A stretch of 64,000 bases of DNA from an uncultured Acidobacteriota bacterium (GTDB lineage: Bacteria > Acidobacteriota > Terriglobia > UBA7540): positions 1,568,001-1,632,000 of the forward strand of contig CAWDSK010000006.1 of assembly GCA_963804995.1 (NCBI GenBank), written 5' to 3'. Positions 1-64,000 of the stretch are shown here, piece by piece. Below the pieces are notes generated by a model. That model saw nothing but the letters and a program-made list of their open reading frames with translations. It was not told the origin of the DNA and ran no database searches. The position numbers were made by a program, and so were the translations under genes. Each line of letters begins with the position of its first letter. The first letter of the stretch is position 1.

Positions 1-844
1 GGTGGTGCGCCAGTTGTAATAGGCCATCCATCCACCCGTTGCCGCCAGCAGAAGACCGAGCGGCAACACGATCCGCAGAAATGAATACGGGAGCGGTGGG
101 CCCTTCTTTCCCAGCATCCAGGCGAAGAGTGCAAAAGCCACGGGCAAACACAAAAATACACTCTCGTAGGGACGGGTATTGGCCAAAATAGCCAGACCCC
201 CGCCCATGATGAGGGCGTACTTCGTTTGCCGGTACCGCTTGAGCCGGGGCAGGCTGCCCAGAACCAAGGCCCCCCCGATTGCCGCCAGAGCGCCCAGGCA
301 GTAAGAGTTTGCCCAATAGCTGAAAGTGCCAAGGCGTATAACGGCTAGCAACCCACCCAGCAGAGCCCAACCCGCCGGCAACCAGCCTTGCAACATCCAG
401 CAAATCGCTGCGCACATCACGCCTGCGCAAAGCCACACACCCACATAGGGGTGCCCGAGCACCTGCCCCAACGCCAGAACCAGGCCCTGGGCAGGATAGA
501 ACAACCCCCCATACGTGGGCTTTTGGTTAATGTGGAAGGTCTCAAAGTGCATCCACATCGGGTGAGTCGGATTCGCCAGGCGGCCGTGTGCGTACGTGTC
601 ACCCATCAACAGGTAGGTAAACTCATCGTGGATGCCGGGTTGCGGAACTGGCAGGTTGGGCAGCACGGCGGCGCGAATTGCCAGACATAGAACGCCCACC
701 ACGACAACCGAAAGGGCGCGCCTCCGTGCCAAGCGGCCAAATTGATTTTCCGTCGCTTGGAGCCACCCGGAGGGGAAGCTGGGGAGGAAATGCGAGTGCC
801 AGGATCAATAACGCGACCAACCCATACTCGATGAAAAAGAACAT
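1..844 (-). CDS. Multi-pass membrane protein, putative GT-C-type glycosyltransferase; runs off the window start; apparent 1-bp frameshift near 790
   Basis: ATG at 844 reads MFFFIEYGLVALLILALAF. After one extra base the frame continues LPSFPSGW...PVPQPGIHDEFTYLLMGDTYAHGRLANPTHPMWMHFETFH and reads hydrophobic helices through to base 1. Acidic HDE loop after the first helices is typical of GT-C enzymes. Confidence 0.65.
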
Positions 845-1316
845 ACTTGTCGTGCCCAGACTTAAGCCACCCGGGGAAAAGTGCCTGCTTCTCCTTCCAA
901 ATCTTCCCGAACGGCCACGTTGGGTTGACTCCCTCGAATTTAAGCTCTGACGGCAATCACGCCGCTAATAGGGAGCAGTTTAGCACGAAGTCTCAGCCGT
1001 CACCAATTTGCGCACCCACGCTGGTTCCCCCTGTGCCATGCGGCCGGCCGCGGGGCATTAAAGGCAGAGATTGAGTGTCCCGTCGCACCGCTCCGGGCAA
1101 GCACTTACCTGTGCGCAGGGCAAGTTGGTGCACGGCAAGATGGCTGTGTGCTGATGATTTCTGTGATAACATCCTGCAACTGCCTCCGGCCTCAGCATGT
1201 AGTTTGTACAGGACGCGAATTACGCGCCTGTCCTTCAGGCGCGCCGCCCGGTCGCAGGATTGCGGCCCTGCTGTCTCGAACGGGGGAGGCAAGCCAACCA
1301 CTGGAGAGGGGTACAA

Positions 1317-2072
1317 ATGGAACAGACGACGGAACCCACAGGACTGCGGGGAAAAACTGAAAACTCACGGATAATAACCATCCTCCTGGTTGCCCTCTAT
1401 CTGATGGTTGGAGTGTTGATCGGATGGACCGTTACCAGCGAGCTGAGGAAGCCCGCACCGTTTCCAATCGACCAGGTCGAAGCGTATGCAGGGTGGTACT
1501 ACCGGAATCAAAAAACCACTTTCGAAAACACCTATTGGCGTGGCGTCCGAATTGACAAGTGTCCCTTGGATGCCTGGGTCTACCAGGAATTGATTTACGA
1601 GATCAAGCCCGATGTGCTGGTCGAAACCGGAACCTTGTTTGGCGGCAGCGCCTACTTTTATGCCACCCTGTTTGACTTGCTGAACCACGGCAGGGTTATC
1701 ACTGTTGATATCCTTGAGCAACCCGGCAGGCCGCAGCATCCCAGAATTACATATCTGCTGGGATCTTCGACCTCCGAGGAAATCTTACAGCAGATCAAAC
1801 AGTCGATTCGGCCGGGCGAGAAAGTTATGGTCTCGCTCGACTCTGATCACCACAAGGCCCACGTGCTCAAGGAATTGGCGCTCTACCACGATCTGGTGAC
1901 GGTGGGGAGTTACCTGGTGGTCGAAGACACGCGGCCAGATCCGAACTACCCAGCCGCTTGGGATGCCTTGCGCGAGTTCCTGAGGACAAACTCCGATTTC
2001 GTTCCTGATAAGAGCCGCGAAAAGTTTGGCTTTACCGTGTTTCCAAATGGATGGCTCAAGCGAATACGGTAA
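1317..2072 (+). CDS. CmcI/cephalosporin hydroxylase family SAM-dependent methyltransferase with N-terminal TM anchor
   Basis: Motifs W.GV.I.KCPLD.WVYQELIYEIKPD..VETGT..GGSA, VSLDSDH...HVL.EL and GSYLVVEDT; GGAGAGG RBS-like sequence before ATG 1317. Confidence 0.85.
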   Translation: MEQTTEPTGLRGKTENSRIITILLVALYLMVGVLIGWTVTSELRKPAPFPIDQVEAYAGWYYRNQKTTFENTYWRGVRIDKCPLDAWVYQELIYEIKPDVLVETGTLFGGSAYFYATLFDLLNHGRVITVDILEQPGRPQHPRITYLLGSSTSEEILQQIKQSIRPGEKVMVSLDSDHHKAHVLKELALYHDLVTVGSYLVVEDTRPDPNYPAAWDALREFLRTNSDFVPDKSREKFGFTVFPNGWLKRIR

Positions 2073-3748
2073 TGACTACGGACCTCCCAATTTCGGGACA
2101 GCAGGAAACGCACCGGCCTGAGATCTCCGCGGAAAATGTGCGCTCCACACTCACCCGGCGCTCGCGTTGGTGGTTTTGGGGGGCAATGGCGTTGGCCTTT
2201 CTGCGAGTGCTACCGGCGCTGCGCTTTCCGATTGGGCGTGACGAGGCTACCTACGCCGTTATCGGTCAGGGCTTGCTGCGCGGTCAACTCCTCTACCGCG
2301 ACCTTTGGGACAATAAACCACCCGGCATCTTCTATATCTACGCGGTCATCGTGAAGATTTTCGGCCCGGTGATGTGGTCAATCGGAGTTGTCGACATTCT
2401 CTGGGTAATCGCGATCTCCCTCTGCATCTTCTTCTTTGCCAAGCGGTACTTGGGCGCGCCGGCCGCTGCTGTTTCCGTGGTCTTCAACGTGGTTTGGCAC
2501 TCATCGTGGGGTTACATTCACGCCGCGCAGCCGGACGATTTCCTGACCTTGTTCGTGTTCCTCGCATACTTCATCTTGATGTCGGAAAAAGCGCGGACCT
2601 GGACGGTCAACTTTGCCGCGGGCCTGGTGTGCGGTGCGGCATTCTGGGTAAAGTACAACGGTGCGCCGTTCTTCCCGGTATTGACCTTCCTGCCTTATCT
2701 CGACTTCAGCCGCTTTGACGAGCTGCCGCGGCGGGTGCGCTTGACCATTCCCTGGCCGCTATGGTTCAAACGTACGCTGGCCGTCGTGGCCGGCTTCGTG
2801 CTCGTGCTCCTCGCCGTCATTGTTTACTTCTGGGCCGTGGGCGCGTTGCCTGCCCTGATGGAGGTGCAATTCGAAGTTCTGCCGCGCTATGGGTCAATCT
2901 TCCTCGAACATATGCCGCGCTACTATTACTTTGCCATCGCCTTGACTCGCCTGCATCTGGGAGCGTGGACCGAGGCTGCCTTCGGAGCAACTTTGCTGGT
3001 TGCCTGGTGGCGGCGGCAACTGCGTGTCGTCGCGCCCGTGCTGCTGATGGCCATCGCGGGGTTTATCTGCACGGCCTCGCAGATTCGATTCAGCTCCTAC
3101 GCTTTTGAATCGGCCTTCCCTTTCTTCGCCATGCTCTGGGGGTACTTGACCGTTCAACTTTACGAGGGCTTTGTCTACCTGCGTGGTTTCTTCAACCGCC
3201 GGGGGTGGCGTTTGGCGAGTATCCTTTTGTGGCTGGTGGCGGCGGAGGTGGTCTACTACCCGCTTCCGGAGTACGCGTTTAGCATCGGGGAAGATTACCG
3301 GGCCCTGGCGGACTGGGTGCATAACCCGCAACTATCATACGAAAATTATCTTTTCCCCCATCCCCTTGAGAAGCTGCATGACCAGTTGGCAATTATCAAC
3401 TATGTGGAAAAGAATTCGGCGCCGGGGGAGGGAGTCTTTGTGTGGGGCACGGCTCCGCTGATTAATTTTCTGACGCAGCGTCCAAACCCCAGCCGTTTTG
3501 TCTCCAACTTTGCGCTGATTTCTCCCTGGGGACCGGCGCGCTGGCGACAGGAATTGATCGGAGAATTGCACCGGAAGCCGCCACGATTCATCGTCGTAGC
3601 GCGTCACGATAACATCCCCGTGGTGACGCTTACGAATGATGATTCCGAGCAATGCCTGAAAAAGTACCCCGCCCTGGCTGCGTTGATTGCGGAGGGTTAC
3701 GAAACGGCCGAAGACCTGCAGGATTTTGAGGTTTACCAAGTTAAATGA
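2072..3748 (+). CDS. Glycosyltransferase family 39 / ArnT-like GT-C membrane protein (paralog 1)
   Basis: IGRDEATY...LYRDLWDNKPPGIFYIY motif, many TM helices, TAATG coupling with the upstream gene. Confidence 0.8.
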   Translation: MTTDLPISGQQETHRPEISAENVRSTLTRRSRWWFWGAMALAFLRVLPALRFPIGRDEATYAVIGQGLLRGQLLYRDLWDNKPPGIFYIYAVIVKIFGPVMWSIGVVDILWVIAISLCIFFFAKRYLGAPAAAVSVVFNVVWHSSWGYIHAAQPDDFLTLFVFLAYFILMSEKARTWTVNFAAGLVCGAAFWVKYNGAPFFPVLTFLPYLDFSRFDELPRRVRLTIPWPLWFKRTLAVVAGFVLVLLAVIVYFWAVGALPALMEVQFEVLPRYGSIFLEHMPRYYYFAIALTRLHLGAWTEAAFGATLLVAWWRRQLRVVAPVLLMAIAGFICTASQIRFSSYAFESAFPFFAMLWGYLTVQLYEGFVYLRGFFNRRGWRLASILLWLVAAEVVYYPLPEYAFSIGEDYRALADWVHNPQLSYENYLFPHPLEKLHDQLAIINYVEKNSAPGEGVFVWGTAPLINFLTQRPNPSRFVSNFALISPWGPARWRQELIGELHRKPPRFIVVARHDNIPVVTLTNDDSEQCLKKYPALAALIAEGYETAEDLQDFEVYQVK

Positions 3749-5475
3749 CGGTTGCTTCCATACCCAAGCCCCAGCCCGGACGCGCCTGGTTACTTGCCGG
3801 GCTGGTGGTGGTTTTCCTGCGAGCGCTTCCCAACCTGCGCTTCCCTATCGGACGTGACCAAGCCACCTACTGCGTAATCGGGCAGGGTCTGCTGCACGGG
3901 CAACTGCTTTATCGTGACCTTTGGGATAACAAACCTCCCGGAATTTTTTATATTTACGCGCTGATCGTAAAGATTTTCGGGCCGGTGATGTGGTGCGTGG
4001 GAGCCGTGGATATCCTTTGGCTGCTGGTCATCTCCTGCTGCATTTTCTATTTCGCCCGCCGTTATATGGGCGCCCCGGCCGCGGCCCTGGCGATGGTCTT
4101 CAATGCTGTGCGGCACTGCCGGCAAGGGTACATCCACGCTGCGCAGCCCGAGACGTTCTTGATGCTCTGTGTGTTCGCGGCCTATTTTCTGTTGCAGGAA
4201 AGAGAACCCTCACCGGCCCTTGCGCCCCGGGCGCTCTCCCCCCAAGAGGGAGAAGTAGGGGCAAGCCATGGCGTGCCCTTACGACCATCCTCTCATCAAG
4301 AGTACGGGCAAGTTTGGACCCTGCGAATGGCGCGATGCTTTGCGGCGGGGATGATCCTGGGCGCGGGGTTTTGGCTGAAATACAACGCCGTGGCGTTTTT
4401 CCCTTTCGTCGCCCTGGTGCCGTTTTTGGATGTCCGGGAGTTGGATGAGGGCCTGGGCCGCGTCCGCCTGGCAATCCCCTGGGGGGACTGGTTCAGGCGC
4501 ATGCTGGTGGTGGGCGCGGGCTTCGTTTTCGCGGTCGCCGGGGTCCTGGCCTATTTCCGGGTTTCGGGCGCCTGGCCGGCTTTGATGGAAGTGCAGTTTG
4601 AAGTGCTGCCGCGCTACGGCGCCATGGTCTTTCATTGGGACCTCGCCTTCCTCCTTTGGGCTATCCGGCAAAGCCAATTCCACCTGGGATTCTTTGCCGA
4701 AATCATGGCGGCGCTCACTTTGTTGATCGGCTGGAGGCGCCGCGAGATGACCTGGGTCGCGCCCGCATTATTGCTGGGGTTCGCCGGATATGTTGCCGCC
4801 GCCATGCAGGGGCGTTTCCATGCCTATTATTTCGAAACGTGCTATCCCTTCTTTTCGATGTTCTGGGGATATGTGTGCGTCAAGACATACGAAGGCTTCA
4901 AATACCTTCGGCAGGTATTCGCTCGAAGGCAATGGGGCATGGCCCGCGCCCTGTTGTGGGTACTGCTGGCCTGCCTCGGCTCATCCTTGTTTCCGGAAGA
5001 GAGCATCCGGGTCGCCCAGCAATATCATTTCCTGGCGGACTGGTGGCGAAACCCGGAGATGTCCTACATCGTTTACTGGTGGCAACTCCCGCTTGATAAG
5101 CTCTCGGGGCAACTGCGGGTCATCCACTATCTCAAAGAAAACTCCAGCCCCGAGGATGAGGTTTACGTGTGGGGAACTGCTCCGCTCATTAATTTCTTGT
5201 CGCAGCGGAGGAATCCCAGCCGTTTCGTTTCCAACCTGGCGCTGATCTCCACCTGGGGGCCCCCCCGCTGGCGCCAGGAACTGGTTCGTACTCTGGAAAC
5301 GAAGCGCCCGCGCTATATCGTGGTGGCGCGCAACGACTCCATCCCCAGCGTTTCCTATACCCTCATGGACTCGGAACAATACCTCCAGGTCTATCCCGCC
5401 TTGCGTGACCTTTTGGATCGCCAATACCAGGTGGGCGTTAACTTCTGGGAATTCGAGGTTTATCAACGGAAATAG
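3745..5475 (+). CDS. Glycosyltransferase family 39 / ArnT-like GT-C membrane protein (paralog 2), with an in-frame REP-derived insert
   Basis: IGRDQATY...LYRDLWDNKPPG; colinear with 2072..3748; ATGA overlap; about 37-aa insert at ~4200-4320. Confidence 0.8.
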   Translation: MTVASIPKPQPGRAWLLAGLVVVFLRALPNLRFPIGRDQATYCVIGQGLLHGQLLYRDLWDNKPPGIFYIYALIVKIFGPVMWCVGAVDILWLLVISCCIFYFARRYMGAPAAALAMVFNAVRHCRQGYIHAAQPETFLMLCVFAAYFLLQEREPSPALAPRALSPQEGEVGASHGVPLRPSSHQEYGQVWTLRMARCFAAGMILGAGFWLKYNAVAFFPFVALVPFLDVRELDEGLGRVRLAIPWGDWFRRMLVVGAGFVFAVAGVLAYFRVSGAWPALMEVQFEVLPRYGAMVFHWDLAFLLWAIRQSQFHLGFFAEIMAALTLLIGWRRREMTWVAPALLLGFAGYVAAAMQGRFHAYYFETCYPFFSMFWGYVCVKTYEGFKYLRQVFARRQWGMARALLWVLLACLGSSLFPEESIRVAQQYHFLADWWRNPEMSYIVYWWQLPLDKLSGQLRVIHYLKENSSPEDEVYVWGTAPLINFLSQRRNPSRFVSNLALISTWGPPRWRQELVRTLETKRPRYIVVARNDSIPSVSYTLMDSEQYLQVYPALRDLLDRQYQVGVNFWEFEVYQRK

Positions 5476-5492
5476 GGAAGAGCTTACAGATC

Positions 5493-5604
5493 ACCACCAA
5501 GACACCAAGGCACCAAGAAAACCCATTCCCAAGGAAAAGGAAAGAAAAGGGAAAGAAGAATGAACCACCAAGACACCAAGGCACCGAGAGAGCCCATTCC
5601 CAGG
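5493..5604 (+). repeat. Left arm of long inverted repeat around the GxxExxY gene (units beginning ACCACCAAGACACCAAGGCACC, period ~72 bp)
   Basis: Two units here; reverse-complement match to 6998-7147. Confidence 0.85.
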
Positions 5605-6995
5605 GAAACGGATGAGGTTGCTACGAAAGTCGTCGATGCGGCATTTGCGGTGCATTCGGCGCTCGGCCCGGGCCTGCTGGAGAGCGTCTACGAGATCTGC
5701 CTGGTGCACGAACTGCAAAAGCGTGGGCTGAAAGTGGAACGGCAAGTCTTACTTCCCGTCGTCTACGACAACCTTCACCTCGATGCCGGATTGCGGCTGG
5801 ACCTGGTCGTGGAAAAGCAGGTGATTATGGAACTGAAAGCTGTCGAGACACTGTTGCCGGTTCACACAGCTCAATTGCTCACCTATCTCAAACTTTCCGG
5901 CCATCGGCTAGGTTTGCTAATAAATTTCAATAGCAGCCTCCTCAAGCAAGGGATCCACCGACTAGAGCGGTTTCGATTTAAGTGCTTACATATCCGCAAG
6001 AGGCGAAGAAGTTTGTGCACTCGCTTGGGGAGACCGTATTGAGCAACTCCCCGATTTCCTTCCAGAGGGCCTCGATATCTCGTTTGGCGGCTTTGCGGAG
6101 CCGCGCCTTGAGTTTGGCAAAGAACTTTTCTATCGGGTTCAGATCGGGAGAGTAGGGTGGCAGAAAGAGTACGATGGCTCCGATCGCGGTGATCGCTTCC
6201 TGGACTCCCGCCACCTTGTGACTGCTGAGGTTGTCGAGGATCACGGTGTCTCCGGGTTGGAGCGTTGGGCACAGGAATTGACGCACATAAGCCAGAAACA
6301 TCTCGCCGTCCATCGGCCCGTCGGTGACCATGGGCGCGGTCAATCGGCGGCGGCGCAGGGCGCCCACAAAGGTCGTCGTCTCCCAATGCCCGTGCGGCGC
6401 CGAGTCGAGGCAACGCGTCCCTCTGGGCGCACGCCCGTAGCGGCGCGTCATGCTGGTCGATGTCCACGTTTCATCGATAAACACGAGTTTTTCGACTTCC
6501 ATCGTGGGCAGTGCTTGCCGCCACGCTCGGCGCGCCTGCTGCACGTCCTCGCGTTCTTGCTCGCTGGCGTGCAGCGTTTTTTTTGAAGGTAAGATTCCAT
6601 TTGTTCAACTGATGCCACAAGGCGCCGATCTTGATCGATACGCCTTGCTCGACCAGCCGTGCGCATAACTGGGCCAAGCTCAGACCCGGCTCCTGTTCGA
6701 TCCAGGCGCGCAGCACGGCCTCCATCTCCGCGACCCGCGAACGGCGATGCCCGCCGATCTGAAAACTGGTGCGGTTGCCCGTTTTCTGCTCCCGTCCCCG
6801 AACCTGGTAAACCCAGACGCGACTGACTTCCAGCCGCCGCGCAATCGCCGTCGGACGTTCACCGCGATCCAATGCCCATAACACCCGATCCCGCAAGTCC
6901 TGTGAATAAGATTGCATCCTTGCCTCCCCTCTACCGGCAGAGGCATCATAGCACATAATGTATACACTTAAATTAAAAACGCTCTAGCCTTGTGA
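5560..6995 (+). CDS. GxxExxY protein (PD-(D/E)XK-like); last codons displaced by IS630
   Basis: LGPGLLESVYE, RLDLVVE..VIMELKAV and AQLLTYLK...LGLLINF motifs. Removing the IS restores ...GIHRLAL* with TGA at 6993-6995; as it stands the frame reads into the IS to 6042. Confidence 0.88.
5963..6986 (-). mobile_element. IS630-family insertion sequence with TA target duplication
   Basis: Ends TAGAGCGGTTTCGATTTAAGTG and rc TAGAGCGTTTTTAATTTAAGTG (19/22 identical); inserted in CTAG. Confidence 0.92.
5978..6917 (-). CDS. IS630 transposase, two ORFs joined by probable -1 frameshift at an A8 run (6577-6584)
   Basis: HTH ORF MQSYSQDLRDRV...LTFKK; DDE ORF with VFIDET, ILDNLSSHK and LPPYSPDLNPIE. Confidence 0.9.
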
Positions 6996-6997
6996 TT

Positions 6998-7147
6998 CTC
7001 TTGGTATCTTGGTGGTTGATTTTTCTATTTTTTCCCGAGTGAATTGATTTTCTTGGTGCCTTGGTGTCTTGGTGGTTGCTTTTTCTTTCCCTTTTCTTTC
7101 CTTCGCCTTGGGAATAGGTTTTCGTGGTGCTTTGGTGTCTTGGTGGT
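6998..7147 (-). repeat. Right arm of the GxxExxY-associated inverted repeat (two full units and one partial)
   Basis: Repeated CTTGGTG(C/T)CTTGGTGGTT, reverse complement of 5493-5604. Confidence 0.85.
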
Positions 7148-9648
7148 TATATTTCCACCTTGCTGAAAGCGAGAACCACCATTGTGGCCAGGGTGAGCAG
7201 CGAAATAACCAGTCCGGCGCGCAGGCCGCGCTGGTGGTAGTCATAGCGGATCTCGTGACGGCCGGCGTCCGCGTAAACGGCGCGGAAGATTTGGTTGGCG
7301 CGCCAGACGGTGGCAGGGTGACCGTCGATCGTGGCTTCCCAACTGGGATCGTACCGGTCCAGCAGGACGACATAGCCGGGGCGGGAGAGTTGGGCCTGAA
7401 GGGTAACCGAGTAGGGATCGCGATGCACAATTTCGACCTGGCCGGCTGAGCCCTCGCCGCGCACCGTGGGCGCTGAGCCTTCCGGAGCAGCAAGAATCAC
7501 GGTGTTGAGCACGTCAAAATCCCGCGAGGCCAAGTGGTCGAGGGTCGCCGCGGAGTCCGTAGAGAACAACGAAGTGCCTGCCACGTAAGTCCGGGGAACA
7601 AAGCACAGGTCCTCATACAAACGGCTCGGCACGGAGGAGCCATTGAAGACGTTGCCCAGGGGCCGAGTGGCAGCCGTGTCTGCGGGCAGGGGCCGGATGA
7701 TGTACTTCACATTCGTGCGCCCCAGCAGGCAATCGACGCGCAAGGGATTCTCGGCCTGTTGGCTCTGGTAAATTTCGATGTCGTAGAGATAAGGCGGCAG
7801 CGAGCGCTCCAGGTCCAGGTTGATGCTGCCCTCGACTTGGTTAATCATGGAACCGGCGGCGAGCTGGGTCCGGGTCTGGAACGCCCCTTGCGCCATGGGT
7901 GGAAGGTCCGCAGCTTCCGGAACAGAGTCAAAATTGACAAAGGTTTGCAGGTTCTTGGTATCCGGCGTCAGAGTAATGGGCCAGAAGGAAGTGACGCGAT
8001 AGCTTCCGGGTGGGTCCTTGAACTCAGCCAGCACCGGAGGCCGATAGGTGAAAAAGCTTTTGGGTACGGTAGGGTTGGCGTCAGAGTTTACCATGACCAG
8101 TTGGGCCATCGCCAGTAACGCAAACCCATAGAGTCCTGGACGCGCCCACCTTGCCCTTTGCTCAAACCCGACGGCCAGAACAATTCCCCCCAAGCAGAAT
8201 CCGGCCAGGCCAGGCAGTTGGACCTGGAGCGTGGAGACAAGAAATTCCGGCATATGAAGAAGGTTAAATGGGGTTTCCCCGAGGGTGTTCAGCACGTGGC
8301 GGGTGGGCGACTCAATCAGCGTCGGCGCCAGCCAGGCGATGGCCAGGACGAAGACAATGGCGCCCAAGAGGACCTCGAGGGGCACGACCAGCCGCTGTCG
8401 GCGGGCCTTCCAGAGAGTTGTGGGCGAGAGCAGCGCGTCCAGCCCCCAGCCCGCCAGAATCGCCAGAAGGAACGTGACCATGACCAGCAGCTTGACGGGA
8501 TAGCGCACCACCGTCAGGGGCGGTATCAGCAGATACGCCAGGGAGAAGAAAGGTGTGAAGTGGCCAAAGGAAAGCAGCAGGAAAATACCGGCCGCGCCCA
8601 CCAGGAAGTTGCGCCGGCGGTCAGAGCCCAAAGCCCACCCGGCCAGCGCCAGGAAGAGCGGTATGAAGCCCAGGAAGACTGAAAGAAAGTAGGGAACGTT
8701 GCGGTCGGACATCAGCCACAGCCAGCCCGTGGGACCGGCAACGCCGGAGCCGAAGAAGTCCGGTATGATCATTTCCGGCAAGGAAAAGGGATTCACGGCC
8801 CAGTTGGCGGTCTCGCGAAAACGCAAGCCCTGCACGCCTCGACGCGAATGGCTGAGCAGGTCGGAGGCGGGCAGGAACTGGACTGCACAGAGCAATAACA
8901 TTCCAGTGCCCACCAGAAAGAAGATAGTGGCCAACCGGAAATTCGGTTTGGACCAAAGTTTGTTCCAGGCGCCGCAGCGATACATGGCGTAGGCGAACGA
9001 CAGCCCAAACGTCGCCAGCATGGTCAGCGGTTCCCCTGCCAGCCATTGGCAGGAAAAAATGCCAATCAGCAGCACCCACGGCCGGAACCGCCGGCTTTCC
9101 AAAGCCCGGTCGGTGGCGAGCAAGGCCCACGGAATCCAAGCTGCGCAGGCCGATTGATTGTAGAGGTCGCCGAGGGAAAGCACAGGCCCACTGAAGGTAA
9201 AAAAGAAAGCCGCAAAGAAGGCTGCCAGGTAAGTCTGTCCCCACCGGCGCGCCAGCACGTAGACTCCGATACCGGCCAGAGCAAAATGCACGATGAAGTG
9301 CAGCGTGTAGGCGATATCGGCCGGCAGCAGAACAATCAGGAGTGTAAAGGGATAGAAGAAGAGCAGGTTGGGATTGGCCAGCACCGCTTGCCCGTAGTTT
9401 AAATAAGGATTCCAGTAGGGAAGAAACCCCTGGTGGCAAATGTCATGAATGAACCGGGCGCTCGGGTAGGTGTAATTGTAAACGTCGCGATAAAAGAACA
9501 TCACGGAGGTGAAGATCACCCTCCAGAACATGCCGATGAGGCTCAAGACCAGCAGCGCCATCGCGGCCAAGTCACGGCGATTTAGTCGCAAAGGTTGCGG
9601 CGTCGCGTCAGGGGCTTCCGTTGCAGGGTGGGAATTGAGTGTCGCCAT
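7147..9648 (-). CDS. YfhO-family GT-C membrane protein
   Basis: N-terminal FYRD....YP and LPYWNPYLNYGQ..LANP motifs; many TMs; C-terminal GYVVLLDRYDPSWEATIDG...RAN..FRAV domain. Confidence 0.85.
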   Translation of the reverse strand: MATLNSHPATEAPDATPQPLRLNRRDLAAMALLVLSLIGMFWRVIFTSVMFFYRDVYNYTYPSARFIHDICHQGFLPYWNPYLNYGQAVLANPNLLFFYPFTLLIVLLPADIAYTLHFIVHFALAGIGVYVLARRWGQTYLAAFFAAFFFTFSGPVLSLGDLYNQSACAAWIPWALLATDRALESRRFRPWVLLIGIFSCQWLAGEPLTMLATFGLSFAYAMYRCGAWNKLWSKPNFRLATIFFLVGTGMLLLCAVQFLPASDLLSHSRRGVQGLRFRETANWAVNPFSLPEMIIPDFFGSGVAGPTGWLWLMSDRNVPYFLSVFLGFIPLFLALAGWALGSDRRRNFLVGAAGIFLLLSFGHFTPFFSLAYLLIPPLTVVRYPVKLLVMVTFLLAILAGWGLDALLSPTTLWKARRQRLVVPLEVLLGAIVFVLAIAWLAPTLIESPTRHVLNTLGETPFNLLHMPEFLVSTLQVQLPGLAGFCLGGIVLAVGFEQRARWARPGLYGFALLAMAQLVMVNSDANPTVPKSFFTYRPPVLAEFKDPPGSYRVTSFWPITLTPDTKNLQTFVNFDSVPEAADLPPMAQGAFQTRTQLAAGSMINQVEGSINLDLERSLPPYLYDIEIYQSQQAENPLRVDCLLGRTNVKYIIRPLPADTAATRPLGNVFNGSSVPSRLYEDLCFVPRTYVAGTSLFSTDSAATLDHLASRDFDVLNTVILAAPEGSAPTVRGEGSAGQVEIVHRDPYSVTLQAQLSRPGYVVLLDRYDPSWEATIDGHPATVWRANQIFRAVYADAGRHEIRYDYHQRGLRAGLVISLLTLATMVVLAFSKVEI

Positions 9649-9730
9649 CGAGCCTTTAGATGATCGAGTCTAATATAGCACTCCTGACCGCACAATCCTG
9701 CATGGGCAATTTGTTGGGGGGGTAAACAAC

Positions 9731-9939
9731 TAGTGTGGTGTCCCGTGTTAGAGTTGACAATGGGTAGAACCCCCTCACCCGTCTGGCCTCGGCTGATGAG
9801 AACGCCTCGGCCAGCCACCCTCTCCCCCAAAGGGGCGAGGGCAAGGGAATTTACTCTCCCCTCGCCCCTTTGGGGGAGAGGGGATGGGGGGTGAGGGGGT
9901 CGGACAGCCTTGTCAAATATTAACCGGGACACCACACTA
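9731..9939. mobile_element. MITE with IS630-like ends carrying a CCCTCTCCC/GGGAGAGGG palindrome
   Basis: TIR TAGTGTGGTGTCCCG...CGGGACACCACACTA; abuts the stop codon of the 9937..12009 gene. Confidence 0.85.
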
Positions 9940-12009
9940 GCGCGCGGTGTAAGGCAAACTTTTGAGTTCCTCTTCTTCGGGAATCTGTTGCTGGTGTATA
10001 GAGGTTTCCGGGTCCGAACCGAAAAGAGCTTGCACTGAACCGGGAGGGGTAGTGCCGTCCGTGCGCGCCAGGCGAGGCTTTTTCGCTTCGAGGTCAGGCG
10101 AAAAATCTCGTCCGGCGAAGGCCAGCAAGTACCGCGTCTCACGCCAGGGACGGTAGGACCGTTTGATGTAGATTACCAGGCGCTCCTTGAGCTCTGCGCA
10201 CACTTTCTGTCCTTCCGGCGTAGAGGCGAGGTTTATTTGCTCTGAGGGGTCCGTCCTCCAGTGATAGAGTCGCGTGCGATTCTCACTGGGCGTGTAGATG
10301 AAGTGCCAATCGTCTGTCGTCAAACTGATCATTCCGTGGGGGCCGGAGGCAGGGAAAGGATCAAGGACCTCTGAAATCATTGCGTGGTCCCGATTCTCAC
10401 CCTGGTACCCAGCAGGCGTCCAGAACCGGCGCAAGCTTGTCCGATCAAAAAGGGGACCGTGTAAACCCGCCATTTCCATCACTGTCGCAAAGAGCTGCCG
10501 GGTTTGAACCACGTTGGAAATGCGCACCCCCTCTGGAATTCCCGGACCTGCGATGATGAGCGGGACGTGAAGCTCCTCGCGATAAAGGTCGAATCCGTGG
10601 CCGTAGCTATCGTGTTCGCCAAACGCCTCGCCGTGATCCGAGGTGAGAATAACGTAGGTGTTGGACCATTCCGGGGTGCTGGAAAGAGTATGCAGAAGGT
10701 CCTCCAACTGAGCGTCCATGTAATTCAGGCAATTGTCATAGGCGGCGATAACGCCCTCCCGCTCGCGCGGAGGAAAATACAGCCGTCCGAGTTTGGCCCT
10801 TTCTATCATATCGTTCGTTTGCTTATCGGTTTGCTCAGAAAAAAGGTGATTGTAGGGGGCAGGGACCTGGTAGGGCCTGTGCCCATCAATGTAGTTGACG
10901 TAGAGAAAGTAAGGGCGGTTATAGCGTTGCTCAAGCCAGCCCTTAATCTCTTGATTAATATATCGCGCACTGGCCTTATTGGGGCTACGGACACCGAACC
11001 ACGAAGGGCCATATTCGTCGGATAAAGTGCGGCCGAGAACGGAGGCACCCAAGTTGTAACCAAACGTCTCCGTGCTGTCCACATAGGTTTCGAAGCCTTG
11101 TGCCAGACCCCAGGTAGGTAGCCCATAATAAACGTTGCCACTAAAACCCGCCGTCTCGTAGCCGCGTGACGCAAGGATTTCCGCCAGCGTTCTCGGTCCA
11201 CCTCCTAAGGGTATATCGGAGCTCGCCCCGTGTTGGTGGGGCAGGAGACTGGTAAATATGGAGGCTATCGAGGGCAGCGTCCAGGACGAGGCCGAGTTAG
11301 CGTTCTCAAATAGCACGCCGCGCCGGGCAAGCTGGTCCAAATAAGGCGTGGTCTGGCGACGATAGCCATAGGAAGACAAATGGTCAGCGCGAGTTGTGTC
11401 CCACACAATCAGAATAATGTTGGGACCCGTCACGCTGCTGGCAGCATTCGCTTTGGCGCCTCCCCTAGGGTGGTAGAACCTATTGAGGGTCACTCCGGCT
11501 ACGAGAATGACTAAGCTTAGAGACACTCCCCAAGCCCACGACCGTAGCGGTATCTTCTCCAGAGCCCCGAACTCGGAACCCTGTTTTCTCGTTGCCCAGA
11601 GCATGAGCAAATTCCACGTAAAGATTGTTCCAAAGCAGATTTCTGGCGTCATGTAGGGATGCAGGACAATAAACCAGGGGCTTCCTTGCTGCGAAAACTG
11701 GAGCGCCCACCCAAAATAGGCGCCCGAGAGACCAAGAAGGGTTGCGACCAGAAACTTGACGATGAAGGGGTGCCGAAACCATGCGCCAAGAAGGCCTATG
11801 ATCAGGCCGAGTACCCCAAATGCCAGACAGGTCAGGAGAGGCGCTAAGAACCAAAAGAGCGGGGTTACAGCAGGCTTGTGAAAAAGTAAAGGTGCGTCTG
11901 TGAAATGCAAGAATGCAGCTTCAATGAGCCCGACGACAATCCCCACACTTGCACCCAGCAGGGTAGTTCTGCATATGACTCTTCTGAGACGGGCAAGTAT
12001 GGTTTCCAT
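9937..12009 (-). CDS. Membrane-anchored sulfatase-fold hydrolase/transferase (paralog 1)
   Basis: N-terminal TMs, then PNIILIVWDTTRADHL, SSWTLPSIAS and TSDHGEAFGEH motifs. Confidence 0.85.
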   Translation of the reverse strand: METILARLRRVICRTTLLGASVGIVVGLIEAAFLHFTDAPLLFHKPAVTPLFWFLAPLLTCLAFGVLGLIIGLLGAWFRHPFIVKFLVATLLGLSGAYFGWALQFSQQGSPWFIVLHPYMTPEICFGTIFTWNLLMLWATRKQGSEFGALEKIPLRSWAWGVSLSLVILVAGVTLNRFYHPRGGAKANAASSVTGPNIILIVWDTTRADHLSSYGYRRQTTPYLDQLARRGVLFENANSASSWTLPSIASIFTSLLPHQHGASSDIPLGGGPRTLAEILASRGYETAGFSGNVYYGLPTWGLAQGFETYVDSTETFGYNLGASVLGRTLSDEYGPSWFGVRSPNKASARYINQEIKGWLEQRYNRPYFLYVNYIDGHRPYQVPAPYNHLFSEQTDKQTNDMIERAKLGRLYFPPREREGVIAAYDNCLNYMDAQLEDLLHTLSSTPEWSNTYVILTSDHGEAFGEHDSYGHGFDLYREELHVPLIIAGPGIPEGVRISNVVQTRQLFATVMEMAGLHGPLFDRTSLRRFWTPAGYQGENRDHAMISEVLDPFPASGPHGMISLTTDDWHFIYTPSENRTRLYHWRTDPSEQINLASTPEGQKVCAELKERLVIYIKRSYRPWRETRYLLAFAGRDFSPDLEAKKPRLARTDGTTPPGSVQALFGSDPETSIHQQQIPEEEELKSLPYTAR

Positions 12010-12106
12010 ACTCTAACGTTTTCCGGACGGGGAAACCTTTCCTTCAAGTGACCCAATTCACCGTTCGGATTTCGGAATCTTCAGTAGTCCCCTCAGCCCA
12101 AACCGC

Positions 12107-12332
12107 TAGTGTCGTGTCTCAGAAGTTCGCCGACAAAGTCTCACTGGGTTCAAAGGCGACCCCCTCACCCCCGGCCCCTCTCCCCCAAAGGGGCGAGGGG
12201 AGAGTTAATCTGAATTTGTCGCCCTCGCCCCTTTGGGGGAGAGGGTGGCCCGCCACCGGCGTTTTCATCAGCCGGGGCGGGACGGGTGAGGGGGTTCTCT
12301 AATAATCAGCGAACTTCTGAGACACGACACTA
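12107..12332. mobile_element. MITE with IS630-like ends; empty site present at 15084-15087
   Basis: TIR TAGTGTCGTGTCTCAGAAGTTCGC...GCGAACTTCTGAGACACGACACTA; the paralogous region reads cagcccaaatcaCTAGctgcgggagg with no insert. Confidence 0.9.
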
Positions 12333-12426
12333 GCTGCGGGAGGAGCCCTCGAGACGAAACTTATAAAGGCAACCTCCGGCAGGCCCCAACAGACTGTGCA
12401 AACCTTGTACCAATCGGTACATTATT

Positions 12427-12640
12427 GGTTTCTCAAAGAGCCCCTCGGGAATCACACCGCCAAGAAGCATTGTAACTCCGCAGAATCAAGGAGATAGACG
12501 TTGTTTTCCCCCCGTAGCACAGCCCTGTAAATATCCTACGTCACGACCTGGGAAGAGGCCACGGGGAACAATTTTTGTCGCTCATAGGTCAAACGAGTGT
12601 CAACGAGTTCTGGTTTCCCGGTGATTACCCAACTTCCTCA
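12427..12640 (-). pseudogene. Degenerate copy of the 3' end of the SDR (dprE2-like) gene
   Basis: Colinear with ~15666-15870 (for example gaacaatttttg.cgc, cgagtgtc, ggtttc.cggtgat). Confidence 0.7.
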
Positions 12641-12665
12641 AACCCCCGGGTAGATAAATCCGGGT

Positions 12666-12901
12666 TAGTGTGGTGTCCCGGTTAATATTTGCCAAGGCTG
12701 TCCGACCCCCTCACCCCCCAGCCCCTCTCCCCCAAAGGGGCGAGGGGAGAGTTAATTCTCTTGCCCTCGCCCCTTTGGGGGAGAGGGTGGCTGGGCGAGG
12801 CGTTCTCATCAGCCGAGGCCAGAAGGGGGCCCCACGTTCTGCTTGTCGTGGGGGTGAGGGGGTTCTACCCATTGTCAACTCTAACTCGGGACACCACACT
12901 A
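12666..12901. mobile_element. MITE, inverted copy of 9731..9939 with an extra internal hairpin
   Basis: Same TIR and interior in reverse orientation; abuts the stop codon of 12899..14974. Confidence 0.85.
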
Positions 12902-14974
12902 GGGCCCAGCTTCGCCATAAGGAAGGCTTCTGAGCAAATCTTCGTCAGGTTTCTCAGCCTTTGGAGTTTCCGGGTCTTGCGGAAAAAGGAGTTGCACGGC
13001 TCCGGCCCCCGGGGATAGCAGCGGAGCGCCCGGAGTTGCTTGACGCGGATGATGGGCCCCGATAAGGCTCAGGATACCGGGTTGGGAGAGCGCCAGCAGG
13101 TAGCGGGGATCGCGCCATGGCCCGTTCGACCTCTCGACGGTGGAGATCAAGGCGCTCTTCAGGTGGTCCACGATGGCCTGGTTTCCCGGTTGTTCCGCAA
13201 CATCCTGTTGCTCCACGGGGTCCGTGGGCCAATGGTAAAGCTGGCTGCGCTGTTGGCCGGCGCGGTAAATCAACTGCCACTCGCGGGTGGTAACACTTAT
13301 CATGCCCTGCGGTGACGGCCCTTCCGTGGCATCGATGACCTCTGACAGCGTGGGCTCATCCGGATTGTCCACTTGGTATCCGGGGATCCAGAAGCGGCTC
13401 AAGCTTGTCCGTTCAAAGAGGGGACCGCGTAAACCTGCCATCTCCAGCACCGTCGAAAAGAGCCGCCGTGTTTGAACCACGTCGGAAACGCGCACCCCCG
13501 TGGGAACTCCCGGGCCGGCAATGATCAGCGGGACGCGCAACGCCTCGCGATGCAGGTCCCATCCGTGGCCGTAGATGCCGTGTTCGCCAAACGCCTCGCC
13601 GTGATCCGAGGTGAAGATAACGTAGGTGTTGGACCATTCCGGGGTGCCGGAAAGGAAACGCAGGAGGTCCCCCAACTGTGCGTCCATGTAATGAAGACAA
13701 TTGTCATAGCCGGAGATGAGGCCCTCCCGCTGTGCCGGGGGAATGCGCACCCGCCCGAGTTTCGCCGTTTCCACCCTGTCGCTCGCGCGCTTGTCGGATT
13801 GCCCGTAGAGCTGATTGTAGGGGGCGGGAACCTGGTAGGGCCCGTGCGCATCCATGTAGTTGACAAACAGGAAGTAGGGCCGGTTGGAGCGATGCCCCAG
13901 CCAGCCATAGACCTGCTGGTTAATATACTCGGCGCTGACCATATTAGAGCGAATAATACCGAACCACTGATTACCGTAATGTTGGACAATATCGCGCCCC
14001 AGGACGGAGGCATCCAGGTTGTAACCGAAGGTCCCCCGGCCGTCCACATAGGTCTGGAAGCCTTGCGCCAATCCCCACTCGGAGAGCCCAAAATAAGTGT
14101 TGGCGTTGAAGCCCGCAGTCTCGTACCCGCGGGATGCCAGGATTTCCGCCAGGGTTCGCGGTCCCCCTCCCAACGGTATATCCGCGCTCGCCCCATGTTG
14201 ATGGGGCAGGAGGCTGGTGAACATTGAGGCCATCGAGGGCAGCGTCCAGGACGAGGCCGAGGTGGCGTTCTCAAACAGCACACCGCGCCGGGCAAGCTGG
14301 TCTGCGTAAGGCGTGGTTTGGCGATGATAGCCGTAGGAAGACACATGGTCGGCGCGGGTCGTGTCCCACACGATCAGGATGATATTCGGACCGGGCACGG
14401 CGGTGGCGGCATCCGCTTTAGAAGTTTCCGCAGGGTGGTACAAGGTGCCCACGGCGGTCCCGGTCACCAGAATTGCCAGGACTGCGGACGCCACGCGAGC
14501 CCAGGAGCGCAAGGGAATCCGCTCGAGCGCCCCGAACTGAAACCCCTGTTTCCTGGTTGCCACGAAGGCGAGCAGAGTCCACGCCAGAAGCGCGCAAAGC
14601 TGTATTTCCGGCGTGAGGTAACGCTTCATCACAATAAACCAGGGGCTGGCTTGCTGCGAAAATTCCAGTACCGATCCCAGATAAGCCCCCGCCAAACCGA
14701 CCACCATAACGTTCAGAACCATCCCGATATAACGGTTTGGAATCCAACCGGCAAGAAAGGAGGTGAGTAAACCAAGCGTTCCGAAAGCCACCAGGGTCAG
14801 AAGAGGTGCAAGGAACCAAAAAACTGCTGTTACGTGCGGTTTCTGAAGGAATAGAGGTATGTCCGTAAGCCGCATGCAGGCAGCTTCCACGAGCCCAACC
14901 AGAAAGCCCACACTTGCCCCCAGCAGCGTAGTTCTGCACATGACCCTTCTGAAATGGGCAAGTCTGGTTACCAT
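12899..14974 (-). CDS. Membrane-anchored sulfatase-fold hydrolase/transferase (paralog 2)
   Basis: Colinear with paralog 1; PNIILIVWDTTRADH, SSWTLPSMAS, TSDHGEAFGEH; start chosen by alignment with paralog 1. Confidence 0.85.
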   Translation of the reverse strand: MVTRLAHFRRVMCRTTLLGASVGFLVGLVEAACMRLTDIPLFLQKPHVTAVFWFLAPLLTLVAFGTLGLLTSFLAGWIPNRYIGMVLNVMVVGLAGAYLGSVLEFSQQASPWFIVMKRYLTPEIQLCALLAWTLLAFVATRKQGFQFGALERIPLRSWARVASAVLAILVTGTAVGTLYHPAETSKADAATAVPGPNIILIVWDTTRADHVSSYGYHRQTTPYADQLARRGVLFENATSASSWTLPSMASMFTSLLPHQHGASADIPLGGGPRTLAEILASRGYETAGFNANTYFGLSEWGLAQGFQTYVDGRGTFGYNLDASVLGRDIVQHYGNQWFGIIRSNMVSAEYINQQVYGWLGHRSNRPYFLFVNYMDAHGPYQVPAPYNQLYGQSDKRASDRVETAKLGRVRIPPAQREGLISGYDNCLHYMDAQLGDLLRFLSGTPEWSNTYVIFTSDHGEAFGEHGIYGHGWDLHREALRVPLIIAGPGVPTGVRVSDVVQTRRLFSTVLEMAGLRGPLFERTSLSRFWIPGYQVDNPDEPTLSEVIDATEGPSPQGMISVTTREWQLIYRAGQQRSQLYHWPTDPVEQQDVAEQPGNQAIVDHLKSALISTVERSNGPWRDPRYLLALSQPGILSLIGAHHPRQATPGAPLLSPGAGAVQLLFPQDPETPKAEKPDEDLLRSLPYGEAGP

Positions 14975-15177
14975 ATTCGACGTTTGCGGGATGAGCGAAC
15001 CTTCCCTCCGAGTGATCCTAGCCACCCATCCGATTTCGGAATCTCCCTAAGCATCCCTTCTGTAAGTCCCTCAGCCCAAATCACTAGCTGCGGGAGGAGC
15101 TCTCAAGACAACACTTTTGGGCACCGTCGCCGACAGGCCCCAGCATCGCAAGCAGACCCAGTGCCAAGGGTTAAATC

Positions 15178-15380
15178 ATAAGTTTCTTAAAGAATCTCTT
15201 GAGGATCGCACCGACCGAGGGCATTATAACTCTCCAAGCGCATGGAGGATAAATTTTTTTTACCCTCAGCAAAAGCGGTAGATACCTCACGCCAAGACTT
15301 AGTTAGAAACTCCTAAGAACAATTTTTGCCGCTCTTTTATCATACGAGTGTCAATGGATCCAGGTTTCACCGTGATGACC
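15178..15380 (-). pseudogene. Second degenerate copy of the SDR 3' end
   Basis: Shares agtttctt.aaga, atcgcaccgacc, ctaagaacaatttttgccgc and atccaggtttcac.gtgat with 15666-15870. Confidence 0.8.
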
Positions 15381-15398
15381 CCAACCCCTTTATCTTGT

Positions 15399-15575
15399 CA
15401 GCACCACCCCGTCGCTCGGCGCGCCACCCCTCCTCATCTGAGGCAGGGAGCCTTAAAGCGGAACTCCCCTCCTGATTTAGGAGGGGTGGCGCGCCGAGCG
15501 ACGGGGTGGTTACCGGCAGCGCTCCGAGCGCCAGGGTGGTTACCGGCGGTACCCCGGGGGCCGGGGGGGTTGTGC
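15399..15575. repeat. REP-like palindromic element (CACCACCCCG...GCGCCACCCCTCCT...AGGAGGGGTGGCGC)
   Basis: Internal inverted repeats; related copy at 52604-52720. Confidence 0.7.
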
Positions 15576-15657
15576 GACCCTGCCCGGCCCTGAATCCACA
15601 AGTATTGGGCACGCCTCGGTGTCACCGCTGGTTAGCCGGCAAGTGCCATGTCAACAA

Positions 15658-16398
15658 TTACATATGAAGTTTCTTGAAGAGTCTTTCGGGAATCGCACCG
15701 ACCAGGAGCATTATCACTCCCCAAAACCAGGGAAGATAAACAGTGTTCTTTCCCCGCAGCACGGCCCCGTAGATACCCCGCGCCACGGCCTGGGGAGAGG
15801 CGACTAAGAACAATTTTTGCCGCCCATATATCATTCGAGTGTCGACGAATCCAGGTTTCACGGTGATCACTTTAACTCCGGCGTGGTAAAGCCGGTTACG
15901 CAGGCCCTGAAGATAAGTCGTCAGGCCGCCCTTGGCCGAGCCATACAGGTAATTGCTCTGGCGGCCGCGGTCGCCGGCCACGGAAGAAATTGCGCAGATA
16001 AATCCCTGGCGCTTCTGCTCAAAGTGATTGGCAAGCACGTTGAGGGCGAGGACGGAGCCGGTAAAGTTTGTGTCCAGAATTCGGCGCGCTTCGGCGAGAT
16101 TGTCTTGCGCCTGCGCCTGATCGCCCAAATAGCCGACGCACAGCACCGCTCCCCCGAGTGCACCTCCGGCTTGTGCCAGGCAGGCCTTCAGCGTAGATTC
16201 CATCCCGTCGAAGTCCAGCACATCGAAACTTTGGGCGTGGGCGCTCACCCCGTGGCGCAGGTTCAGATCCGCCGCGAGGGCTTGCAGTTCTTCAAGGTCG
16301 CGGCCGGCCAGGATAAGATCGTAGCGGTGCGAGGCGAACTCCGCCGCCAGGGCCCGGCCAATGCCCGAAGTCGCACCCAGGATCAGAACAGTAGGCAT
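15658..16398 (-). CDS. SDR oxidoreductase, DprE2-like
   Basis: LILGATSGIG, SSVAGDRGRQSNYLYGSAKGG and VKPGFVDT motifs; follows the DprE1-like gene. Confidence 0.8.
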   Translation of the reverse strand: MPTVLILGATSGIGRALAAEFASHRYDLILAGRDLEELQALAADLNLRHGVSAHAQSFDVLDFDGMESTLKACLAQAGGALGGAVLCVGYLGDQAQAQDNLAEARRILDTNFTGSVLALNVLANHFEQKRQGFICAISSVAGDRGRQSNYLYGSAKGGLTTYLQGLRNRLYHAGVKVITVKPGFVDTRMIYGRQKLFLVASPQAVARGIYGAVLRGKNTVYLPWFWGVIMLLVGAIPERLFKKLHM

Positions 16399-16411
16399 AA
16401 GAGTACCTTTT

Positions 16412-16558
16412 GGATTGCCGATTTTCGATTGTCGATTTTCGATTGTCGATTGATGTAGAGGCGGCGGCATTCATCCCGATCTGATCGGGACGCCGCCATA
16501 TGGCGAGGTAAACTCGCCGCTACGTCAATCGGAAATCGTCAATCGAAAATCGACAATC
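16412..16558. repeat. Inverted heptamer arrays (GATTGTC/GATTTTC) enclosing a GTAG-REP pair
   Basis: Left array 16412-16453, right rc array 16525-16558; inner 25-mer is the exact reverse complement of 38004-38028. Confidence 0.8.
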
Positions 16559-17915
16559 AAACAATCCCCACCCTCCGCGCCTGCGAGGACGACATCAGCC
16601 TTTGCGGGTCCAATTTGCGCTGCATGCTTCGAAACTCCTCGAGTTTGGGATACATGACCGCAAAATCCGCAGCGCGCACGACGGCGTCTTTTGCCAGGTA
16701 AATCCTGCCCCCGTGATCCAAAGTCATGCGGTTGAGCTCGTGCAGGAAGGGGCGAAGTCCCGAGGCCACGGGAATATCCAGGGCCAGGGTGTAACCGCGC
16801 AGTGGAAACGAAAGCAGGCCGGGGTCGCCATCGCCAAACCGTTTCAGGACCGCCAGGAACGAGGCGCGGCCGGAGCGGGCCAGCCGGTTGAGGATGGTGC
16901 GCAGGCCTTCCCTCCCACTCGCCTGGGGCAGCGCGATCTGGTACTGCACAAAGCCGCGCTTGCCGTACATCCGGTTCCACTGCAGGATCGCATCGAGGGG
17001 ATAGAAAAATTTCTCAAAGCTCACAAGCTGCTTCGCGACACTGCGGTGCAGAGCGTAGTAGGTGGCGTTAAATGCCTTCACGCTGAGGCTGTTCAAAGCC
17101 ATCGCAGGAAAATCAAAAGGAAGGTTCCAGCGGGGCCCGGCGGGGAAGGCAAGTGGAGCCCGAACGCGCTTCGGAAGCTCAGCCGCCGGGGCATGATTGC
17201 CGCGCATCAGAACGCTGCGGCCCATGGCTTGGCCAGTGGTGAGGCCGTCAATCCACGCCACGGAGTATTGGTAGCGCTCGTCAGACTCCTCCATCGTGAC
17301 CAGGGCGTCCTCGAGGTTCCGGGCCCGGTGATAGTCCACCCACACGAAGGCGGAATCAACTCGCCGCAGGTCGAGCCGGGCCGTCAGGATGGCGCCCGTC
17401 AGACCCATGCCGCCCACCGTGGCCCAGAAGATTTCGGCATGGGAGGTGGGAGAGCAGAGCAGAACTTCGCCCGTGGGAACCAGGAGTTGGAAATCCCGCA
17501 CAAAATTCGAAAAGGATCCATCCTTGTGGTGATTCTTGCCATGGATGTCGGCGGCGATGGCTCCGCCTACGGTCACGAACTTGGTCCCCGGCGTGACCGG
17601 CAGAAACCAGCCGCGCGGCAAAAAATACTGAATGATTTCCGCCAGGCTTACTCCGCTTTCACATTCAAGCACACCGGTGGAAGCGTCAAAGGCGAGAAAT
17701 CGGTTCAGTTGCCCATGCCCGATCACGCCCGTATTTTCATTGAGCGCCGCATCGCCATAACTGCGCCCCAGGCCGCGCGAAATGTAGGAGGGCTCAAGAC
17801 CTGACCCGAGCGTAGCGGCCACCTCACTGCGCTTCTCCGGCCGAAAGACGTGGCACGACTCCACCGGATATCGGCCCCAGCCGGAAAGCGCTTTGGTTTC
17901 GAATGTAGGGGACAT
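16557..17915 (-). CDS. FAD-binding oxidoreductase, DprE1-like
   Basis: LSGWGR, RGLGRSYGDAA, PVTPGTKFVTVGGAIAADIHGKNHH, WNRMYGKRGFVQYQ and GGRIYLAKD motifs. Confidence 0.88.
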   Translation of the reverse strand: MSPTFETKALSGWGRYPVESCHVFRPEKRSEVAATLGSGLEPSYISRGLGRSYGDAALNENTGVIGHGQLNRFLAFDASTGVLECESGVSLAEIIQYFLPRGWFLPVTPGTKFVTVGGAIAADIHGKNHHKDGSFSNFVRDFQLLVPTGEVLLCSPTSHAEIFWATVGGMGLTGAILTARLDLRRVDSAFVWVDYHRARNLEDALVTMEESDERYQYSVAWIDGLTTGQAMGRSVLMRGNHAPAAELPKRVRAPLAFPAGPRWNLPFDFPAMALNSLSVKAFNATYYALHRSVAKQLVSFEKFFYPLDAILQWNRMYGKRGFVQYQIALPQASGREGLRTILNRLARSGRASFLAVLKRFGDGDPGLLSFPLRGYTLALDIPVASGLRPFLHELNRMTLDHGGRIYLAKDAVVRAADFAVMYPKLEEFRSMQRKLDPQRLMSSSQARRVGIV

Positions 17916-17920
17916 GGGCA

Positions 17921-18010
17921 GTCAGCTATCAGCTTTCAGCTATCAGCTTTCAGCGGTCAGCGGTCAGCGGTCAGCTTTCAGCTCTCAGCTATCAGCTCTC
18001 AGCTCTCAGC
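17921..18010 (+). repeat. Heptamer array (TCAGCNN)n, about 13 units, downstream of the four-helix-bundle gene
   Basis: tcagcta/tcagctt/tcagcgg/tcagctc units. Confidence 0.9.
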
Positions 18011-18049
18011 GTGTTACACAGAGTCTCGTGCTTTCCGAGAAGTTGAAAT

Positions 18050-18270
18050 CATAGCCCTCTCCGAGGGGAGAGGGTGGACCGCCGCCGGCGTTCTCATCAG
18101 CCGGGGCGGGACGGGTGAGGGGTTACTTCACCACCCGATGCGCGGACCCGCACCCAAACAAGAACCATAGCCCTCTCCGAGGGGAGAGGGTGGACCGCCG
18201 CCGGCGTTTTCATCAGCCGGGGCGGGACGGGTGAGGGGTTACTTCACCACCCGATGAACGGACCCGCACC
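18050..18270 (+). repeat. Two tandem ~116-bp REP-like units (CCCTCTCCGAGGGGAGAGGG...GGGTGAGGGG)
   Basis: Near-identical direct repeats starting at 18050 and 18166; same core at ~32827-32900, ~33983-34055 (rc) and ~51487-51625. Confidence 0.88.
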
Positions 18271-18668
18271 TATCCCTCAGCTCTCAGCGGTCGCGCGCCG
18301 GCTTTCACTTTTCCCAGGAGGGTGGCGAGCATGCGCTTCACTTCGACAACGTCCTCTGTAAGTTGATGGAACACCTCATCATTAAGATAGCGCAGGTCAT
18401 GTGACAGGAGCAGATGGTATTCCAATTCGCTCGCTGAACCCATCGCCATCTGAAGGAATCGACCGAACTCCGGGTCGCCACCTCTGCCACAGCCTTCCGA
18501 AATGTTCGCAGGCACGGAACCAGCCGCGCGGCGCAACTGGCTCGTCAGGGTAAAGAGCTCCTCCTTTGGGAATTTCCGTGTCTCCTTGTATACGGCCAAG
18601 ACCAAGGCGTGACTCTTCTCCCAGACCTTGAGGTTCTTGAAATCCTGTATCGCGATCCCCCAATGCAT
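18270..18668 (-). CDS. Four-helix-bundle protein (23S rRNA IVS protein / Avd-like fold family)
   Basis: QDFKNLKVWEKSH, FPKEELFTLTSQLRRAAGSVPANISEGCGR and FLQMAMGSASELEY motifs. Confidence 0.9.
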   Translation of the reverse strand: MHWGIAIQDFKNLKVWEKSHALVLAVYKETRKFPKEELFTLTSQLRRAAGSVPANISEGCGRGGDPEFGRFLQMAMGSASELEYHLLLSHDLRYLNDEVFHQLTEDVVEVKRMLATLLGKVKAGARPLRAEG

Positions 18669-18693
18669 TGACCTCGAACGGACAATGTAACCA

Positions 18694-18788
18694 AGCTGAA
18701 AGCTGAGAGCTTATAGCTGAAAGCTGAAAGCTGATAGCTGAAAGCTGATAGCTGATAGCTGATAGCTGAAAGCTGATAGCTGATAGCT
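18694..18788 (-). repeat. Heptamer array (AGCTGAW)n, about 13 units, inverted relative to 17921-18010
   Basis: agctgaa/agctgat units. Confidence 0.9.
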
Positions 18789-19713
18789 AAAGATAAATGA
18801 TCAAAATCACCGATGCCGCCCATATCAGCACGACGGAAAGCAATACTGGGTCTGTAAATAGAGCCCGCGTGGGATTTCCGCCCTCCTCCTGGTTGTGAAC
18901 AAGATGGAGATAGCGGAAGATCCCAAACAGCACAAAGGGGATGGTGATTTCCAGGCGCTTACCCGGAAACTTGGCTTGCACGTCGGGCGACAGCGTGTAG
19001 AGCGCATACGATACGACCGTTGAGGCCGTGACAATGCCAATCAACTGATCCAGGAAGTAGGGGGTATAGGTCGCCAGAATGGCACGATGGTCGGAGGCAC
19101 GATCGCCCAGTAACACCAGTTCATGCCGGCGTTTGCTGAGGGCAATGAACAGCGCCAGCAGAGTCGTGCACACAATCAACCAGGGAGAGATGGCCACGCG
19201 AATAACCAGGCCCCCGGCAATCACTCGAAACAAAAAGCCGGCCGCCACGATGAACACATCCAGAAGCGCAATTCTCTTGAGGAAAGTGGAATAGAGGGCA
19301 TTGATGGCGAGGTAAGCCACCGCCACGGCGAAGAAGCTGTGATTCAGCCGCCAGGCCTCGGCCAGACCGCCGGCTGCCAGTAAGACTCCCACCACGCCTG
19401 CCGTTCTGGCGCTGATGCGGCCTGAGGCAATGGGCCGGAGCTTCTTTGTAGGATGGTGACGGTCCTCGGGGGCGTCGAGAATGTCGTTCAGAACGTAGGC
19501 GGCGCTCGAGATCGCGCAGAAAACCAGCGCGGCCAGCATCACCTGCCGGCAGCGGTCCCAACGCGTAAGGCTTTGCGAAAAAATAAGGGCGGCAAAGATG
19601 AATCCGTTTTTGACCCACTGCTGCGGGCGCAAGGTTTCGATCAGCGCCTTAAGCGTGGCATTCTGGCTGCGGGCCACGGTCTCGGCAGGCAGCGAAGTTG
19701 TGGGTGAATCCAT
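18787..19713 (-). CDS. Decaprenyl-phosphate phosphoribosyltransferase-like UbiA-family protein
   Basis: LRPQQWVKN, YVLNDILD...DRHHPTKKLRPIASG, ALSKRRHEL, FGIFRY and GGNPT motifs. Confidence 0.88.
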   Translation of the reverse strand: MDSPTTSLPAETVARSQNATLKALIETLRPQQWVKNGFIFAALIFSQSLTRWDRCRQVMLAALVFCAISSAAYVLNDILDAPEDRHHPTKKLRPIASGRISARTAGVVGVLLAAGGLAEAWRLNHSFFAVAVAYLAINALYSTFLKRIALLDVFIVAAGFLFRVIAGGLVIRVAISPWLIVCTTLLALFIALSKRRHELVLLGDRASDHRAILATYTPYFLDQLIGIVTASTVVSYALYTLSPDVQAKFPGKRLEITIPFVLFGIFRYLHLVHNQEEGGNPTRALFTDPVLLSVVLIWAASVILIIYL

Positions 19714-19859
19714 CCAGACTCCCCAAGTCACAACTTAGATTGAAGTACAAGCCGGAGCGTCCTCGCGGCCCATGCAAATTCAGGTTAGCTGAACGATGCG
19801 GGATATTCAACGCGAATCGGTTCGCAGATGGATTTCACCACAGAGTTTACGGAGCAATC

Positions 19860-19968
19860 GTAGCGCGGTCCTCCGCCGTTGAGGTCCGCGGCTCTTGATG
19901 CGCATGAACCCCAAATCTCCACGCCCGCAACCGTAGCGCGGTCCTCCGCCGTTGGGGTCCGCGGTTCT
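19860..19968 (+). repeat. Two direct GTAG-type REPs (GTAGCGCGGTCCTCCGCCGTTGRGGTCCGCGG)
   Basis: Copies at 19860 and 19933; same family at ~22018, ~22125 (rc), ~36109 (rc) and ~51753 (rc). Confidence 0.8.
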
Positions 19969-20285
19969 TCCTTTGGCGAGATTTGGGGTGAGACCCGCAA
20001 GCGGGAAATCTGCAAATCCGGCTCAACGAGGGGGAAGGAAATCGGGCCCGGCATCCGGGTCCGCTGCGACTAAAATTTCATAGTCCCACGATTTTTTGTC
20101 AATGTGGGACATGTCCCACTTGTTGCTCTCCGCGGGGCATAGCGAGCGAGGTCCCACTTATTTCCCCAACTCCCTACGTTTTTCACCATGCCTTTTCGTC
20201 AACGGCTCCACCGCGCTGCTACCTGCTTCTCTCAGTGGTCTCTGTGCGCTCTGTGGTGAAGCTCTTCTTGGTTAGCCCAGGACGA

Positions 20286-21953
20286 TCAGGGGATCATCCA
20301 GGTCAGCCAGTAAGCTTGCGCGAAGGCAATCAAGCTGAGCAGAAGTGCCAGCAGCAGGCTGTGGAAGAACGTGGAGCGCAGCACCTCTCCTTCATGCCCC
20401 ACCAAGCCCACGGTGGTCACACCCACTGCAATGTTCTGCGGAGAGATCATCTTTCCGGCTACAGCTCCGGAAGAATTGGTGGCGGCCAACAGGATCGGGT
20501 TCACACCGATCTGGTGAGCCGCGGCCACCTGAAGATTCCCGAAGAGGAGGTTGGCGGAAGTATCGCTGCCGCTCAGGAAGCAGGCAACCCAGCCCAGAAA
20601 TCCGCTAACCAGCGGGAAGAGTCTTCCCAACCCCGCCAAGGACGCGCCCAGGGTGAAGGCCATGCCGGAGTAGTTGTACAAGTAGGCGAGCGCGACGATC
20701 AGCCCCACCGTCAACCCTGGCTTCTGGAGTTGCCGCAGAGTCTTCCACCCTGAATTCACAACGACGCTGAAAGGGGTTCGAAAAAGCAAGGCGGTAAGGA
20801 TCATCGCCGTAAGTGCGCCGGTCCCCGCCGCCAGAAGCTGAAACGAGTAGATGGCGGCGTAGGGCTTCTGGTAAAGCGTGATAAAAATCTCATTGTGCAG
20901 ATGAGGAATCGGAATGGCGGTTTGGGCAACGGAAAAGAGTTTGAAATAACTCCAGACAATCATCACGCCCGCCAGCAGCACCCAGGGCGCCCACGCGGCC
21001 AGCGATTCCCGGCGGGTGAGAAGGCTATCTGAAGCGGGAGCCGGGCTTGCGGACCCCGGCGCCGTGGCGGGTTTCCAGACGTGGAGAAGCCCCACCACGC
21101 AGACGATCGAGGCCATGGCGGCGACGATGTCGGTCGCATACGGCCCCCAGAAATTCGAAGAGGCGTATTGCGCCAAGGCGAAGCTCCCGCCACCCACCAG
21201 CGCGGCAGGCCATGCCCTCTTCAATCCCTGGCGCCCCGCGACGATCCAAACCAGGTACCCTGGCAGGACCAAGGAGATGAACGGAAGTTGCCGCCCCACC
21301 ATGGCGGAGAGCTTCAGGGTGTTGAGGCCCGTCACTCCGGCCAGGGCCACGATGGGAATTCCCAATCCTCCAAAGGCTACCGGCGCAGTGTTGGCGATCA
21401 GGGCAAGGGTCACCGCTTTCCGGGGAGTGAAGCCCAGTCCGAGCAAGAGAAACCCTGCCACGGCCACGGGCGAGCCAAATCCGGCCGTCCCTTCCAGCAA
21501 CGCGCCGAAGCAGAAAGCCACCAGGACGGCCTGGATGCAAGGGTCACCGGAGGCATGTTCGCTCATCCAACGCCGCAGCAAATCGAAGTTGTGGGTATCA
21601 ACCGAAAGATTGTAAAGCCAAAGCGCTGCGAAGACAATCCACAGAATCGGCCAAAGCCCGTAAACAAAGCCAAAGGCTCCGCTCAGACACGCCATCTCGG
21701 CAGGCATGCCCCAAACGAGAATGGCGAGAAGGAAAGCCGTGGCCAGGCCCGCCGCGGCGGACAGAGCTCCGCTTCGGCGCAGGCCGCCCATGAGGACGAG
21801 GACAACCGCCAGGGGAATTGTGGCTAAGAGTGCGGAGAAGGGGAGATTTACGACCGGCGCCAGCGGCTGAGGCCACACGAAAGCGAGACTCGATATCCCC
21901 ACCGGCGAAAGCGCTGAGATCCAAGAGAATTGGAGAGACATGAATGGGTGCAT
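20286..21953 (-). CDS. L-lactate/glycolate permease (LctP family)
   Basis: FGALLEGTAGFGSPVA, LIANTAPVAFG, LSGSDTSANLLFGNLQ and GKMISPQNI motifs. Confidence 0.9.
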   Translation of the reverse strand: MHPFMSLQFSWISALSPVGISSLAFVWPQPLAPVVNLPFSALLATIPLAVVLVLMGGLRRSGALSAAAGLATAFLLAILVWGMPAEMACLSGAFGFVYGLWPILWIVFAALWLYNLSVDTHNFDLLRRWMSEHASGDPCIQAVLVAFCFGALLEGTAGFGSPVAVAGFLLLGLGFTPRKAVTLALIANTAPVAFGGLGIPIVALAGVTGLNTLKLSAMVGRQLPFISLVLPGYLVWIVAGRQGLKRAWPAALVGGGSFALAQYASSNFWGPYATDIVAAMASIVCVVGLLHVWKPATAPGSASPAPASDSLLTRRESLAAWAPWVLLAGVMIVWSYFKLFSVAQTAIPIPHLHNEIFITLYQKPYAAIYSFQLLAAGTGALTAMILTALLFRTPFSVVVNSGWKTLRQLQKPGLTVGLIVALAYLYNYSGMAFTLGASLAGLGRLFPLVSGFLGWVACFLSGSDTSANLLFGNLQVAAAHQIGVNPILLAATNSSGAVAGKMISPQNIAVGVTTVGLVGHEGEVLRSTFFHSLLLALLLSLIAFAQAYWLTWMIP

Positions 21954-22017
21954 ATCCGGTGCATTCCCCTTCCAGCCGCATCAGGACGCGGTCCAATCGG
22001 TAAGCGAACAAGTAAGC

Positions 22018-22155
22018 GTAGCGCGGACCTCCGGTGTTGAGGTCCGCGGTTCTTTTTTCGATTCACGCTACCGAATCCTAGGGCAATTCCCATCGTTGAG
22101 ACCTACGGTTTTTCGCGTGAAGGGCCGCGCACCTCAACCCGGAGGTCCGCGCTAC
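22018..22155. repeat. REPIN (inverted GTAG-REP pair) overlapping the murB 3' end
   Basis: gtagcgcggacctcc...gaggtccgcgg and ccgcgcacctc...gaggtccgcgctac; spacer resembles 36016-36140. Confidence 0.8.
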
Positions 22156-23278
22156 GATCCCCGAACTCGGCAATTTCCTGTTCAGTAAACCCCACCAATT
22201 CCGGTTCAATCGCGAGGGTCATGCCCGTACGCGCGTAAACAGTGTGCCGGACGTGTTTTGCCAGCGCCATCACATCCTGTGCTGTGGCGCCACCTTGATT
22301 GAGCAAAACCAGCGGCTGGTTCGCGTTCACCTCGGCGCCCCCCACAAGCTGCCCCTTGAGGCCGCAAATCTCGATCAAGAACGCGGTGGGAATCTTGATT
22401 CTCGTGGAAGACGCAAATCGTTTCCGGATCTCGTCCAATCGCGCCAGCTCTTGCGCCGAGAAGTTGCGCTGGAGATTCGTGCGCAACCCTGCGAACTCCG
22501 GTTCGGTGAGCGATAGATTCTTGAAGAAGGAGCCTGCATTCCCACCCCGCTCCTCGCGGGGAAAAGGAAATTTCCGGTCGCGAATTGCGATAATAGCACG
22601 CCGGATTTCCAGGAGCGGTGGCTCGCTCGCGCCGCGCTCTGCGAAATAGGCTTTGACGTCAGGGTAATCGAGATGTGGCCGCGTGTGTTTCGCCAGCCGG
22701 AGCGTCAACCGCAAGATAATGAATTTCCCCCGCGCGCCGGTGTTGAAAATACTCCGCCGATAGCCAAAGCCACATCCACTTGCGCTCAAAACCTGCACGC
22801 CACCGGTAGCGATCTCCATCACCGCGACGGACTCCAATACATCGCTGACCTGTTGGCCGTAAGCCCCGATATTTTGAACGAGCGCGGCTCCGGCCTGCCC
22901 GGGGATGTGAGAGAGGTTCTCAACTCCCCGCCAATCACGCTCCACGGCGAAGGCCGCGACCTCATCCCAGGTTTCGGCGGCCTCCACTTCCACGGTGGCG
23001 CTCGTAGCATCCTCGTGCGTAACCCGGATGCCGCGGCCGACGGGATGCACGACCACTCCTTCATAGCCGTGGTCGCTCACCAGGATGTTGCTGCCGCCGC
23101 CGAGGATAAAGAGCGGCAGACTTTTCTGTGTGGCCAGGGCCAGCGCCGCGCGGAAATCCTCCTCGGTTTTTGCGCACACGAAATACCGCGCCGGGCCACC
23201 AATCTTGAAAGTGGTGTAAGGTTTGAGCGGTTCCTGATGCTTGATTACAGGCTCTGCAAAGCCTGGGTCGGGCGACAT
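22103..23278 (-). CDS. murB: UDP-N-acetylmuramate dehydrogenase
   Basis: TTFKIGGPA, LGGGSNIL, IPGQAGAALVQNIGAYG, FGYRRSIF and GNAGSFFKN motifs. Confidence 0.92.
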   Translation of the reverse strand: MSPDPGFAEPVIKHQEPLKPYTTFKIGGPARYFVCAKTEEDFRAALALATQKSLPLFILGGGSNILVSDHGYEGVVVHPVGRGIRVTHEDATSATVEVEAAETWDEVAAFAVERDWRGVENLSHIPGQAGAALVQNIGAYGQQVSDVLESVAVMEIATGGVQVLSASGCGFGYRRSIFNTGARGKFIILRLTLRLAKHTRPHLDYPDVKAYFAERGASEPPLLEIRRAIIAIRDRKFPFPREERGGNAGSFFKNLSLTEPEFAGLRTNLQRNFSAQELARLDEIRKRFASSTRIKIPTAFLIEICGLKGQLVGGAEVNANQPLVLLNQGGATAQDVMALAKHVRHTVYARTGMTLAIEPELVGFTEQEIAEFGDRSADLRVEVRGPSREKP

Positions 23279-23297
23279 AGAGCGTGATTGTAGCAGC

Positions 23298-24890
23298 TTA
23301 CTGGACACGCCGCTCGCGGCCCGCCCAGTATTTTTCACGGAGGATTTTCTTCAGAATTTTCCCGGTCCCGCCCTTGGGCAGGTTCACCATAAACTCCACG
23401 GATTTGGGAACTTTGAATCCCGCCAGATGCTCGCGGCAGTGATCCATGACCTCCGTTTCGGTGGCTTGGCATCCGGGCTTGAGAGTGATGACAGCTTTCG
23501 CTACTTCTCCCCATTTGTCGTCGGGGATGGCGATAACCGCGCACTCCAGAACGGCGGGGTGCTGGTAGAGGATGCGTTCGATTTCGGCGGACGCCACATT
23601 CTCGCCACCGCTCAGAATCATGTCCTTGGAGCGATCGACGATGAGGATGTAGCCCTCCGCATCGATGGTGGCGAGGTCGCCGGTGTGGAACCAGCCGTCG
23701 CGAATGGCCGCAGCCGTGGCTTCGGGCTGTCGCCAGTAGCCTTCCATCACCACGTCGCCGCGCACCACCACTTCGCCCACCTCGCGACCGTCCCAGGCTA
23801 CGTCGTGGCCATCCACATCGAAAACTCGAATTTCACTTCCCGCCAGGGCGTAACCTGCCGTTGCCTTGCGGTAGAGATTCAGGTCTTCGGGATCGCCCGC
23901 CAGGTGCTCCTTGATGCGAGCCATGGAGATGACCGGCGAGGTTTCCGTCAGCCCGTAGCCTGTCATGGCAACGCACCCGGGGATCTTCTTTTCCACTTCG
24001 CGCAAGAGCGTGGTACTGGAGGGCGCGCCGCCCGTCATGAGTTCGCGCACCGAGCTCAGGTCGCATTGGGAAAATCCCGGATGATTCAGCAGCGCGATGA
24101 CCATGGCGGGAACCATGTGCAGGTGCGTGACACGCTCGCGTTCAACCAGAGCCAGAACCGTGGCCGGGTCGAATCTCCTGATCATCACGTGCCGCGCGCC
24201 TTGCAAGGTCATGATGTGCGGGGCGCCCCAACTGTTTACATGGAAGAGCGGCACGGTGTAGAGGTGCACATCGTGGTCAGAGCCCCGCAGCGCCACGGCA
24301 GTGTAAAAGGCGTGCAGGTAAAGGTTGCGGTGCGTCAGCATCACGCCCTTGGGATAGGCGGTCGTGCCGCTGGTGTAGAAGAGTTCGGCGAGGGAGTTCT
24401 CGTCAATCTCGCGGTAATCAAGCTTCGCGGGTTGGGCTTCAGCCAGCAACTCGTCATAGAACCTGGGGTGCGCCCAGGCCGGCTTGGTGTCTCGCAGTGC
24501 GATGTAATGCTCAACGGAATTGACCCGGGGCCGCATCGCTTCCACCAAGGGAATGAATTCGGGATCGAAGCAGAGGACTCGCGGTTGAGCGTCATTCAGG
24601 ATGTAGGTCAGTTCCTCAGGGCTCAGGCGGATATTCATTGCCAGCAGGACGGCGCTGATTTGCGGTACCCCGAAATAGGCTTCCAGCAGCCGATGGCAGT
24701 TGAAGCTGAGGTAGGCGACGCGCTCGCCCTGCTGTATTCCCAAGTGCAAAAGCGCGGCGGAGAGCCGGTCGGCGCGGTTGTCGAACTGGCGATAGGTGAA
24801 GCGCTCTTCACCGCACACCACGCCGATCTTGCGGCCAAAAATCTCCGCCGCGTGCCGCTTCAACCGGACAGGAGTCAGGGGGAGAAGCAT
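23298..24890 (-). CDS. Long-chain fatty acid-CoA ligase (AMP-binding family)
   Basis: YTSGTTAYPKGV, GYGLTET, GWFHTGDLA, DRSKDMILSGGEN and PKGGTGKILK motifs. Confidence 0.92.
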   Translation of the reverse strand: MLLPLTPVRLKRHAAEIFGRKIGVVCGEERFTYRQFDNRADRLSAALLHLGIQQGERVAYLSFNCHRLLEAYFGVPQISAVLLAMNIRLSPEELTYILNDAQPRVLCFDPEFIPLVEAMRPRVNSVEHYIALRDTKPAWAHPRFYDELLAEAQPAKLDYREIDENSLAELFYTSGTTAYPKGVMLTHRNLYLHAFYTAVALRGSDHDVHLYTVPLFHVNSWGAPHIMTLQGARHVMIRRFDPATVLALVERERVTHLHMVPAMVIALLNHPGFSQCDLSSVRELMTGGAPSSTTLLREVEKKIPGCVAMTGYGLTETSPVISMARIKEHLAGDPEDLNLYRKATAGYALAGSEIRVFDVDGHDVAWDGREVGEVVVRGDVVMEGYWRQPEATAAAIRDGWFHTGDLATIDAEGYILIVDRSKDMILSGGENVASAEIERILYQHPAVLECAVIAIPDDKWGEVAKAVITLKPGCQATETEVMDHCREHLAGFKVPKSVEFMVNLPKGGTGKILKKILREKYWAGRERRVQ

Positions 24891-24902
24891 GGGCACCTCA
24901 TT

Positions 24903-25024
24903 TGTGATCGGGTGATCGGGTGATCGGGTGAGCAAAGACCGAAACTTGAGACCCGGATCGCGGATGGCGTCCAGATTCTCAGTTGCTCATGCTATCACCC
25001 CGTCACCCTACCACTCGATCATTC
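24903..25024. repeat. Octamer array (GTGATCGG)x3 with a degenerate inverted partner
   Basis: gtgatcgggtgatcgggtgatcgggtga at ~24904-24931; tcaccccgtcaccctaccactcgatcattca at ~24995-25025. Confidence 0.6.
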
Positions 25025-26837
25025 ACTTCGCCACGCGAGCGATATTGGAGTACGCAGACTCGCCTGCGCCGTTGAGCGTCCGCACCCGGTAACAGAGGGT
25101 CTCACCCGAGTGTGCGGCGGAATCACGATAGGATTTTGCATCGGCGGAAAGTTTCGCAACGCGCTCCCACGCTCCGCGATTGCCCTGGCGGCGTTCGACT
25201 GCGACGCCGGTAGTCCCGCTGCCATGCACTTCCCAGGAAAGCTCCACGGAGCCGCCGGAGGCCCGCGCGCCGAGCGCACTCGGCGCCTCAGGGAGTTGCT
25301 CCCAATCGAAAAAGTTCTCATCCGTGATGGCCATTACGCTGTCGCGGACGGGAAGGCTTTCGAGCGTATCGGTCGTGCCGCTCTTCCAATTAAGCGGTCG
25401 GATTTCACCGGAAACCACGTCAATCAGCACAGGGTGCTTGATCCCGGAATTCTTAAGAGTGAGCGTGGCCGCGAGGGGCGGGAAGACGTTCCCAGGATTG
25501 CTGTGCGCGGCCATCCAGTAAGCGATGATGGCCTTGCCGGAGGTGGTGCGGAAGCCGTGCGCCAGGAAAGACGCGCTCGCCTGGCGGTGCAGGGCGGGAA
25601 TATCGCTCGAATCGATCTCGATCCCCCGGTCAAGCGTGGTGTCAGAGAACAAGGCGTTGGCATTCTGAAAGGCCGAAAGCACCGGCCGCGGCGTGAAATC
25701 ATCGGGCAGATTCCGCAGGCCGTGGACCAGCCCGAAGTCGTCGTACTCATTGCCGTCCGTGCCGGCGGTAAGCAGCCACACAAACGTCTTGACCCCCTCC
25801 GCCCAGTTGTAGAGCAGGCCCCGCACCACGTACTTGGATTGCACGGATTCGTCCATGCCAATCCAGCTCGGAATAGCATTGAATTCATCGTCCCAGAAGG
25901 GAATGTCCTGGCGAATGCCCGGGTAGTGGCGGACCATATCGCGCAGCTTGGACGGTGATTCCAATCCGTACGCCCCGCCGTCCATGGATTCCGGATTCAG
26001 GTTCTGCCCGTAGCCGGGATAGGTGTGGTAGGCGAATACATCAATGCCCGAAGCGCACTGGCAGGCATCGAGAGAGCGCCGCGCGAAGTCGCGGATGGGG
26101 TCAGCCAGGCCTCCATAAATCACCTTCGCTTCCGGATCAGTCTCGTGCACGGCGGGAATGAAAGCTTTCAGCAAGCGCCCGTACTCCTCGGGGTTTCCCC
26201 ACGAATTCCAATAGCCAATGTCCTGCTCGTTCCAGAGCGCGTAATAATGAATGCGCCCGCGGAAGTGTGCCACCGTCCAGCGGACGTAGTTGGAGAAGGC
26301 TTCGATCTGCTCGGGCGTGGTGGGCGGCCAGAAAATCGAATAGAGGCTGCGATCGTTGTTGTGGAAATTGCCCGGCTCCGGCGTGATCTGGTCCGGCCTT
26401 TTTCCCGACGGGGATGTGTACATGGGGTTCCCGTACATGAGTTGGACTTGAACATCGACGCCGTTGTCGACCAGCGAATCCACGTAGTCGTCAGCCTCCG
26501 GCGAAATCGAGTAGACGCCGCGCTTCTGCTCAACCCAGTCCCAACTGGTGGGCTCAGAGCTGTTCTCATACTGACCGATGCGAATCCACTTCACACCCGT
26601 GTCGAACATGCGAGTCCACCACCAGCGATTCCAGGGCAGATAGGGCTCGCGCGGCAGGTTGGAGTTGACGCCGAAGCCGTCATGAATTTGCGACGAGCGT
26701 TTGGGCGGAACATGGTCCGGCAGGCGCCGCTGGCCTTGGGCGAAAGCGGAAGCTCCGGGGAGGGCAAGACAAAAGGCTGCCACGGCTACGGCGAGCCACA
26801 ATCGACGCATTGGAAAGCGGGTATCAGGGACGCGCAT
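25023..26837 (-). CDS. Secreted clan-A glycoside hydrolase (GH39/GH5-like) with C-terminal FN3 domain
   Basis: Signal peptide; WNEQD (acid/base), AYHTYP, FWDDEF (nucleophile); FN3 motif VELSW...YRVRTLNGAGESAYSN. Confidence 0.75.
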   Translation of the reverse strand: MRVPDTRFPMRRLWLAVAVAAFCLALPGASAFAQGQRRLPDHVPPKRSSQIHDGFGVNSNLPREPYLPWNRWWWTRMFDTGVKWIRIGQYENSSEPTSWDWVEQKRGVYSISPEADDYVDSLVDNGVDVQVQLMYGNPMYTSPSGKRPDQITPEPGNFHNNDRSLYSIFWPPTTPEQIEAFSNYVRWTVAHFRGRIHYYALWNEQDIGYWNSWGNPEEYGRLLKAFIPAVHETDPEAKVIYGGLADPIRDFARRSLDACQCASGIDVFAYHTYPGYGQNLNPESMDGGAYGLESPSKLRDMVRHYPGIRQDIPFWDDEFNAIPSWIGMDESVQSKYVVRGLLYNWAEGVKTFVWLLTAGTDGNEYDDFGLVHGLRNLPDDFTPRPVLSAFQNANALFSDTTLDRGIEIDSSDIPALHRQASASFLAHGFRTTSGKAIIAYWMAAHSNPGNVFPPLAATLTLKNSGIKHPVLIDVVSGEIRPLNWKSGTTDTLESLPVRDSVMAITDENFFDWEQLPEAPSALGARASGGSVELSWEVHGSGTTGVAVERRQGNRGAWERVAKLSADAKSYRDSAAHSGETLCYRVRTLNGAGESAYSNIARVAK

Positions 26838-27123
26838 CTGGGTTCTCCTATGAGGGAATTTGTTCGATCAGACATTATGAACCGCGGAATATACCACAGG
26901 AGGGGAGGTAAGAAGGAAGGGTTTACGAACCCCGTGGGTTTGTGCTTGACAAAGCAAGGCCGTGCGCAGAGTATCTGTAGCCGCGGGCGGACTGAAAACT
27001 GGAATTCCGCTCCAACTCACCTGACAACGTAGCCGGTCGTTTGTAATCTTTGCCTCAGGCTCAAGACATCATCATGGCTTCCCGAACTTTGGTACAGCCC
27101 TGTTTCCTGAAAGGAGAAGTGTA

Positions 27124-30100
27124 ATGCTACAGACCCATAAGATAACTTTATTTAAGCTGGCCCTACTCTTCGGATTGATAATTCCGGTTGCCTATGCCGG
27201 AATTACAGCGAGCATTTCAGGCACGGTGACCGACCCCACGGGGGCGGTTATTCCCGGGGCTTCGGTGACTGCCCATAACACCGAAACGGGAATTAACACC
27301 TCGAACTCAGACCAATGCCCAGGGCTTCTATTCTTTTCCCGTCCTCACTGCGGGCAAATATGAAGTACGCATCAAGGCCCCCGGATTCCAGGAATACCGG
27401 GAGACGGGGTTGGTGTTGGATGTCAACACCGCCTTGCGCCTTGATGCCGCGATGAAGGTGGGCGCCGTGACTCAGGAAGTCAGCGTCTCCTCCACCGCCA
27501 TGCACGTTGAAACCAGCAATACCCAGATGGGCGAGGTGATCGGAACCACCAAGATGACCACGCTACCTCTGAATGGCCGCAGCTACACGGACCTGCTCGC
27601 TCTGCAACCCGGCGTGGCTCCTACCTCCAGTGGCGAGGGTGGGGGTCAGCCCGTTTCGGGAAACCTGAACCCGGGCGCGCTTTCGGTAAGTGGACAGGGG
27701 GAATCCGCCAACGGGTTCATGGTCAACGGCGGCAGCGCCGAGGAAAAGCTTTACAATACCAGCGGCATCATTCCCAATCTGGATTCCATCGCGGAGTTTC
27801 GCATTCTGACCAACAATGCGGACGCGGAGTATGGGAACTATTCCGGTGGGTTCATCAACGTACTCACCAAATCAGGCACCAACCAGTTCCATGGAAGCGC
27901 CTTCGAATTCATGCGCAATCCCCATCTCGATGCGCGTTCCTTCTACTCTCCCGAACGCGGCTCCCTGCACCAAAACCAGTTCGGAGGCACGGGAGGCGGG
28001 CCGATCAAGCATGACAAAGTTTTCTTCTTCGCCGACTACCAGGGTACGCGTCTGGTGAATGGCGTGGACACCGGGCTTATCACCGTGCCGTCGGTCGCCG
28101 ACAAGACCGGCAATCTGGCGGACCTGGCGAGTTCACTGAGTCAGACTTGTCTTACGAATGATAATCCTCCCAAAACCATTCCTTGCTACACGGTGAACGG
28201 CGGGGCCTGGGCCAATATCCTGGCGACGAGGCTGGGCTACGGGGTCACGGCCGGCGAGCCCTACTACACAACTGGTTGTACAACCAGCGCCCAATGCGTG
28301 TTTCCCGGAGCAGTTATCCCTCAGTCCGCACTTTCTGCACCCGCCAAGGCACTGACAAAGTACATTCCAGATCCAAACTCGGGTGCGTACTTCACCACCT
28401 CAGCCTATAAGGCAACGTTAGGGGACAACAAAGGCAGCTCGCGGCTCGATGCCAACACCCGCCTGGGCATGATTTCAGGCTACTATTTCATGGACGATTA
28501 CGCGGACATTAATCCTTATGGCGGAGCATCCGTTCCCGGGTTTGACTCCAGTGACCATGGCCGGGCGCAGATGTTCAACTTAGGCATCACCAAATCGTTC
28601 GGCGCGAGCTCCGTTAACGAACTCCGGCTTCACTACATGCGGAGTGTGCGATTTGGCGGCGCCCCGCATGGCGGCCTGGGCGTTTCACTGGCCTCCCAGG
28701 GTTTTACGGGCATCTTCCCGATGAATCCCGCCTTCGAGGGCGTTGAATCCATCGGCTTCAATAACTTCAACATCGGCGCCGCCAATGGCTTCCTGCGAAC
28801 CTACGACAACACTTACCACGTATCGGACAACTTCTCCAAGGTGATTGGAACCCACACGGTGAAATTCGGCGGGTCCTTCAGTTACGACCAGGTCGAATAC
28901 CGATTCGCCCTGAACCTCAATGGATCGTTCGGATTTAATGGCAACGAGACGGGCAGTGATTTTGCCGATTTCCTGATTGGGGCGCCCAACGGTTATTCTC
29001 AGGGCCTCCAATTACCCGTGTATAGTCGTGGCCGGTCTTACGGCCTATATGCCCAGGATAGCTGGCGAGCCACCCAGAACCTTACCGTGAATTACGGATT
29101 GCGCTGGGAAGTCAGCACTCCCTGGTGGGAGGCCCACAACGAATTCGAAGCGCTCGTTCTCGGCTGTCAGTCGAAGACGTTTCCGGGAGCGCCCGTCGGC
29201 TGGTGCTTCCCGGGTGATCCGGGGATTCCCTCCACGCTGGCCCCGACTCGTTATAACAACTTCGCCCCACGCCTGGGTCTAGCCTATTCTCCCCATGTCG
29301 ACGGAGGCTTCCTCCACAAGTTGTTGGGTGGGACGGGCCAGACGAGCATCCGGGCGGGGTTTGGCATCTATTATACGTCTCTTGAAAATCGCATCCTCGA
29401 GCAGGAGAGCGGGGATGCCCCGTACGGGTACTGGTGGTCGAATCCTGCACCCCCCATGTTTGAGACCCCCTTTGTGGATCGTCCCAGTGGGCTGGACAGG
29501 GGCCAGCGCTTCCCCGTGCCCGTACCCCCTCTCACCGTGTCACCCTCTAATCCTGACAACTCCATCAACTGGGCACAGTTCGAGCCCATCACCAGTTCCC
29601 CGGGCTTCTCCCTGACCAACCGGCTTCCCTACGCCGAGCATTACAACCTCTCCCTGCAACGGCAATTCGGACCGGCCACCATACTTTCGGTGAGCTACGT
29701 CGGGACAGAAGGGCACCGGCTTCTCGCTACCATGGAAGCCAATACGGGGAATCCGGCTCTGTGCATGAGCCTAAGCCAGATAAGCCAAGTGACGGATGGG
29801 GTCACCTGCGGCCCTTATGGAGAAAACGGCGTCTACCACCCCATCGGCGGCGGAACCATCACTACCACGCGCGGGCCCTTCAGTGATGCTTTCGGCAGCA
29901 ACGGCTACATGTCGACCATGGCCAACTCCAACTACAATGCGCTGGAGGTCACGCTGCGCCGCACCATGGGCCGAGTGGAATTTCTTACCGGCTACACCTG
30001 GAGCAAGTCGATCGACAACGCTTCCGGCAATGGATTGGGCCAGGGCGACAACATCAACCCCCTCAACCCCAAAATCACCCGGGGGTTGTCCGCCTTCGAT

Positions 30101-30655
30101 GTCACCCACAACTTCGTCATGAGTTACAGCTACCGGATACCCTTTGACAAACTGGGGCACTCCAACCGCTTGACCAATGGCTGGGTCCTCAACGGAATTA
30201 CGCGCTTCGCCACGGGCTTTCCGGTGTATCTCACGGAAGGTGACGATAATTCGCTCCTGGGGACTTTCGGTACAGGTCAGGGCAATATGATCGATGTGCC
30301 GAACCGCCTCCCGGGCTCGCTCAACATCACCGATCCCCGCAAGGGAGATCCGGCCAGCGGGACGAATCCCTACTTCAACACTTCTTTGTTCGTAAGAGAG
30401 TCCCTTGGCCAGCTCGGCAATTCCAATCGCCGGTTTTTCCACGGACCGGGTTTCAACAACTTTGACCTGTCCGTGACCAAAGACCTCAAACTGACGGAAT
30501 CAAAATCCCTGCAATTCCGGGGCGAGTTCTTCAACACCTTCAATCATGCCCAATTCTGGGGCCCCACGGGGGAAATCGTAAACGCCAATTTCGGCTTTGT
30601 GACCAGCGCGCACGATCCTCGCATCGGCCAGGTTGGCATGAAGTTCATCTTCTAG
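27124..30655 (+). CDS. TonB-dependent receptor (carboxypeptidase-regulatory N-domain, Oar-like); 1-bp frameshift at ~27304
   Basis: Signal peptide plus SISGTVTDPTGAVIPGA; removing one A gives TSTQTNAQGFYSFP continuing into LPLNGRSY...KSGTNQFHG...PRIGQVGMKFIF. Confidence 0.9.
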
Positions 30656-30671
30656 TGAGTCTCGATGGTCT

Positions 30672-30694
30672 GGGGCGGGAGCCGATCCCGCCCC
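30672..30694 (+). terminator. GC-rich hairpin after the receptor gene
   Basis: GGGGCGGGA-gccga-TCCCGCCCC; no U-tract. Confidence 0.35.
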
Positions 30695-30936
30695 GGGCCG
30701 CGGGGCATAGGACAAACAAAGAGTAGGGGCTGCAATTACGGCGTGGCTAATGAGTTTACGTCCCACGCCGTGCCCTTCCAACTGCCCTCAGAGCATCCCA
30801 GCGTGGTGAGAAACCCGATCTAACAACAATTAACACGCAGGTAATGGCCGAGGTGATTGGCTTGTTGTATACTTGCCGCTTGTCACACCGCTTGTGCGGT
30901 GGTGCATATCCCATAATTTCTCCATAGGGGCGCCAC

Positions 30937-31791
30937 GTGGAAGTTGTCGACAAACGTCGCAGCGATCGCGTTCATGTTGAGTTGCGTATTCAATTGAGTG
31001 GAGTAGACGCCGCGGGGAAGATCTTCACGGAGCAGACTCGCACGCTGGTGGTCAACCGGCACGGCGCGAAGGTTGTCTCCCAGAACGTCCTCCTCCCGCA
31101 ACAGGCCATAAGCCTCCGTTGCATCAGGACCGGCCAGGAAACGCTTGCCCGGGTGACGGGTCAAATCGATCACCACGGCAACGAGATTCACTACGGTCTG
31201 GAGATATCGGACCTGAGTGCGAATATTTGGGGCATTGAGTTCCCCGAGCTGGCGGAATCAGACCTTGCTGCCGGACGGGTGCTGCTCGAGTGCCTGGGGT
31301 GCCATGTCCAGCAGATCATTCACCTGGACGCGTTTGCCCTGGAAGTTCTGGTGGCCAATCAGTGCCTGGTGCGGCCCTGCTCGCGATGCACCGACCGGCG
31401 GGTCAGTGTGTGGAAGCGGCCCTCCCTGGAGGAGATCGACGTGCCCCCCGCCCGCGCAAATCCTCTACCTCCCCGCATCAGCGACAACCGAAAACAAATG
31501 CGTCTAAGTTTAAAGACGGAAGTCTGCCTTCGTCATCCCGAATTAGGCGACGAGGTGGCCATTACCGACAACGTTTCCGGTGGGGGGATTCGTTTCAAGA
31601 GTCATCGTCGCTACAATGTGGGCACGGTCCTGAGCGCCGCGTTGCCCTATACGCCGGGCACGCCTTTTGTTTTTTCCCCTGTCTGCGTCGTGTACGCCGA
31701 GGAGCTGCCCGCGGAAGGGGCCTTCGCGTATGGTGTTACCTTCGTGCAAGCCGATAAGCCCGATAAAGCCCGCGCTCAGGGAGCCGGCTAG
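30937..31791 (+). CDS. Tandem PilZ-domain protein with central CxxC...CxxC
   Basis: DKRRSDR...VVNRHGA, then DNRKQMR...DNVSGGGI; CLGC and CSRC between the domains. Confidence 0.75.
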   Translation: MEVVDKRRSDRVHVELRIQLSGVDAAGKIFTEQTRTLVVNRHGAKVVSQNVLLPQQAISLRCIRTGQETLARVTGQIDHHGNEIHYGLEISDLSANIWGIEFPELAESDLAAGRVLLECLGCHVQQIIHLDAFALEVLVANQCLVRPCSRCTDRRVSVWKRPSLEEIDVPPARANPLPPRISDNRKQMRLSLKTEVCLRHPELGDEVAITDNVSGGGIRFKSHRRYNVGTVLSAALPYTPGTPFVFSPVCVVYAEELPAEGAFAYGVTFVQADKPDKARAQGAG

Positions 31792-32678
31792 GTCCGCACT
31801 TTCACGCCGGCCAGCTCTTCCAAAAACGTAACGATGGCGGCGTAATCCAACTCGCCTTTGCCCTGCGCCTTGGCGGCCATATAAACCTCTTTCACGGCCG
31901 CGAGAGTGGGCATGGGAACGCCTTGCGCGTAGCCGGCTTCAGCCGCCAGTTCCAAATCCTTGTGCATGAGCTTGAGCGGGAAATAAGGGGTAAAGTCGCC
32001 CTTGAAGATGAAGGGAGCCTTGAAGTCAGTCAGCGCTCCGCGCGCCAGGCTGGACTGAATAATTTCCATCATGGTCTCCGGCCGCACCCCGGCTTTGGTA
32101 GCCAGCACAAAGCCTTCGCAGAAGACCTCGAGCACCGTGGCCTGGATGGTGTTTTGCGCGAGCTTGGCAGACAGACCAAGCCCATGCGATCCGCAATAGA
32201 TGTGCTTCTTGCCGAGCACCTGGAGGGTGGGCAGAGCGCGGTCGAAAGCCTCGCGGTCGCCGCCGATCATGAACGTCAGTTCCCCTTTTTCCGCGCCGTG
32301 CTTGGAGCCGGTCACCGGCGCGTCTAGCCAGGTGGCGCCTTTGCCCGCCACCAGGCAAGCCATCTTGCGGCTGACGACGGGGCTGATGGTGCTGGAATCG
32401 ATCACCAGCGTGCCGGGCCTGACCGATTCCAGAATCCCTCCCGTGCCGGTCACCACCGCTTCCACCGCCGGAGGGTCGCTGACAATCATCATGACGACTT
32501 CGGCATCGCGCGCGGCATCGGCGGGCGAAGTGGCCACGCGCGCGCCCGCTGCCTCGAGCGCCGCGGTCTTCCCCGCCGTACGGTTATAGACCGCAAGCTT
32601 GTGACCCGCCTTAATTAAGTTCAGCGCCATGGGCTGCCCCATGATTCCGAGTCCAATGAATCCGATCGATTGCGCCAT
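31788..32678 (-). CDS. NAD(P)-dependent beta-hydroxyacid dehydrogenase (GarR/MmsB family)
   Basis: IGFIGLGIMGQPMA, DAPVTGS, FMIGG, AKLAQN and FPLKLMHKDL motifs. Confidence 0.9.
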   Translation of the reverse strand: MAQSIGFIGLGIMGQPMALNLIKAGHKLAVYNRTAGKTAALEAAGARVATSPADAARDAEVVMMIVSDPPAVEAVVTGTGGILESVRPGTLVIDSSTISPVVSRKMACLVAGKGATWLDAPVTGSKHGAEKGELTFMIGGDREAFDRALPTLQVLGKKHIYCGSHGLGLSAKLAQNTIQATVLEVFCEGFVLATKAGVRPETMMEIIQSSLARGALTDFKAPFIFKGDFTPYFPLKLMHKDLELAAEAGYAQGVPMPTLAAVKEVYMAAKAQGKGELDYAAIVTFLEELAGVKVRT

Positions 32679-32702
32679 GTGTTTCCTCCTGGAGTTTGTA
32701 AG

Positions 32703-32954
32703 GGCGGGGCTTATGGTTTTGAATTCCTAGAATTCTCAAACGCCCCGCGCGGGGAAGTAACCCCTCATCCGTCCTCCTACGTCGGCCACCTTCTCCCCCT
32801 AGGAGAAGGCTGGGATTCACGATGCCTAGCCCTCTCCGAGGGGAGAGGGTGGACCGCCGCCGGCGTTTTCATCAGCCGGGGCGGGACGGGTGAGGGGTCA
32901 CTTGGGCCTTTGAGAATTCTACAAGTTAGGAATTCAAAAACCATAAGCCCCGCC
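32703..32954. mobile_element. Hairpin repeat containing a TA-flanked MITE (32728..32921) with REP cargo
   Basis: Outer IR GGCGGGGCTTATGGTTTTGAATTCCTA / TAGGAATTCAAAAACCATAAGCCCCGCC; inner TAGAATTCTCAAA...TTTGAGAATTCTA. Confidence 0.75.
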
Positions 32955-32993
32955 AGTACAAGCCCTCCCTGATTATTCCCACGCCCCGCGGCC

Positions 32994-33072
32994 AGCTAAG
33001 TCTCAAGCTGAAACCTGATAGCTGATCGCTGACCGCTTATAGCTGAGGGCTGATAGCTGAAAGCTGATAGCT
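32994..33072 (-). repeat. Solo heptamer array (AGCTGAW family)
   Basis: Degenerate 7-mers like those at 18694-18788. Confidence 0.8.
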
Positions 33073-33804
33073 TTACGTCATATACCACCCGCCATCCACG
33101 TTGATCGTCTGCCCGGTGATGTAACCGTTGCCCGCCAGCAGCACGGCCACGTCCGCGACTTCCTCGACTTTGCCGAATCGCCCCACGGGGACAAGGTCCT
33201 GACGCGCGCGCGGATTCGCCGCCACCATCTGGGTGTAGACAAGCGCCGGCGCGATGGCATTCACGGTAATGCCCTCACCCGCCAGGAGCCCGGCATAGGA
33301 ATGTGTCAACCCCAGCATGCCAGCCTTGGACGCGGCGTAGTGCGGTCCCACCACTCCGCCCGTATGTGCCGCCACCGAGGAGATATTGATAATGCGGCCC
33401 CAGCGGCGCGCCCGCATTCCCGGCACTACTCGCTGCGTGACCAGGAAGGCGGACTTAAGATTCACCGCCAGGAGTTCGTCCCAGTCTTCTTCACGAATCT
33501 CTTCGAGCGCCTGGGGTCGCGTAATCCCGGCATTATTGACCAGGATTTCGATGGGCCCTAATCCCTGTTCGACGGCGTTCACCAGGCGCGCCACCTCCAC
33601 GGATTTCGAAACATCACCCTGCACAGCCAACGCCCGCCGTCCCGTGTACCGGAGGAGATCGCAGACGTCCTCGGCCTCCGTCTGATGCCGAAAGTAATTG
33701 ACGGCCACGTCCACGCCGGCTTTGCCCAGGGCTGCGGCAATGGCCCGGCCGATCCCCAGACTCGCGCCGGTCACCAGAGCAACTTTGCCTGTAAGGTCAT
33801 CCAT
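33073..33804 (-). CDS. SDR oxidoreductase (FabG-like)
   Basis: VTGASLGIG, LVNNAGI, YAASKAG and ITGQTINVDGG motifs. Confidence 0.9.
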   Translation of the reverse strand: MDDLTGKVALVTGASLGIGRAIAAALGKAGVDVAVNYFRHQTEAEDVCDLLRYTGRRALAVQGDVSKSVEVARLVNAVEQGLGPIEILVNNAGITRPQALEEIREEDWDELLAVNLKSAFLVTQRVVPGMRARRWGRIINISSVAAHTGGVVGPHYAASKAGMLGLTHSYAGLLAGEGITVNAIAPALVYTQMVAANPRARQDLVPVGRFGKVEEVADVAVLLAGNGYITGQTINVDGGWYMT

Positions 33805-34102
33805 GATGGTGGCGGGACCAACGTCCCGAAGTAGCGCCTGCTCAAATCACGGTGCAGATAATTGATTTTGTAACGCTGACCGGAACCTGTCCCGACCTCG
33901 GTCGGGAGGTCGGCACTGCATGACATGGCGATCATGCCGACCTAAAGGTTCTTGAATCCCTGGAATCCTCAAACGCCCACGTAACCCCTCACCCGTCCCG
34001 CCCCGGCTGATGAGAACGCCGGTTGCGGTCCACCCTCTCCCCCCGGAGAGGGCTGTTAATCAAGGTGGGTGCTCATTCGGCATACGAAGAGCAAGTGTAG
34101 CG

Positions 34103-36015
34103 GTTGCGGTAGGGATACCGGTTACCCGGTACCCCCCGCACGGATCCGTACGTGCGCTGGTTAGCGCATACGGCTCTTATCTCGGATGTGTGGCGGCGAA
34201 CCGTTGGGATGGCCAAGGATGCACAACGTGCGGAGCAGGCAACCAGCAGGCCGCAAGCTTCCCCAGTCGGTCCCAGTTGAGGCGGTGGCGTTGACTGCGT
34301 TGACGCAGTTGTGTTCGCCACAGTCGGGTCAACCGTTCCCGAAAGATTCGCAGGCGGTTGAGGTTTCCCGGTACCGCGTGATAGTTGAAGTAGCCTTGCA
34401 CGACCGACCGGAGCCATTTACCCGTATCCGCGATGGGATCGTGCCGACGCTGCCGGAGTTGTTGCTTGAGTTCCTGCAACTTCCCCCGCAGGCGCTTGCT
34501 GATCGTCTTCCGCTTCACGGTAAATTGCCCCCTCCGGTTCTTCCCGCTGATATGCGTGAAGCCCAGAAAGTCGAACGTCTCCGGCTTACCTTCTCCTCTC
34601 CGTTTCCGGTAAAGTTCGGCAAACGGCCCGAACTCGATCCGGCGCGTTTTGTCAGGATGCAGTTCCAATCCAAACTTCCCCACCCGCTCCCGGAAATCCT
34701 CCAGAAAGCGGTCGGCTTCCGTCTGCGATTGGAATCCAAGGACCGTATCGTCGGCATACCGCACCACGACCACGTCTCCCCGGGCGTGCTTCTTGCGCCA
34801 CGCCTGCACCCACAGGTCAAAGACGTAGTGCAGATAGATATTCGCCAGCAGGGGCGAGACCACCGCCCCTTGTGGCGTACCCATCTCCGTCTCCGACCAT
34901 TCGCCTTCCTCCCTCACCCCGGCTTTCAGCCATTTCTGGATGAGCCGGAGAATCCGGGGGTCGGCGACGCGATGCTGCACGAACTTGAGCATCCATTCGT
35001 GGGATATCGAATCGAAAAATCCACGAATGTCCGCGTCAAGAACGTAGTTCACGTGCTTCACCGTGAGCGCGTACGAGAGCGCGTCCAGCGCTTGATGCTG
35101 GCTGCATCCCGGTCGAAAGCCATACGAGAAGCCCAGAAAGTCTTCCTCGTAAATCGCATTGAGGATGGTGACCACGGCCTGTTGGACGATCTTGTCCTCC
35201 AGTGCCGCAACCCCCAACGGACGTTGCCGCCCGTCGCCTTTCGGGATATACGCCCTTCGCGAGGGCTTCGCTCGGAATGCTCCGCGGTGGACCCGGCTGT
35301 GCAGATCGACGAGTCGACCTTCCAGCCCGCTTTCATACTCCTGCCACGTCATGCCGTCTACTCCCGGTGCAGCTTTTCGCTTCAAGGCGTAAAAGCTTTC
35401 CCGCAGCAGATCGACCGTTAAGTGGTGGAGCAAGGCCGTGAACTTCATCTCCCTGTGTTCCTTCGCGGCTTTCCGCACACCCGCGAGTCCCTGGGACACG
35501 CGTGCCCCGCTCTGTGTCGGGTGCGTGTTAGGCCAACGGGTGTTCTCCTTGATCAGCGGCCTTCCCTCCTCATTCTCCGCCAACGGCTTCCCGTCTTTGT
35601 TCAAATGATTCATCGGTACTGTTCCGCTGTCCGACTCCTCGAGAGCGTGCAGGCGGGCTGTACGGCCATCGCCTTTTCCCGCCGTCCGGCCACGATCTAC
35701 GGCGGCCGGCGCCTCCGAGGTCTCCCGGTTCTCGTGCAGAAAGTGTCTAGGCGTGTCTGGGGTCTACGACTACGCAGGACTGTGCCGGAACTCGCGTTGG
35801 CGTCCCGGCCTCATGTTGCCTTCCGTTTAGTCTGAAAACGTCGGCGTCCTGATTGGACATTTTCGAAGCTCAATACCCAGCCCACCTATTCCCCTGTTTA
35901 CGCTTCACCGTGCGCCTCACGACGCCCAGCGCAAAACTCGGGGCCGAGTGGATCGCTGCTCCTTCCTCGTGAGAAATTTTCATTCTCTGCTTTCTGCCGG
36001 TTTATCCCGGCGCAC
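34103..36015 (-). mobile_element. Group II intron (1913 nt) inserted in a GTAG-REP
   Basis: 5' GTGCG at 36015; domain V GAGCCGTATGCGCT-AACC-AGCGCACGTACGGATC; domain VI ending ...CTACCGCAAC at 34103; joined flanks rebuild a REP hairpin. Confidence 0.93.
34177..35613 (-). CDS. ltrA: Group II intron reverse transcriptase/maturase, no endonuclease domain evident (true start uncertain)
   Basis: APGVDG, YIPK.DGRQRPLG...EDKIVQ, SYGFRPG, DADIRGFFD, GTPQG, RYADD and FDFLGF motifs; X domain with GYFNYH. Confidence 0.95.
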   Translation of the reverse strand: MNHLNKDGKPLAENEEGRPLIKENTRWPNTHPTQSGARVSQGLAGVRKAAKEHREMKFTALLHHLTVDLLRESFYALKRKAAPGVDGMTWQEYESGLEGRLVDLHSRVHRGAFRAKPSRRAYIPKGDGRQRPLGVAALEDKIVQQAVVTILNAIYEEDFLGFSYGFRPGCSQHQALDALSYALTVKHVNYVLDADIRGFFDSISHEWMLKFVQHRVADPRILRLIQKWLKAGVREEGEWSETEMGTPQGAVVSPLLANIYLHYVFDLWVQAWRKKHARGDVVVVRYADDTVLGFQSQTEADRFLEDFRERVGKFGLELHPDKTRRIEFGPFAELYRKRRGEGKPETFDFLGFTHISGKNRRGQFTVKRKTISKRLRGKLQELKQQLRQRRHDPIADTGKWLRSVVQGYFNYHAVPGNLNRLRIFRERLTRLWRTQLRQRSQRHRLNWDRLGKLAACWLPAPHVVHPWPSQRFAATHPR

Positions 36016-36140
36016 CAGACCTCCGCTTTTGAGGTCTGCAGTTCTTCATTAGACTCGCGCCACTGAATCCGAGGCCAGCTCCGCACGTTGAGATTTCGCG
36101 TGAAGAGCCGCGGACCTCAACAGCGGAGGTCCACGCTACA
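36016..36140. repeat. REPIN whose left REP is split by the intron
   Basis: cagacctcc-gcttt-tgaggtctgc and ccgcggacctc-aacagcg-gaggtccacgctaca. Confidence 0.8.
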
Positions 36141-36156
36141 AGTCCTCTACAAATTC

Positions 36157-37506
36157 TCAAGCCCCGAAGTTGAGCCACAACCGCACGTCGCGAACATTGT
36201 TATCCGTGAATCCGGTATCCAGCGTGTCGCCCAAGGTGCGGAAAAACGAATAGGAATCGCTTGCGGCATGGTAGGCGGCAGCGTCGAGACCCAGAGCCTG
36301 CGCGCGCGAGGTGGTGTTGCCGTCGGCCACCGCGCCGCTGGTGGGACTGTTGCCGTCGCGCCCGTCGGTGCCAGCGCTCAGGACGACGCGATGCTGTCCC
36401 GCAATTCTTTGCGCAGCGTAAAGCACAAAAGCCTGGTTGCGCCCCCCCACCCCCAGGCCCGTCACCGGGCAGGTAACCTCTCCGCCGATCACCAGGCACA
36501 CGGGCTGGCCCCGTTGCGCCTTGGAAAGCGTGTCAAGTGCGGCCAGGTTTGAGTGCACCACCTGCTGGTAGTCGGCGTCCCAAATACCTCGGTCGAGCTC
36601 CGCGGTAAACCCGAGCTTTTCCGCAGCCGTCAGGGCGGCGCCCACCGCATCGTGGTTCGATAGCAGGCAGAAGTATTGCGAGTTCTCAAAGCGCGCCTCG
36701 CCGGGCTTGGGAGTCTCCAGCAGTTCCCGGCGCTCAAAGAATTTGCGAACGCTTGTGGGGAATTGCCGCACCAGGTTGTTGTCAACTGCCAATTCGTACG
36801 TCTCTTCCGCCGTGGATTCATCGGGCATAGTGGGGCCGGAAGCGACCATCGACGGCAGGTCGTCGGGGACGTTGGAAATATAGATGGTGAGTTGCTGCGC
36901 CGGATGCGCCCGCGCGCCCAGCCTTCCGCCCTTGACCGCCGATAGGTGCTTGCGCAGCACATTGATCTTCTCGATGGGGAGGTGCGAGGTCACCAGCACG
37001 CGGTTGAATTCGATAAGGTCGGCAAGCGTGATGCTGGCGTCAATGGGTTGCGCAAAAAGCGCGGAGCCTCCACCAGAGACGAGGAAGATGACCGCATCGT
37101 CGCGGGTCAGATTGGTGACCAGATCGAGCGCCGCCTGCGCGCCATCCAGGCTGCTGTGGGTGGGATAGGGATGGCCGCCCACGAAATAATGGAAGCTATC
37201 GAGCTTCGTCGCTTTTTCCGCCGGCCCTACTGCCACGCCCGCCTGGATGCGTCCGTCCAGAATTTCGTCCAGCACGGCAGCCATGCGGTTGGCGGCCTTG
37301 CCAAACGCCACCACGCGCGGAGGCCGCGGCAGGGGAAGCGAAATTCCATTGGCCAGCAGCGTGTTGCCCTCGAACTTCAGCTTCGCCAGCATGGCGTTGC
37401 GCACGTCGATGGTCGCCATGGTCTCATGGAAAATCTGGCGCGCCAGTTGCTTCCCCTGGGCATAGGGAAGCTTCATGAGGGCTGCGGATTGGGCGGGGTT
37501 GGTCAT
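36157..37506 (-). CDS. Glycerate 2-kinase (DUF4147/MOFRL)
   Basis: FGKAA, GGHPYP, LVSGGGSAL, RKHLSAVKGG, GGRNQ, GTDGRDGNS and TDNNVRD motifs. Confidence 0.9.
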   Translation of the reverse strand: MTNPAQSAALMKLPYAQGKQLARQIFHETMATIDVRNAMLAKLKFEGNTLLANGISLPLPRPPRVVAFGKAANRMAAVLDEILDGRIQAGVAVGPAEKATKLDSFHYFVGGHPYPTHSSLDGAQAALDLVTNLTRDDAVIFLVSGGGSALFAQPIDASITLADLIEFNRVLVTSHLPIEKINVLRKHLSAVKGGRLGARAHPAQQLTIYISNVPDDLPSMVASGPTMPDESTAEETYELAVDNNLVRQFPTSVRKFFERRELLETPKPGEARFENSQYFCLLSNHDAVGAALTAAEKLGFTAELDRGIWDADYQQVVHSNLAALDTLSKAQRGQPVCLVIGGEVTCPVTGLGVGGRNQAFVLYAAQRIAGQHRVVLSAGTDGRDGNSPTSGAVADGNTTSRAQALGLDAAAYHAASDSYSFFRTLGDTLDTGFTDNNVRDVRLWLNFGA

Positions 37507-37937
37507 CAGGACATCCTCTGCAGCGCGTCTACACCAGCTTGCGCCACCAGAACGTCTTCATCCTCAGTGCCGGCGCTGACTCCGATGCCACCCACGCATT
37601 GGCCGTCCACAACGAGCGGCAATCCACCGCGAATGCAGGTCAGCTTGCCGTCGGTGGCTAGCGCCAGGCCCAGTGAGAGCATCACGCTGGGTTCACCTTT
37701 GGCGGGCGAAGGACCCGTGGCCGCGCGGCGCAGCGCCGCAGCCCGAGCCTTGGTAAGCGCCACCTCGGAAGAGGAAAGCTTGGCGCCGTCCATGCGGGCA
37801 AAGGCCAGCAGGTAGGCTCCCTCATCCACAATGGCAATGTTTTGCGGGACTTTGATTTCGCGCGCCTTCGCCTCCGCCGCGGCAAGGATGGCGCGCGCGC
37901 CTTCAAGCGTCAGACGAATGTTGTTCCGGGTCAGCAT
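37506..37937 (-). CDS. GlcG/HbpS family heme-binding protein
   Basis: IAIVDEG..LAFARMDGA, ALTKARAA and GGLPL...GGIGVSAG..DED motifs. Confidence 0.9.
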   Translation of the reverse strand: MLTRNNIRLTLEGARAILAAAEAKAREIKVPQNIAIVDEGAYLLAFARMDGAKLSSSEVALTKARAAALRRAATGPSPAKGEPSVMLSLGLALATDGKLTCIRGGLPLVVDGQCVGGIGVSAGTEDEDVLVAQAGVDALQRMS

Positions 37938-38067
37938 GCCTCCATTATTGGGAACCCGGCGGGGAAACGCAAGGGAGTTCGGGTAGTGGTGCAGTTTGAT
38001 GTTGTAGCGGCGAGTTTACCTCGCCATAGGGCGGCGGAGCCGCAACCAAAACGTGACACGGGCGGGA

Positions 38068-38215
38068 GAAGCTGTGAAATAATTCAGGAAAGAGCAAAAT
38101 CATTTCACGCAAAGGCGCAAAGTCGATGAGGCGCAAAGAAAACAAAGCAGTTGTTCATTCACAGTCTTTGCGTCTTGGCGCCTTTGCGTGAAATTGTTTA
38201 TTTTTTCACAGCTTC
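38068..38215. mobile_element. MITE (GAAGCTGTGAAA ends) with 3-bp target duplication GGA
   Basis: GGA on both flanks; removal rebuilds hairpin CACGGGCG-GGA-CGCCCGTG. Confidence 0.8.
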
Positions 38216-38276
38216 GGACGCCCGTGGCACAACGTAGGGCCCAGCGGCGAAAGAATCGAGTCCAGATCATGGTGTT

Positions 38277-38382
38277 CTCAGCTTTCAGCTATCAGGTCTT
38301 AGCTATCAGCTCTCAGCTATCAGCGATCAGCCACGGCCTCCTGGCCCACCGGGTCTTTAGCTGGGAGCTGAGAGCTGATCGC
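38277..38382. repeat. Solo heptamer array with a short inverted partner (TCAGCNN family)
   Basis: ctcagctttcagctatcaggtcttagctatcagc... and agctgggagctgagagctgatcgc. Confidence 0.75.
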
Positions 38383-38383
38383 T

Positions 38384-38422
38384 TCATTCATACCTCAGCG
38401 CCATCATGGGATCGACCTTCGC
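38384..38422 (-). pseudogene. C-terminal remnant of an ABC/ADOP-type permease
   Basis: Reads AKVDPMMALRYE*, truncated by a REP. Confidence 0.6.
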
Positions 38423-38469
38423 GGGTGGCGCATACGTGCCGCCTTTTGGCATGTATGCGATCACAACAT

Positions 38470-38610
38470 TCAGTCCATAGAGAGCATGGAGTCATCCTTC
38501 AGAAAATAAAATCTCCAACGGGACCACGGCCAGTCGCCGGGTTTCTCAACCAATTTGCGGGTAACCAGAGGCAGGTGATTGAGACCGTAGAAATGTTTCT
38601 GCCGGGGCAC
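38470..38610 (-). pseudogene. Internally deleted RAYT (46 aa) between two REPs
   Basis: VPRQKHFYGLNHL joined to PLVTRKLVEKPGDWPWSRWRFY...MD*; HUH core missing; REPs at ~38423-38460 and ~38636-38673. Confidence 0.65.
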
Positions 38611-38756
38611 CCGGTCATCTTACTACCTTTGAAGGCCGCATACGAACGCAAAGAACGCGTACGTCTGCGCTACCGCTACGCATACGGGCCGACCGCTGGG
38701 GCCCTGAGAGTTCACGCGGGAGTGGGAAGGACGCACCCAGCGCCGCTTGACGCCCG

Positions 38757-38906
38757 GACCTCACCTCGCGCCCTTTGCGCTTCATTCTGGTACGTGAATA
38801 CTTGATTGCCTACGCGCCCGAGGAAAAACCTTTGTGGGTTGTCGCCGTCATGCACGGACGGCGCAGCCCGCGCATCATGGCCGCAATTCTCAGAGGCAGA
38901 GATTAA
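38757..38906 (+). pseudogene. 3' half of a RelE/ParE-family toxin gene
   Basis: DLTSRPLRFILVREYLIAYAPEEKPLWVVAVMHGRRSPR...*; no start codon. Confidence 0.7.
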
Positions 38907-38946
38907 CTCCCACCCCCCTGTGTTTTTCTTGACAGAAGAATTCTGC

Positions 38947-38975
38947 TTGTATAGTGTAACGATACGCCATACACT
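38947..38975 (+). promoter_or_regulatory. Putative higBA sigma70 promoter overlapping an imperfect operator palindrome
   Basis: TTGTAT-N17-TACACT; tgtaacgatacgccataca lies in the spacer. Confidence 0.5.
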
Positions 38976-38989
38976 TGAAAGGACGGAGC

Positions 38990-39268
38990 GTGATCGAGAG
39001 CATAAAACACAAAGGTCTTAAACGGCTCTATGAGAAAAACGACCGCAGCGGCATCCGGCCCGATCTGGTGGACAAGGTGCAGAAAATTCTCTCCGCTTTG
39101 GAAGCGGCGGAAGGCCCCGGCGATATGGTCCTGCCCCTGTTCCGGTTTCATCCGCTAACAGGAAACCGGCGCGGCACGTACTCAGTCACGGTTAAGGCCA
39201 ATTGGCGCGTTACGTTCAGCTTTCGGCAAGGAGCCGCTTGCGACGTGGATTTAGAGGATTATCACTAA
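38990..39268 (+). CDS. higB: HigB-like toxin (plasmid maintenance killer, RelE family)
   Basis: IESIKHKGLKRLYE...FHPLTGNRRGTYSVTVKANWRVTFSF...DVDLEDYH. Confidence 0.88.
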   Translation: MIESIKHKGLKRLYEKNDRSGIRPDLVDKVQKILSALEAAEGPGDMVLPLFRFHPLTGNRRGTYSVTVKANWRVTFSFRQGAACDVDLEDYH

Positions 39269-39281
39269 CGGAGGACAGAAC

Positions 39282-39581
39282 ATGCCGATGAAAAAACCCA
39301 ACCATCCCGGCGATCTTATCCGGGATTGTCTTGATGAGCTGAAGATCAATGTTACGGACGGTGCCAAGGCGCTCGGCGTGACGCGTGCGACGCTTTCCCG
39401 CATTCTGAATGGCAAGGCCAGCGTATCCCCGGAAATGGCCGTGCGTCTCGAAAAGGCACTCGGGAGTTCGGCGGGCTTTTGGCTTCGGCTCCAACTCAAC
39501 TACGATCTGGCGCAGATACAGGCGCGAAGCGCAAAAATTCAGGTGCGCCGCCTTGCTGCGCCGTTGCAAGTGGCGCTTTGA
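39282..39581 (+). CDS. higA: HigA antitoxin (HTH)
   Basis: HPGDLIR...AKALGVTRATLSRILNGKASVSPEMAVRLEKALG....WLRLQ..YDL. Confidence 0.92.
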   Translation: MPMKKPNHPGDLIRDCLDELKINVTDGAKALGVTRATLSRILNGKASVSPEMAVRLEKALGSSAGFWLRLQLNYDLAQIQARSAKIQVRRLAAPLQVAL

Positions 39582-39678
39582 CCGTTTTAGAGAGAGTGAA
39601 CTCTGCCCCCGCCGTGTTTCTAGCCCCGGAAGAAAAGTCTCTGTGGGTTGTCGCAGTCAGAGGGGTAAAATAGTTGCT

Positions 39679-39772
39679 GACCTCACCTCGCGCCCGTTGC
39701 GCTTCATTCTGGTACGTGAATACTTGATTGCCTACGCGCCCGATGGCCGCAATTCTCAGAGGCAGAGAGTAA
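39679..39772 (+). pseudogene. Second, internally deleted copy of the ParE-like remnant
   Basis: Near-identical to 38757-38821 joined to 38877-38906; a piece of the missing middle lies at ~39623-39659. Confidence 0.75.
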
Positions 39773-39886
39773 CCCCGCTCCTTCATTTCGCGTGTTTCGC
39801 AAACACTCCTTTGCGCAACGCAGGCTGTGGATTGTTGAAGGGGAAACGGTGTCGGGAAACGGGGGTGGCCCTGGAAACGGTACCTG

Positions 39887-40035
39887 GAAGCTGTGAAAAA
39901 ATTGACAATCTCGCGCAGAGACGCAGAGGCGCAGAGATACGAAATAAATAACTACTTTATTTTCTTTGTCGCCTCTGCGCCTCCGCGTCTCTGCGCGAGA
40001 TGCTTTTGCTCGTTCCGGAATTTCTTCACACGTTC
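39887..40035. mobile_element. MITE (GAAGCTGTGAA...TTCACACGTTC) with 3-bp target duplication CTG
   Basis: Removal gives hairpin GGAAACGGT-ACCTGAC-ACCGTTTCC; cargo is a CGCAGAGACGCAGAG inverted pair. Confidence 0.8.
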
Positions 40036-40101
40036 CTGACACCGTTTCCCCCACCGTTTCCCCCTTAGGATTGAGGAATGAAGGCCCCGGCTGGACGACG
40101 T

Positions 40102-41171
40102 TTAAGGCTTCCGCGTCGGTATAACCTTTCTCTCTCCAAAGTATACTGCGGAAACTTCCGAACGGCGGATGAACAGTGCCTCGCGATCACCCAAGGAGGA
40201 CAGGATCACGTAATACCCCTCTCCAGTCTGATCCAGAACCTTGACATTAACGACTGTCGAGTCGGTCCACTGAGGCTGCTTATCCAGATAGAGTACGGCG
40301 GGCATTGGGGCACCACCACCGAATTTCTGCTGCATCTCGCCGTAAATAAAAAACGTGTAGTACGAAATCAGAAGAACCGTAACGAGCCAGTTTCCCCAAT
40401 GCAATGCTTTGCGGACGGGGTCCCTGGCCCGGGTCACGATTGACGCCACAACCCCCGCTGCAAAGTACCACAGGGCTAGGTGCTTCGTCTGCCATGAGGC
40501 CTCGCTCGTGTCAAGCAGCATCGCGAAGAAAAGAAGTGCCCAGCTTGAAATGATAAGCAATACACAACCTCCTGGCCTCCTATCGATGTAACGAATGATT
40601 GGCACAAACGACGCGTAATACAACATGAGCGCCGCCGCCTGCAGAAGCTCCACCCACTCAGGCATGTCACCCCCGATCGCCGCTGGGCTTATGAGCAGAA
40701 ATCGCGAAATAAATCCCGTAACTATCGTGGTGAGTATGAATGCAGACAAGCGGGCCAGTTTTGGGCAAATGCCACCTCAGGGCTTCGAGGCACCGCCCAG
40801 GTAGGAAGTTCCACGAACCGCGTGAACCCAAAATGGAAAGCGGCTGCGGGTAGGGTGCTCAGGATAGCGAACATGAAGCCCGTGAAGAAGAGTCTCCCGC
40901 GAATCGGGTTGAACTCCATGAAACCGAACTGCGCCTCGTACGCAGATACGATTATGAACCCCACTCCGTACGTCAAGGCCAGGGCCGTGGCCGTCGCACG
41001 GGAGATGGCCTCGATTCCCCACTTTGGAGCGGGGGCCTGAGCATCGAGATTGTCACTATTTTCGGCCACGCATTTAGATTGCGCCGGTGCGGCTAACGCC
41101 GGGCGGAAGCATCCTCGATCTTGACAGTACCATGAAGCGGGGCACGTTGCTATTGCCGGTAGCGTAGACAT
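40102..41171 (-). CDS. Hypothetical multi-pass membrane protein, split by a probable frameshift near 40760 (start uncertain)
   Basis: Two overlapping hydrophobic ORFs (40722..41171, 40102..40749) join if one A is added to an A4 run. Confidence 0.55.
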
Positions 41172-41394
41172 CGCCCCTTATGTGCGCGCGCTTTGCGCTC
41201 CTCTGCGACCAACGTGGCCGCAAACAATCAAATCCATTTGGCCGTAAAACGGCCGAACCGTGCTTCTGGAGCGGGTAGCGCATCAGAGTCTCTGAGAGGC
41301 GAGACTCTGATGGCGCTACCTGCTTAAGATCCAGCAAGGAGGTATCTAGCAATCGTGCCGCGAGGTCGTAGTCTAATTGTCTGCTGCTGCGAAC

Positions 41395-41797
41395 TTAATC
41401 GGACATGTCAATTTCTTCTTGCAGCTGCTCATGGAGCCGACTTTCCGGCATCTTTAAATCTTCCGATTCCGGATCTTTCTGTCTCTCAATTTCACGTACT
41501 GTTTCACTGAGCTTCTGGAAATTGCTCCACACGGTGCCGGTCTCGGTCTGTTTTGAACCGATGTAGTGCTTCCCGGCTATCCAATAGAGATTTATCCAAT
41601 GGAAAAATACGCTGTATGCAAGCTCATCACTCAATGCGTCGAGCTTCACGGAGAGTCCTACCGTATCGAAGAAATCAAATACGTCCTCTGCCTCCTCTTC
41701 GTACGTCCTAGAAAGGAGTGCCTTTGCAGCATTCGACCGAGTGGCCCTGAAATTTGGCTCGTTGAAGCGCGCATCGAACTTAAGCACGATGTCAACT
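41395..41797 (-). pseudogene. N-terminally truncated hypothetical protein (DUF4760-like)
   Basis: VDIVLKFDARFN...DVFDFFDTVGL.VK.DAL....AY..FFHWI..YW; no credible start or RBS. Confidence 0.5.
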
Positions 41798-42538
41798 TCC
41801 CCAAATGGCTTTTGCTATGTCGCGAAGATCGTGGGACCTGTTCAATGGCGCGAGATTGCTGGCGACCATTACTACTGCAGATCGGTAAAGTGGGTGGGGA
41901 AACGGCTGAAAACGGACCTTTCAGAGACTCTTCAGAAGAAGATTGGCACAAGGCAAACATTTCGGGAGATCGAGGACGAGGGATGCAAGAAAGAGATTGC
42001 AAAGCTTGTTGGAATGGTGGACGAGGGCACTGGCGAACCGCCAGATCATGGCCAGGGCAAACGTAATTCTCGAAAACCTGCCGACCTTAGGGGGCAGCTC
42101 AGCAGCTATGAGTACGTGATTAAGGGTGGCAAGCGCAAAGCCTTTCGCCCCCACAAAGATTTCCAACTTCGTTTGGAGCGCTATTTGGTCAAAGTCGGCG
42201 TTTCTGATTTTACGGCGGAACTAAACTACGTCGACGTGTCCTTCTCACGTGGAGGACAACCGTTTATCGGGGAAGTGAAGGTTACAAATGGATATATCAA
42301 CTCGCGGCAGGCCTTTCGAGCAGCATTAGGCCAGGTCCTAGAGTACCGCTTCACTCGAGATTGGAAAGCCGCACCACACATGATCATCTTTTTGGATCAG
42401 GAAGTTGACGCCGCGAGATTGGCGCTCGCTGCACAACTGAAAATTTCAGTCGTCGTGGAAGCAGAGAATGGAGCATTCCAGCTTGCCAATTCTTATCAGA
42501 GCAATGTGATAAATTCAATTTTTCCACCGCTACCTTAG
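41789..42538 (+). CDS. Putative restriction-endonuclease-like PD-(D/E)XK protein, probably N-truncated
   Basis: C-terminal YVDV...IGEVK...RAALGQVLEY motif; lower GC than its surroundings. Confidence 0.55.
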   Translation: MSTSPNGFCYVAKIVGPVQWREIAGDHYYCRSVKWVGKRLKTDLSETLQKKIGTRQTFREIEDEGCKKEIAKLVGMVDEGTGEPPDHGQGKRNSRKPADLRGQLSSYEYVIKGGKRKAFRPHKDFQLRLERYLVKVGVSDFTAELNYVDVSFSRGGQPFIGEVKVTNGYINSRQAFRAALGQVLEYRFTRDWKAAPHMIIFLDQEVDAARLALAAQLKISVVVEAENGAFQLANSYQSNVINSIFPPLP

Positions 42539-42564
42539 CAAAGCGCCGCGGGAAACGGTGTCAG

Positions 42565-42682
42565 GAACGTGTGAAAAAATGCCAGGCCACGGATTAGCAC
42601 GGATTCGCTCGGATGAAAAGAGAGGACTTATCCGTGCTGATCTGTGTTAATCCGTGGCTCCGACCGATTTTTTCACAGCTTC
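42565..42682. mobile_element. MITE (GAACGTGTGAA...TTCACAGCTTC) with 3-bp target duplication CAG
   Basis: Inverted relative to 39887..40035, in the same type of hairpin; cargo is a CCACGGATT...AATCCGTGG pair. Confidence 0.8.
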
Positions 42683-42782
42683 CAGGTACCCTTTCCTCTT
42701 GGTCGCGTGTGTCGTGGGGCACCCATTGGCTTTTCAGATCTCCCCAAGACTTTTTTTAGGGCCACGTGCTCTTCCCTCAGCG

Positions 42783-42935
42783 GGGTAGCGCATCAGAGGA
42801 AGCCGCAGTTTGGCCTCCTCTGCGGTTCTTAACATGGAAACAGCAACCATGATATTAACATCCAAACATGAAATCCCATCGACGGACGAAGAGCCGCAGA
42901 CGAACGCAAGGAACGCGTACGTCTGCGCTACCCCG
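42783..42935. repeat. GTAG-type REPIN
   Basis: ggggtagcgc... and ...cgtacgtctgcgctacccc; right REP nearly identical to 38636-38673. Confidence 0.7.
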
Positions 42936-43123
42936 CTCAACCTGCTTGTCGGCGCGCGGCGCCGGTCCGAAGGCCGCCGCCCCGTTCTCAAAGAACTGTT
43001 TGAGCCAGCGATAGAAAACTGGAGTTGATGTTCCAAAGTGGAAACCGGAACCCGATCAAGCAAGTGCCGACGCAGAATGGTAACCTTTTCCTCGGGGGTG
43101 TGATGCTTACGTTCGTTGCTCAT
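42936..43123 (-). pseudogene. Degenerate IS3-like transposase OrfA, cut off by a REPIN
   Basis: MSNERKHHTPEEKVTILRRHLLDRVPVS, then a shifted frame with VFYRWLKQFFENGAAAF. Confidence 0.65.
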
Positions 43124-43206
43124 GAGTCCTCTCCGTTGTAGCTATCTTAACGGGAGAACTCTCCATTTTCACCTGACCCTCAGTTCATCCCCCGTAATAA
43201 TAAAGC

Positions 43207-43236
43207 TTGACACTAAGCGTTACTGATTGGTATAAT
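43207..43236 (+). promoter_or_regulatory. Consensus sigma70 promoter
   Basis: TTGACA-N18-TATAAT with TG extended -10 and AT-rich upstream sequence. Confidence 0.65.
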
Positions 43237-43735
43237 CCGGCTGCGCCGACTGTCGGAAGGACTGGGCGTGGAACGCACCGTGGGGAGGCCCCGCAGTGAA
43301 GCGTAAATATGAGACCGAAAACGCACCGTCTGAGCTGTTCATTCTTAGTCGACAATGTGTCGCTGGATGCCCAAAACGCCCAAAGCTGAGAACATATTGA
43401 AAACAAAGCGCGTCAATTCGCGATTTCTGTTTGCCAAAGCTGAGAGGTTATTGAAAACAAATACGGTTAGCAACGATATGAAAAATGGTAAAACAGGATG
43501 ACAATGTGTCCAGTTGGTAAGGGCCGAAAAGCCCAGAACAGCCGCTTCGCGACGAAGGAGAATTCGGAAGACGGTGGCTGGCAATTGGAATGAAGAGAAT
43601 GCCAGTCGGGAGCCAACTACCCCAAGTCCGGGCAGCGGATCCCGGCGCCCCTCCCCGGCCCGAAGAAGACCCCGCAAATCAAACTGCCCCAATGTTCCAA
43701 CCAGCGCGCCGATGCTACCCGGGAGTCGTTACTGC

Positions 43736-44719
43736 CTACTCGCCCTGGCTCAACACTTGGGGATTGACCAGGTTCGGGGGGCGGTGGCCATCAAAAAAGG
43801 CGAGCAGGTTGTCGGCGGCCAGGGAGGCCATGGCGAAACGAGTTTGCGAAGTGGCCGTGCCCATATGCGGCGTCAGGACAACGTTGGAGAGAGTCGGGAG
43901 CGTGGCGTGAAGTTGCGGCTCGCGCTCGTAGACATCGAGCCCCGCGCCTGCGATCTGCTTCGATTCAAGCGCCGCGACCAAGGCGGCTTCATCCACAACT
44001 TTACCGCGTGAGGTGTTGATGAGGAAGGCGGTGGGTTTCATCATCGTCAATTCACGCGCGCCGATCAAGTGCATCGTCTCAGGAGAAAGTGGAACGTGCA
44101 GGGTCAGGAAATCCGCTTCGCGGAGCAGGGTCTCAGGATCCACGAACTGCGCGCCGAACTCCTTTTCCTGCGCCTCCGTAAGGCGATCGATCGCATAGTA
44201 GAGGATGCGCATGGAGAATCCGCGGGCGCGACGGGCGACGGCTTGGCCGATGCGTCCAAATCCGTAGAGGCCCAAGGTCTTGCCGTAGAGATCGGTGCCC
44301 CACATCAAACCCCATTGCCAGCGGCGCCAATGGCCCTCGCGAACGAAGCGGTCGGCCTCCACCAGCCGGCGCGCCACGCCCATGAGCAGTGCGAAAGCCA
44401 GGTCGGCCGTCGCTTCCGTAACCACGCCGGGCGTGTTCGTGACCACAATGTGGCGGCGTGTGCAGGCCTCTACATCAATGTTGTCGTAACCTACCCCCAC
44501 GGTTGAGATGACTTGCAAGCGTAAAGCCTGCGCCAGCAGTTCTTCGCTGACTCGCCCGCCGGACAGCAGCAGACCTTCGGCCTGGCGGCAACCCTCGGCG
44601 AGTTGGGCGGGCGGGAGCGGCTCATCCTCCGGATGCATGGTCAAGTCACATCGCGCCGCGACGCGTTCGACAACTGGAGCGGGCAGCGGGCGGGTCATAA
44701 ACACTTTGGGTCGGCTCAA
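43736..44719 (-). CDS. D-2-hydroxyacid dehydrogenase (glyoxylate/hydroxypyruvate reductase type)
   Basis: VGVGYDNID, GLYGFGRIG, INTSRGKVVDE, GLDVYEREP and TPHMGTAT motifs. Confidence 0.92.
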   Translation of the reverse strand: MSRPKVFMTRPLPAPVVERVAARCDLTMHPEDEPLPPAQLAEGCRQAEGLLLSGGRVSEELLAQALRLQVISTVGVGYDNIDVEACTRRHIVVTNTPGVVTEATADLAFALLMGVARRLVEADRFVREGHWRRWQWGLMWGTDLYGKTLGLYGFGRIGQAVARRARGFSMRILYYAIDRLTEAQEKEFGAQFVDPETLLREADFLTLHVPLSPETMHLIGARELTMMKPTAFLINTSRGKVVDEAALVAALESKQIAGAGLDVYEREPQLHATLPTLSNVVLTPHMGTATSQTRFAMASLAADNLLAFFDGHRPPNLVNPQVLSQGE

Positions 44720-44885
44720 GAGATTCCTCCCTGTGAGAATTGAAGCCCGGTTGATATCACAAGGCCGGAAGGAACGTCAATGAGGGAAGAATAGAACCCA
44801 GCGCGGAGAAGGCATCGGCCGGTTAGTTCGTTGCCCGAAGGGGCGCGAGGGAATTAGCCCGTCAGTATCCGCTGCTCGCCTGACG

Positions 44886-45842
44886 TCATTCGCCCTTGCG
44901 GCGGGGAACCCCGGCCAGGAATTCTTCCACCGCAGCAGCAGTGGGCGCGGAATCAGCTCCACCCATGCCGAGCGTGGAAAGCGCTCCGGCGGCGTTGGCG
45001 TAACGAGCGGCCTCCGTAAGGCTGCGGTCGCGGCAGAGCGCGGCTAGAAAGGCGGCGGCGAAGCAATCACCAGCGCCGGTCGTATCCACCGGATGCACGG
45101 CGAAACCTGGAGAGGTGAAGGCACCCTGTGGGGACTCCACATAGCAACCCGCAGCCCCCAATTTAACGATGACGGTTTTTACGCCCAGGCTCCGCAAGCG
45201 ACGGGCGATGGCCATGGGCTCGGATTCCCCCGTCAATTGTTGACCCTCTTCCCGGTTCGGAAAAATCAAGTCGGTGTGCCGAAGAGCGGGTTCAATAAGC
45301 GGCAGCCAGCGCCCTTGCACGTCCCAACAGACATTCAAGGAAGTAATGCAACCCATTTTATGAGCGCGCTGAATTGTGCGTTCGAGCGGCGAACCATCGA
45401 AGGCCGGCAGCGCGAAGGCGCTCGCGTAATGAAAAATCCTGGCCCCCACAGCGAGCCTCCAATCGAGCATCTGCTCCGTGAAGAACGCGCTCACGCCCCG
45501 CAGGTGCAGAAAGTGGCGCTCCCCGTTTCCCCGCACCAGCACGATGGAAGTAGAGGTCTTCGCGCCTGCGAGCGTGACCAGACCGGAATCGTTGATGCCC
45601 TCGGCAAGCACTCGCTCGCGAATGAAAGTGCCGAAGCGGTCCTCACCAATTGCAGCCGCGATATGAACTTTTACGCCTAGCCGAGCAAGTGCGATCCCGG
45701 TGTTGATGGTATTGCCGCCGGCAGCAAGAACGACATCTTCCAGCCGCTGACTTGTTCCTGGGGGCGCGAGATGATCGACCGGCCGAGCCAGGACATCAGC
45801 GACCGCATTGCCGGCGCAATAAATTTCACACTGACCCTTCAT
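44886..45842 (-). CDS. PfkB-family carbohydrate kinase
   Basis: GGNTIN..IALARLG, VIVKLGAAG and DTTGAGDCFAA motifs. Confidence 0.92.
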   Translation of the reverse strand: MKGQCEIYCAGNAVADVLARPVDHLAPPGTSQRLEDVVLAAGGNTINTGIALARLGVKVHIAAAIGEDRFGTFIRERVLAEGINDSGLVTLAGAKTSTSIVLVRGNGERHFLHLRGVSAFFTEQMLDWRLAVGARIFHYASAFALPAFDGSPLERTIQRAHKMGCITSLNVCWDVQGRWLPLIEPALRHTDLIFPNREEGQQLTGESEPMAIARRLRSLGVKTVIVKLGAAGCYVESPQGAFTSPGFAVHPVDTTGAGDCFAAAFLAALCRDRSLTEAARYANAAGALSTLGMGGADSAPTAAAVEEFLAGVPRRKGE

Positions 45843-46109
45843 ATCAGCAAATCTCGTGGGACAGGGGTCGCTACGGGCCCCGTGGCGTCACATCTGGGAC
45901 AAGACCGACCCGGGCCGGGGGGTGATTATAAGGGTTAGTCAAGGAATGACAAGGTTGATTTTTCCGGGCAATAGGGCACAAAATTGCTTTAGGATTCCGG
46001 TTAGACCCAATTTGGCGAGTGGGACGCAGACCAGAATCGAAAGTGGGACAATTTTTCGACTGGTTAGACTAGAAGTCGCTCATCCTATGAGTCTTTACTG
46101 GGTCTTTTC

Positions 46110-46139
46110 TTGACGCCCTTTTTTGAGGCGTGATATTAT
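46110..46139 (+). promoter_or_regulatory. Putative sigma70 promoter of hppA
   Basis: TTGACG-N18-TATTAT with TG. Confidence 0.45.
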
Positions 46140-46263
46140 GCCGCACTTTCTTAGAATATCCGTAAGCCCTCCTAATGGAAGTTCTCCCGGTGACTGATTT
46201 TTGGAGAAGCCAGCCAGGCCCAACTTGGGAGTGCGAAGAGAAAGTTCGGTCGGAGGAATATCA

Positions 46264-48819
46264 ATGCTCGTTTCCGCTATTTTTGCCCTCAGTGTGTTCA
46301 CACTGATATCGGTTCTTTCCCTTTCCAGTTTCTGGAAATGGGTCGCGAGTCTTTGGGGGCCGCGCTGCCGGGCTGCCAAAATGGTAGCTTGGGGTGCAGG
46401 CCTGATGTTGGCCGCGACCGCCACAGGTTTCGCCGCCGTTCCCAATGAGGCGGCCGGCGAAGCCAATCTGAAGGTTCCGGACCTGTCGCAAGTTCAATTT
46501 CTGGGTATCGATGGTCACAAGCTGTTGATGATCGGTATCCTCTTTTGTATTCTGGGGCTGATTTTCGGCCTGGTCATTTACACCCATCTGAAGAATCTGC
46601 CTGTCCATCGCGCCATGGCGGAGATCTCCCAGTTGATTTGGGAAACCTGCAAAACCTACCTCGTGACGCAGGGCAAATTCCTGGCGATGCTCTGGGTGTT
46701 CATTGCCGCCGTCATTCTGCTGTACTTTGCCGTGCTGCTGAAGTATGAGGCGGTACGCGTGATGATGATCCTGTTCTTCAGCGTCGTGGGAATCGCCGGC
46801 AGTTACGGAGTGGCGTGGTTCGGGATTCGCGTGAACACTTTTGCGAACTCGCGCACGGCCTTTGCCAGTCTGCGCGGTAAGGCCTTCCCCGTCTTCCAGA
46901 TTCCTCTTCAGGCGGGCATGAGCATCGGCATGATGCTGATCAGCGTGGAACTCCTGATGATGCTGATCATCCTCCTCTTTATTCCGGGCGATTATGCCGG
47001 CCCCTGCTTTATCGGATTCGCCATCGGCGAGTCGCTAGGGGCAGCCGTGTTGCGTATTGCGGGGGGCATTTTCACCAAGATTGCTGACATCGGTTCCGAC
47101 CTCATGAAGATCGTCTTCAAGATCAAGGAAGACGACGCGCGCAACCCGGGCGTGATTGCGGACTGCACGGGCGACAACGCGGGCGATTCCGTGGGGCCGA
47201 CGGCAGACGGTTTCGAAACTTACGGCGTAACGGGCGTAGCGCTGATCACCTTCATCCTGCTGGGCGTCAAGGACCCGCAGGTACAGGTGCAATTGCTGGT
47301 CTGGATCTTCGTGATGCGCGTCATCATGCTGGTGGCAAGCGCTCTGGCCTATTTCATCAACGGAGCGATTGCCAAGGCCCGGTTTGCCAATGCCGACAAG
47401 ATGGACTTTGAAGCGCCGCTGACCTCTCTAGTCTGGATCACTTCCATCGTTTCGATTTCTCTTACCTACGTGGTTTCAGCGCTCATCATTCCCACCCTGG
47501 GCGGCGACTCCTCGCAATGGTGGAAGCTGGCGACCATCATCTCTTGTGGAACCCTGGCCGGCGCCCTCATTCCGGAGCTCGTCAAGGTATTCACCTCCAC
47601 CAATTCCCGGCACGTCCGGGAGGTGGTGACCTCGGCCAAGGAAGGCGGGGCATCGCTTGGAATTCTCTCCGGCTTCGTGGCCGGCAATTTCTCGGCCTAC
47701 TACTTAGGCCTGGCCATGGTGCTGTTGATGTCCATCGGCTCGCTGGTCAGCAATATGGGGCTGGCGAACCTCATGGTGGCGGCGCCGGTATTTGCTTTCG
47801 GCCTGGTCGCCTTCGGCTTCCTGGGGATGGGTCCGGTAACCATCGCTGTCGATTCCTACGGCCCGGTGACGGACAATGCCCAATCGATTTATGAGCTCTC
47901 GTTGATTGAGCAGGTTCCCAACGTCCGGCAGGAAATCAAAAAGGACTTTAACTTCGACGTGAATTTCGACCGCGCCAAGGACATGCTGGAAGAGGGCGAC
48001 GGCGCGGGCAACACCTTCAAGGCCACGGCCAAGCCGGTGCTGATCGGCACGGCCGTCGTGGGCGCCACCACCATGATCTTTTCGATCATCATGGCGCTTA
48101 CCAACGGCATCACGGAGAACGTGGACAAGCTCTCCCTGCTGCACGCGCCCTTTGTGCTGGGCTTGATTACCGGCGGAGCCATGATCTACTGGTTCGCCGG
48201 CGCCTCCACCCAGGCGGTGAGCACGGGCGCCTACCGCGCGGTCGAGTTCATCAAGGCGAACATCAAGTTGGAAGGGTCGGAGAAGGCGTCCGTCAGTGAC
48301 AGCAAAAAAGTGGTGGCCATCTGCACCCAGTACGCGCAGAAGGGCATGTTGAACATCTTCATTGCGGTGTTCTTCGCCACGCTCGCCTTCGCGTTTGTGG
48401 AGCCCTTCTTCTTTATCGGCTACCTGATTTCGATTGCGACCTTTGGCCTCTATGAAGCCATCTTCATGGCGAACGCGGGCGCGGCCTGGGACAACGCGAA
48501 GAAGATTGTGGAAGTCGAATTGAAGCAGAAAGGCACGGCTCTCCACGACGCTACCGTCATTTGCGACACGGTGGGCGATCCCTTCAAGGACACTTCTTCG
48601 GTGGCGCTGAACCCGGTCATCAAATTCACCACGCTGTTTGGTTTGCTGGCGGTGGAGCTGGCGGTTAAGTTGACCTCGACCAGCGGCTCCATCTTGACGC
48701 ACATCCTGGCCTTGGGGTTCTTCGCCGTGTCCATGTTCTTCGTGCACCGGTCGTTCTACGGAATGCGCATTCGCGTCAATGAGACGGCGCAGGTGGAAAC
48801 GACCAGCAAGGCAGCTTAA
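46264..48819 (+). CDS. hppA: Membrane-bound ion-translocating pyrophosphatase, K+-independent signature (start uncertain: 46201, 46264 or 46381)
   Basis: GGIFTKIADIGSDLMK, EDDARNPGVIADCTGDNAGD, DSYGPVTDNA, GNTFKA, GAAWDNAKK and DTVGDPFKDT motifs. Confidence 0.93.
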   Translation: MLVSAIFALSVFTLISVLSLSSFWKWVASLWGPRCRAAKMVAWGAGLMLAATATGFAAVPNEAAGEANLKVPDLSQVQFLGIDGHKLLMIGILFCILGLIFGLVIYTHLKNLPVHRAMAEISQLIWETCKTYLVTQGKFLAMLWVFIAAVILLYFAVLLKYEAVRVMMILFFSVVGIAGSYGVAWFGIRVNTFANSRTAFASLRGKAFPVFQIPLQAGMSIGMMLISVELLMMLIILLFIPGDYAGPCFIGFAIGESLGAAVLRIAGGIFTKIADIGSDLMKIVFKIKEDDARNPGVIADCTGDNAGDSVGPTADGFETYGVTGVALITFILLGVKDPQVQVQLLVWIFVMRVIMLVASALAYFINGAIAKARFANADKMDFEAPLTSLVWITSIVSISLTYVVSALIIPTLGGDSSQWWKLATIISCGTLAGALIPELVKVFTSTNSRHVREVVTSAKEGGASLGILSGFVAGNFSAYYLGLAMVLLMSIGSLVSNMGLANLMVAAPVFAFGLVAFGFLGMGPVTIAVDSYGPVTDNAQSIYELSLIEQVPNVRQEIKKDFNFDVNFDRAKDMLEEGDGAGNTFKATAKPVLIGTAVVGATTMIFSIIMALTNGITENVDKLSLLHAPFVLGLITGGAMIYWFAGASTQAVSTGAYRAVEFIKANIKLEGSEKASVSDSKKVVAICTQYAQKGMLNIFIAVFFATLAFAFVEPFFFIGYLISIATFGLYEAIFMANAGAAWDNAKKIVEVELKQKGTALHDATVICDTVGDPFKDTSSVALNPVIKFTTLFGLLAVELAVKLTSTSGSILTHILALGFFAVSMFFVHRSFYGMRIRVNETAQVETTSKAA

Positions 48820-48898
48820 GCATTTCGCGGGCCGCCTGTTTCGAGGCGTGCTCGCACAACCCAAGACGGTTTGGATGTTCACAAGGGCCGCTAAGAAA

Positions 48899-48923
48899 GC
48901 GGGAAGCCACAAAGCTTCCCGTT
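48899..48923 (+). terminator. Hairpin downstream of hppA
   Basis: GCGGGAAGC-cacaaa-GCTTCCCGT. Confidence 0.4.
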
Positions 48924-48945
48924 CTCAAAGCGGCCCTGTTTTTTC

Positions 48946-49083
48946 TTGGAGTGCGGCGACTCGTCGCCGCTTTCTCACGCCGCGACTGGTCGTGGCGTTC
49001 CCCTGCCACGACTTGTCGTGGCATAACACCAACCGCTGACGAGTCAGCGGTAGAAAGAGCGGGAGCGAGCTCCCGCACTCCGA
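48946..49083. repeat. GGAG-type multi-hairpin REPIN, left of the RAYT
   Basis: TTGGAGTGCGGCGACTCGTCGCCGC...GCGGGAGCGAGCTCCCGCACTCC. Confidence 0.88.
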
Positions 49084-49093
49084 AAGGTCCAAA

Positions 49094-49645
49094 ATGAGAG
49101 ATTGGCCACACAGTCCGGCGCATCGTTTTACGCCCGGGGGAACCTGCATGGTGACGGCGGGAACGTACCTCAAAGCGCCTTTCTTCCGAGGCGCGGACCG
49201 ATTGGAATACCTTAGCGGGATGCTCCTGGATCTTGCCGAAAAATACTTATGGCAGCTACAGGCCTGGGCGGTCTTTCCCAACCATTATCACTTCGTCGCC
49301 GTATCCCCGCCGCAGGGCGCGTCGCTCGTACAACTTACCCGGCATCTTCACGGACTTACCGCGATCGAAACCAATCGCCGGGACAACGCGGTGGGGCGTC
49401 ACGTTTGGTATCAATATTGGGATAAGGAATTGACCTTTCAGCGGTCCTACCTTGCACGCCTGAGTTACGTGCATAAGAACGCGGTTCATCACGGCCTGGT
49501 GCGGGAACCGTCTCTCTATCCCTGGTGCTCGGCGGGTTGGTTCCAGCGCGAGGCGGCAACGTCCTTTTACAAAACCGTGGTGGGGATGAAGACTGATCAA
49601 GTTCAGGTGACGGATGATTACACGGTCGACATCTCAGATATCTGA
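49094..49645 (+). CDS. REP-associated tyrosine (Y1 HUH) transposase, RAYT
   Basis: MVTAGT, AWAVFPNHYH, VWYQYWD and YVHKNAVHHGLV....YPWCS motifs; flanked by REPINs. Confidence 0.88.
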   Translation: MRDWPHSPAHRFTPGGTCMVTAGTYLKAPFFRGADRLEYLSGMLLDLAEKYLWQLQAWAVFPNHYHFVAVSPPQGASLVQLTRHLHGLTAIETNRRDNAVGRHVWYQYWDKELTFQRSYLARLSYVHKNAVHHGLVREPSLYPWCSAGWFQREAATSFYKTVVGMKTDQVQVTDDYTVDISDI

Positions 49646-49658
49646 GTTTTGAGCAATT

Positions 49659-49798
49659 TTGGAGTGCGGCGACTCGTCGCCGCTTTCTCACGTCGCGACT
49701 CGTCGCGACGTTCCAACCCCGCGAGCTTGCTCGCAGCGTAACACCGACCGCTGACCAGTCAGCGGTAGAAGAAGCGGGAGCGAGCTCCCGCACTCCAA
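49659..49798. repeat. GGAG-type multi-hairpin REPIN, right of the RAYT
   Basis: Direct-repeat homolog of 48946..49083. Confidence 0.88.
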
Positions 49799-49945
49799 AA
49801 CTGCTTTCGGCGATTTGCAGGCTGCTGCGCCTAACTCCGCGCTACCTCGCTGCTTCTTTCAGTGCTAAATTCTAACCTCCACGGCGGGAGGTTCGTCGAA
49901 CGACGGGCAAAGTGAGACTCTCCCTACCGCTTACAGGAAGGTAGA

Positions 49946-51407
49946 ATGAAGAACCAGCCATTCAACCGACGGAGATTCTTGAAGACAGCAGGGGCAAGTG
50001 CGCTGCTGGCTGGGTCCGGCGCAGTATCCGCTTTATCCGCGCCGTCGGAATCTGGCGCGCCACCAGCGCGAGGAATGGAGTCTATGGGAGATCCTGCCAT
50101 CGCCAAACTTATTATCCTGGATCCTGCGCACTTTCACGGGGCCGTCCTGCAAGAACAAATGACACCGGGAATTGACAAGCGTGTTGCCATTTACGCTCCG
50201 CTCGGCCCCGGCCTGCTGATTCACTTGCAGATCCTCGAACAATACAATCGCCGAGCGGATAATCCCACGAGCTGGGAATTGGATATTCACTGCAGCCCCC
50301 GGTCGCTCGAGGAAATGATCGCCACACGTCCGGGCAACGTCGTGGTGCTGGCGGGCCATAACGGCGCCAAGATCGGAAAAATCAAGTCCTCTCTGGAGGC
50401 AGGATTGAATGTGTTTGTGGACAAGCCTTGGATTATTCGCGCTGAGGACTTTCCTGCCCTGGAGTCAGCGCTGGCCCTGGCTGACCAGAAGCGCTTGATC
50501 GCCTACGACATGATGACGGAGCGGCACGAGATCACCCGAATCATCCAAAGAGAACTGGTCAATGACCCCGAGGTTTTTGGCAAGGTGGTTCCTGCTGACC
50601 CGGAGCACCCGGCGGTGTTCATGGAGAACGTCCACACCATCCTAAATACTGTCAACGGCGTTCCCAACCCGCGCCCGCCATTCTTCTTCGATATCCATGA
50701 CCAGGGGGTAGGGCTCACCGATGTCGGCACACATCTGGTGGACTTGGTGCAGTGGACGCTGTTTCCCAACCAGGCGATCAGTTATCGGGACAACATCCAG
50801 GTCCAGCGGGGCAAGCGCTGGTCGACACCGATCACGGCAGCGCAGTTCCGGCAGGTTACCGGGGCGGCCGCTTTCCCCCCCGAGCTTGCCCCCTACGTCG
50901 AAGGTGACCGGTTCAACTATTACTGCAACAATGAGGTGGATTACACGATTCGTGGCGTGCAGGTGCGATTGAAGACTGTGTGGGTTTGGGAACCGCGGGC
51001 CGGTGATGATTCTCCTGGCGCCATCTTCCGAGGCACTAACTCGAAGCGTCGAGCTGCGTCAGACCGCCAAAGCGAATTACCGGCCGGAGGTGTTCGTGGT
51101 CCCGAACCGCCCAGCGGACTTCCCCGCCCTCACCCAGGCTGTACGCCGCCGCATCGCGAGCCTAAAGGGAACCTATCCGGGAATCGAAGCTGAGGCCACA
51201 GGAAGCAAGGTGCACATCTCGGTTCCGGCTCTCACCCGCCAGGGCCTCGGAGCGCACTTATCCCAAGTGGCGGCAGAGTTTCTCACTTACATGAAGTCGC
51301 CCGAATCGATGCCCGCCTGGGAGCGGCCGAATATGCTGGCGAAATACTTCGTTACGACAACGGGCGTCCAAATGAGTCAGCCCGCGGGTCGTGAAGCCTT
51401 CGCCTAA
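49946..51407 (+). CDS. Tat-exported Gfo/Idh/MocA-like oxidoreductase; 1-bp frameshift at ~51044
   Basis: NRRRFLK signal; DPAHFH, VFVDKPW, YDMMTER and DVGTHLVD motifs; C-terminus ...WERPNMLAKYFVTT in the shifted frame. Confidence 0.8.
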
Positions 51408-51486
51408 ACACTGGCCGGGAGAGTATCGCTGCGGAACATTGACCCCCAAGAACCGGGGGCGCGTCACTCGGCGACCATAATGAATC

Positions 51487-51625
51487 CATAGCCCTCTCCC
51501 GTGGGGGGAGGGTGGACCGCTGCCGGCGCCTTAACCAGCCGGAGCGGGACGGGCCTACGCCCACCGAAGGGCCACCTGGGAGCTGTAAACGACTTCGGCT
51601 TCGGCCCGCAGGCGGGTGAGGGGTT
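51487..51625 (+). repeat. CCCTCTCC-type REP with a nested ~60-bp insertion
   Basis: Core is split between GGGACGGG and TGAGGGG, with CGGG on both sides of the insert. Confidence 0.65.
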
Positions 51626-51876
51626 TCCTCGTAGCCGATGTATTATGCGCCACCAGGTGGAAGCACCAGGGTTTCCCGAATGTATCGGCGCAAAGAAGGA
51701 GTCGTGACGCAGCCGCCCGTGTGGGAGATTTGGGCATTTACCACATGAAGAACCGCGGACCCCAAAAACGGGGGACCGCGCTACAACGTATTTGCACGCT
51801 GGTCAGCCTGCTGATTTTTTGGGGGTGGGGTTGCGACGCCACGCAGGCGATCACAGCCTAATCCGTCGACAACGGG

Positions 51877-52290
51877 TCAGTACCCCTTGGCCTCTTCCTT
51901 GATCTTCTTTGCCAGCTTCTCAATCTTCTCAGCTCGGTGAATGACGTCGACGGAAAGGATATTGATGTTCGTCTTGTTGAGTTCATCGCGCAGCCCGGTG
52001 GCCATGTCGGCAAGCTCCGAGGCATCGTCTTTCGTTTTCTCGAAGTTGGTCTTCATCATGGCGGCCTTCTGCTTGGCGGTCAGCGGTGTCCCCGCGTTCT
52101 TATCCGACGGGTTGACATCCGGCGCCTGGGAACGCCCTCCGTGGCGCCCAGTTCCAGAATCCTGGGGTACTGCCAGGCCAGAGCCAAGCTGGGAGGGCCC
52201 AGCGCCGAGAGCGATCACGAGGGCCGCAACCAGCCAAGCCAGGCGGACGAGGGATCCACGGAACCAATGAAACCGATGGGTTCGAGCCAT
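51877..52290 (-). CDS. Hypothetical exported protein
   Basis: Hydrophobic N-terminus; helical C-terminus ...AEKIEKLAKKIK; AAGGA RBS. Confidence 0.65.
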   Translation of the reverse strand: MARTHRFHWFRGSLVRLAWLVAALVIALGAGPSQLGSGLAVPQDSGTGRHGGRSQAPDVNPSDKNAGTPLTAKQKAAMMKTNFEKTKDDASELADMATGLRDELNKTNINILSVDVIHRAEKIEKLAKKIKEEAKGY

Positions 52291-52603
52291 GCTGATATCC
52301 TTTACTGAGCCCCACGAAGCTCCTGCGGAGTCAAAGCTTACGCTTTTTGATTCTAACCTTGTGCCCTCTGGACTGCAATTGCCGGCCGGCCAAGGTCAGT
52401 CTGCCGAAGAGAGGCGGGGACCAGGCCCGAATCGGTCGCACGCCAGCGAGCGAGGTAAACTCGCTGCTTCGCCACAAAACTGACCTGATTTTCTCTCGAG
52501 ACTTAAACCACTACCATAGAACTGCCGTAAGGGCGGGGCTAATAAGCTTGCGGAGGAACCCGTTGGCGCTGCCATTATCAACACCACCGCTTTATGCCCT
52601 TTT

Positions 52604-52720
52604 CAGCACCACCCCGGCGCCCGGCGCGCCACCCCTCCTGATTCAGGAGGGGTGGCGCGCCAAGCCCCCATAGCGCGTTCTTTCCAAATTGATCATCGGG
52701 GCCAGGCGCCGGGGTGGTTA
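52604..52720. repeat. REP-like palindrome, same family as 15399-15575
   Basis: cagcaccaccccggcg...gcgccacccctcctgattcaggaggggtggcgcgcc. Confidence 0.7.
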
Positions 52721-52787
52721 TTGTGCAATCAACAACTGCTTCCCACCTATCCCGACCCTGTCAGGACTCGCAAAAGGCGTTCGTTGC

Positions 52788-53822
52788 CTACTGCCCCAGC
52801 GTGAAGTTCACACTGATTTCCGTCAGCACATCCACCGGCTCGCCATTCAGCAGCGTGGGTTGGTAGCGCCAGGTCTTGACAGCATCCGTCGCCGCCTGGA
52901 CCAGTAGCGGGTGGCCACTCATGACCTTCAGGTCCTGCACCGACCCATCTTTGCCGATGATCGCTTGCAGCACGACGATTCCTTGGATGCGCGCCATGAG
53001 AGCCAATTGGGGATAGGGCGGCTTCGGCTGAAACAGCGCCTGGGCCTGCATGACGGTGCCGCCCCGGCGGATCATCTGCTGTTTGGGAGCAACATGAGTG
53101 GGCGGTGGAGCAGGCGTCTCCCTGCCCCACGGCACGCTGCCGATGACCGCCGTCAACGTTCCGTCAGGTATTCCGCCCGAAGGTGCGCCAGGCACCCACT
53201 GTCCCGTGTCCGCACCCACTTCAGGCGGTGCCGGGTTCTCCACTATAAGCACCACATGTTCAGGCATAACGATGCGTGAGTGCAGCAAGTCCACGGTGTG
53301 ATGGGGAGTTCCCTTGATGGGTTGCGCCACGGGCGCGGCAGGCCGGCCCCGCGGAGGCGCGATGTGCCACTCGGTGATCAACATCTGCCTCGGCAATGCC
53401 TGAGTGTAGATGAGTGGCGCGAGGACCAGAACGCCCACCAGCAGCGCTTCGGCGACATAGGCGAGAGAGACCGCCGCGCGCTTCCAATCACCACTCTTCG
53501 CCGCGGCGTAAACCAGGTAGCCGAGAAAACCCAGGAGATTGAGCAGCAAGGTTGCGGTGAGCCACGGCCAGGTGGGCAAGTGCTGCTGCTTGGAATCCGC
53601 CCAAACATAGCAGAGCAGCAGCGTGTAGGCTGCGGCGACATTTCCCACCATCGCCGCCGTGATAAAAAGCGCCCGCATTTCCACCAACACCAGCACCGCC
53701 GGAAGCAGGTACAAGCCTTGAACGAAAACCAGCGTGCCAACCAGGGCCGATAGCAGGTAGTGAATGCGGCGCAAAACGGGCATCCGCCCGGGAGCAGATT
53801 CAAGTAGCGCATCCTCGAACAT
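52788..53822 (-). CDS. TonB-family energy transducer with extra N-terminal TM module
   Basis: GAGGAGG RBS; MFEDALLES start; Pro-rich linker; PPYPQLALMARIQGIVVLQAIIGKDG...WRYQPTLLNGEPV. Confidence 0.85.
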   Translation of the reverse strand: MFEDALLESAPGRMPVLRRIHYLLSALVGTLVFVQGLYLLPAVLVLVEMRALFITAAMVGNVAAAYTLLLCYVWADSKQQHLPTWPWLTATLLLNLLGFLGYLVYAAAKSGDWKRAAVSLAYVAEALLVGVLVLAPLIYTQALPRQMLITEWHIAPPRGRPAAPVAQPIKGTPHHTVDLLHSRIVMPEHVVLIVENPAPPEVGADTGQWVPGAPSGGIPDGTLTAVIGSVPWGRETPAPPPTHVAPKQQMIRRGGTVMQAQALFQPKPPYPQLALMARIQGIVVLQAIIGKDGSVQDLKVMSGHPLLVQAATDAVKTWRYQPTLLNGEPVDVLTEISVNFTLGQ

Positions 53823-53973
53823 GGCTGTGCCTCCTCGATTGACGATTCCGTCTCGTCTTCCAGGTGACAGCCGCGGAGCGCTCCATCGACTGCTTGCCTT
53901 CTCTTTCCACCCTATTCGACACCGCACCAACTCCGGAAGTTCCGCTATTTTGGGATTGGTTAACACGTGCAGA

Positions 53974-54816
53974 CTAGAAGGGTGGCCACTTCTCCGCTTC
54001 GGCGCGTGTTACGTTACGCGAGCCACCCAGGTCCGCCGCCCTGACCACACCCGATTCATCGCAGGCAAAAGTGCGGCGCGCATAGGGCACGGAGGGTAGC
54101 AGGGCCCGCACCAGGGAAATGGGAATGGGGGGTCTCCCGTAATGCACGGGAACGGCGTAGGCAAAATACTGCTTCTCATCCCGGGCGGCGTCGCCGCTCA
54201 GGACCACCTCGTAACGATAGACGGGCCGGTGGAGTCGCTCCCAGAGCATGTCATCCAATAATCCCGCCTTGTGCAGTTGCTCCAAACTGCCGTATTCGCC
54301 CAAGCCGTTCTTGTTCACATCCAGCGTGGCGTTGCTCTGAAATTGCTGCTCGGCGACGTGGATGGTCCGCAAATTCGCAAAAGCGGCGTGCTCAACCAAG
54401 GAACCTTGGAAGGGATAGTTCAGAGACGCCATATAATTCGCCACTCCGAAAAGCGCGAACAGAATGACGACACCCCCCCAAGCTAGGCGCTTTTTTCCTT
54501 GGCCACGCGCTATCGCCTGAACGCCGCGTCTTATTCCGTAACCAAGAATGATCAGGAGCGGAATCATCGCGATCTCTGTGCCACCCATAGTCAGAAGCGT
54601 GCAAAGAGCCAGCAGCAGGCCCGTCAGCAAGCGCCACTTGCGTTGCTGCTGCGTCACCTGAGCCCCGGCCAACCGGTACCCCAGTATCGCGACGGGGAAG
54701 ATCAAAATCAGTGTGAGGAGACCGTCAGGTTGTGGCGGGTTGTTGGCATAAGCCGGAATTGCGCCCGCGACCATGCACCAGAAGAGCCAGAGAAGCACCT
54801 GATATCGCGATTTCAA
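53974..54816 (-). CDS. Hypothetical membrane protein with pilin-like C-terminal domain
   Basis: TM helices, then AAFANLRTIHVAEQQF...GEYGSLEQL...FAYAVP..YG...RTFACDESGVVR. Confidence 0.55.
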   Translation of the reverse strand: MKSRYQVLLWLFWCMVAGAIPAYANNPPQPDGLLTLILIFPVAILGYRLAGAQVTQQQRKWRLLTGLLLALCTLLTMGGTEIAMIPLLIILGYGIRRGVQAIARGQGKKRLAWGGVVILFALFGVANYMASLNYPFQGSLVEHAAFANLRTIHVAEQQFQSNATLDVNKNGLGEYGSLEQLHKAGLLDDMLWERLHRPVYRYEVVLSGDAARDEKQYFAYAVPVHYGRPPIPISLVRALLPSVPYARRTFACDESGVVRAADLGGSRNVTRAEAEKWPPF

Positions 54817-55481
54817 GGAACACCTCCTAGGCGGCGGGCGGAAGCCGATTGCCCCTCCTGCCAGGAGAATCTCCAGTCCTGGTCAGGAAAGAAGTCGGTC
54901 TTTGAAAACGTAAAAGCGCTCGACCGGCCTGCGCCCGGGATTTCGACTACGGGGTAGTTCGAAGAGTCCAGATGATAATCTGCGGGCAACTGCAACCGGA
55001 AAGACGCGTGTGTAATCGGGCGTCCCCAGGCGCGCGTCGTAGTTAGCAGGTAACGCCCTTCGTGGCTTCGGGTGGCTTGCCAGTAATCGAGTTGAATCCA
55101 CTTGGCCGCGCGCGGGAGGAAGAGCAGGCGAACGGTTGGCGCCGCATGCGACCCGCGCAGGTCCAATTCCTTCACGACGCGCCGGGCTTCGTCCACCTCG
55201 ACAAGCGTAAAGGTTTCCGGCACGGGATGATCCTGGTCCACAGGAAAGGGAGTGGCCAAGGTCAGCAAGGCCGGCAAGTGAGAAGCGTTCTGGTAATGGT
55301 AAAGACCCTGGACGTGAATCAACCCCTCCGCCACTTCAACGTCAATGCTTTCGCGGTCGAATCGGACTGTCGTGAATCGGCCGCTTAGGAAATAGAAGGC
55401 CAATGCCGAGAGCAGGCAGGCGCCTGCCACATCACTCCAGCCCGCCCAAAGAATCTTACCGGCCTTTAGCCATCGCCTCAT
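54813..55481 (-). CDS. Hypothetical membrane-anchored protein
   Basis: One N-terminal TM; overlaps the next gene by 4 nt; RYLLTTTRAWGRPI motif. Confidence 0.6.
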   Translation of the reverse strand: MRRWLKAGKILWAGWSDVAGACLLSALAFYFLSGRFTTVRFDRESIDVEVAEGLIHVQGLYHYQNASHLPALLTLATPFPVDQDHPVPETFTLVEVDEARRVVKELDLRGSHAAPTVRLLFLPRAAKWIQLDYWQATRSHEGRYLLTTTRAWGRPITHASFRLQLPADYHLDSSNYPVVEIPGAGRSSAFTFSKTDFFPDQDWRFSWQEGQSASARRLGGVP

Positions 55482-55653
55482 CTAACGGTCCACCCGGGCA
55501 GGATTGTAAACCAGGAATGGAGTTCCTGCTCCTTTTCGAGACGCACTTCTCCAGGCGACCTTTTAGTCTCGGGGGCCGCTGGCGGTCCAGGCTGCGGCAG
55601 AGGCGCGCGGACAACGCTCAACAACACCATTCTGGCAATTGGCAGAAGAGATC

Positions 55654-56187
55654 TTAGGCGGCTTGGGGTTGCGCACTTGCGAACGGGGACAGATCGAGCT
55701 TCATCTCAACTTCATCTCCGCAACTGCTGAGAGTGCAGAAGCCTAATTTGCGGAACAATCGCAGAGCGCGGAAGTTGGAGAGTTCAGTGGTAAGGTAGGC
55801 TTGGGAGTAACCCATGCACAGCGCCCAACTGAGCGTCAGGCGGCTAAGCGCAGTGCCCAATCCTTCCTCGCGATAATCTTGATGCACGAAAATGGTGAAT
55901 TCCACCGAACCCGCCGGCATCGGGCAGAGGATCGTATGGCCAACGACCCGATCGCCGTCCACGGCCAGCAACGCTTGCGACTTTTGTTGCAATTGGTCGA
56001 GCCAGTGGGCGATACGAGGAACGTCAGGAGGTGGCAGGCCCTGGGCTACCCTTTTGGGCTCGAAGACCTTATACATTTGAACGAGGGCGCCAAAGTCCCC
56101 GGGTCCATAGGCGCGGACTTCGAGTTTTCGACCCTTGCGGGTTTCGATCACTGACGAATTGAACTCAACTTCCGAAACGTCCGTCAT
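55654..56187 (-). CDS. GNAT-family N-acetyltransferase
   Basis: FVHQDYREEGLGT and NFRALRLFRKLGF motifs; GAGGAGG RBS. Confidence 0.85.
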   Translation of the reverse strand: MTDVSEVEFNSSVIETRKGRKLEVRAYGPGDFGALVQMYKVFEPKRVAQGLPPPDVPRIAHWLDQLQQKSQALLAVDGDRVVGHTILCPMPAGSVEFTIFVHQDYREEGLGTALSRLTLSWALCMGYSQAYLTTELSNFRALRLFRKLGFCTLSSCGDEVEMKLDLSPFASAQPQAA

Positions 56188-56583
56188 CACCCTCCTCAGA
56201 GCAAACGGAGTACCAGTCTTCCCTTCCCCACAGACCGACCCATCCGGCGACCAACTCCAAGACACCCTGTCACGGAACGACGGCCACAAAGGTCCTCCCG
56301 GGTTGAACCACCGGTAAACCGGAGGGTGCAATCGTTTCGGCGCCTAGGCCATATGTCGTATTGCCGTTCGAGCGATGATGTGTGGCAGACTGCTACGCGC
56401 GGTGTCGCAAACCTCAACAACACTTCTACTGATCCCCTGAAACGCCCTTTTGGTCACTGCCGCCTCGTGGCGCTTCCCCCCCCCACGGTTGAGTCAAAAT
56501 CCACACACGGGTTCGGGTCAAACCCGGCGGATTGCTGCGCGACCTCCCCCCTGAGTTCATGAAGCCACACACCTTGAGACCCA

Positions 56584-58707
56584 ATGCACAAGGGTGCTAA
56601 GCTCAATCGGATGGCTGGCCCTGCCCCTCTCGAACCCACGAACCTCGCGGCAGTCGAGCGTTACCGCGCCCTGCTTGAGATTTCTGAATCCATTGCTTCG
56701 CATCGCGACCTGGCGGAGCTTTTCCGTTCGCTTGCAGCATTGCTGCATCGCCTGGTGACGTTCGATTTCATCTGCCTCACGCTTCCTGACTTGGCGCGCG
56801 GCATCGTGCGGCTGCACGTTCTGGAGAGTTCACTGCCGACCCGTATCCAGCCCGGACTGGAAATCCCCATGGCGGAAAACGTGCGCCAGTTGGTTTGGGA
56901 GAACCAGCAGCCGTTGGTCATTTCCCATCTCGAGCGCGACGCGCGTTTTCCGATTGTTAGCGACCTGCTGCGCCAGGATGGTGTGCAGTCACTCTGCGTG
57001 CTGCCGCTTACCACAGCCCAACGACGAGTAGGCGCCATGGCCCTTGGTTCAGTCGAAGCGAGCGCTTACGACGCCGCCGATCTCGAATTCCTCCAGCAGG
57101 TGGCGGCGCAAGTGGCCGTGGCCGTCGACAATGCCCTGAACTTCCAGAACGCCCAGATCTACCAACAGGAACTCGCCCGTGAGCGCGATCGCCTGCGCTT
57201 GCTGCTGGAAGTAAACAATGCCCTCGTTTCCACGCTCGATCTTCGTCAGTTGCTTGCCGCCATTTCTGCCTGTTTGCGGCGCGTGATGAATCACGACTAC
57301 GCCAGCCTGGCGCTTTATGAACCCACCGCCCAGCAACTCCGCCTGCAAGCGCTAGATTTCCCGCGGGGCAAGGGGCTGCTCCAGGAAGAAATGGTGATCC
57401 CCCTTGAGGGCACGCCTTCCGGTGAGGTCATCGCCACGCGCAAACCCGTGATCATTTCCGGCGCCAACCTCAATCACTTCGAGCCGGGCATCAGCCGCCT
57501 CTTCATCGCGGAAGGTCTCCACTCCGGTTGCCTGGTGCCGCTGATCACCGCCAACCGCATCCTCGGCACGCTCAGCCTCGCCAGCCTCCGCCCCAGCGCT
57601 TTCACCCAAGAGGACGTTGATTTGCTGATGCGAGTGGCGACCCAGGTGGCCATCGCGATTGAAAACGCCCTTGCCTATCGCGAGATTGCCGAGCTTAAAA
57701 ACAAGCTTGCCGACGAAAAACTCTACCTGGAAGAGGAAATCCGCACCGAATACACCTTCGAAGAAATTGTGGGCGAAAGTCCCGCCCTGAAGCGCGTGTT
57801 GAGCCAGGTGGAAACCGTGGCCGCGACGGATTCCAGCGTGCTCATTCTCGGCGAGACCGGCACCGGCAAAGAAGTGATTGCACGCGCCATCCACAATTTA
57901 AGCTTGCGGGCCGAGCGCACGTTTGTAAAAGTCAATTGCGCCGCCATCCCCACGGGTTTGCTGGAAAGTGAGCTCTTTGGCCACGAGAAGGGTGCCTTTA
58001 CCGGGGCCATCGCGCAGAAGGTTGGGCGCTTCGAGCTCGCGCATCATGGCACGCTCTTCCTCGACGAGGTCGGCGACATTCCGCTGGAGCTTCAGCCCAA
58101 ACTGTTGCGCGTCCTTCAGGAAAAGGAATTTGAGCGCCTCGGCGGTACCCGCACGCTGCACGTCGATGTGCGGGTGGTTGCCGCCACCAACCGCGACTTG
58201 ACCCAGATGGTGGAAGACCGCCTCTTCCGCAGCGACCTTTACTATCGCTTGAATGTATTCCCCATCGTTGTGCCTCCTTTGCGCGAGCGCGCCGAAGACA
58301 TTCCGAGGCTGGTCCGCTATTTCACGCAGAAGTACGCCCGGCGCATGGATCGCCGCATCGAGACCATTCCGGCGGAAGAGATGGAAGCGCTTACCCGCTA
58401 TCATTGGCCCGGCAACGTACGCGAACTCGAGAACCTCATTGAACGCGCCGTCATCCTGTCGCGCGGCCCCGCCTTGCACGTGCCCTTGCCGGAGGACCGC
58501 CTTTCGGGCGACGCGCCTTCCCTTTCTCCCGTGACCCTGGCCGCCGCGGAACGCGATCACATCCTGCGCGCTTTGGAAGAAACGGATTGGGTCATCGCCG
58601 GACCGCACGGCGCCGCGGCACGCCTGGGAATGAAACGCACGACCCTCCAGTCGCGCATGGCAAAGCTGGGTATATCCCGTCCTGGCCGCTCCCGCAACGG
58701 GCACTGA
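56584..58707 (+). CDS. Sigma54-dependent activator, FhlA-like (2 GAF + AAA+ + HTH)
   Basis: [35 protein letters not shown] and [17 protein letters not shown] motifs. Confidence 0.93.
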
Positions 58708-58821
58708 AGGTCTCACGGCAGGACGACATTCCATAGGGCGGTGCGCTGCAACTTGACCGCGTTCGGGTCATTCGCCATAATGCCATCCTCTTCTATAAGC
58801 CACGTCGGTGGGGGGCCAAGC

Positions 58822-61236
58822 ATGCGTGACATCCGCAAAGTGGCCGTGCTGGGCGCGGGGACGATGGGGGCTCGTATTGCGGCCCATTTGGCCAATGCCT
58901 CCGTTCCGTGCCTGCTGCTCGACATAGTTCCTAAAGAGTTAACACGGCAGGAACAAGCCAAGGGGCTGACGCTGGCCGCCCCCCAAGTGCGGAATCGCTT
59001 CGCGCAGGGGGGCCTGGATGCAGCGCTGAAATCACGACCCGCGGCCTTCTTCGTTCCGGAAGCGGCTCGGATGATCACGGTCGGGAATTTGGAAGACCAT
59101 CTCAGCGAGCTTGAAGATTGCGATTGGATCATCGAGGCGGTAACGGAAGATCGCGTCTTGAAGCGGGCATTGCTGGAAAGGGTCCAGGCGGTTCGTGCTA
59201 TCCATGCGATCGTAAGCTCAAACACTTCCGGCATTGCCATTTCATCCTTGGGGGAGGGTTTCAGCCTGGACTTCCGGCAGCACTTCCTGGGCACACACCT
59301 TTTCAATCCCCCGCGCTACCTGCGACTGCTGGAGATCACCCCTACTCCCGAAACACTCCCGGAAGTCGTCCGGGCGATCTCGCGTTTTGGCGATGTTGTG
59401 CTCGGTAAAGGCGTGGTGGTCGCCAAGGACACCCCGAATTTCATTGCCAATCGCATTGGAACTTTCACGACACTGAATGTTCTCCGCCTCATGCAGAAGG
59501 ACGGTTATACGATCGAGGAGATTGACCTGCTGACGGGTCCCGCGCTGGGCATGCCCAAGTCCGCCACCTTCCGCACCCTCGACATCGTCGGTCTGGATGT
59601 GCTGGCCCATGTAGTAAAGAACCTGCGCGAGTCGTTGCCGCAGGATGAGCGGCGTGACCTTTTCGAAATCCCGGACTTTGTGGAGCAAATGCTCCAGCGT
59701 AACCTGCTGGGCGATAAGACCGCGCAGGGGTTTTACAAGAAGGTCAAGGGTCAGGACGAAGAATCGAGTGAGATCCTGACGCTCAACCTCCGCACCTTCG
59801 AATACCGGGCGAGAAAACATCCGGGTTTCCCAACCCTGGAGCTGGCACGCAACGTCGAGGACTTGCGTGAGCGCCTGAAGATCCTTTTCCAAGCGACGGA
59901 TCGATCCGGCCAGTTCTATCGCACCATCCTTTCCGACACTTTTCACTATGCGGCCATGCGAGTGCCGGAAATCTCCGATGACATCAACTCCATCGATAAT
60001 GCGATGAAGTGGGGGTTCAATTGGGATTGCGGCATTTTTGAGATGTGGGATGCGATAGGTGTCGGACGCATTGTGGAAGATTGGGTCAAGGAAAAACGTA
60101 CTCTGCCGCCGTTGGTGGAGAGCCTTCAGTCGGCGGGAGGCAAATCCTTCTACACGGAGACCCAGGGAGTCACCCGGTACTTTGATCTAGCTTCGGCAAG
60201 CTATCACACGCTCGAGGATACGCCTGGAATCATCCTGCTTCCCGCGCTCAAGGCCCGCCAGAAGGAAATTAGAAAGAACGCTGGGGCAAGCCTGATCGAC
60301 CTGGGCGACGGCGTGTTGTGCCTGGAGTTCCATTCAAAGATGAACACGGTCGGCGCAGACACTGTGCAAATGGTGCATGCCGGGCTGAAAGCCCTCAACG
60401 AGGGATTTGAAGCCATGATCATTGGCAACCAGGCGCCAAACTTTTGCGTGGGCGCGAATCTGATGCTCGTCCTGATGGCCATTCAAGAAGGTGAGTGGGA
60501 AGAGATTCACCAGGCCGTCCGCGCCTTTCAGAATGCCAACCTGGCTTTGAAGTACGCCGCCAAACCCGTGGTGGCAGCGCCTTTTGGCATGACGCTGGGT
60601 GGAGGAACAGAAATGTGCCTGCACGCCGCGCGAGTGCGCGCGGCGGCGGAGACTTACATGGGCTTGGTCGAAGCCGGCGTAGGACTGATTCCTGCCGGCG
60701 GCGGTACCAAGGAGATGCTTTTGCGGGCCCTCGACGCGGTGCCACCTGATCCTGAAGCAGACCCCTTCACCTATGTGAAGGAGGTATTCCTAAACATTGG
60801 CATGGCCAAGGTTTCCACCAGCGCGGCGGAGGCACGCCGGCTGCGGTACCTCTCACCGCAGGATTCGATCAGCATGAACCACGACCGGCAGATCGCGGAC
60901 GCAAAGCAACTGGCGCTCGACCTGGTTCGACTTGGATATCGCCCCGGGAAACCGAGGGGTGATATTCGCGCCCTAGGCCAACCCGCTTTCACGAAGATGA
61001 AGTTGGGCCTTCACCTGATGCGCCGTGCTGAATACATATCGGACTACGATGTAGTCGTGGCGACCGCGCTCGCCAAGGTGCTCTCCGGCGGCGGTGAATT
61101 CACGTCACCGCAATCGGTCTCAGAACAATACCTGCTGGACCTGGAACGTGAAGCCTTTGTCAGCCTTTGCGGGCAGAAGAAGACTGTCGAGCGCATCCAG
61201 CACACGCTTAAAAAGGGTAAACCGCTGAGGAATTAA
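58822..61236 (+). CDS. fadN: 3-hydroxyacyl-CoA dehydrogenase / enoyl-CoA hydratase (FadN type)
   Basis: VAVLGAGTMG, SSNTSG, HLFNPPRY, KDTPNFIANR, LGGGTE, GLVEAGVGLIP and GKPLRN motifs. Confidence 0.9.
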   Translation: MRDIRKVAVLGAGTMGARIAAHLANASVPCLLLDIVPKELTRQEQAKGLTLAAPQVRNRFAQGGLDAALKSRPAAFFVPEAARMITVGNLEDHLSELEDCDWIIEAVTEDRVLKRALLERVQAVRAIHAIVSSNTSGIAISSLGEGFSLDFRQHFLGTHLFNPPRYLRLLEITPTPETLPEVVRAISRFGDVVLGKGVVVAKDTPNFIANRIGTFTTLNVLRLMQKDGYTIEEIDLLTGPALGMPKSATFRTLDIVGLDVLAHVVKNLRESLPQDERRDLFEIPDFVEQMLQRNLLGDKTAQGFYKKVKGQDEESSEILTLNLRTFEYRARKHPGFPTLELARNVEDLRERLKILFQATDRSGQFYRTILSDTFHYAAMRVPEISDDINSIDNAMKWGFNWDCGIFEMWDAIGVGRIVEDWVKEKRTLPPLVESLQSAGGKSFYTETQGVTRYFDLASASYHTLEDTPGIILLPALKARQKEIRKNAGASLIDLGDGVLCLEFHSKMNTVGADTVQMVHAGLKALNEGFEAMIIGNQAPNFCVGANLMLVLMAIQEGEWEEIHQAVRAFQNANLALKYAAKPVVAAPFGMTLGGGTEMCLHAARVRAAAETYMGLVEAGVGLIPAGGGTKEMLLRALDAVPPDPEADPFTYVKEVFLNIGMAKVSTSAAEARRLRYLSPQDSISMNHDRQIADAKQLALDLVRLGYRPGKPRGDIRALGQPAFTKMKLGLHLMRRAEYISDYDVVVATALAKVLSGGGEFTSPQSVSEQYLLDLEREAFVSLCGQKKTVERIQHTLKKGKPLRN

Positions 61237-61338
61237 GCCGCCCCCAGGACCCAAGGGTGCATGCCTTGGGTCGGCGTCGAGGGAAAGTACCATCGCATCA
61301 TATCTATAGGGGTTGTGGGAGCAAGGCAGGAGGAAGGT

Positions 61339-62580
61339 ATGAAAGAAGCAGTAATCGTTTCCATTGCGCGCACGGCGGTGGGCAAAGCGCCGCGCGGCAC
61401 GTTGCGTTCCACCCGGCCGGATGACATGGCGGCGGTGGTGATCCAGGAGGCCCTGCGGCGCGCGGCGGGGCTCGACGTGGCCGAAGTGGAGGACGTGATC
61501 CTGGGGTGCGCCATGCCGGAGGCCGAGCAAGGAAGTAACGTAGCCCGGGTGGCAATGCTGCGCGCCGGCCTTCCCGTAACGTGCTCAGCCATGACCATCA
61601 ACCGTTTTTGCTCGTCAGGACTGCAGGCCATTGCAATCGCGTCCGAGCGGATCCTGGCGGGTTTCGCAGAGGTCGTGGTGGCGGGCGGCACAGAGACGAT
61701 GAGTATGATCCCCAGAGGTGGATACCATTTCTCTCCGAACCCTTACCTGATGGAGCATTATCCGGACGCCTATCTGAGCATGGGGCTTACCGCTGAGAAC
61801 CTGGCAGTGAAGTATCACATCACGAGGGAAGAACAGGACCGGTTTGCATTGCGCAGCAACCAACGGGCGATTGCGGCCATCGAGCAAGGCAAATTCAAGG
61901 AAGAGATCGCGCCCCTAGAAGTCGTGGAGGTGAGTCTCAACGGGGGGAACAAGCCGCAGACGCGGAAGCTGATTTTCGATACGGACGAAGGGCCGCGGCG
62001 CGACACCTCCCGGGAGGCGCTCGAGAAACTCAAACCAGCGTTCCACGCGCACGGGACCGTGACGGCAGGGAACGCGTCGCAGATGAGCGACGGTGCGGCT
62101 GCCGCGGTGGTGATGTCAAGCGAGAAGGCGCAGGCTCTGGGCCTGAGGCCGCTTGCACGCTTCGTGAGTTATGCCACGGCTGGATGTCCTCCGGAGGAAA
62201 TGGGCTTAGGCCCGGTTTACGCCATCCCCAAAGCCTTGAAGCTTGCTGGACTGACCTTGGCGGAGATGGAAGTCATCGAACTGAACGAGGCCTTCGCGGC
62301 GCAAGCACTTTCGGTCATCAAGCTGGCAGACCTCGATTTGAAAAAGACTAACGTGAACGGCGGAGCGATTGCGCTGGGGCATCCGCTGGGGTGCACGGGC
62401 GCGAAGTTGACAGCGAGCTTGTTAGCCGAACTGGCACGCCGGAAAGCGCGCTACGGCATGGTAACCATGTGCGTGGGCGGGGGTATGGGCGCGGCGGGGA
62501 TTTTTGAGAACTTGCAGGAGCCCGGTAACGGAGCTGAGCTTAGCGCCCCCAGGCGCGGAGGAGTCTCGTGGAGAGAGTAA
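61339..62580 (+). CDS. fadA: Acetyl-CoA C-acyltransferase (thiolase)
   Basis: [28 protein letters not shown] and MCVGGGMG motifs. Confidence 0.93.
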
Positions 62581-62954
62581 CGGGATTCGGCGGATTGTTT
62601 TTCAAGGCGGAGGATCCAGAGGCATTGTACGCGTGGTACGAAAAACATCTTGGCCTGAAGCGGGGCCCGGAGGGTGGGGTCACTATCAGATGGCATCCAC
62701 CCGGTGAAGAAGGTAAAGAGGGCGTGACGGTGTGGGGAATCTTTCCGAAGACCACGTCTTACTTCAACCCCAGCCGGGCGAGTTTCATGATGAACTTCCG
62801 CGTGGCGGACCTGGACACACTCCTCGAAGTCCTCAAAGAAGAAGGCGTGGAGATTGACCCACGCCGCGAAGATTACGACTACGGACGCTTTGCCTGGATC
62901 ATGGACCCCGAGGGGAACCGAATCGAGTTCTGGGAACCGCGCGCGGGAATTTGA
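62568..62954 (+). CDS. VOC/glyoxalase family protein
   Basis: [21 protein letters not shown] and YGRFAWIMDPEGNRIEFWEP motifs. Confidence 0.9.
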   Translation: MERVTGFGGLFFKAEDPEALYAWYEKHLGLKRGPEGGVTIRWHPPGEEGKEGVTVWGIFPKTTSYFNPSRASFMMNFRVADLDTLLEVLKEEGVEIDPRREDYDYGRFAWIMDPEGNRIEFWEPRAGI

Positions 62955-63022
62955 GGGCTGCACTTGCGAGCTGTTCAGCCGACGGGTGGAAAAAGGCGGA
63001 GCCGGAAAACGCCGGGGAAACA

Positions 63023-64000
63023 ATGGAAAATACTTCTCTGAATAACGCCAAGCGAATTAAAGGCGGCAGCTTTCTTATTGAATCGCGAGCGCCCGCGGAG
63101 ATCTTCACGCCAGAGGACATCACAGATGAGCACCGGCTGATTGCTGAGACGGCGGAGGAATTCGTCAATCGGGAAATTGTGCCGCGTGCCAAGGACATCG
63201 AGGAGAAGAAACCGGGACTGCTGCGCGAGCTTTTGAAAAAGGCGGCGGAAGTGGGCCTGTGCGCTACGGATGTGCCGCAAAAGTTCGGCGGTCTTGAGCT
63301 TGACAAGATTTCGTCCATTCTGGTGGCCGAGAAAATGGCGCGCAATGGATCCTGGGCGGCAACGGCAGGCGCACAATCGGGAATCGGAACGCTGCCCATA
63401 GCCTTTTTTGGCACAGAAGATCAGAAAGCGAGATACGTGCCCAAGCTGGCAAGCGCGGAGTGGGTGGGCTCCTATTGCCTGAGTGAGGCGTCTTCGGCTT
63501 CCGACGCGCTTCATTGCAAGTCCCATGCTGCGCTCAGTTCCGATGGAAAATACTACACCCTGAATGGGACCAAAATGTGGGTCACGAGCGGGGGCATCGC
63601 AGATGTTTACGTGGTCTTCGCCAAAGTGGACGGAGAGAAATTCACGGCCTTTATAGTGGAGCGCAATTTCCCCGGAGTCTCCCCCGGCGCCGAGGAGCAC
63701 AAGATGGGTATCCGCGGCTCCTCCACCACGCCCCTGAACCTTCGAGAACGTCCCCGTGCCCGTAGAGAACGTCTTGGGAGAGATCGGGAAGGGGCATTTG
63801 ATCGCCTTCAACATTTTGAACGTGGGCCGGTTCAAGTTGGGTGCAGGGTGCGTAGGAGGATGTAAATACCTGCTGAGTGACGCCTTGAGATGGGCCAAGG
63901 AGCGGGAGGCGTTTGGCCGCAAGATCGCGGACTTCGGGCTGATCAAGGAGAAACTCGGGGAGATTGTAGGACGAACCTATGCGATCGAAAGCATCTCCTA
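63023..64000 (+). CDS. Acyl-CoA dehydrogenase (FadE type); 1-bp frameshift at ~63741; runs off the window end
   Basis: KGGSFL, YCLSEASSASDA, LNGTKMWVT and KMGIRGSST; shifted frame continues ENVPVPVENVLGEIGKGH.IAFNILNVGRFKL. Confidence 0.9.

Follow-up and report, generated by a model that had tools for sequence, protein, structure and literature searches.

A group II intron inserted at one position of REP elements in an Acidobacteriota genome

Introduction

In many bacteria, REPs outnumber all other intergenic repeats. Among group II introns that are associated with hairpins, those of class C (IIC) have a short domain V whose triad is CGC. The class C introns B.h.I1, GsI-IIC and IIC-attC are described as inserting behind the stem-loops of terminators or into attC sites, and IIC introns have an IBS1 of 3-4 nt directly behind the stem-loop (PMC7923331). 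The endonuclease-less introns RmInt1 and RmInt2 of Sinorhizobium meliloti belong to class D (IIB3), and the lagging-strand template is reported to be their main homing target (PMC5894124). Introns of classes E and F (Cl.be.I2, Pe.th.I2, Ge.ur.I1, and the acidobacterial So.us.I2, which is 1943 nt long and lies in non-coding DNA) are described as IIB-like, with an RT-X-only protein and a ribozyme of 450-700 nt; the loop of their domain V is unusual in not being of the GNRA type, and a stem-loop in DId3 bears alpha' at its tip (PMC3753933; PMC3552965). EBS2 is well defined in these introns, and in their splicing EBS1 is decisive and EBS2 dispensable (PMC3753933; PMC3552965). Nagy et al. (2013; PMC3753933) give the terminal loop of domain V in classes E and F as 5 nt instead of 4 nt.

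Mobile elements that land on REPs have also been described. They include the insertion sequences ISPpu9, ISPpu10, ISPsy8, ISPa11 and IS1397 (Tobes & Pareja, 2006; PMC1525189). A table in the same paper places two of the nine copies (22%) of a group II intron of Pseudomonas putida KT2440 at REPs, an entry that gives no mechanism (PMC1525189). This entry was the sole printed link between group II introns and REPs that our literature search found. In the text of Miura et al. (2022) that a term search covered, neither "palindrom" nor "repeat" occurs.

Here we describe a group II intron that splits a REP in the genome of an uncultured, soil-type Acidobacteriota bacterium. The whole stretch of DNA that was analysed, 64,000 nt of one contig, is referred to as the window. 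An earlier note on this DNA had proposed that the intron is inserted precisely into a REP, that it pairs with the REP through a particular loop, and that its lineage uses REPs as homing sites.

Intron structure and class

The window encodes a complete intron (Table 1), which matches the Rfam family group-II-D1D4-6 (RF02005) with a score of 170.2 bits (E = 1.9e-49). Its ends, GUGCG at 36015 and CGCAAC at 34103, have the GUGYG (5') and AY (3') form and are the same in relatives, and the boundaries are consistent with those of 60+ relatives. Contigs ending at 36015 in two public DNA runs (X1, X2) continue into other flanks, in agreement with the 5' boundary. The intron contigs from these runs and from two RNA-library runs (X15, X16) were fragmented, none of them crossed the intron, and no spliced or empty site was found; thus, they have no bearing on splicing or expression. 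Domains V and VI score 39.2 bits against RF00029, slightly below the 40-bit gathering score, and their alignment is clear. Domain V begins with GAGCC and has the loop UAACCA, and the bulged A of domain VI lies within CCCUACCGC. The features of both domains are kept in the aligned relatives.

The encoded protein scores 343 bits against TIGR04416 (the cut-off for RT/maturase is 300). The Pfam search returned RVT_1 alone and neither a DNA-binding (D) nor an endonuclease (En) domain, in line with the endonuclease-less intron lineage that the earlier note had supposed. The RNA outside the open reading frame amounts to 476 nt (1913 - 1437). With these ends, domains V and VI, a domain I that pairs with the exons, and a reverse transcriptase in domain IV, the element has the features of a mobile, ORF-containing group II intron.

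Table 1. Features of the intron and of the REPIN that carries it (window coordinates).
Feature	Position	Strand	Basis or remark
Complete group II intron, 1913 nt	34103-36015	minus	ends 5' GUGCG ... CGCAAC 3'; Rfam
Domain I core (Rfam group-II-D1D4-6)	35760-35980	minus	Rfam match
Domains V + VI	34103-34178	minus	RF00029 alignment, relatives aligned
Reverse transcriptase/maturase ORF, 478 aa, YADD	34177-35613	minus	Pfam RVT_1; TIGR04416
EBS1 5'-CAGACU-3' (intron 182-187)	35829-35834	minus	covariation with exon -1 to -6
EBS3, G (intron 249)	35767	minus	pairs with first 3'-exon base
Loop UAGAUC, tip of a variable hairpin that follows domain I (domain II region)	35694-35699	minus	not exon-binding
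REP head GTAGCG	34097-34102	plus	is the 3' exon CGCUAC on the intron strand
IBS1 GGUCUG	36016-36021	minus	last six 5'-exon bases and end of REP stem 3' arm
REP hairpin CAGACCTC-CGCTTTT-GAGGTCTG(C)	36016-36039	plus	intron splits hairpin from head
REPIN spacer	36040-36109	.	aligns with spacer of intact REPIN 22018-22155
Partner REP of REPIN, inverted, GTAGCG-TGGACCTC...	36110-36139	minus	no intron

The intron is not of class C. Its domain V of 34 nt with an AGC triad, which the earlier note had set apart from that of class C, is confirmed by the sequence and the RF00029 alignment, and differs from class C together with the match to RF02005 and the specificity for one hairpin sequence family. Furthermore, EBS1 pairs with 6-8 bases of the stem (the six positions -1 to -6 all lie in its 3' arm), whereas the class C introns in the cited account pair with 3-4 bases behind the stem. 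As far as that account goes, the two have in common a reverse transcriptase without endonuclease, a compact ribozyme, no detectable EBS2, the use of EBS3, and many copies at hairpin-associated targets in non-coding DNA. The reverse transcriptase is equally far from solved reverse transcriptases of the IIC, CL and ML types (about 1e-33 to 1e-41), and thus the solved structures do not indicate a class. Those of type IIC are no nearer to it than those of type CL or ML, with all of these matches at about 1e-39 to 1e-41.

The RNA of the intron is IIB-like (RF02005), and by its features the intron is probably of class E or F. It resembles the described introns of these classes in its small IIB-like ribozyme, within their size range at 476 nt, in a domain V loop that is not GNRA, and in a protein that is RT-X only, without D or En domain. 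The tip of domain V, GCGC-UAACCA-GCGC, has a loop of 6 nt, or of 4 nt with a U-A closing pair, and in four more distant relatives the loop has 5 nt (e.g., UAAUG). Unlike this intron, in which no EBS2 was found, IIE and IIF introns have a clear one, and the accounts of them cited above describe no REP or hairpin target. The family group-II-D1D4-6 appeared in our literature search only in the Rfam 15 paper, in a context without class mapping, and the main text of Weinberg (2010) does not mention D1D4 motifs.

The closest named relatives are unclassified ltrA proteins (58-61% identity) on replicons of P. putida, S. meliloti, Ralstonia and Acidithiobacillus. RF02005 also matches the introns around the P. 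putida and S. meliloti ltrA genes, the two that were examined. With regard to a link between the rhizobial relative and the class E remnant S.me.I4, the plasmid of that strain was absent among the matches listed.

Exon recognition

EBS1 is located in the loop of a hairpin (35817-35845, GCCGACG-UUUUCAGACUAAA-CGGAAGGC) inside domain I. Among 40 distinct intron/exon combinations, which include 21 distinct EBS1 hexamers, 35 pair at six of six positions; the mean is 5.83 paired positions, compared with 3.36 for shuffles (shuffle maximum 4.05). The hexamer CAGACU is nearly identical to CAGACC, the 5' arm of the REP stem, and pairs with GGUCUG, its 3' arm. EBS3 is the best-pairing column of the alignment, paired with position +1 in 98% of 54 introns and with five pair types. 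A IIA-style delta pairing beside EBS1 was considered and rejected, as CAGAC is preceded by U, which cannot pair with the C at the start of the 3' exon; the pairing of +1 with EBS3 explains this position without it.

RmInt1 employs EBS2 besides EBS1 and EBS3. We compared every window of the alignment with exon positions -6 to -18 for 5-mer complementarity, which reached at most 20 of the 54 introns and is within the range of the shuffles (maxima 19-24), in keeping with the lack of EBS2 in class C. A column-wise search around a variable internal loop (intron 150-162) and in the large conserved loop of a second hairpin, which comes after the EBS1 hairpin, gave only a weak signal between intron position 157 and exon position -8 (79%).

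Target sites and copies

The REP that the intron splits is the left half of a REPIN, and the insertion separates its GTAGCG head from its stem. As the earlier note had seen, the flanks rejoin into a REP (GTAGCG + CAGACCTCCGCTTTTGAGGTCTGC), and the other REPs that it named are present (19860, 19933, 22018, 22155, 36139 and 51784). The remainder of the REPIN, 36016-36139, resembles the intact REPIN at 22024-22155, as had been suggested for its spacer, with 100 of its 124 bases identical. The inverted REP pairs (REPINs) are 34097-36139, minus the intron, and 22018-22155. Base 34102 is both IBS3 and the base of the REP stem. The partner REP has the junction GGTCCA^CGCTAC (^ marks the insertion point), in which two IBS1 positions differ from the target, and is empty at this site.

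Genome-wide, there are 38 full-length copies of the intron and two that end at contig ends. The 40 copies have 0-7 nucleotide differences (99.6-100% identity), the open reading frame is intact in 37 of the 38 full-length copies, and the EBS1 hairpin is identical in all 38. Four contig ends terminate inside intron copies, and the intron limits the assembly of genomes such as this one. There are also locally duplicated REP arrays: at C3:1078809 and C6:722217 the 3' flanks repeat the 5' flank, and two intron copies on C7 are separated by 70 nt.

The precise insertion into a REP is a rule and not a single case. Both flanks can be read in 37 copies, and every one of these is inserted at the same REP position, ..GTC(T/C)G^CGC(T/C)A; the 3' flank begins with CGC(T/C)A in each of the 39 copies in which it can be read. 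Of the 38 copies in which 30 nt or more of the 5' flank can be read, 36 are preceded by a hairpin that has arms of 8 bp and no more than one mismatch. Outside the REP of about 30 nt, the flanks are unrelated among copies.

Two REP families are targeted, which have different heads (GTAGCG or CTGGCG) and stems and comprise 159 empty and about 40 occupied sites. Several sister families in the same genome have 90-120 copies each, and the other GTAGCG families, in which the head is followed by GCGAGTTT (120 copies), CGGTCCCC (115) or GCGGGTTT (92), are never occupied. Sites with a perfect IBS1 are occupied in 32 of 125 cases, compared with 4 of 65 for GGTCCG sites, which have an A-C mismatch at -2. 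On the opposite side of the same palindromic stem, 61 favourably oriented GGTCTG^CG sites in hairpins are empty and none is occupied; thus, the 3' exon is needed. In the favourable orientation, about 40% of all matching sites hold an intron; the figure is 56% if only the GGTCTG-type empty sites enter the base.

Other introns of Acidobacteriota have different EBS1 sequences and are located in other dispersed repeats. In G006, a second genome, the six copies are identical, have the EBS1 CGGAC and all lie in GACCCC...GGG(T/G/C)CCG^CGCT(A/G) REPs, with an A-G mismatch at -4 in four of the six sites. The more distant relatives target a dispersed repeat. In four of the five genomes searched it has 28-82 copies, versus 3-5 for the reversed control, and in the fifth it has 5 copies versus 0. 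The distance between hairpin and insertion point varies: here the insertion is within the stem, in one group of relatives the hairpin lies about 5 nt upstream of the insertion point, and in another the insertion is around the loop. This variation argues against a single conserved structural reading.

Sites that match over the full 11 nt in the favourable orientation are filled in none of 11 cases without a hairpin versus 26 of 47 with one (p = 6e-4). This suggests a hairpin requirement, and some of the 11 hairpin-less sites may be in genes, where insertions would be lost. The difference, the hairpin at nearly all occupied sites, the compact ribozyme and the failure to find an EBS2 would each be expected if the intron-protein particle chiefly recognised the structure of a DNA stem-loop, with pairing secondary, as class C introns do at terminators and attC sites. 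We consider this unlikely, however, as IBS1 is within the stem, so that pairing requires the stem to open, and as hairpin REPs of the other GTAGCG families and the tail side of the same hairpin are never occupied. The variable hairpin position among relatives and a domain V and Rfam family that are not IIC-like also speak against it. Recognition of the REP by RNA pairing accounts better for the choice of sites.

Strand asymmetry

The intron copies are strongly biased in orientation. The direction of replication was taken from a weak GC skew, a single dnaA gene and a gene-strand bias that is likewise weak (47-53%). On this basis, 31 occupied sites on contigs C2-C6 are co-directional with replication and one is opposite; the other 8 of the 40 copies are on contigs of unassigned orientation, outside this count. 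The empty GGTCTG sites on the same contigs have the opposite tendency (24:56; Fisher 1.5e-11). The dnaA gene at C2:124231 adjoins the minimum of the cumulative GC skew at C2:120000, and the orientation of the introns switches there. The bias fits priming from the lagging strand.

It is improbable, in our view, that the asymmetry arose after insertion, by selection or transcription, and is uninformative on the insertion process. On this explanation, for instance, only copies that are co-oriented with leading-strand genes would be expressed or tolerated, which is in keeping with a slight bias of genes to the same strand and with the read-through transcription that splicing requires. However, the gene-strand bias is small in comparison with 31:1 for the intron. 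The upstream open reading frame is co-oriented in 16 of the 33 copies for which one was called, which is no enrichment, although these calls (crude open reading frames and GC3) are noisy and misassigned the upstream gene of the window's own copy. Insertion with priming from the lagging strand remains the preferred explanation. With more than 200 near-identical targets in both orientations, of which about half are filled one way and almost none the other, the genomic evidence that this asymmetry gives for lagging-strand-primed retrohoming is unusually clean.

Transposase linkage

We identified 14 Y1_Tnp matches in the genome. PF01797 matches occur at C5:58461-58766 (30.9 bits) and C6:722534-722794 (35.7 bits). 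Targeted REPs are found within 300 nt of these two Y1 genes, one targeted family at each, and one REP beside each gene holds an intron. At other Y1 genes, the flanking REPs belong to other families. The tie between these REPs and RAYTs that the earlier note had assumed is therefore present, in that each targeted family flanks a predicted Y1-transposase (RAYT-type) gene.

Multiplication of one intron-bearing REPIN by RAYT or by duplication, without retrohoming, is very improbable. A few copies in the locally duplicated arrays mentioned above (C3:1078809, C6:722217 and the C7 pair) could have spread in this way, but two REP families with many different loops and spacers are occupied, the sequence beyond the REP is unrelated among copies, and copying of REPINs would not predict the difference between occupied and empty sites in orientation.

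Mechanism and significance

The earlier note had placed EBS1 in the loop UAGAUC, and there is next to no chance that this is correct: the six bases can pair with GGUCUG in the window's copy (two of the pairs are G-U), but the loop follows the helix that closes domain I, in a hairpin region of 23-87 nt among relatives, and a different loop, CAGACU, covaries almost perfectly with IBS1. The pairing of UAGAUC is no better than chance, as a pairing 6-mer complementary to the intron's own IBS1 is found in only 2 of 44 hairpin/IBS1 combinations, one of them the window's own copy, and is missing in relatives of 92-93% identity with the IBS1 GGUCCG or GGCCCG. The observation that the note had named as refuting, a loop outside the EBS1 position of domain I, thus applies to UAGAUC. 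Without this loop, the note's pairing of the G before it with the first base of the 3' exon is also lost, and EBS3 pairs with that base instead. The note's interpretation as a whole is partly supported, and its larger idea, that the intron homes to REPs, holds with CAGACU as EBS1.

We conclude that this is very probably an active or very recently active, endonuclease-less, IIB-like intron that retrohomes into one REP position by RNA pairing, with priming by the lagging strand. The target is the bottom-strand junction at which the conserved head (GTAGCG or CTGGCG) meets the stem. EBS1 pairs with the 3' arm of the stem and EBS3 (G249) with the C that closes it, and the head bases C+3 and A+5 are also needed, with positions +3 to +5 probably read by the protein; the hairpin may have a role as well. 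At the replication fork, the intron RNA would reverse-splice into the template strand of lagging-strand synthesis, and the nascent lagging strand would prime synthesis of cDNA. Intergenic REPs in hundreds of copies would offer many sites, probably at low cost to the host. Across the Acidobacteriota, the intron clade has probably altered EBS1 to fit the dispersed repeat of each host.

As described (PMC5894124), RmInt1 and RmInt2 share with this intron the lack of an endonuclease, a repeated element as the target, the preference for the lagging-strand template and many copies. Their targets are insertion sequences (the ends of ISRm2011-2 and ISRm17) whereas those here are REPs, and their reverse transcriptase and RNA lineage differ from those of the present intron. 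The insertion sequences that target REPs and the KT2440 intron are likewise mobile elements that land on REPs. The former are described as DNA transposons with protein-based recognition, and only a minority of the KT2440 copies (22%) is at REPs. The association here is total, and RNA pairing explains it.

A more far-reaching interpretation, which we put forward tentatively and consider possible but doubtful, is that the intron clade is a hyperparasite of the REPIN-RAYT system. The guide loop would be a copy of one arm of the stem and would need a REP that is extruded or single-stranded in the lagging-strand template, insertion between the GTAG head and the hairpin would split the RAYT site and kill the REP, and the three partners would co-evolve. 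If this is true, EBS1 would track REP variants across the Acidobacteriota, and the diversification of REPs into families that escape the intron would be driven in part by the intron. In the retrohoming explanation that we prefer, the intron belongs to a lineage outside class C that is dedicated to REPs by RNA pairing and not by the class C rule of structure plus 3 nt. It provides a tractable system for asking whether hairpin extrusion aids endonuclease-less introns and what effect their insertion has on REPIN-RAYT biology.

Target site and intron structure

At this locus in the window, a complete group II intron lies between a REP head and the remainder of a REPIN. On the intron strand, the 5' exon ends in GCAGACCUC-AAAAGCG-GAGGUCUG and the 3' exon starts with CGCUAC. 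Read on the plus strand, the exon junction is GTAGCG/CAGACCTCCGCTTTTGAGGTCTGC (slashes mark insertion points), a REP in which head is split from stem. The insertion point is 1 bp inside the stem, and the stem-opening G pairs with the first C of the 3' exon. The other REPs listed for the window in the earlier note are all present, and the resemblance it saw between the spacer and an intact REPIN is real (100/124 bases of 36016-36139 are identical in alignment with 22024-22155).

Features of the group II intron in the window
Feature	Position	Strand	Details
Group II intron, complete	36015 (GUGCG) to 34103 (...CGCAAC)	minus	1913 nt
group-II-D1D4-6 (RF02005)	35760-35980	minus	Rfam, 170 bits
Domain V/VI (RF00029)	34103-34178	minus	39.2 bits, slightly below 40-bit gathering score; alignment clean
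RT/maturase ORF	34177-35613	minus	478 aa; RVT_1 is sole Pfam match

The ORF encodes a YADD motif and scores 343 bits against the NCBIfam group II RT/maturase model (cut-off 300). No DNA-binding or endonuclease region was identified in it using Pfam. Without the ORF, the intron RNA is just 476 nt. Domain V has the 34 nt previously read from the sequence, starting with GAGCC. In the window copy (34145-34178), a G-A (GAGCC.../...GGAUC) replaces the usual G-U wobble beneath the catalytic triad; in many relatives the triad itself is AAC and the facing strand is altered to ...GGGUC.

Exon-binding sites

Scanning prokaryotes at one genome per species confirmed 565 RT relatives, the best 79 loci of which (63-93% identity) are nearly all from Acidobacteriota records. 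Intron ends were located using nhmmer, and the first 420 nt of each intron were aligned. The loop of the hairpin GCCGACG-UUUUCAGACUAAA-CGGAAGGC varies in step with the exon, in the selection tabulated here and in many further relatives.

Selected EBS1 sequences and the corresponding 5'-exon ends
Intron	EBS1	5'-exon end
Window copy	CAGAC(U)	(G)GUCUG
L039	CGGAC	GUCCG
L035	UGCAUUGG	CCAAUGCA
L031	CCAAUU	AAUUGG
L103	UGGUCU	AGACCA
L076	CUAACAGG	CCUGUUGG

Across 40 distinct EBS1/IBS1 combinations (21 distinct EBS1 hexamers), all six positions pair in 35, and mean pairing is 5.83/6 versus 3.36 for shuffled exons (maximum 4.05 over 1000 shuffles). By this covariation, EBS1 is intron 182-187 (window 35829-35834). 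Intron position 249 (window 35767) pairs with the first 3'-exon base in 98% of 54 introns, via five pair types, and is an EBS3 of the IIB/IIC kind. We looked for EBS2 in the relatives' alignment and found none.

The earlier note had proposed a different EBS1, the loop UAGAUC (35694-35699). An RNAalifold consensus places this loop in the first hairpin past the domain I closing helix. The hairpin region is 23-87 nt, with complementarity to its own IBS1 in only 2/44 combinations, and the pairing is a chance match.

Copies across the genome

The 7.55 Mb genome (nine contigs) contains 38 full-length intron copies and two truncated by contig ends, at 99.6-100% identity. The ORF is intact in 37 of the 38 full-length copies, the EBS1 hairpin is identical in all, and they differ from the window copy by 0-7 bases; at the sequence level, this points to a recent burst. 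The copies are independent insertions, because loops, spacers and all sequence outside the REP vary from copy to copy. The precise placement within a REP noted for the window extends genome-wide, as every copy with readable flanks has one common junction. In the 37 copies with both flanks, the junctions are GGTCTG/CGCTAC (19 copies), GGTCTG/CGCCAG (12), GGTCCG/CGCTAC (4), AGTCTG/CGCCAG (1) and GGTCTG/CGCCAT (1). A hairpin with 8-bp arms and at most one mismatch precedes the intron in 36/38 copies whose 5' flank extends for 30 nt or more; the remaining two are preceded by decayed hairpins.

Two REP families are targeted (one combines a GTAGCG head and a GACCTC stem, the other a CTGGCG head and a GACCCC stem), and 159 more of their sites are empty. 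REP families with the GTAGCG head but different stems (92-120 copies each) have zero insertions. Sites with IBS1 GGTCCG, which has an A-C mismatch to EBS1, are filled in 4/65 cases, and perfect-IBS1 sites in 32/125.

Four contig ends (C2:6-647, C7:1-1904, C9:388252-390162 and C6:2170751-2172661) terminate in or a few bases from an intron copy, and the assembly breaks appear to be caused by the ~40 identical 1.9-kb copies. Two copies occur 70 nt apart in adjacent REPs (C7:1-3886). A 113-nt fragment (C2:652259-652371; 86% identical to the intron 5' end) is what is left of a copy that was older or related.

The Y1 transposase family PF01797 has 14 matches in the genome, several of them with flanking REPs of a family of their own. 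For the genes at C5:58461-58766 and C6:722534-722794, the flanking REPs belong to the two intron-targeted families, and at each gene an intron copy sits in one flanking REP. Thus, the idea of RAYT-spread REPs stands as a genomic association between targeted REPs and putative Y1 transposase genes. Beside a RAYT-type gene (C5:59056-59551), CAGACCTC-type and CGGTCCCC-type REPs alternate in an array, oppositely oriented and with 35 nt between heads. The array resembles mixed REPINs that combine two stem families, one usable by the intron and the other not. A weak Y1 match in the window (49199-49453, plus strand; 23.7 bits, barely above cut-off) has none of the scanned REP head types within 1.5 kb, and may represent an HUH gene that is decayed or unrelated.

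Replication-strand asymmetry

On C2, the dnaA gene is at 124231 and cumulative GC skew reaches its minimum at 120000; the two copies to the left are on the minus strand and the three to the right on the plus strand. GC skew is negative throughout C3, C4 and C6 and positive in C5, and a weak gene-strand bias concurs with the skew-based orientation. With contigs oriented in this way, 31 copies run in the direction of the fork and one runs against it (the other eight are on contigs without assignable orientation), whereas empty GGTCTG head-side sites have the opposite trend (24 vs 56; Fisher 1.5e-11). A co-directional intron is located in the parental strand templating lagging-strand synthesis, the template that the endonuclease-less RmInt1 is described as preferring (PMC5894124). 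Given this strand pattern, we infer that the window intron probably uses a lagging-strand-template insertion mechanism.

Recognition beyond EBS1 and EBS3

GGTCTGC has 1438 empty occurrences in the genome, and insertions are restricted to REPs. As the REP stem is palindromic, its opposite side also provides GGTCTG/CG with the same hairpin, where the next bases are GT, GC or AT in place of C(T/C)A. None of 61 such sites in favourable orientation (co-directional with the fork; contigs C3-C6) is occupied, and therefore positions +3 to +5, within the REP head, matter. Targets of relatives have recurrent C at +1 and +3 and A at +5 (CGCTAC, CGCCAG, CTCATC, CGCCAA). We infer that the protein probably reads +3 to +5.

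Full 11-nt matches lacking a good hairpin are empty at 33 sites. Among favourable full matches, 26/47 with a hairpin are filled versus 0/11 without (p = 6e-4), which hints that REP context or the hairpin may aid insertion, although some of the 11 may be places where insertion is not tolerated. An identical 40-nt stretch ending ...GAGGTCAAGGTCTG/CGCCATCT (10 copies, e.g., on C1, C2, C3, C4, C5 and C6) matches the 11-nt target without a hairpin, and 0/10 are occupied; it is a piece of some other repeated element.

Lineage and probable retargeting

A second genome (G006) carries a related intron (92-93%) whose EBS1 is CGGAC; its six copies are identical, and each lies in a GACCCC...GGG(T/G/C)CCG/CGCT(A/G) REP. 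A sister subfamily in G006 starts with GAAAG or GAUAG, not GUGCG, and is on the tail side of the REP hairpin in the two copies with a visible REP head (L129, L131). For more distant relatives, the insertion point is ...ATCGCCATTACA/CTCAT... or lies on the other strand of this palindromic element. The sequence is repeated and dispersed: four genomes hold 28-82 copies each, versus 3-5 for a reversed control. In a fifth genome, where the intron has a different EBS1, there are five repeat copies versus zero. Because hairpin position relative to the insertion point is not constant across these groups, the comparison favours probable retargeting through EBS1 change over fixed structural reading.

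Non-canonical 5' ends (GAAAGCG, GAUAGCG and GUAAGCG versus GUGCG) were identified in the sister subfamily (L126-L129 and L131 in G006, with L032 and L042); its EBS1 still pairs with the exon when a splice site two bases upstream of the aligned start is assumed. ORF-less derivatives with canonical ends (L034:1109-1758, 650 nt; L093:3400-4052, 653 nt) adjoin full-length copies in two other Acidobacteriota genomes and are presumably mobilised in trans. Locus L081 is a tandem, in which a second copy, from 3012 onward, immediately follows the 3' end of another (1099-3011).

Intron class and implications

The intron is not class C by domain V, as the earlier note argued, or by IBS1 length. Solved group II RTs all lie at about the same distance from this RT. 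Its closest named relatives, full length and 58-61% identical, are ltrA genes without a class assignment, carried on Pseudomonas, Sinorhizobium, Ralstonia and Acidithiobacillus replicons, and the introns around the two matches examined (P. putida and S. meliloti) match RF02005. IIE/IIF is a candidate class, as the description of these introns in Nagy et al. (2013; PMC3753933) fits (small, RT-X only, odd domain V loop, dominant EBS1). So.us.I2, a class F intron of an acidobacterium, is reported as 1943 nt long and located in non-coding DNA (PMC3552965).

Our literature search for a printed group II intron-REP link gave only a table row for P. putida KT2440, with a group II intron at REPs in 2/9 copies (Tobes & Pareja, 2006; PMC1525189). 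According to a 2021 paper, upstream secondary structure has no reported role for IIB introns. A safe, repeated landing site is already known as a strategy, as are EBS pairing and lagging-strand priming as mechanism. New is the target class for a non-IIC lineage, seen here with unusual clarity.

What the first reader, a model, noticed from the sequence alone, without database searches (positions are those of the whole stretch)
38065..42685. MITE family that inserts into REP hairpin loops with a 3-bp duplication and carries different hairpin cargo
Seen: three elements (38068-38215, 39887-40035, 42565-42682) share GAA(GC/CG)TGTGAA ends and have exact 3-bp duplications (GGA, CTG, CAG). Excising each rebuilds a small hairpin with the target in its loop. 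The interiors differ but all are inverted pairs of 8-9-mer repeats (CGCAAAGGCGCAAAG, CGCAGAGACGCAGAG, CACGGATTAGCACGGAT) similar in style to the GxxExxY flanks. Inference: structure-directed targeting and three-layer nesting (repeat in MITE in REP). No cognate transposase is visible in the window.
Basis: partly seen in the sequence, partly recalled or inferred. Interest (0 to 1): 0.72.

Follow-up and report, generated by a model that had tools for sequence, protein, structure and literature searches.

The report
Mini-transposons landing in REP palindrome centres
Three short gene-less mobile elements in a soil acidobacterial genome belong to a family of about 85 copies that shares its ends with IS1182-type transposases and lands in the exact middle of small repeated palindromes; that much is known behaviour, but the same ends wrap many unrelated hairpin repeats at lengths stepped by one DNA turn, which I did not find described.

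Summary
Observation confirmed. The genome holds 91 end-paired elements; 74 have exact 3-bp duplications. Five are near-identical 1,769-bp IS1182 insertion sequences with the same ends, so the short copies are IS1182 MITEs. Duplications sit at the dyad centre of REP or TIR repeats (53 of 74 in a terminal loop versus 162 of 1,000 random sites).

Two corrections. Elements 1 and 2 are one lineage, not different cargo. Targeting follows the transposase isoform and looks at least partly sequence-read: relatives' isoforms with near-identical ends each use their own repeat, and one clade uses weak hairpins (13 of 45).

Beyond the finding: in metagenomes the same ends wrap 26 unrelated interiors, mostly REP doublets. 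Lengths peak every ~10.3 bp (P=0.0005; 0.02 after collapsing look-alikes), and an IHF-like site often sits mid-element. This suggests selection for looping the two ends.

Hairpin-targeting IS1182 and IS1182 MITEs are published, and the scan noted similar elements in other genomes. New variant of a known kind.

The parts
38068..38215 (.). MITE element 1 (148 bp; 149-bp lineage, CGCAAAG word variant)
38057..38067 (+). Left arm (38057-38064) of target REP-A plus first copy of the duplication GGA (38065-38067)
38216..38226 (+). Second GGA copy and right arm of REP-A
38068..38083 (+). Left terminal inverted repeat of element 1 (IS1182-type, 16 bp)
38200..38215 (-). Right terminal inverted repeat of element 1
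38097..38199 (.). Interior hairpin of element 1: octamer-word arms 38097-38125 and 38171-38199
   Evidence: I6
38138..38153 (+). Central AT-rich IHF-like motif of element 1; by hand count its 13-mer lies 73 and 62 bp from the two tips. Binding not shown
   Evidence: sequence
39887..40035 (.). MITE element 2 (149 bp; same lineage as element 1, CGCAGAG word variant; 18-copy family F1)
39873..39886 (+). Left half of target repeat B (TIR-type, GGGGWSAS-like) with duplication CTG at 39884-39886
40036..40049 (+). Second CTG copy and right half of target repeat B
   Evidence: empty form seen in public contigs
39908..40001 (.). Interior hairpin of element 2 (arms 39908-39936, 39973-40001)
   Evidence: I4
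39949..39964 (-). Central IHF-like motif of element 2 (by hand count 74 and 62 bp from the tips)
   Evidence: sequence
42565..42682 (.). MITE element 3 (118 bp; CACGGAT lineage, single full copy in this genome, matches in 10 of 28 genus genomes)
42551..42564 (+). Left half of target repeat B (inverted relative to element 2's) with duplication CAG at 42562-42564
42683..42696 (+). Second CAG copy and right half of target repeat B
42586..42658 (.). Interior hairpin of element 3 (arms 42586-42614, 42630-42658)
   Evidence: I9
42615..42630 (+). Central IHF-like motif of element 3 (53 and 52 bp from the tips)
37984..43300 (.). Repeat-rich island holding all three elements (boundaries approximate); not seen next to the flanking gene in 19 relatives

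Best explanation
The elements are non-autonomous IS1182-family MITEs. SHOWN: their 16-17-bp ends are those of IS1182 insertion sequences, five of them intact in this genome. They insert with a 3-bp duplication at the dyad centre of repeated palindromes (RAYT-type REPs and TIR repeats). The repeat family used by intact IS copies tracks the transposase isoform, and one MITE lineage occurs in several target families. Interiors do not match the end regions of the IS copies inspected, and lengths cluster one helical turn apart. INFERRED: a DDE transposase supplied in trans binds both ends, which must lie on one face of a 100-150-bp loop, probably helped by an IHF/HU bend at the central AT-rich site. 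A symmetric transpososome then reads a long palindromic target sequence and makes a 3-nt staggered cut at its centre. Elements 2 and 3 were most likely placed by the intact IS clade (CAG/CTG targets). Element 1 was most likely placed by the AbrB-ORF clade, seen here only as a deleted relic. The ends have repeatedly acquired abundant hairpin repeats as interiors, and those of the right length and bend were amplified.
For: Intact partner: five 1,769-bp copies, 0-2 differences, each with a 3-bp duplication; NF033551 374.7 bits, cut-off 270. Duplications 74 of 91. Centre of a stem with at least 7 of 8 pairs in 38 of 74 versus 1 of 3,000 random sites. REP-A: 50 occupied, 21-24 empty. Isoform-target map: G017 12 of 12 copies duplicated, 11 in REP-A; G018 11 copies in a different REP; G020/G003 6 copies in a third, although REP-A is abundant in G020. 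The relic here groups with the REP-A users (89/95 support, 79-90% identity to the nearest) and itself sits in REP-A. The G018 MITE burst sits in REPs of the type its own IS uses. 26 interiors among 78 metagenome elements. Period 10.25 bp; genus lengths 99, 107, 118, 119 and 120, not used in the fit, fall within 1.6 bp of the predicted peaks. IHF-like site in 15 of 34 lineages versus 6.4 in shuffles.
Against: No transposition or binding was assayed. No clean empty allele at the orthologous site: 19 relatives lack the whole island. No intact REP-A-type transposase was found in this 92%-complete assembly. 17 of 91 elements lack an exact duplication (9 differ by one base; several look recombined). 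45 of the 74 duplications are one triplet in essentially one REP family, so the site counts are not independent. Periodicity covers three turns in the fitted set and weakens to P=0.10 (period scanned) when only distinct lengths are counted. The largest family fits the IHF-like spacing poorly (3 mismatches), and the N4 spacing is not enriched over N5 genome-wide. Positional phasing is significant on one side only (P 0.011 versus 0.06), and the scoring weights were set after seeing the data. The REP-A clade has moderate tree support.
Confidence: 0.82

Rival explanations
1. Structure-directed targeting: the transposase recognises an extruded hairpin or cruciform of almost any sequence and cuts across the loop, as modelled for IS1272.
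For: The duplication is centred whether the loop is 3, 5 or 7 nt, across five repeat families. The core GGC-N5-GCC has 5,321 free sites, so a short motif is not enough. IS1272 targets hairpins with little sequence conservation (PMC4923244 passages), and loop duplication is one drawn outcome (PMC5678879).
Against: Isoforms keep to their own repeat although other strong hairpins abound. The clade of the intact IS has a clear sequence consensus but weak folding (13 of 45 in loops, mean z -0.6). Only 18 of 55 metagenome sites are in terminal loops. Duplication length stays 3 bp whatever the loop size.
Confidence: 0.25
2. Host-protein recruitment: transposase isoforms are led to particular REPs by a protein bound there (RAYT, gyrase, IHF) or by the small AbrB-like ORF product, rather than reading DNA directly.
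For: Three target types flank RAYT genes in this genome. REPs bind gyrase, Pol I and IHF (PMC1525189). One clade carries an AbrB/MazE-like ORF (weak Pfam hit below cut-off).
Against: Isoforms without the small ORF are also repeat-specific. No RAYT flanked by REP-A was seen among 14 Y1 hits. For IS1397/ISKpn1 the transposase itself sets specificity (one sentence in PMC1525189).
Confidence: 0.12
3. The REP plus MITE is one composite unit spread by RAYT or recombination, so the duplications are inherited from a few old insertions.
For: Many copies share near-identical flanks; orientation in REP-A is biased 26:6 for the largest family; chimaeric copies exist.
Against: The same lineage occurs in five repeat families and both orientations, several lineages occupy the same REP, and the duplicated triplet follows each site's own loop variant. 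Intact IS copies show the same pattern.
Confidence: 0.05
4. Length peaks and the central motif reflect shared ancestry of one or two scaffolds, or gain and loss of 8-9-bp words, not selection for helical phasing.
For: Six lineages place the motif at about 62-64/52-54 bp. Word loss does create 149 to 141 and 128 to 120 variants. Significance falls with collapsing.
Against: Peaks recur in interiors with unrelated REP families and in AT-rich interiors without words. The best period is 10.2-10.3, not 8-9. Out-of-range lengths fit.
Confidence: 0.25

Closest known systems
IS1182 family, palindrome-targeting members (IS1272/TnSha1; PMC4923244, PMC5678879, passages read)
   Same: Same transposase family (NF033551 above cut-off), terminal inverted repeats, insertion at palindromes or hairpins.
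   Different: IS1272 deletes or replaces the stem-loop without duplication. Here 3 bp at the dyad centre are duplicated and the target is an isoform-specific repeat family.
MITEPye1 of Paracoccus yeei (PMC11578231, passages read)
   Same: Gene-less element with IS1182-like ends that folds into a long stem-loop and is presumably mobilised in trans.
   Different: 4-bp repeats and 1-3 copies per chromosome; the passages read mention no REP targeting, no interchangeable interiors and no length steps.
REP-targeting ISs: ISPsy8, IS1397, ISKpn1 (IS3 family), ISRm22 (PMC1525189, passages read)
   Same: ISPsy8 makes a 3-bp repeat at the symmetry axis of a REP hairpin; for IS1397/ISKpn1 specificity is ascribed to the transposase.
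   Different: Other transposase families; IS1182 is not among the five families listed; no MITE derivatives described in the passages read.
Bacterial MITEs with IHF sites such as Correia elements, and REP/BIME modules that bind IHF (PMC3184786, passages read)
   Same: Short TIR element with a putative IHF site; REP doublets flanking an IHF-like spacer.
   Different: Here one pair of ends carries at least 26 unrelated interiors; IHF binding is untested.
Paramecium IES size distribution (PMC3464196, passages read), citing IS1 and IS50 length-scan experiments (not read)
   Same: About 10.2-bp length periodicity below the persistence length, read as a looping constraint on a DDE excision complex.
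   Different: Eukaryotic, domesticated piggyBac system with 45,000 elements; here a bacterial MITE family and a small sample.
TIRYT-associated TIR repeats, GGGGWSAS motif (PMC3733652, passages read)
   Same: The target consensus of the intact-IS clade (GGGA-CAG-AC) fits this motif by eye, and TIRYTs are reported in Acidobacteria.
   Different: The passages read do not describe these repeats as IS targets.

Membership tests
IS1182 family (autonomous partner) | Transposase scores above the NCBIfam IS1182 cut-off | tested here: met
   374.7 bits; relative of the AbrB-ORF clade 390.8 bits; cut-off 270. Relic 110 bits, internally deleted
IS1182 family (autonomous partner) | DUF772 plus DDE domains in one long ORF | tested here: met
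   PF05598, PF01609, PF13751 above cut-off
IS1182 family (autonomous partner) | Terminal inverted repeats and short target duplication | tested here: met
   16-bp perfect ends; 5 of 5 copies with 3-bp duplication. ISPse1 and MITEPye1 have 4 bp
IS1182 family (autonomous partner) | Demonstrated transposition | not testable with these tools
   Only recent copying is indicated (0-2 differences among five copies)
MITE | Under 500 bp, TIRs, flanking direct repeats, no transposase gene, many copies, stable stem-loop | tested here: met
   85 paired elements under 400 bp; folds; no Rfam match
MITE | Ends shared with an autonomous IS | tested here: met
MITE | Internal-deletion derivative of that IS | tested here: not met
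   The non-coding ends of 17 IS copies inspected by eye hold none of the hairpin interiors; blastn of the intact IS gave no MITE hit over 40 bp. Interiors appear foreign
REP (targets) | Repeated extragenic palindrome present as empty copies | tested here: met
   REP-A 21-24 empty copies here and in 25 of 28 genus genomes
REP (targets) | Associated with a RAYT gene | tested here: inconclusive
   Target types D, E and the G018-type flank Y1 genes; none of 14 Y1 hits is flanked by REP-A, the target of element 1
TIRYT TIR repeats (target of elements 2 and 3) | GGGGWSAS motif flanking a tyrosine transposase gene | tested here: inconclusive
   Motif fits by eye; no Y1 hit was seen to be flanked by it
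IS1272-type stem-loop-replacing elements | Target hairpin deleted, no duplication | tested here: not met
   Both arms kept and 3 bp duplicated in 74 of 91
RNA-guided IS (IS110-like) | Non-coding region carries words matching the cognate target | tested here: not met
   Longest shared word 5-9 nt, cognate no longer than non-cognate, 8 isoforms, one target site each
REP-IHF-REP module (BIME-1-like interior) | Functional IHF site between two REPs | tested here: inconclusive
   Consensus-like site (consensus recalled) in 15 of 34 lineages; 3 IHF/HU genes in the genome; binding untested

The most novel reading that the evidence does not exclude
IS1182 ends act as a reusable chassis that turns resident REP doublets and octamer hairpins into new MITEs again and again. 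Capture is filtered by DNA mechanics (helically phased length, central IHF bend). The products are then sent into other REP families by whichever transposase isoform is present. This would be a RAYT-independent route of REP dispersal, a natural length scan of a bacterial transpososome, and a panel of same-end transposases with different long palindromic targets.
Probability: 0.4. Interest if true: 0.7.

Novelty: new variant of a known kind. Interest (0 to 1): 0.48.

Why it matters
The basic behaviour is known. What this family adds is a comparative set. First, transposases with near-identical ends but different ~19-bp palindromic targets make the determinant of IS1182 target choice testable by domain swaps; PMC5678879 notes that palindrome targeting in this family had been stated without detailed data. 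Second, helically stepped lengths across unrelated interiors would be in-genome evidence that short bacterial MITEs are selected for looping geometry. Third, repeated capture of REP doublets would link two repeat classes usually treated separately, and helps explain repeat pile-ups and rearrangements in acidobacterial genomes.

Tried and rejected
RNA-guide idea: no cognate enrichment of target words in IS non-coding regions; rejected. Composite transposon 39887-42682: outer flanks CTG and CAG are not a direct duplication; rejected. Other IS1182 families in the genome as partners: two further families (6 and 3 copies) have different ends and targets; rejected. Orthologous empty allele: 19 loci from relatives diverge at about 37950-37985 and 0 of 19 carry the end motif in the following 1.5 kb or less; uninformative for single insertions. 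Public runs: five runs with shares 0.05-0.07, no RNA holder listed; four were laid, and no listed joint skips an element exactly. Rfam: nothing at gathering thresholds. RAYT for REP-A: not found among 14 Y1 hits in this genome; relatives were not searched for it. Literature: ten searches listed no paper on IS1182 MITEs with REP-doublet interiors, stepped lengths or acidobacterial REP targeting. The Siguier reviews, Wilde 2003 and Goryshin 1994 could not be opened, ISfinder is not searchable here, and no supplements were read, so these elements may be deposited or described there. No structure prediction was run, since it would not separate the rivals.
Full report
OBSERVATION. The window is G000:C6:1568001-1632000 of a 7.55-Mb, 9-contig assembly. 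Relatives of its transposase come almost all from Acidobacteriota records. The three elements, their ends and the duplications GGA, CTG and CAG are as described, and each folds far better than shuffles. Only element 1 gives a perfect stem with the duplication as the whole loop. Elements 2 and 3 lie in inverted copies of one repeat. They sit in an island with a HigB/HTH toxin-antitoxin pair and orphan ORFs. At the orthologous flank, 19 loci from relatives diverge at about 37950-37985 and none carries the end motif.

GENOME-WIDE FAMILY. Allowing one mismatch, the 15-nt end occurs 207 times versus 2 in a shuffled genome. 182 ends form 91 pairs and 25 are unpaired. 85 pairs are under 400 bp, five are 1,769 bp and one is 1,902 bp. 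74 of 91 have an exact 3-bp duplication. Of the other 17, nine differ at one base, and several have both flanks from the same arm or chimaeric interiors, which points to recombination between copies. The short elements fall into families of 51, 18, 7 and 2 copies plus seven singletons; 32 copies of the main subfamily differ by about 4 bases on average. The exact end motif occurs in 24 of 24 same-genus genomes and once in 1 of 16 more distant ones.

PARTNER. The five 1,769-bp copies differ by 0-2 bases, and all have 3-bp duplications. They encode a 506-aa IS1182 transposase; the nearest lies 43 kb past the window. A second, internally deleted IS1182 with the GAAGCT end and a small AbrB/MazE-like ORF lies at C6:1712980 inside REP-A. 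Two other IS1182 families have other ends.

TARGETS. Rebuilt empty sites have at least 7 of 8 stem pairs around the exact triplet in 38 of 74 cases (1 of 3,000 random), with mean energy -10.2 versus -4.7 kcal/mol. The triplet is in a terminal loop in 53 of 74 (162 of 1,000 random). These are not 74 independent tests: 50 of 91 elements are in REP-A, 15 in repeat B, 11 in three further REPs and 15 elsewhere, and only 21-24 REP-A copies are empty. Three target types flank Y1/RAYT genes; REP-A flanks none of 14 hits. Repeat B fits the GGGGWSAS motif of TIRYT repeats by eye (PMC3733652 passages). In public contigs, five (X1) and four (X4) records follow the left flank of element 2 to 39886 and continue with its right flank, the predicted empty form of that repeat, though not necessarily of this locus.

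TARGET FOLLOWS TRANSPOSASE. I examined 70 loci, a subset of the 114 matches listed. In G017, 12 of 12 copies have duplications, 11 in REP-A. In G002, 3 copies with both ends are in REP-A (2 exact). In G018, 11 copies of one isoform are in a different REP (7 exact). In G020/G003, 6 copies are in a third (4 exact), although the REP-A pattern gives 48 matches (some overlapping) in G020. In G005, 3 of 4 copies of an isoform without the small ORF have type-D flanks (1 exact). The intact-IS clade uses repeat B (9 of 14 exact). The REP-A users and the relic form one clade with moderate support (89/95; 16 rows, two broken proteins left out). A G018 MITE burst sits in REPs of the type its own IS uses. 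Across 79 genome loci of the intact-IS clade, 68 had both ends and flanks; 48 have duplications but only 4 of those have at least 6 of 8 stem pairs (about ten loci repeat genus copies). For 45 distinct sites the consensus is sharp while folding is weak (13 in loops, mean z -0.6). A short core does not suffice either (5,321 free GGC-N5-GCC sites), whereas the 19-bp palindromic consensus has 40 free and 31 occupied sites. A long palindromic sequence and a hairpin cannot be separated by genomics alone; I favour sequence reading by a symmetric complex (inference). A guide RNA is not supported.

INTERIORS. Elements 1 and 2 align end to end with lineage members from four relatives; the word differs by homogenised substitutions. 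Element 3 is a separate 118-bp lineage with matches in 10 of 28 genus genomes. IS end regions lack these interiors. The octamer words also occur free: 49 of 141 clusters lie away from ends, and of 103 arms outside paired elements 23 retain an end remnant, so some free copies are eroded MITEs. All 6 GxxExxY genes have word-array flanks, two with the MITE words; the direction of transfer is not shown. Of 78 distinct elements with flanks, 55 have duplications, 18 of them in terminal loops, and they form 26 interior clusters, mostly doublets of unrelated palindromic repeats, plus octamer hairpins and AT-rich non-hairpins (the repeat-family labels are my reading). So one pair of ends has taken up foreign interiors many times. 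How is unknown; insertion of a REP doublet followed by deletion, or template switching during gap repair, are the candidates (inference).

GEOMETRY. Cluster lengths peak at about 129, 140 and 149 bp: best period 10.25, R 0.65, P 0.0005 with the period scanned. P is 0.018 with all 129-bp clusters merged and 0.10 for distinct lengths only (0.019 at a fixed 10.3). Genus lengths 99, 107, 118, 119 and 120, outside the fit, lie within 1.6 bp of predicted peaks (120 is partly a word-loss variant of 128). All three window elements carry an AT-rich motif at mid-length (that motif was drawn from these elements). Scored against the recalled E. coli IHF consensus, 15 of 34 lineages pass versus 6.4 in shuffles (0 of 200 reach 15), with phasing to one tip P 0.011 and to the other 0.06. 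The largest family fits poorly. Three IHF/HU genes are present. The precedent is the 10.2-bp periodicity of Paramecium IESs and the IS1 and IS50 length scans cited there (PMC3464196 passages; primary papers not read).

MECHANISM. Shown: shared ends, partner gene, central 3-bp duplication, isoform-target association, foreign interiors, stepped lengths. Inferred: trans mobilisation, looping with a host bend, direct reading of the palindrome, and the assignment of element 1 to the relic clade and elements 2 and 3 to the intact clade.

KNOWN. I read keyword passages, not whole texts, of nine papers. IS1182 members target palindromes (PMC4923244, PMC5678879, both citing Siguier 2015, which I did not see; I recall that it mentions loop duplication). 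An IS1182 MITE is described (PMC11578231), and ISPse1 makes 4-bp repeats (PMC3281130). ISPsy8 makes a 3-bp repeat at a REP axis (PMC1525189). MITEs with IHF sites are reviewed in PMC3184786; PMC10969869 does not mention IS1182. Ten searches listed nothing on interchangeable REP interiors or stepped lengths for such elements; ISfinder and supplements were not seen. The scan had noted similar IS1182 MITEs in hairpin loops in other genomes, while a query adding cargo, helical and IHF terms returned none.

VERDICT. Real, and explained as IS1182 MITEs (0.82 for the whole account; higher for family identity alone). The isoform-specific targets, the range of interiors and the helical length steps are the additions. 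New variant of a known kind; interest 0.48.

Noticed in passing
window 37984-38050: A palindromic repeat doublet is cut off at 38036, where public contigs continue with its missing half, by a GCCGCAACC-type end seen 51 times in the genome. Element 1 is therefore nested at least four layers deep; the partner end was not found.
   Followed up: partly
L006 (G000:C2:235078-236979): An IS701-family element (NF049999 above cut-off) with an AbrB-like ORF lies between two of the family's ends, apparently inserted in a REP-doublet MITE.
   Followed up: partly
G000 C1:300231 and six other copies (family F2, 262-291 bp): A further REP doublet sits inside one arm of the MITE and was amplified with it.
   Followed up: partly
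G000 C1:626314 and ten more: A separate 112-bp MITE with the ends of the CTAG-targeting IS1182 family carries two IHF-consensus-like sites (by eye) and no long REP arms.
   Followed up: no
G000 C5:1013441: A 164-bp element with different ends (GGCTGCGGAAAAA) also wraps a REP doublet around an AT-rich centre, so the architecture is not limited to one end type.
   Followed up: no
G000 C6:520645, C3:1251013, C2:341769, C9:251749: Copies with both flanks from the same arm or chimaeric halves suggest MITE-mediated inversions or misassembly.
   Followed up: partly
G000 C3:366576 and five more: A second intact IS1182 family with other ends sits in CCTTCTCCCC-type hairpins in all six copies.
   Followed up: no
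window 5560-6042: GxxExxY gene (TIGR04256) with CACCAAG word arrays upstream and in its 5' end.
   Followed up: partly
window 38470-38610 (-): 46-aa ORF resembling, by eye, the end of the RAYT at C6:722534; no HMM hit. Probably an internally deleted RAYT unit.
   Followed up: no
window 38757-38910, 39623-39776, 38975-39581: A HigB/HTH toxin-antitoxin pair lies between two shuffled copies of a short toxin-like gene fragment (65-bp direct repeat); public contigs join 39583 back to 38833, hinting at tandem or circular forms.
   Followed up: no
window 34177-35613 (-): Reverse transcriptase (PF00078); earlier scan notes call it a REP-homing group II intron.
   Followed up: no
window 40102-42538: Lower-GC orphan ORFs between elements 2 and 3 (membrane-like proteins, weak DUF4760 hit, a 265-aa ORF without a family hit above cut-off), bracketed by inverted repeat-B copies.
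   Followed up: no
L016, L017, L019, L020, L022, L059, L072: One IS1182 clade and L022 carry a 66-69-aa AbrB/MazE-like ORF whose end overlaps the transposase start; a similar ORF precedes the IS701 element, role unknown.
   Followed up: partly
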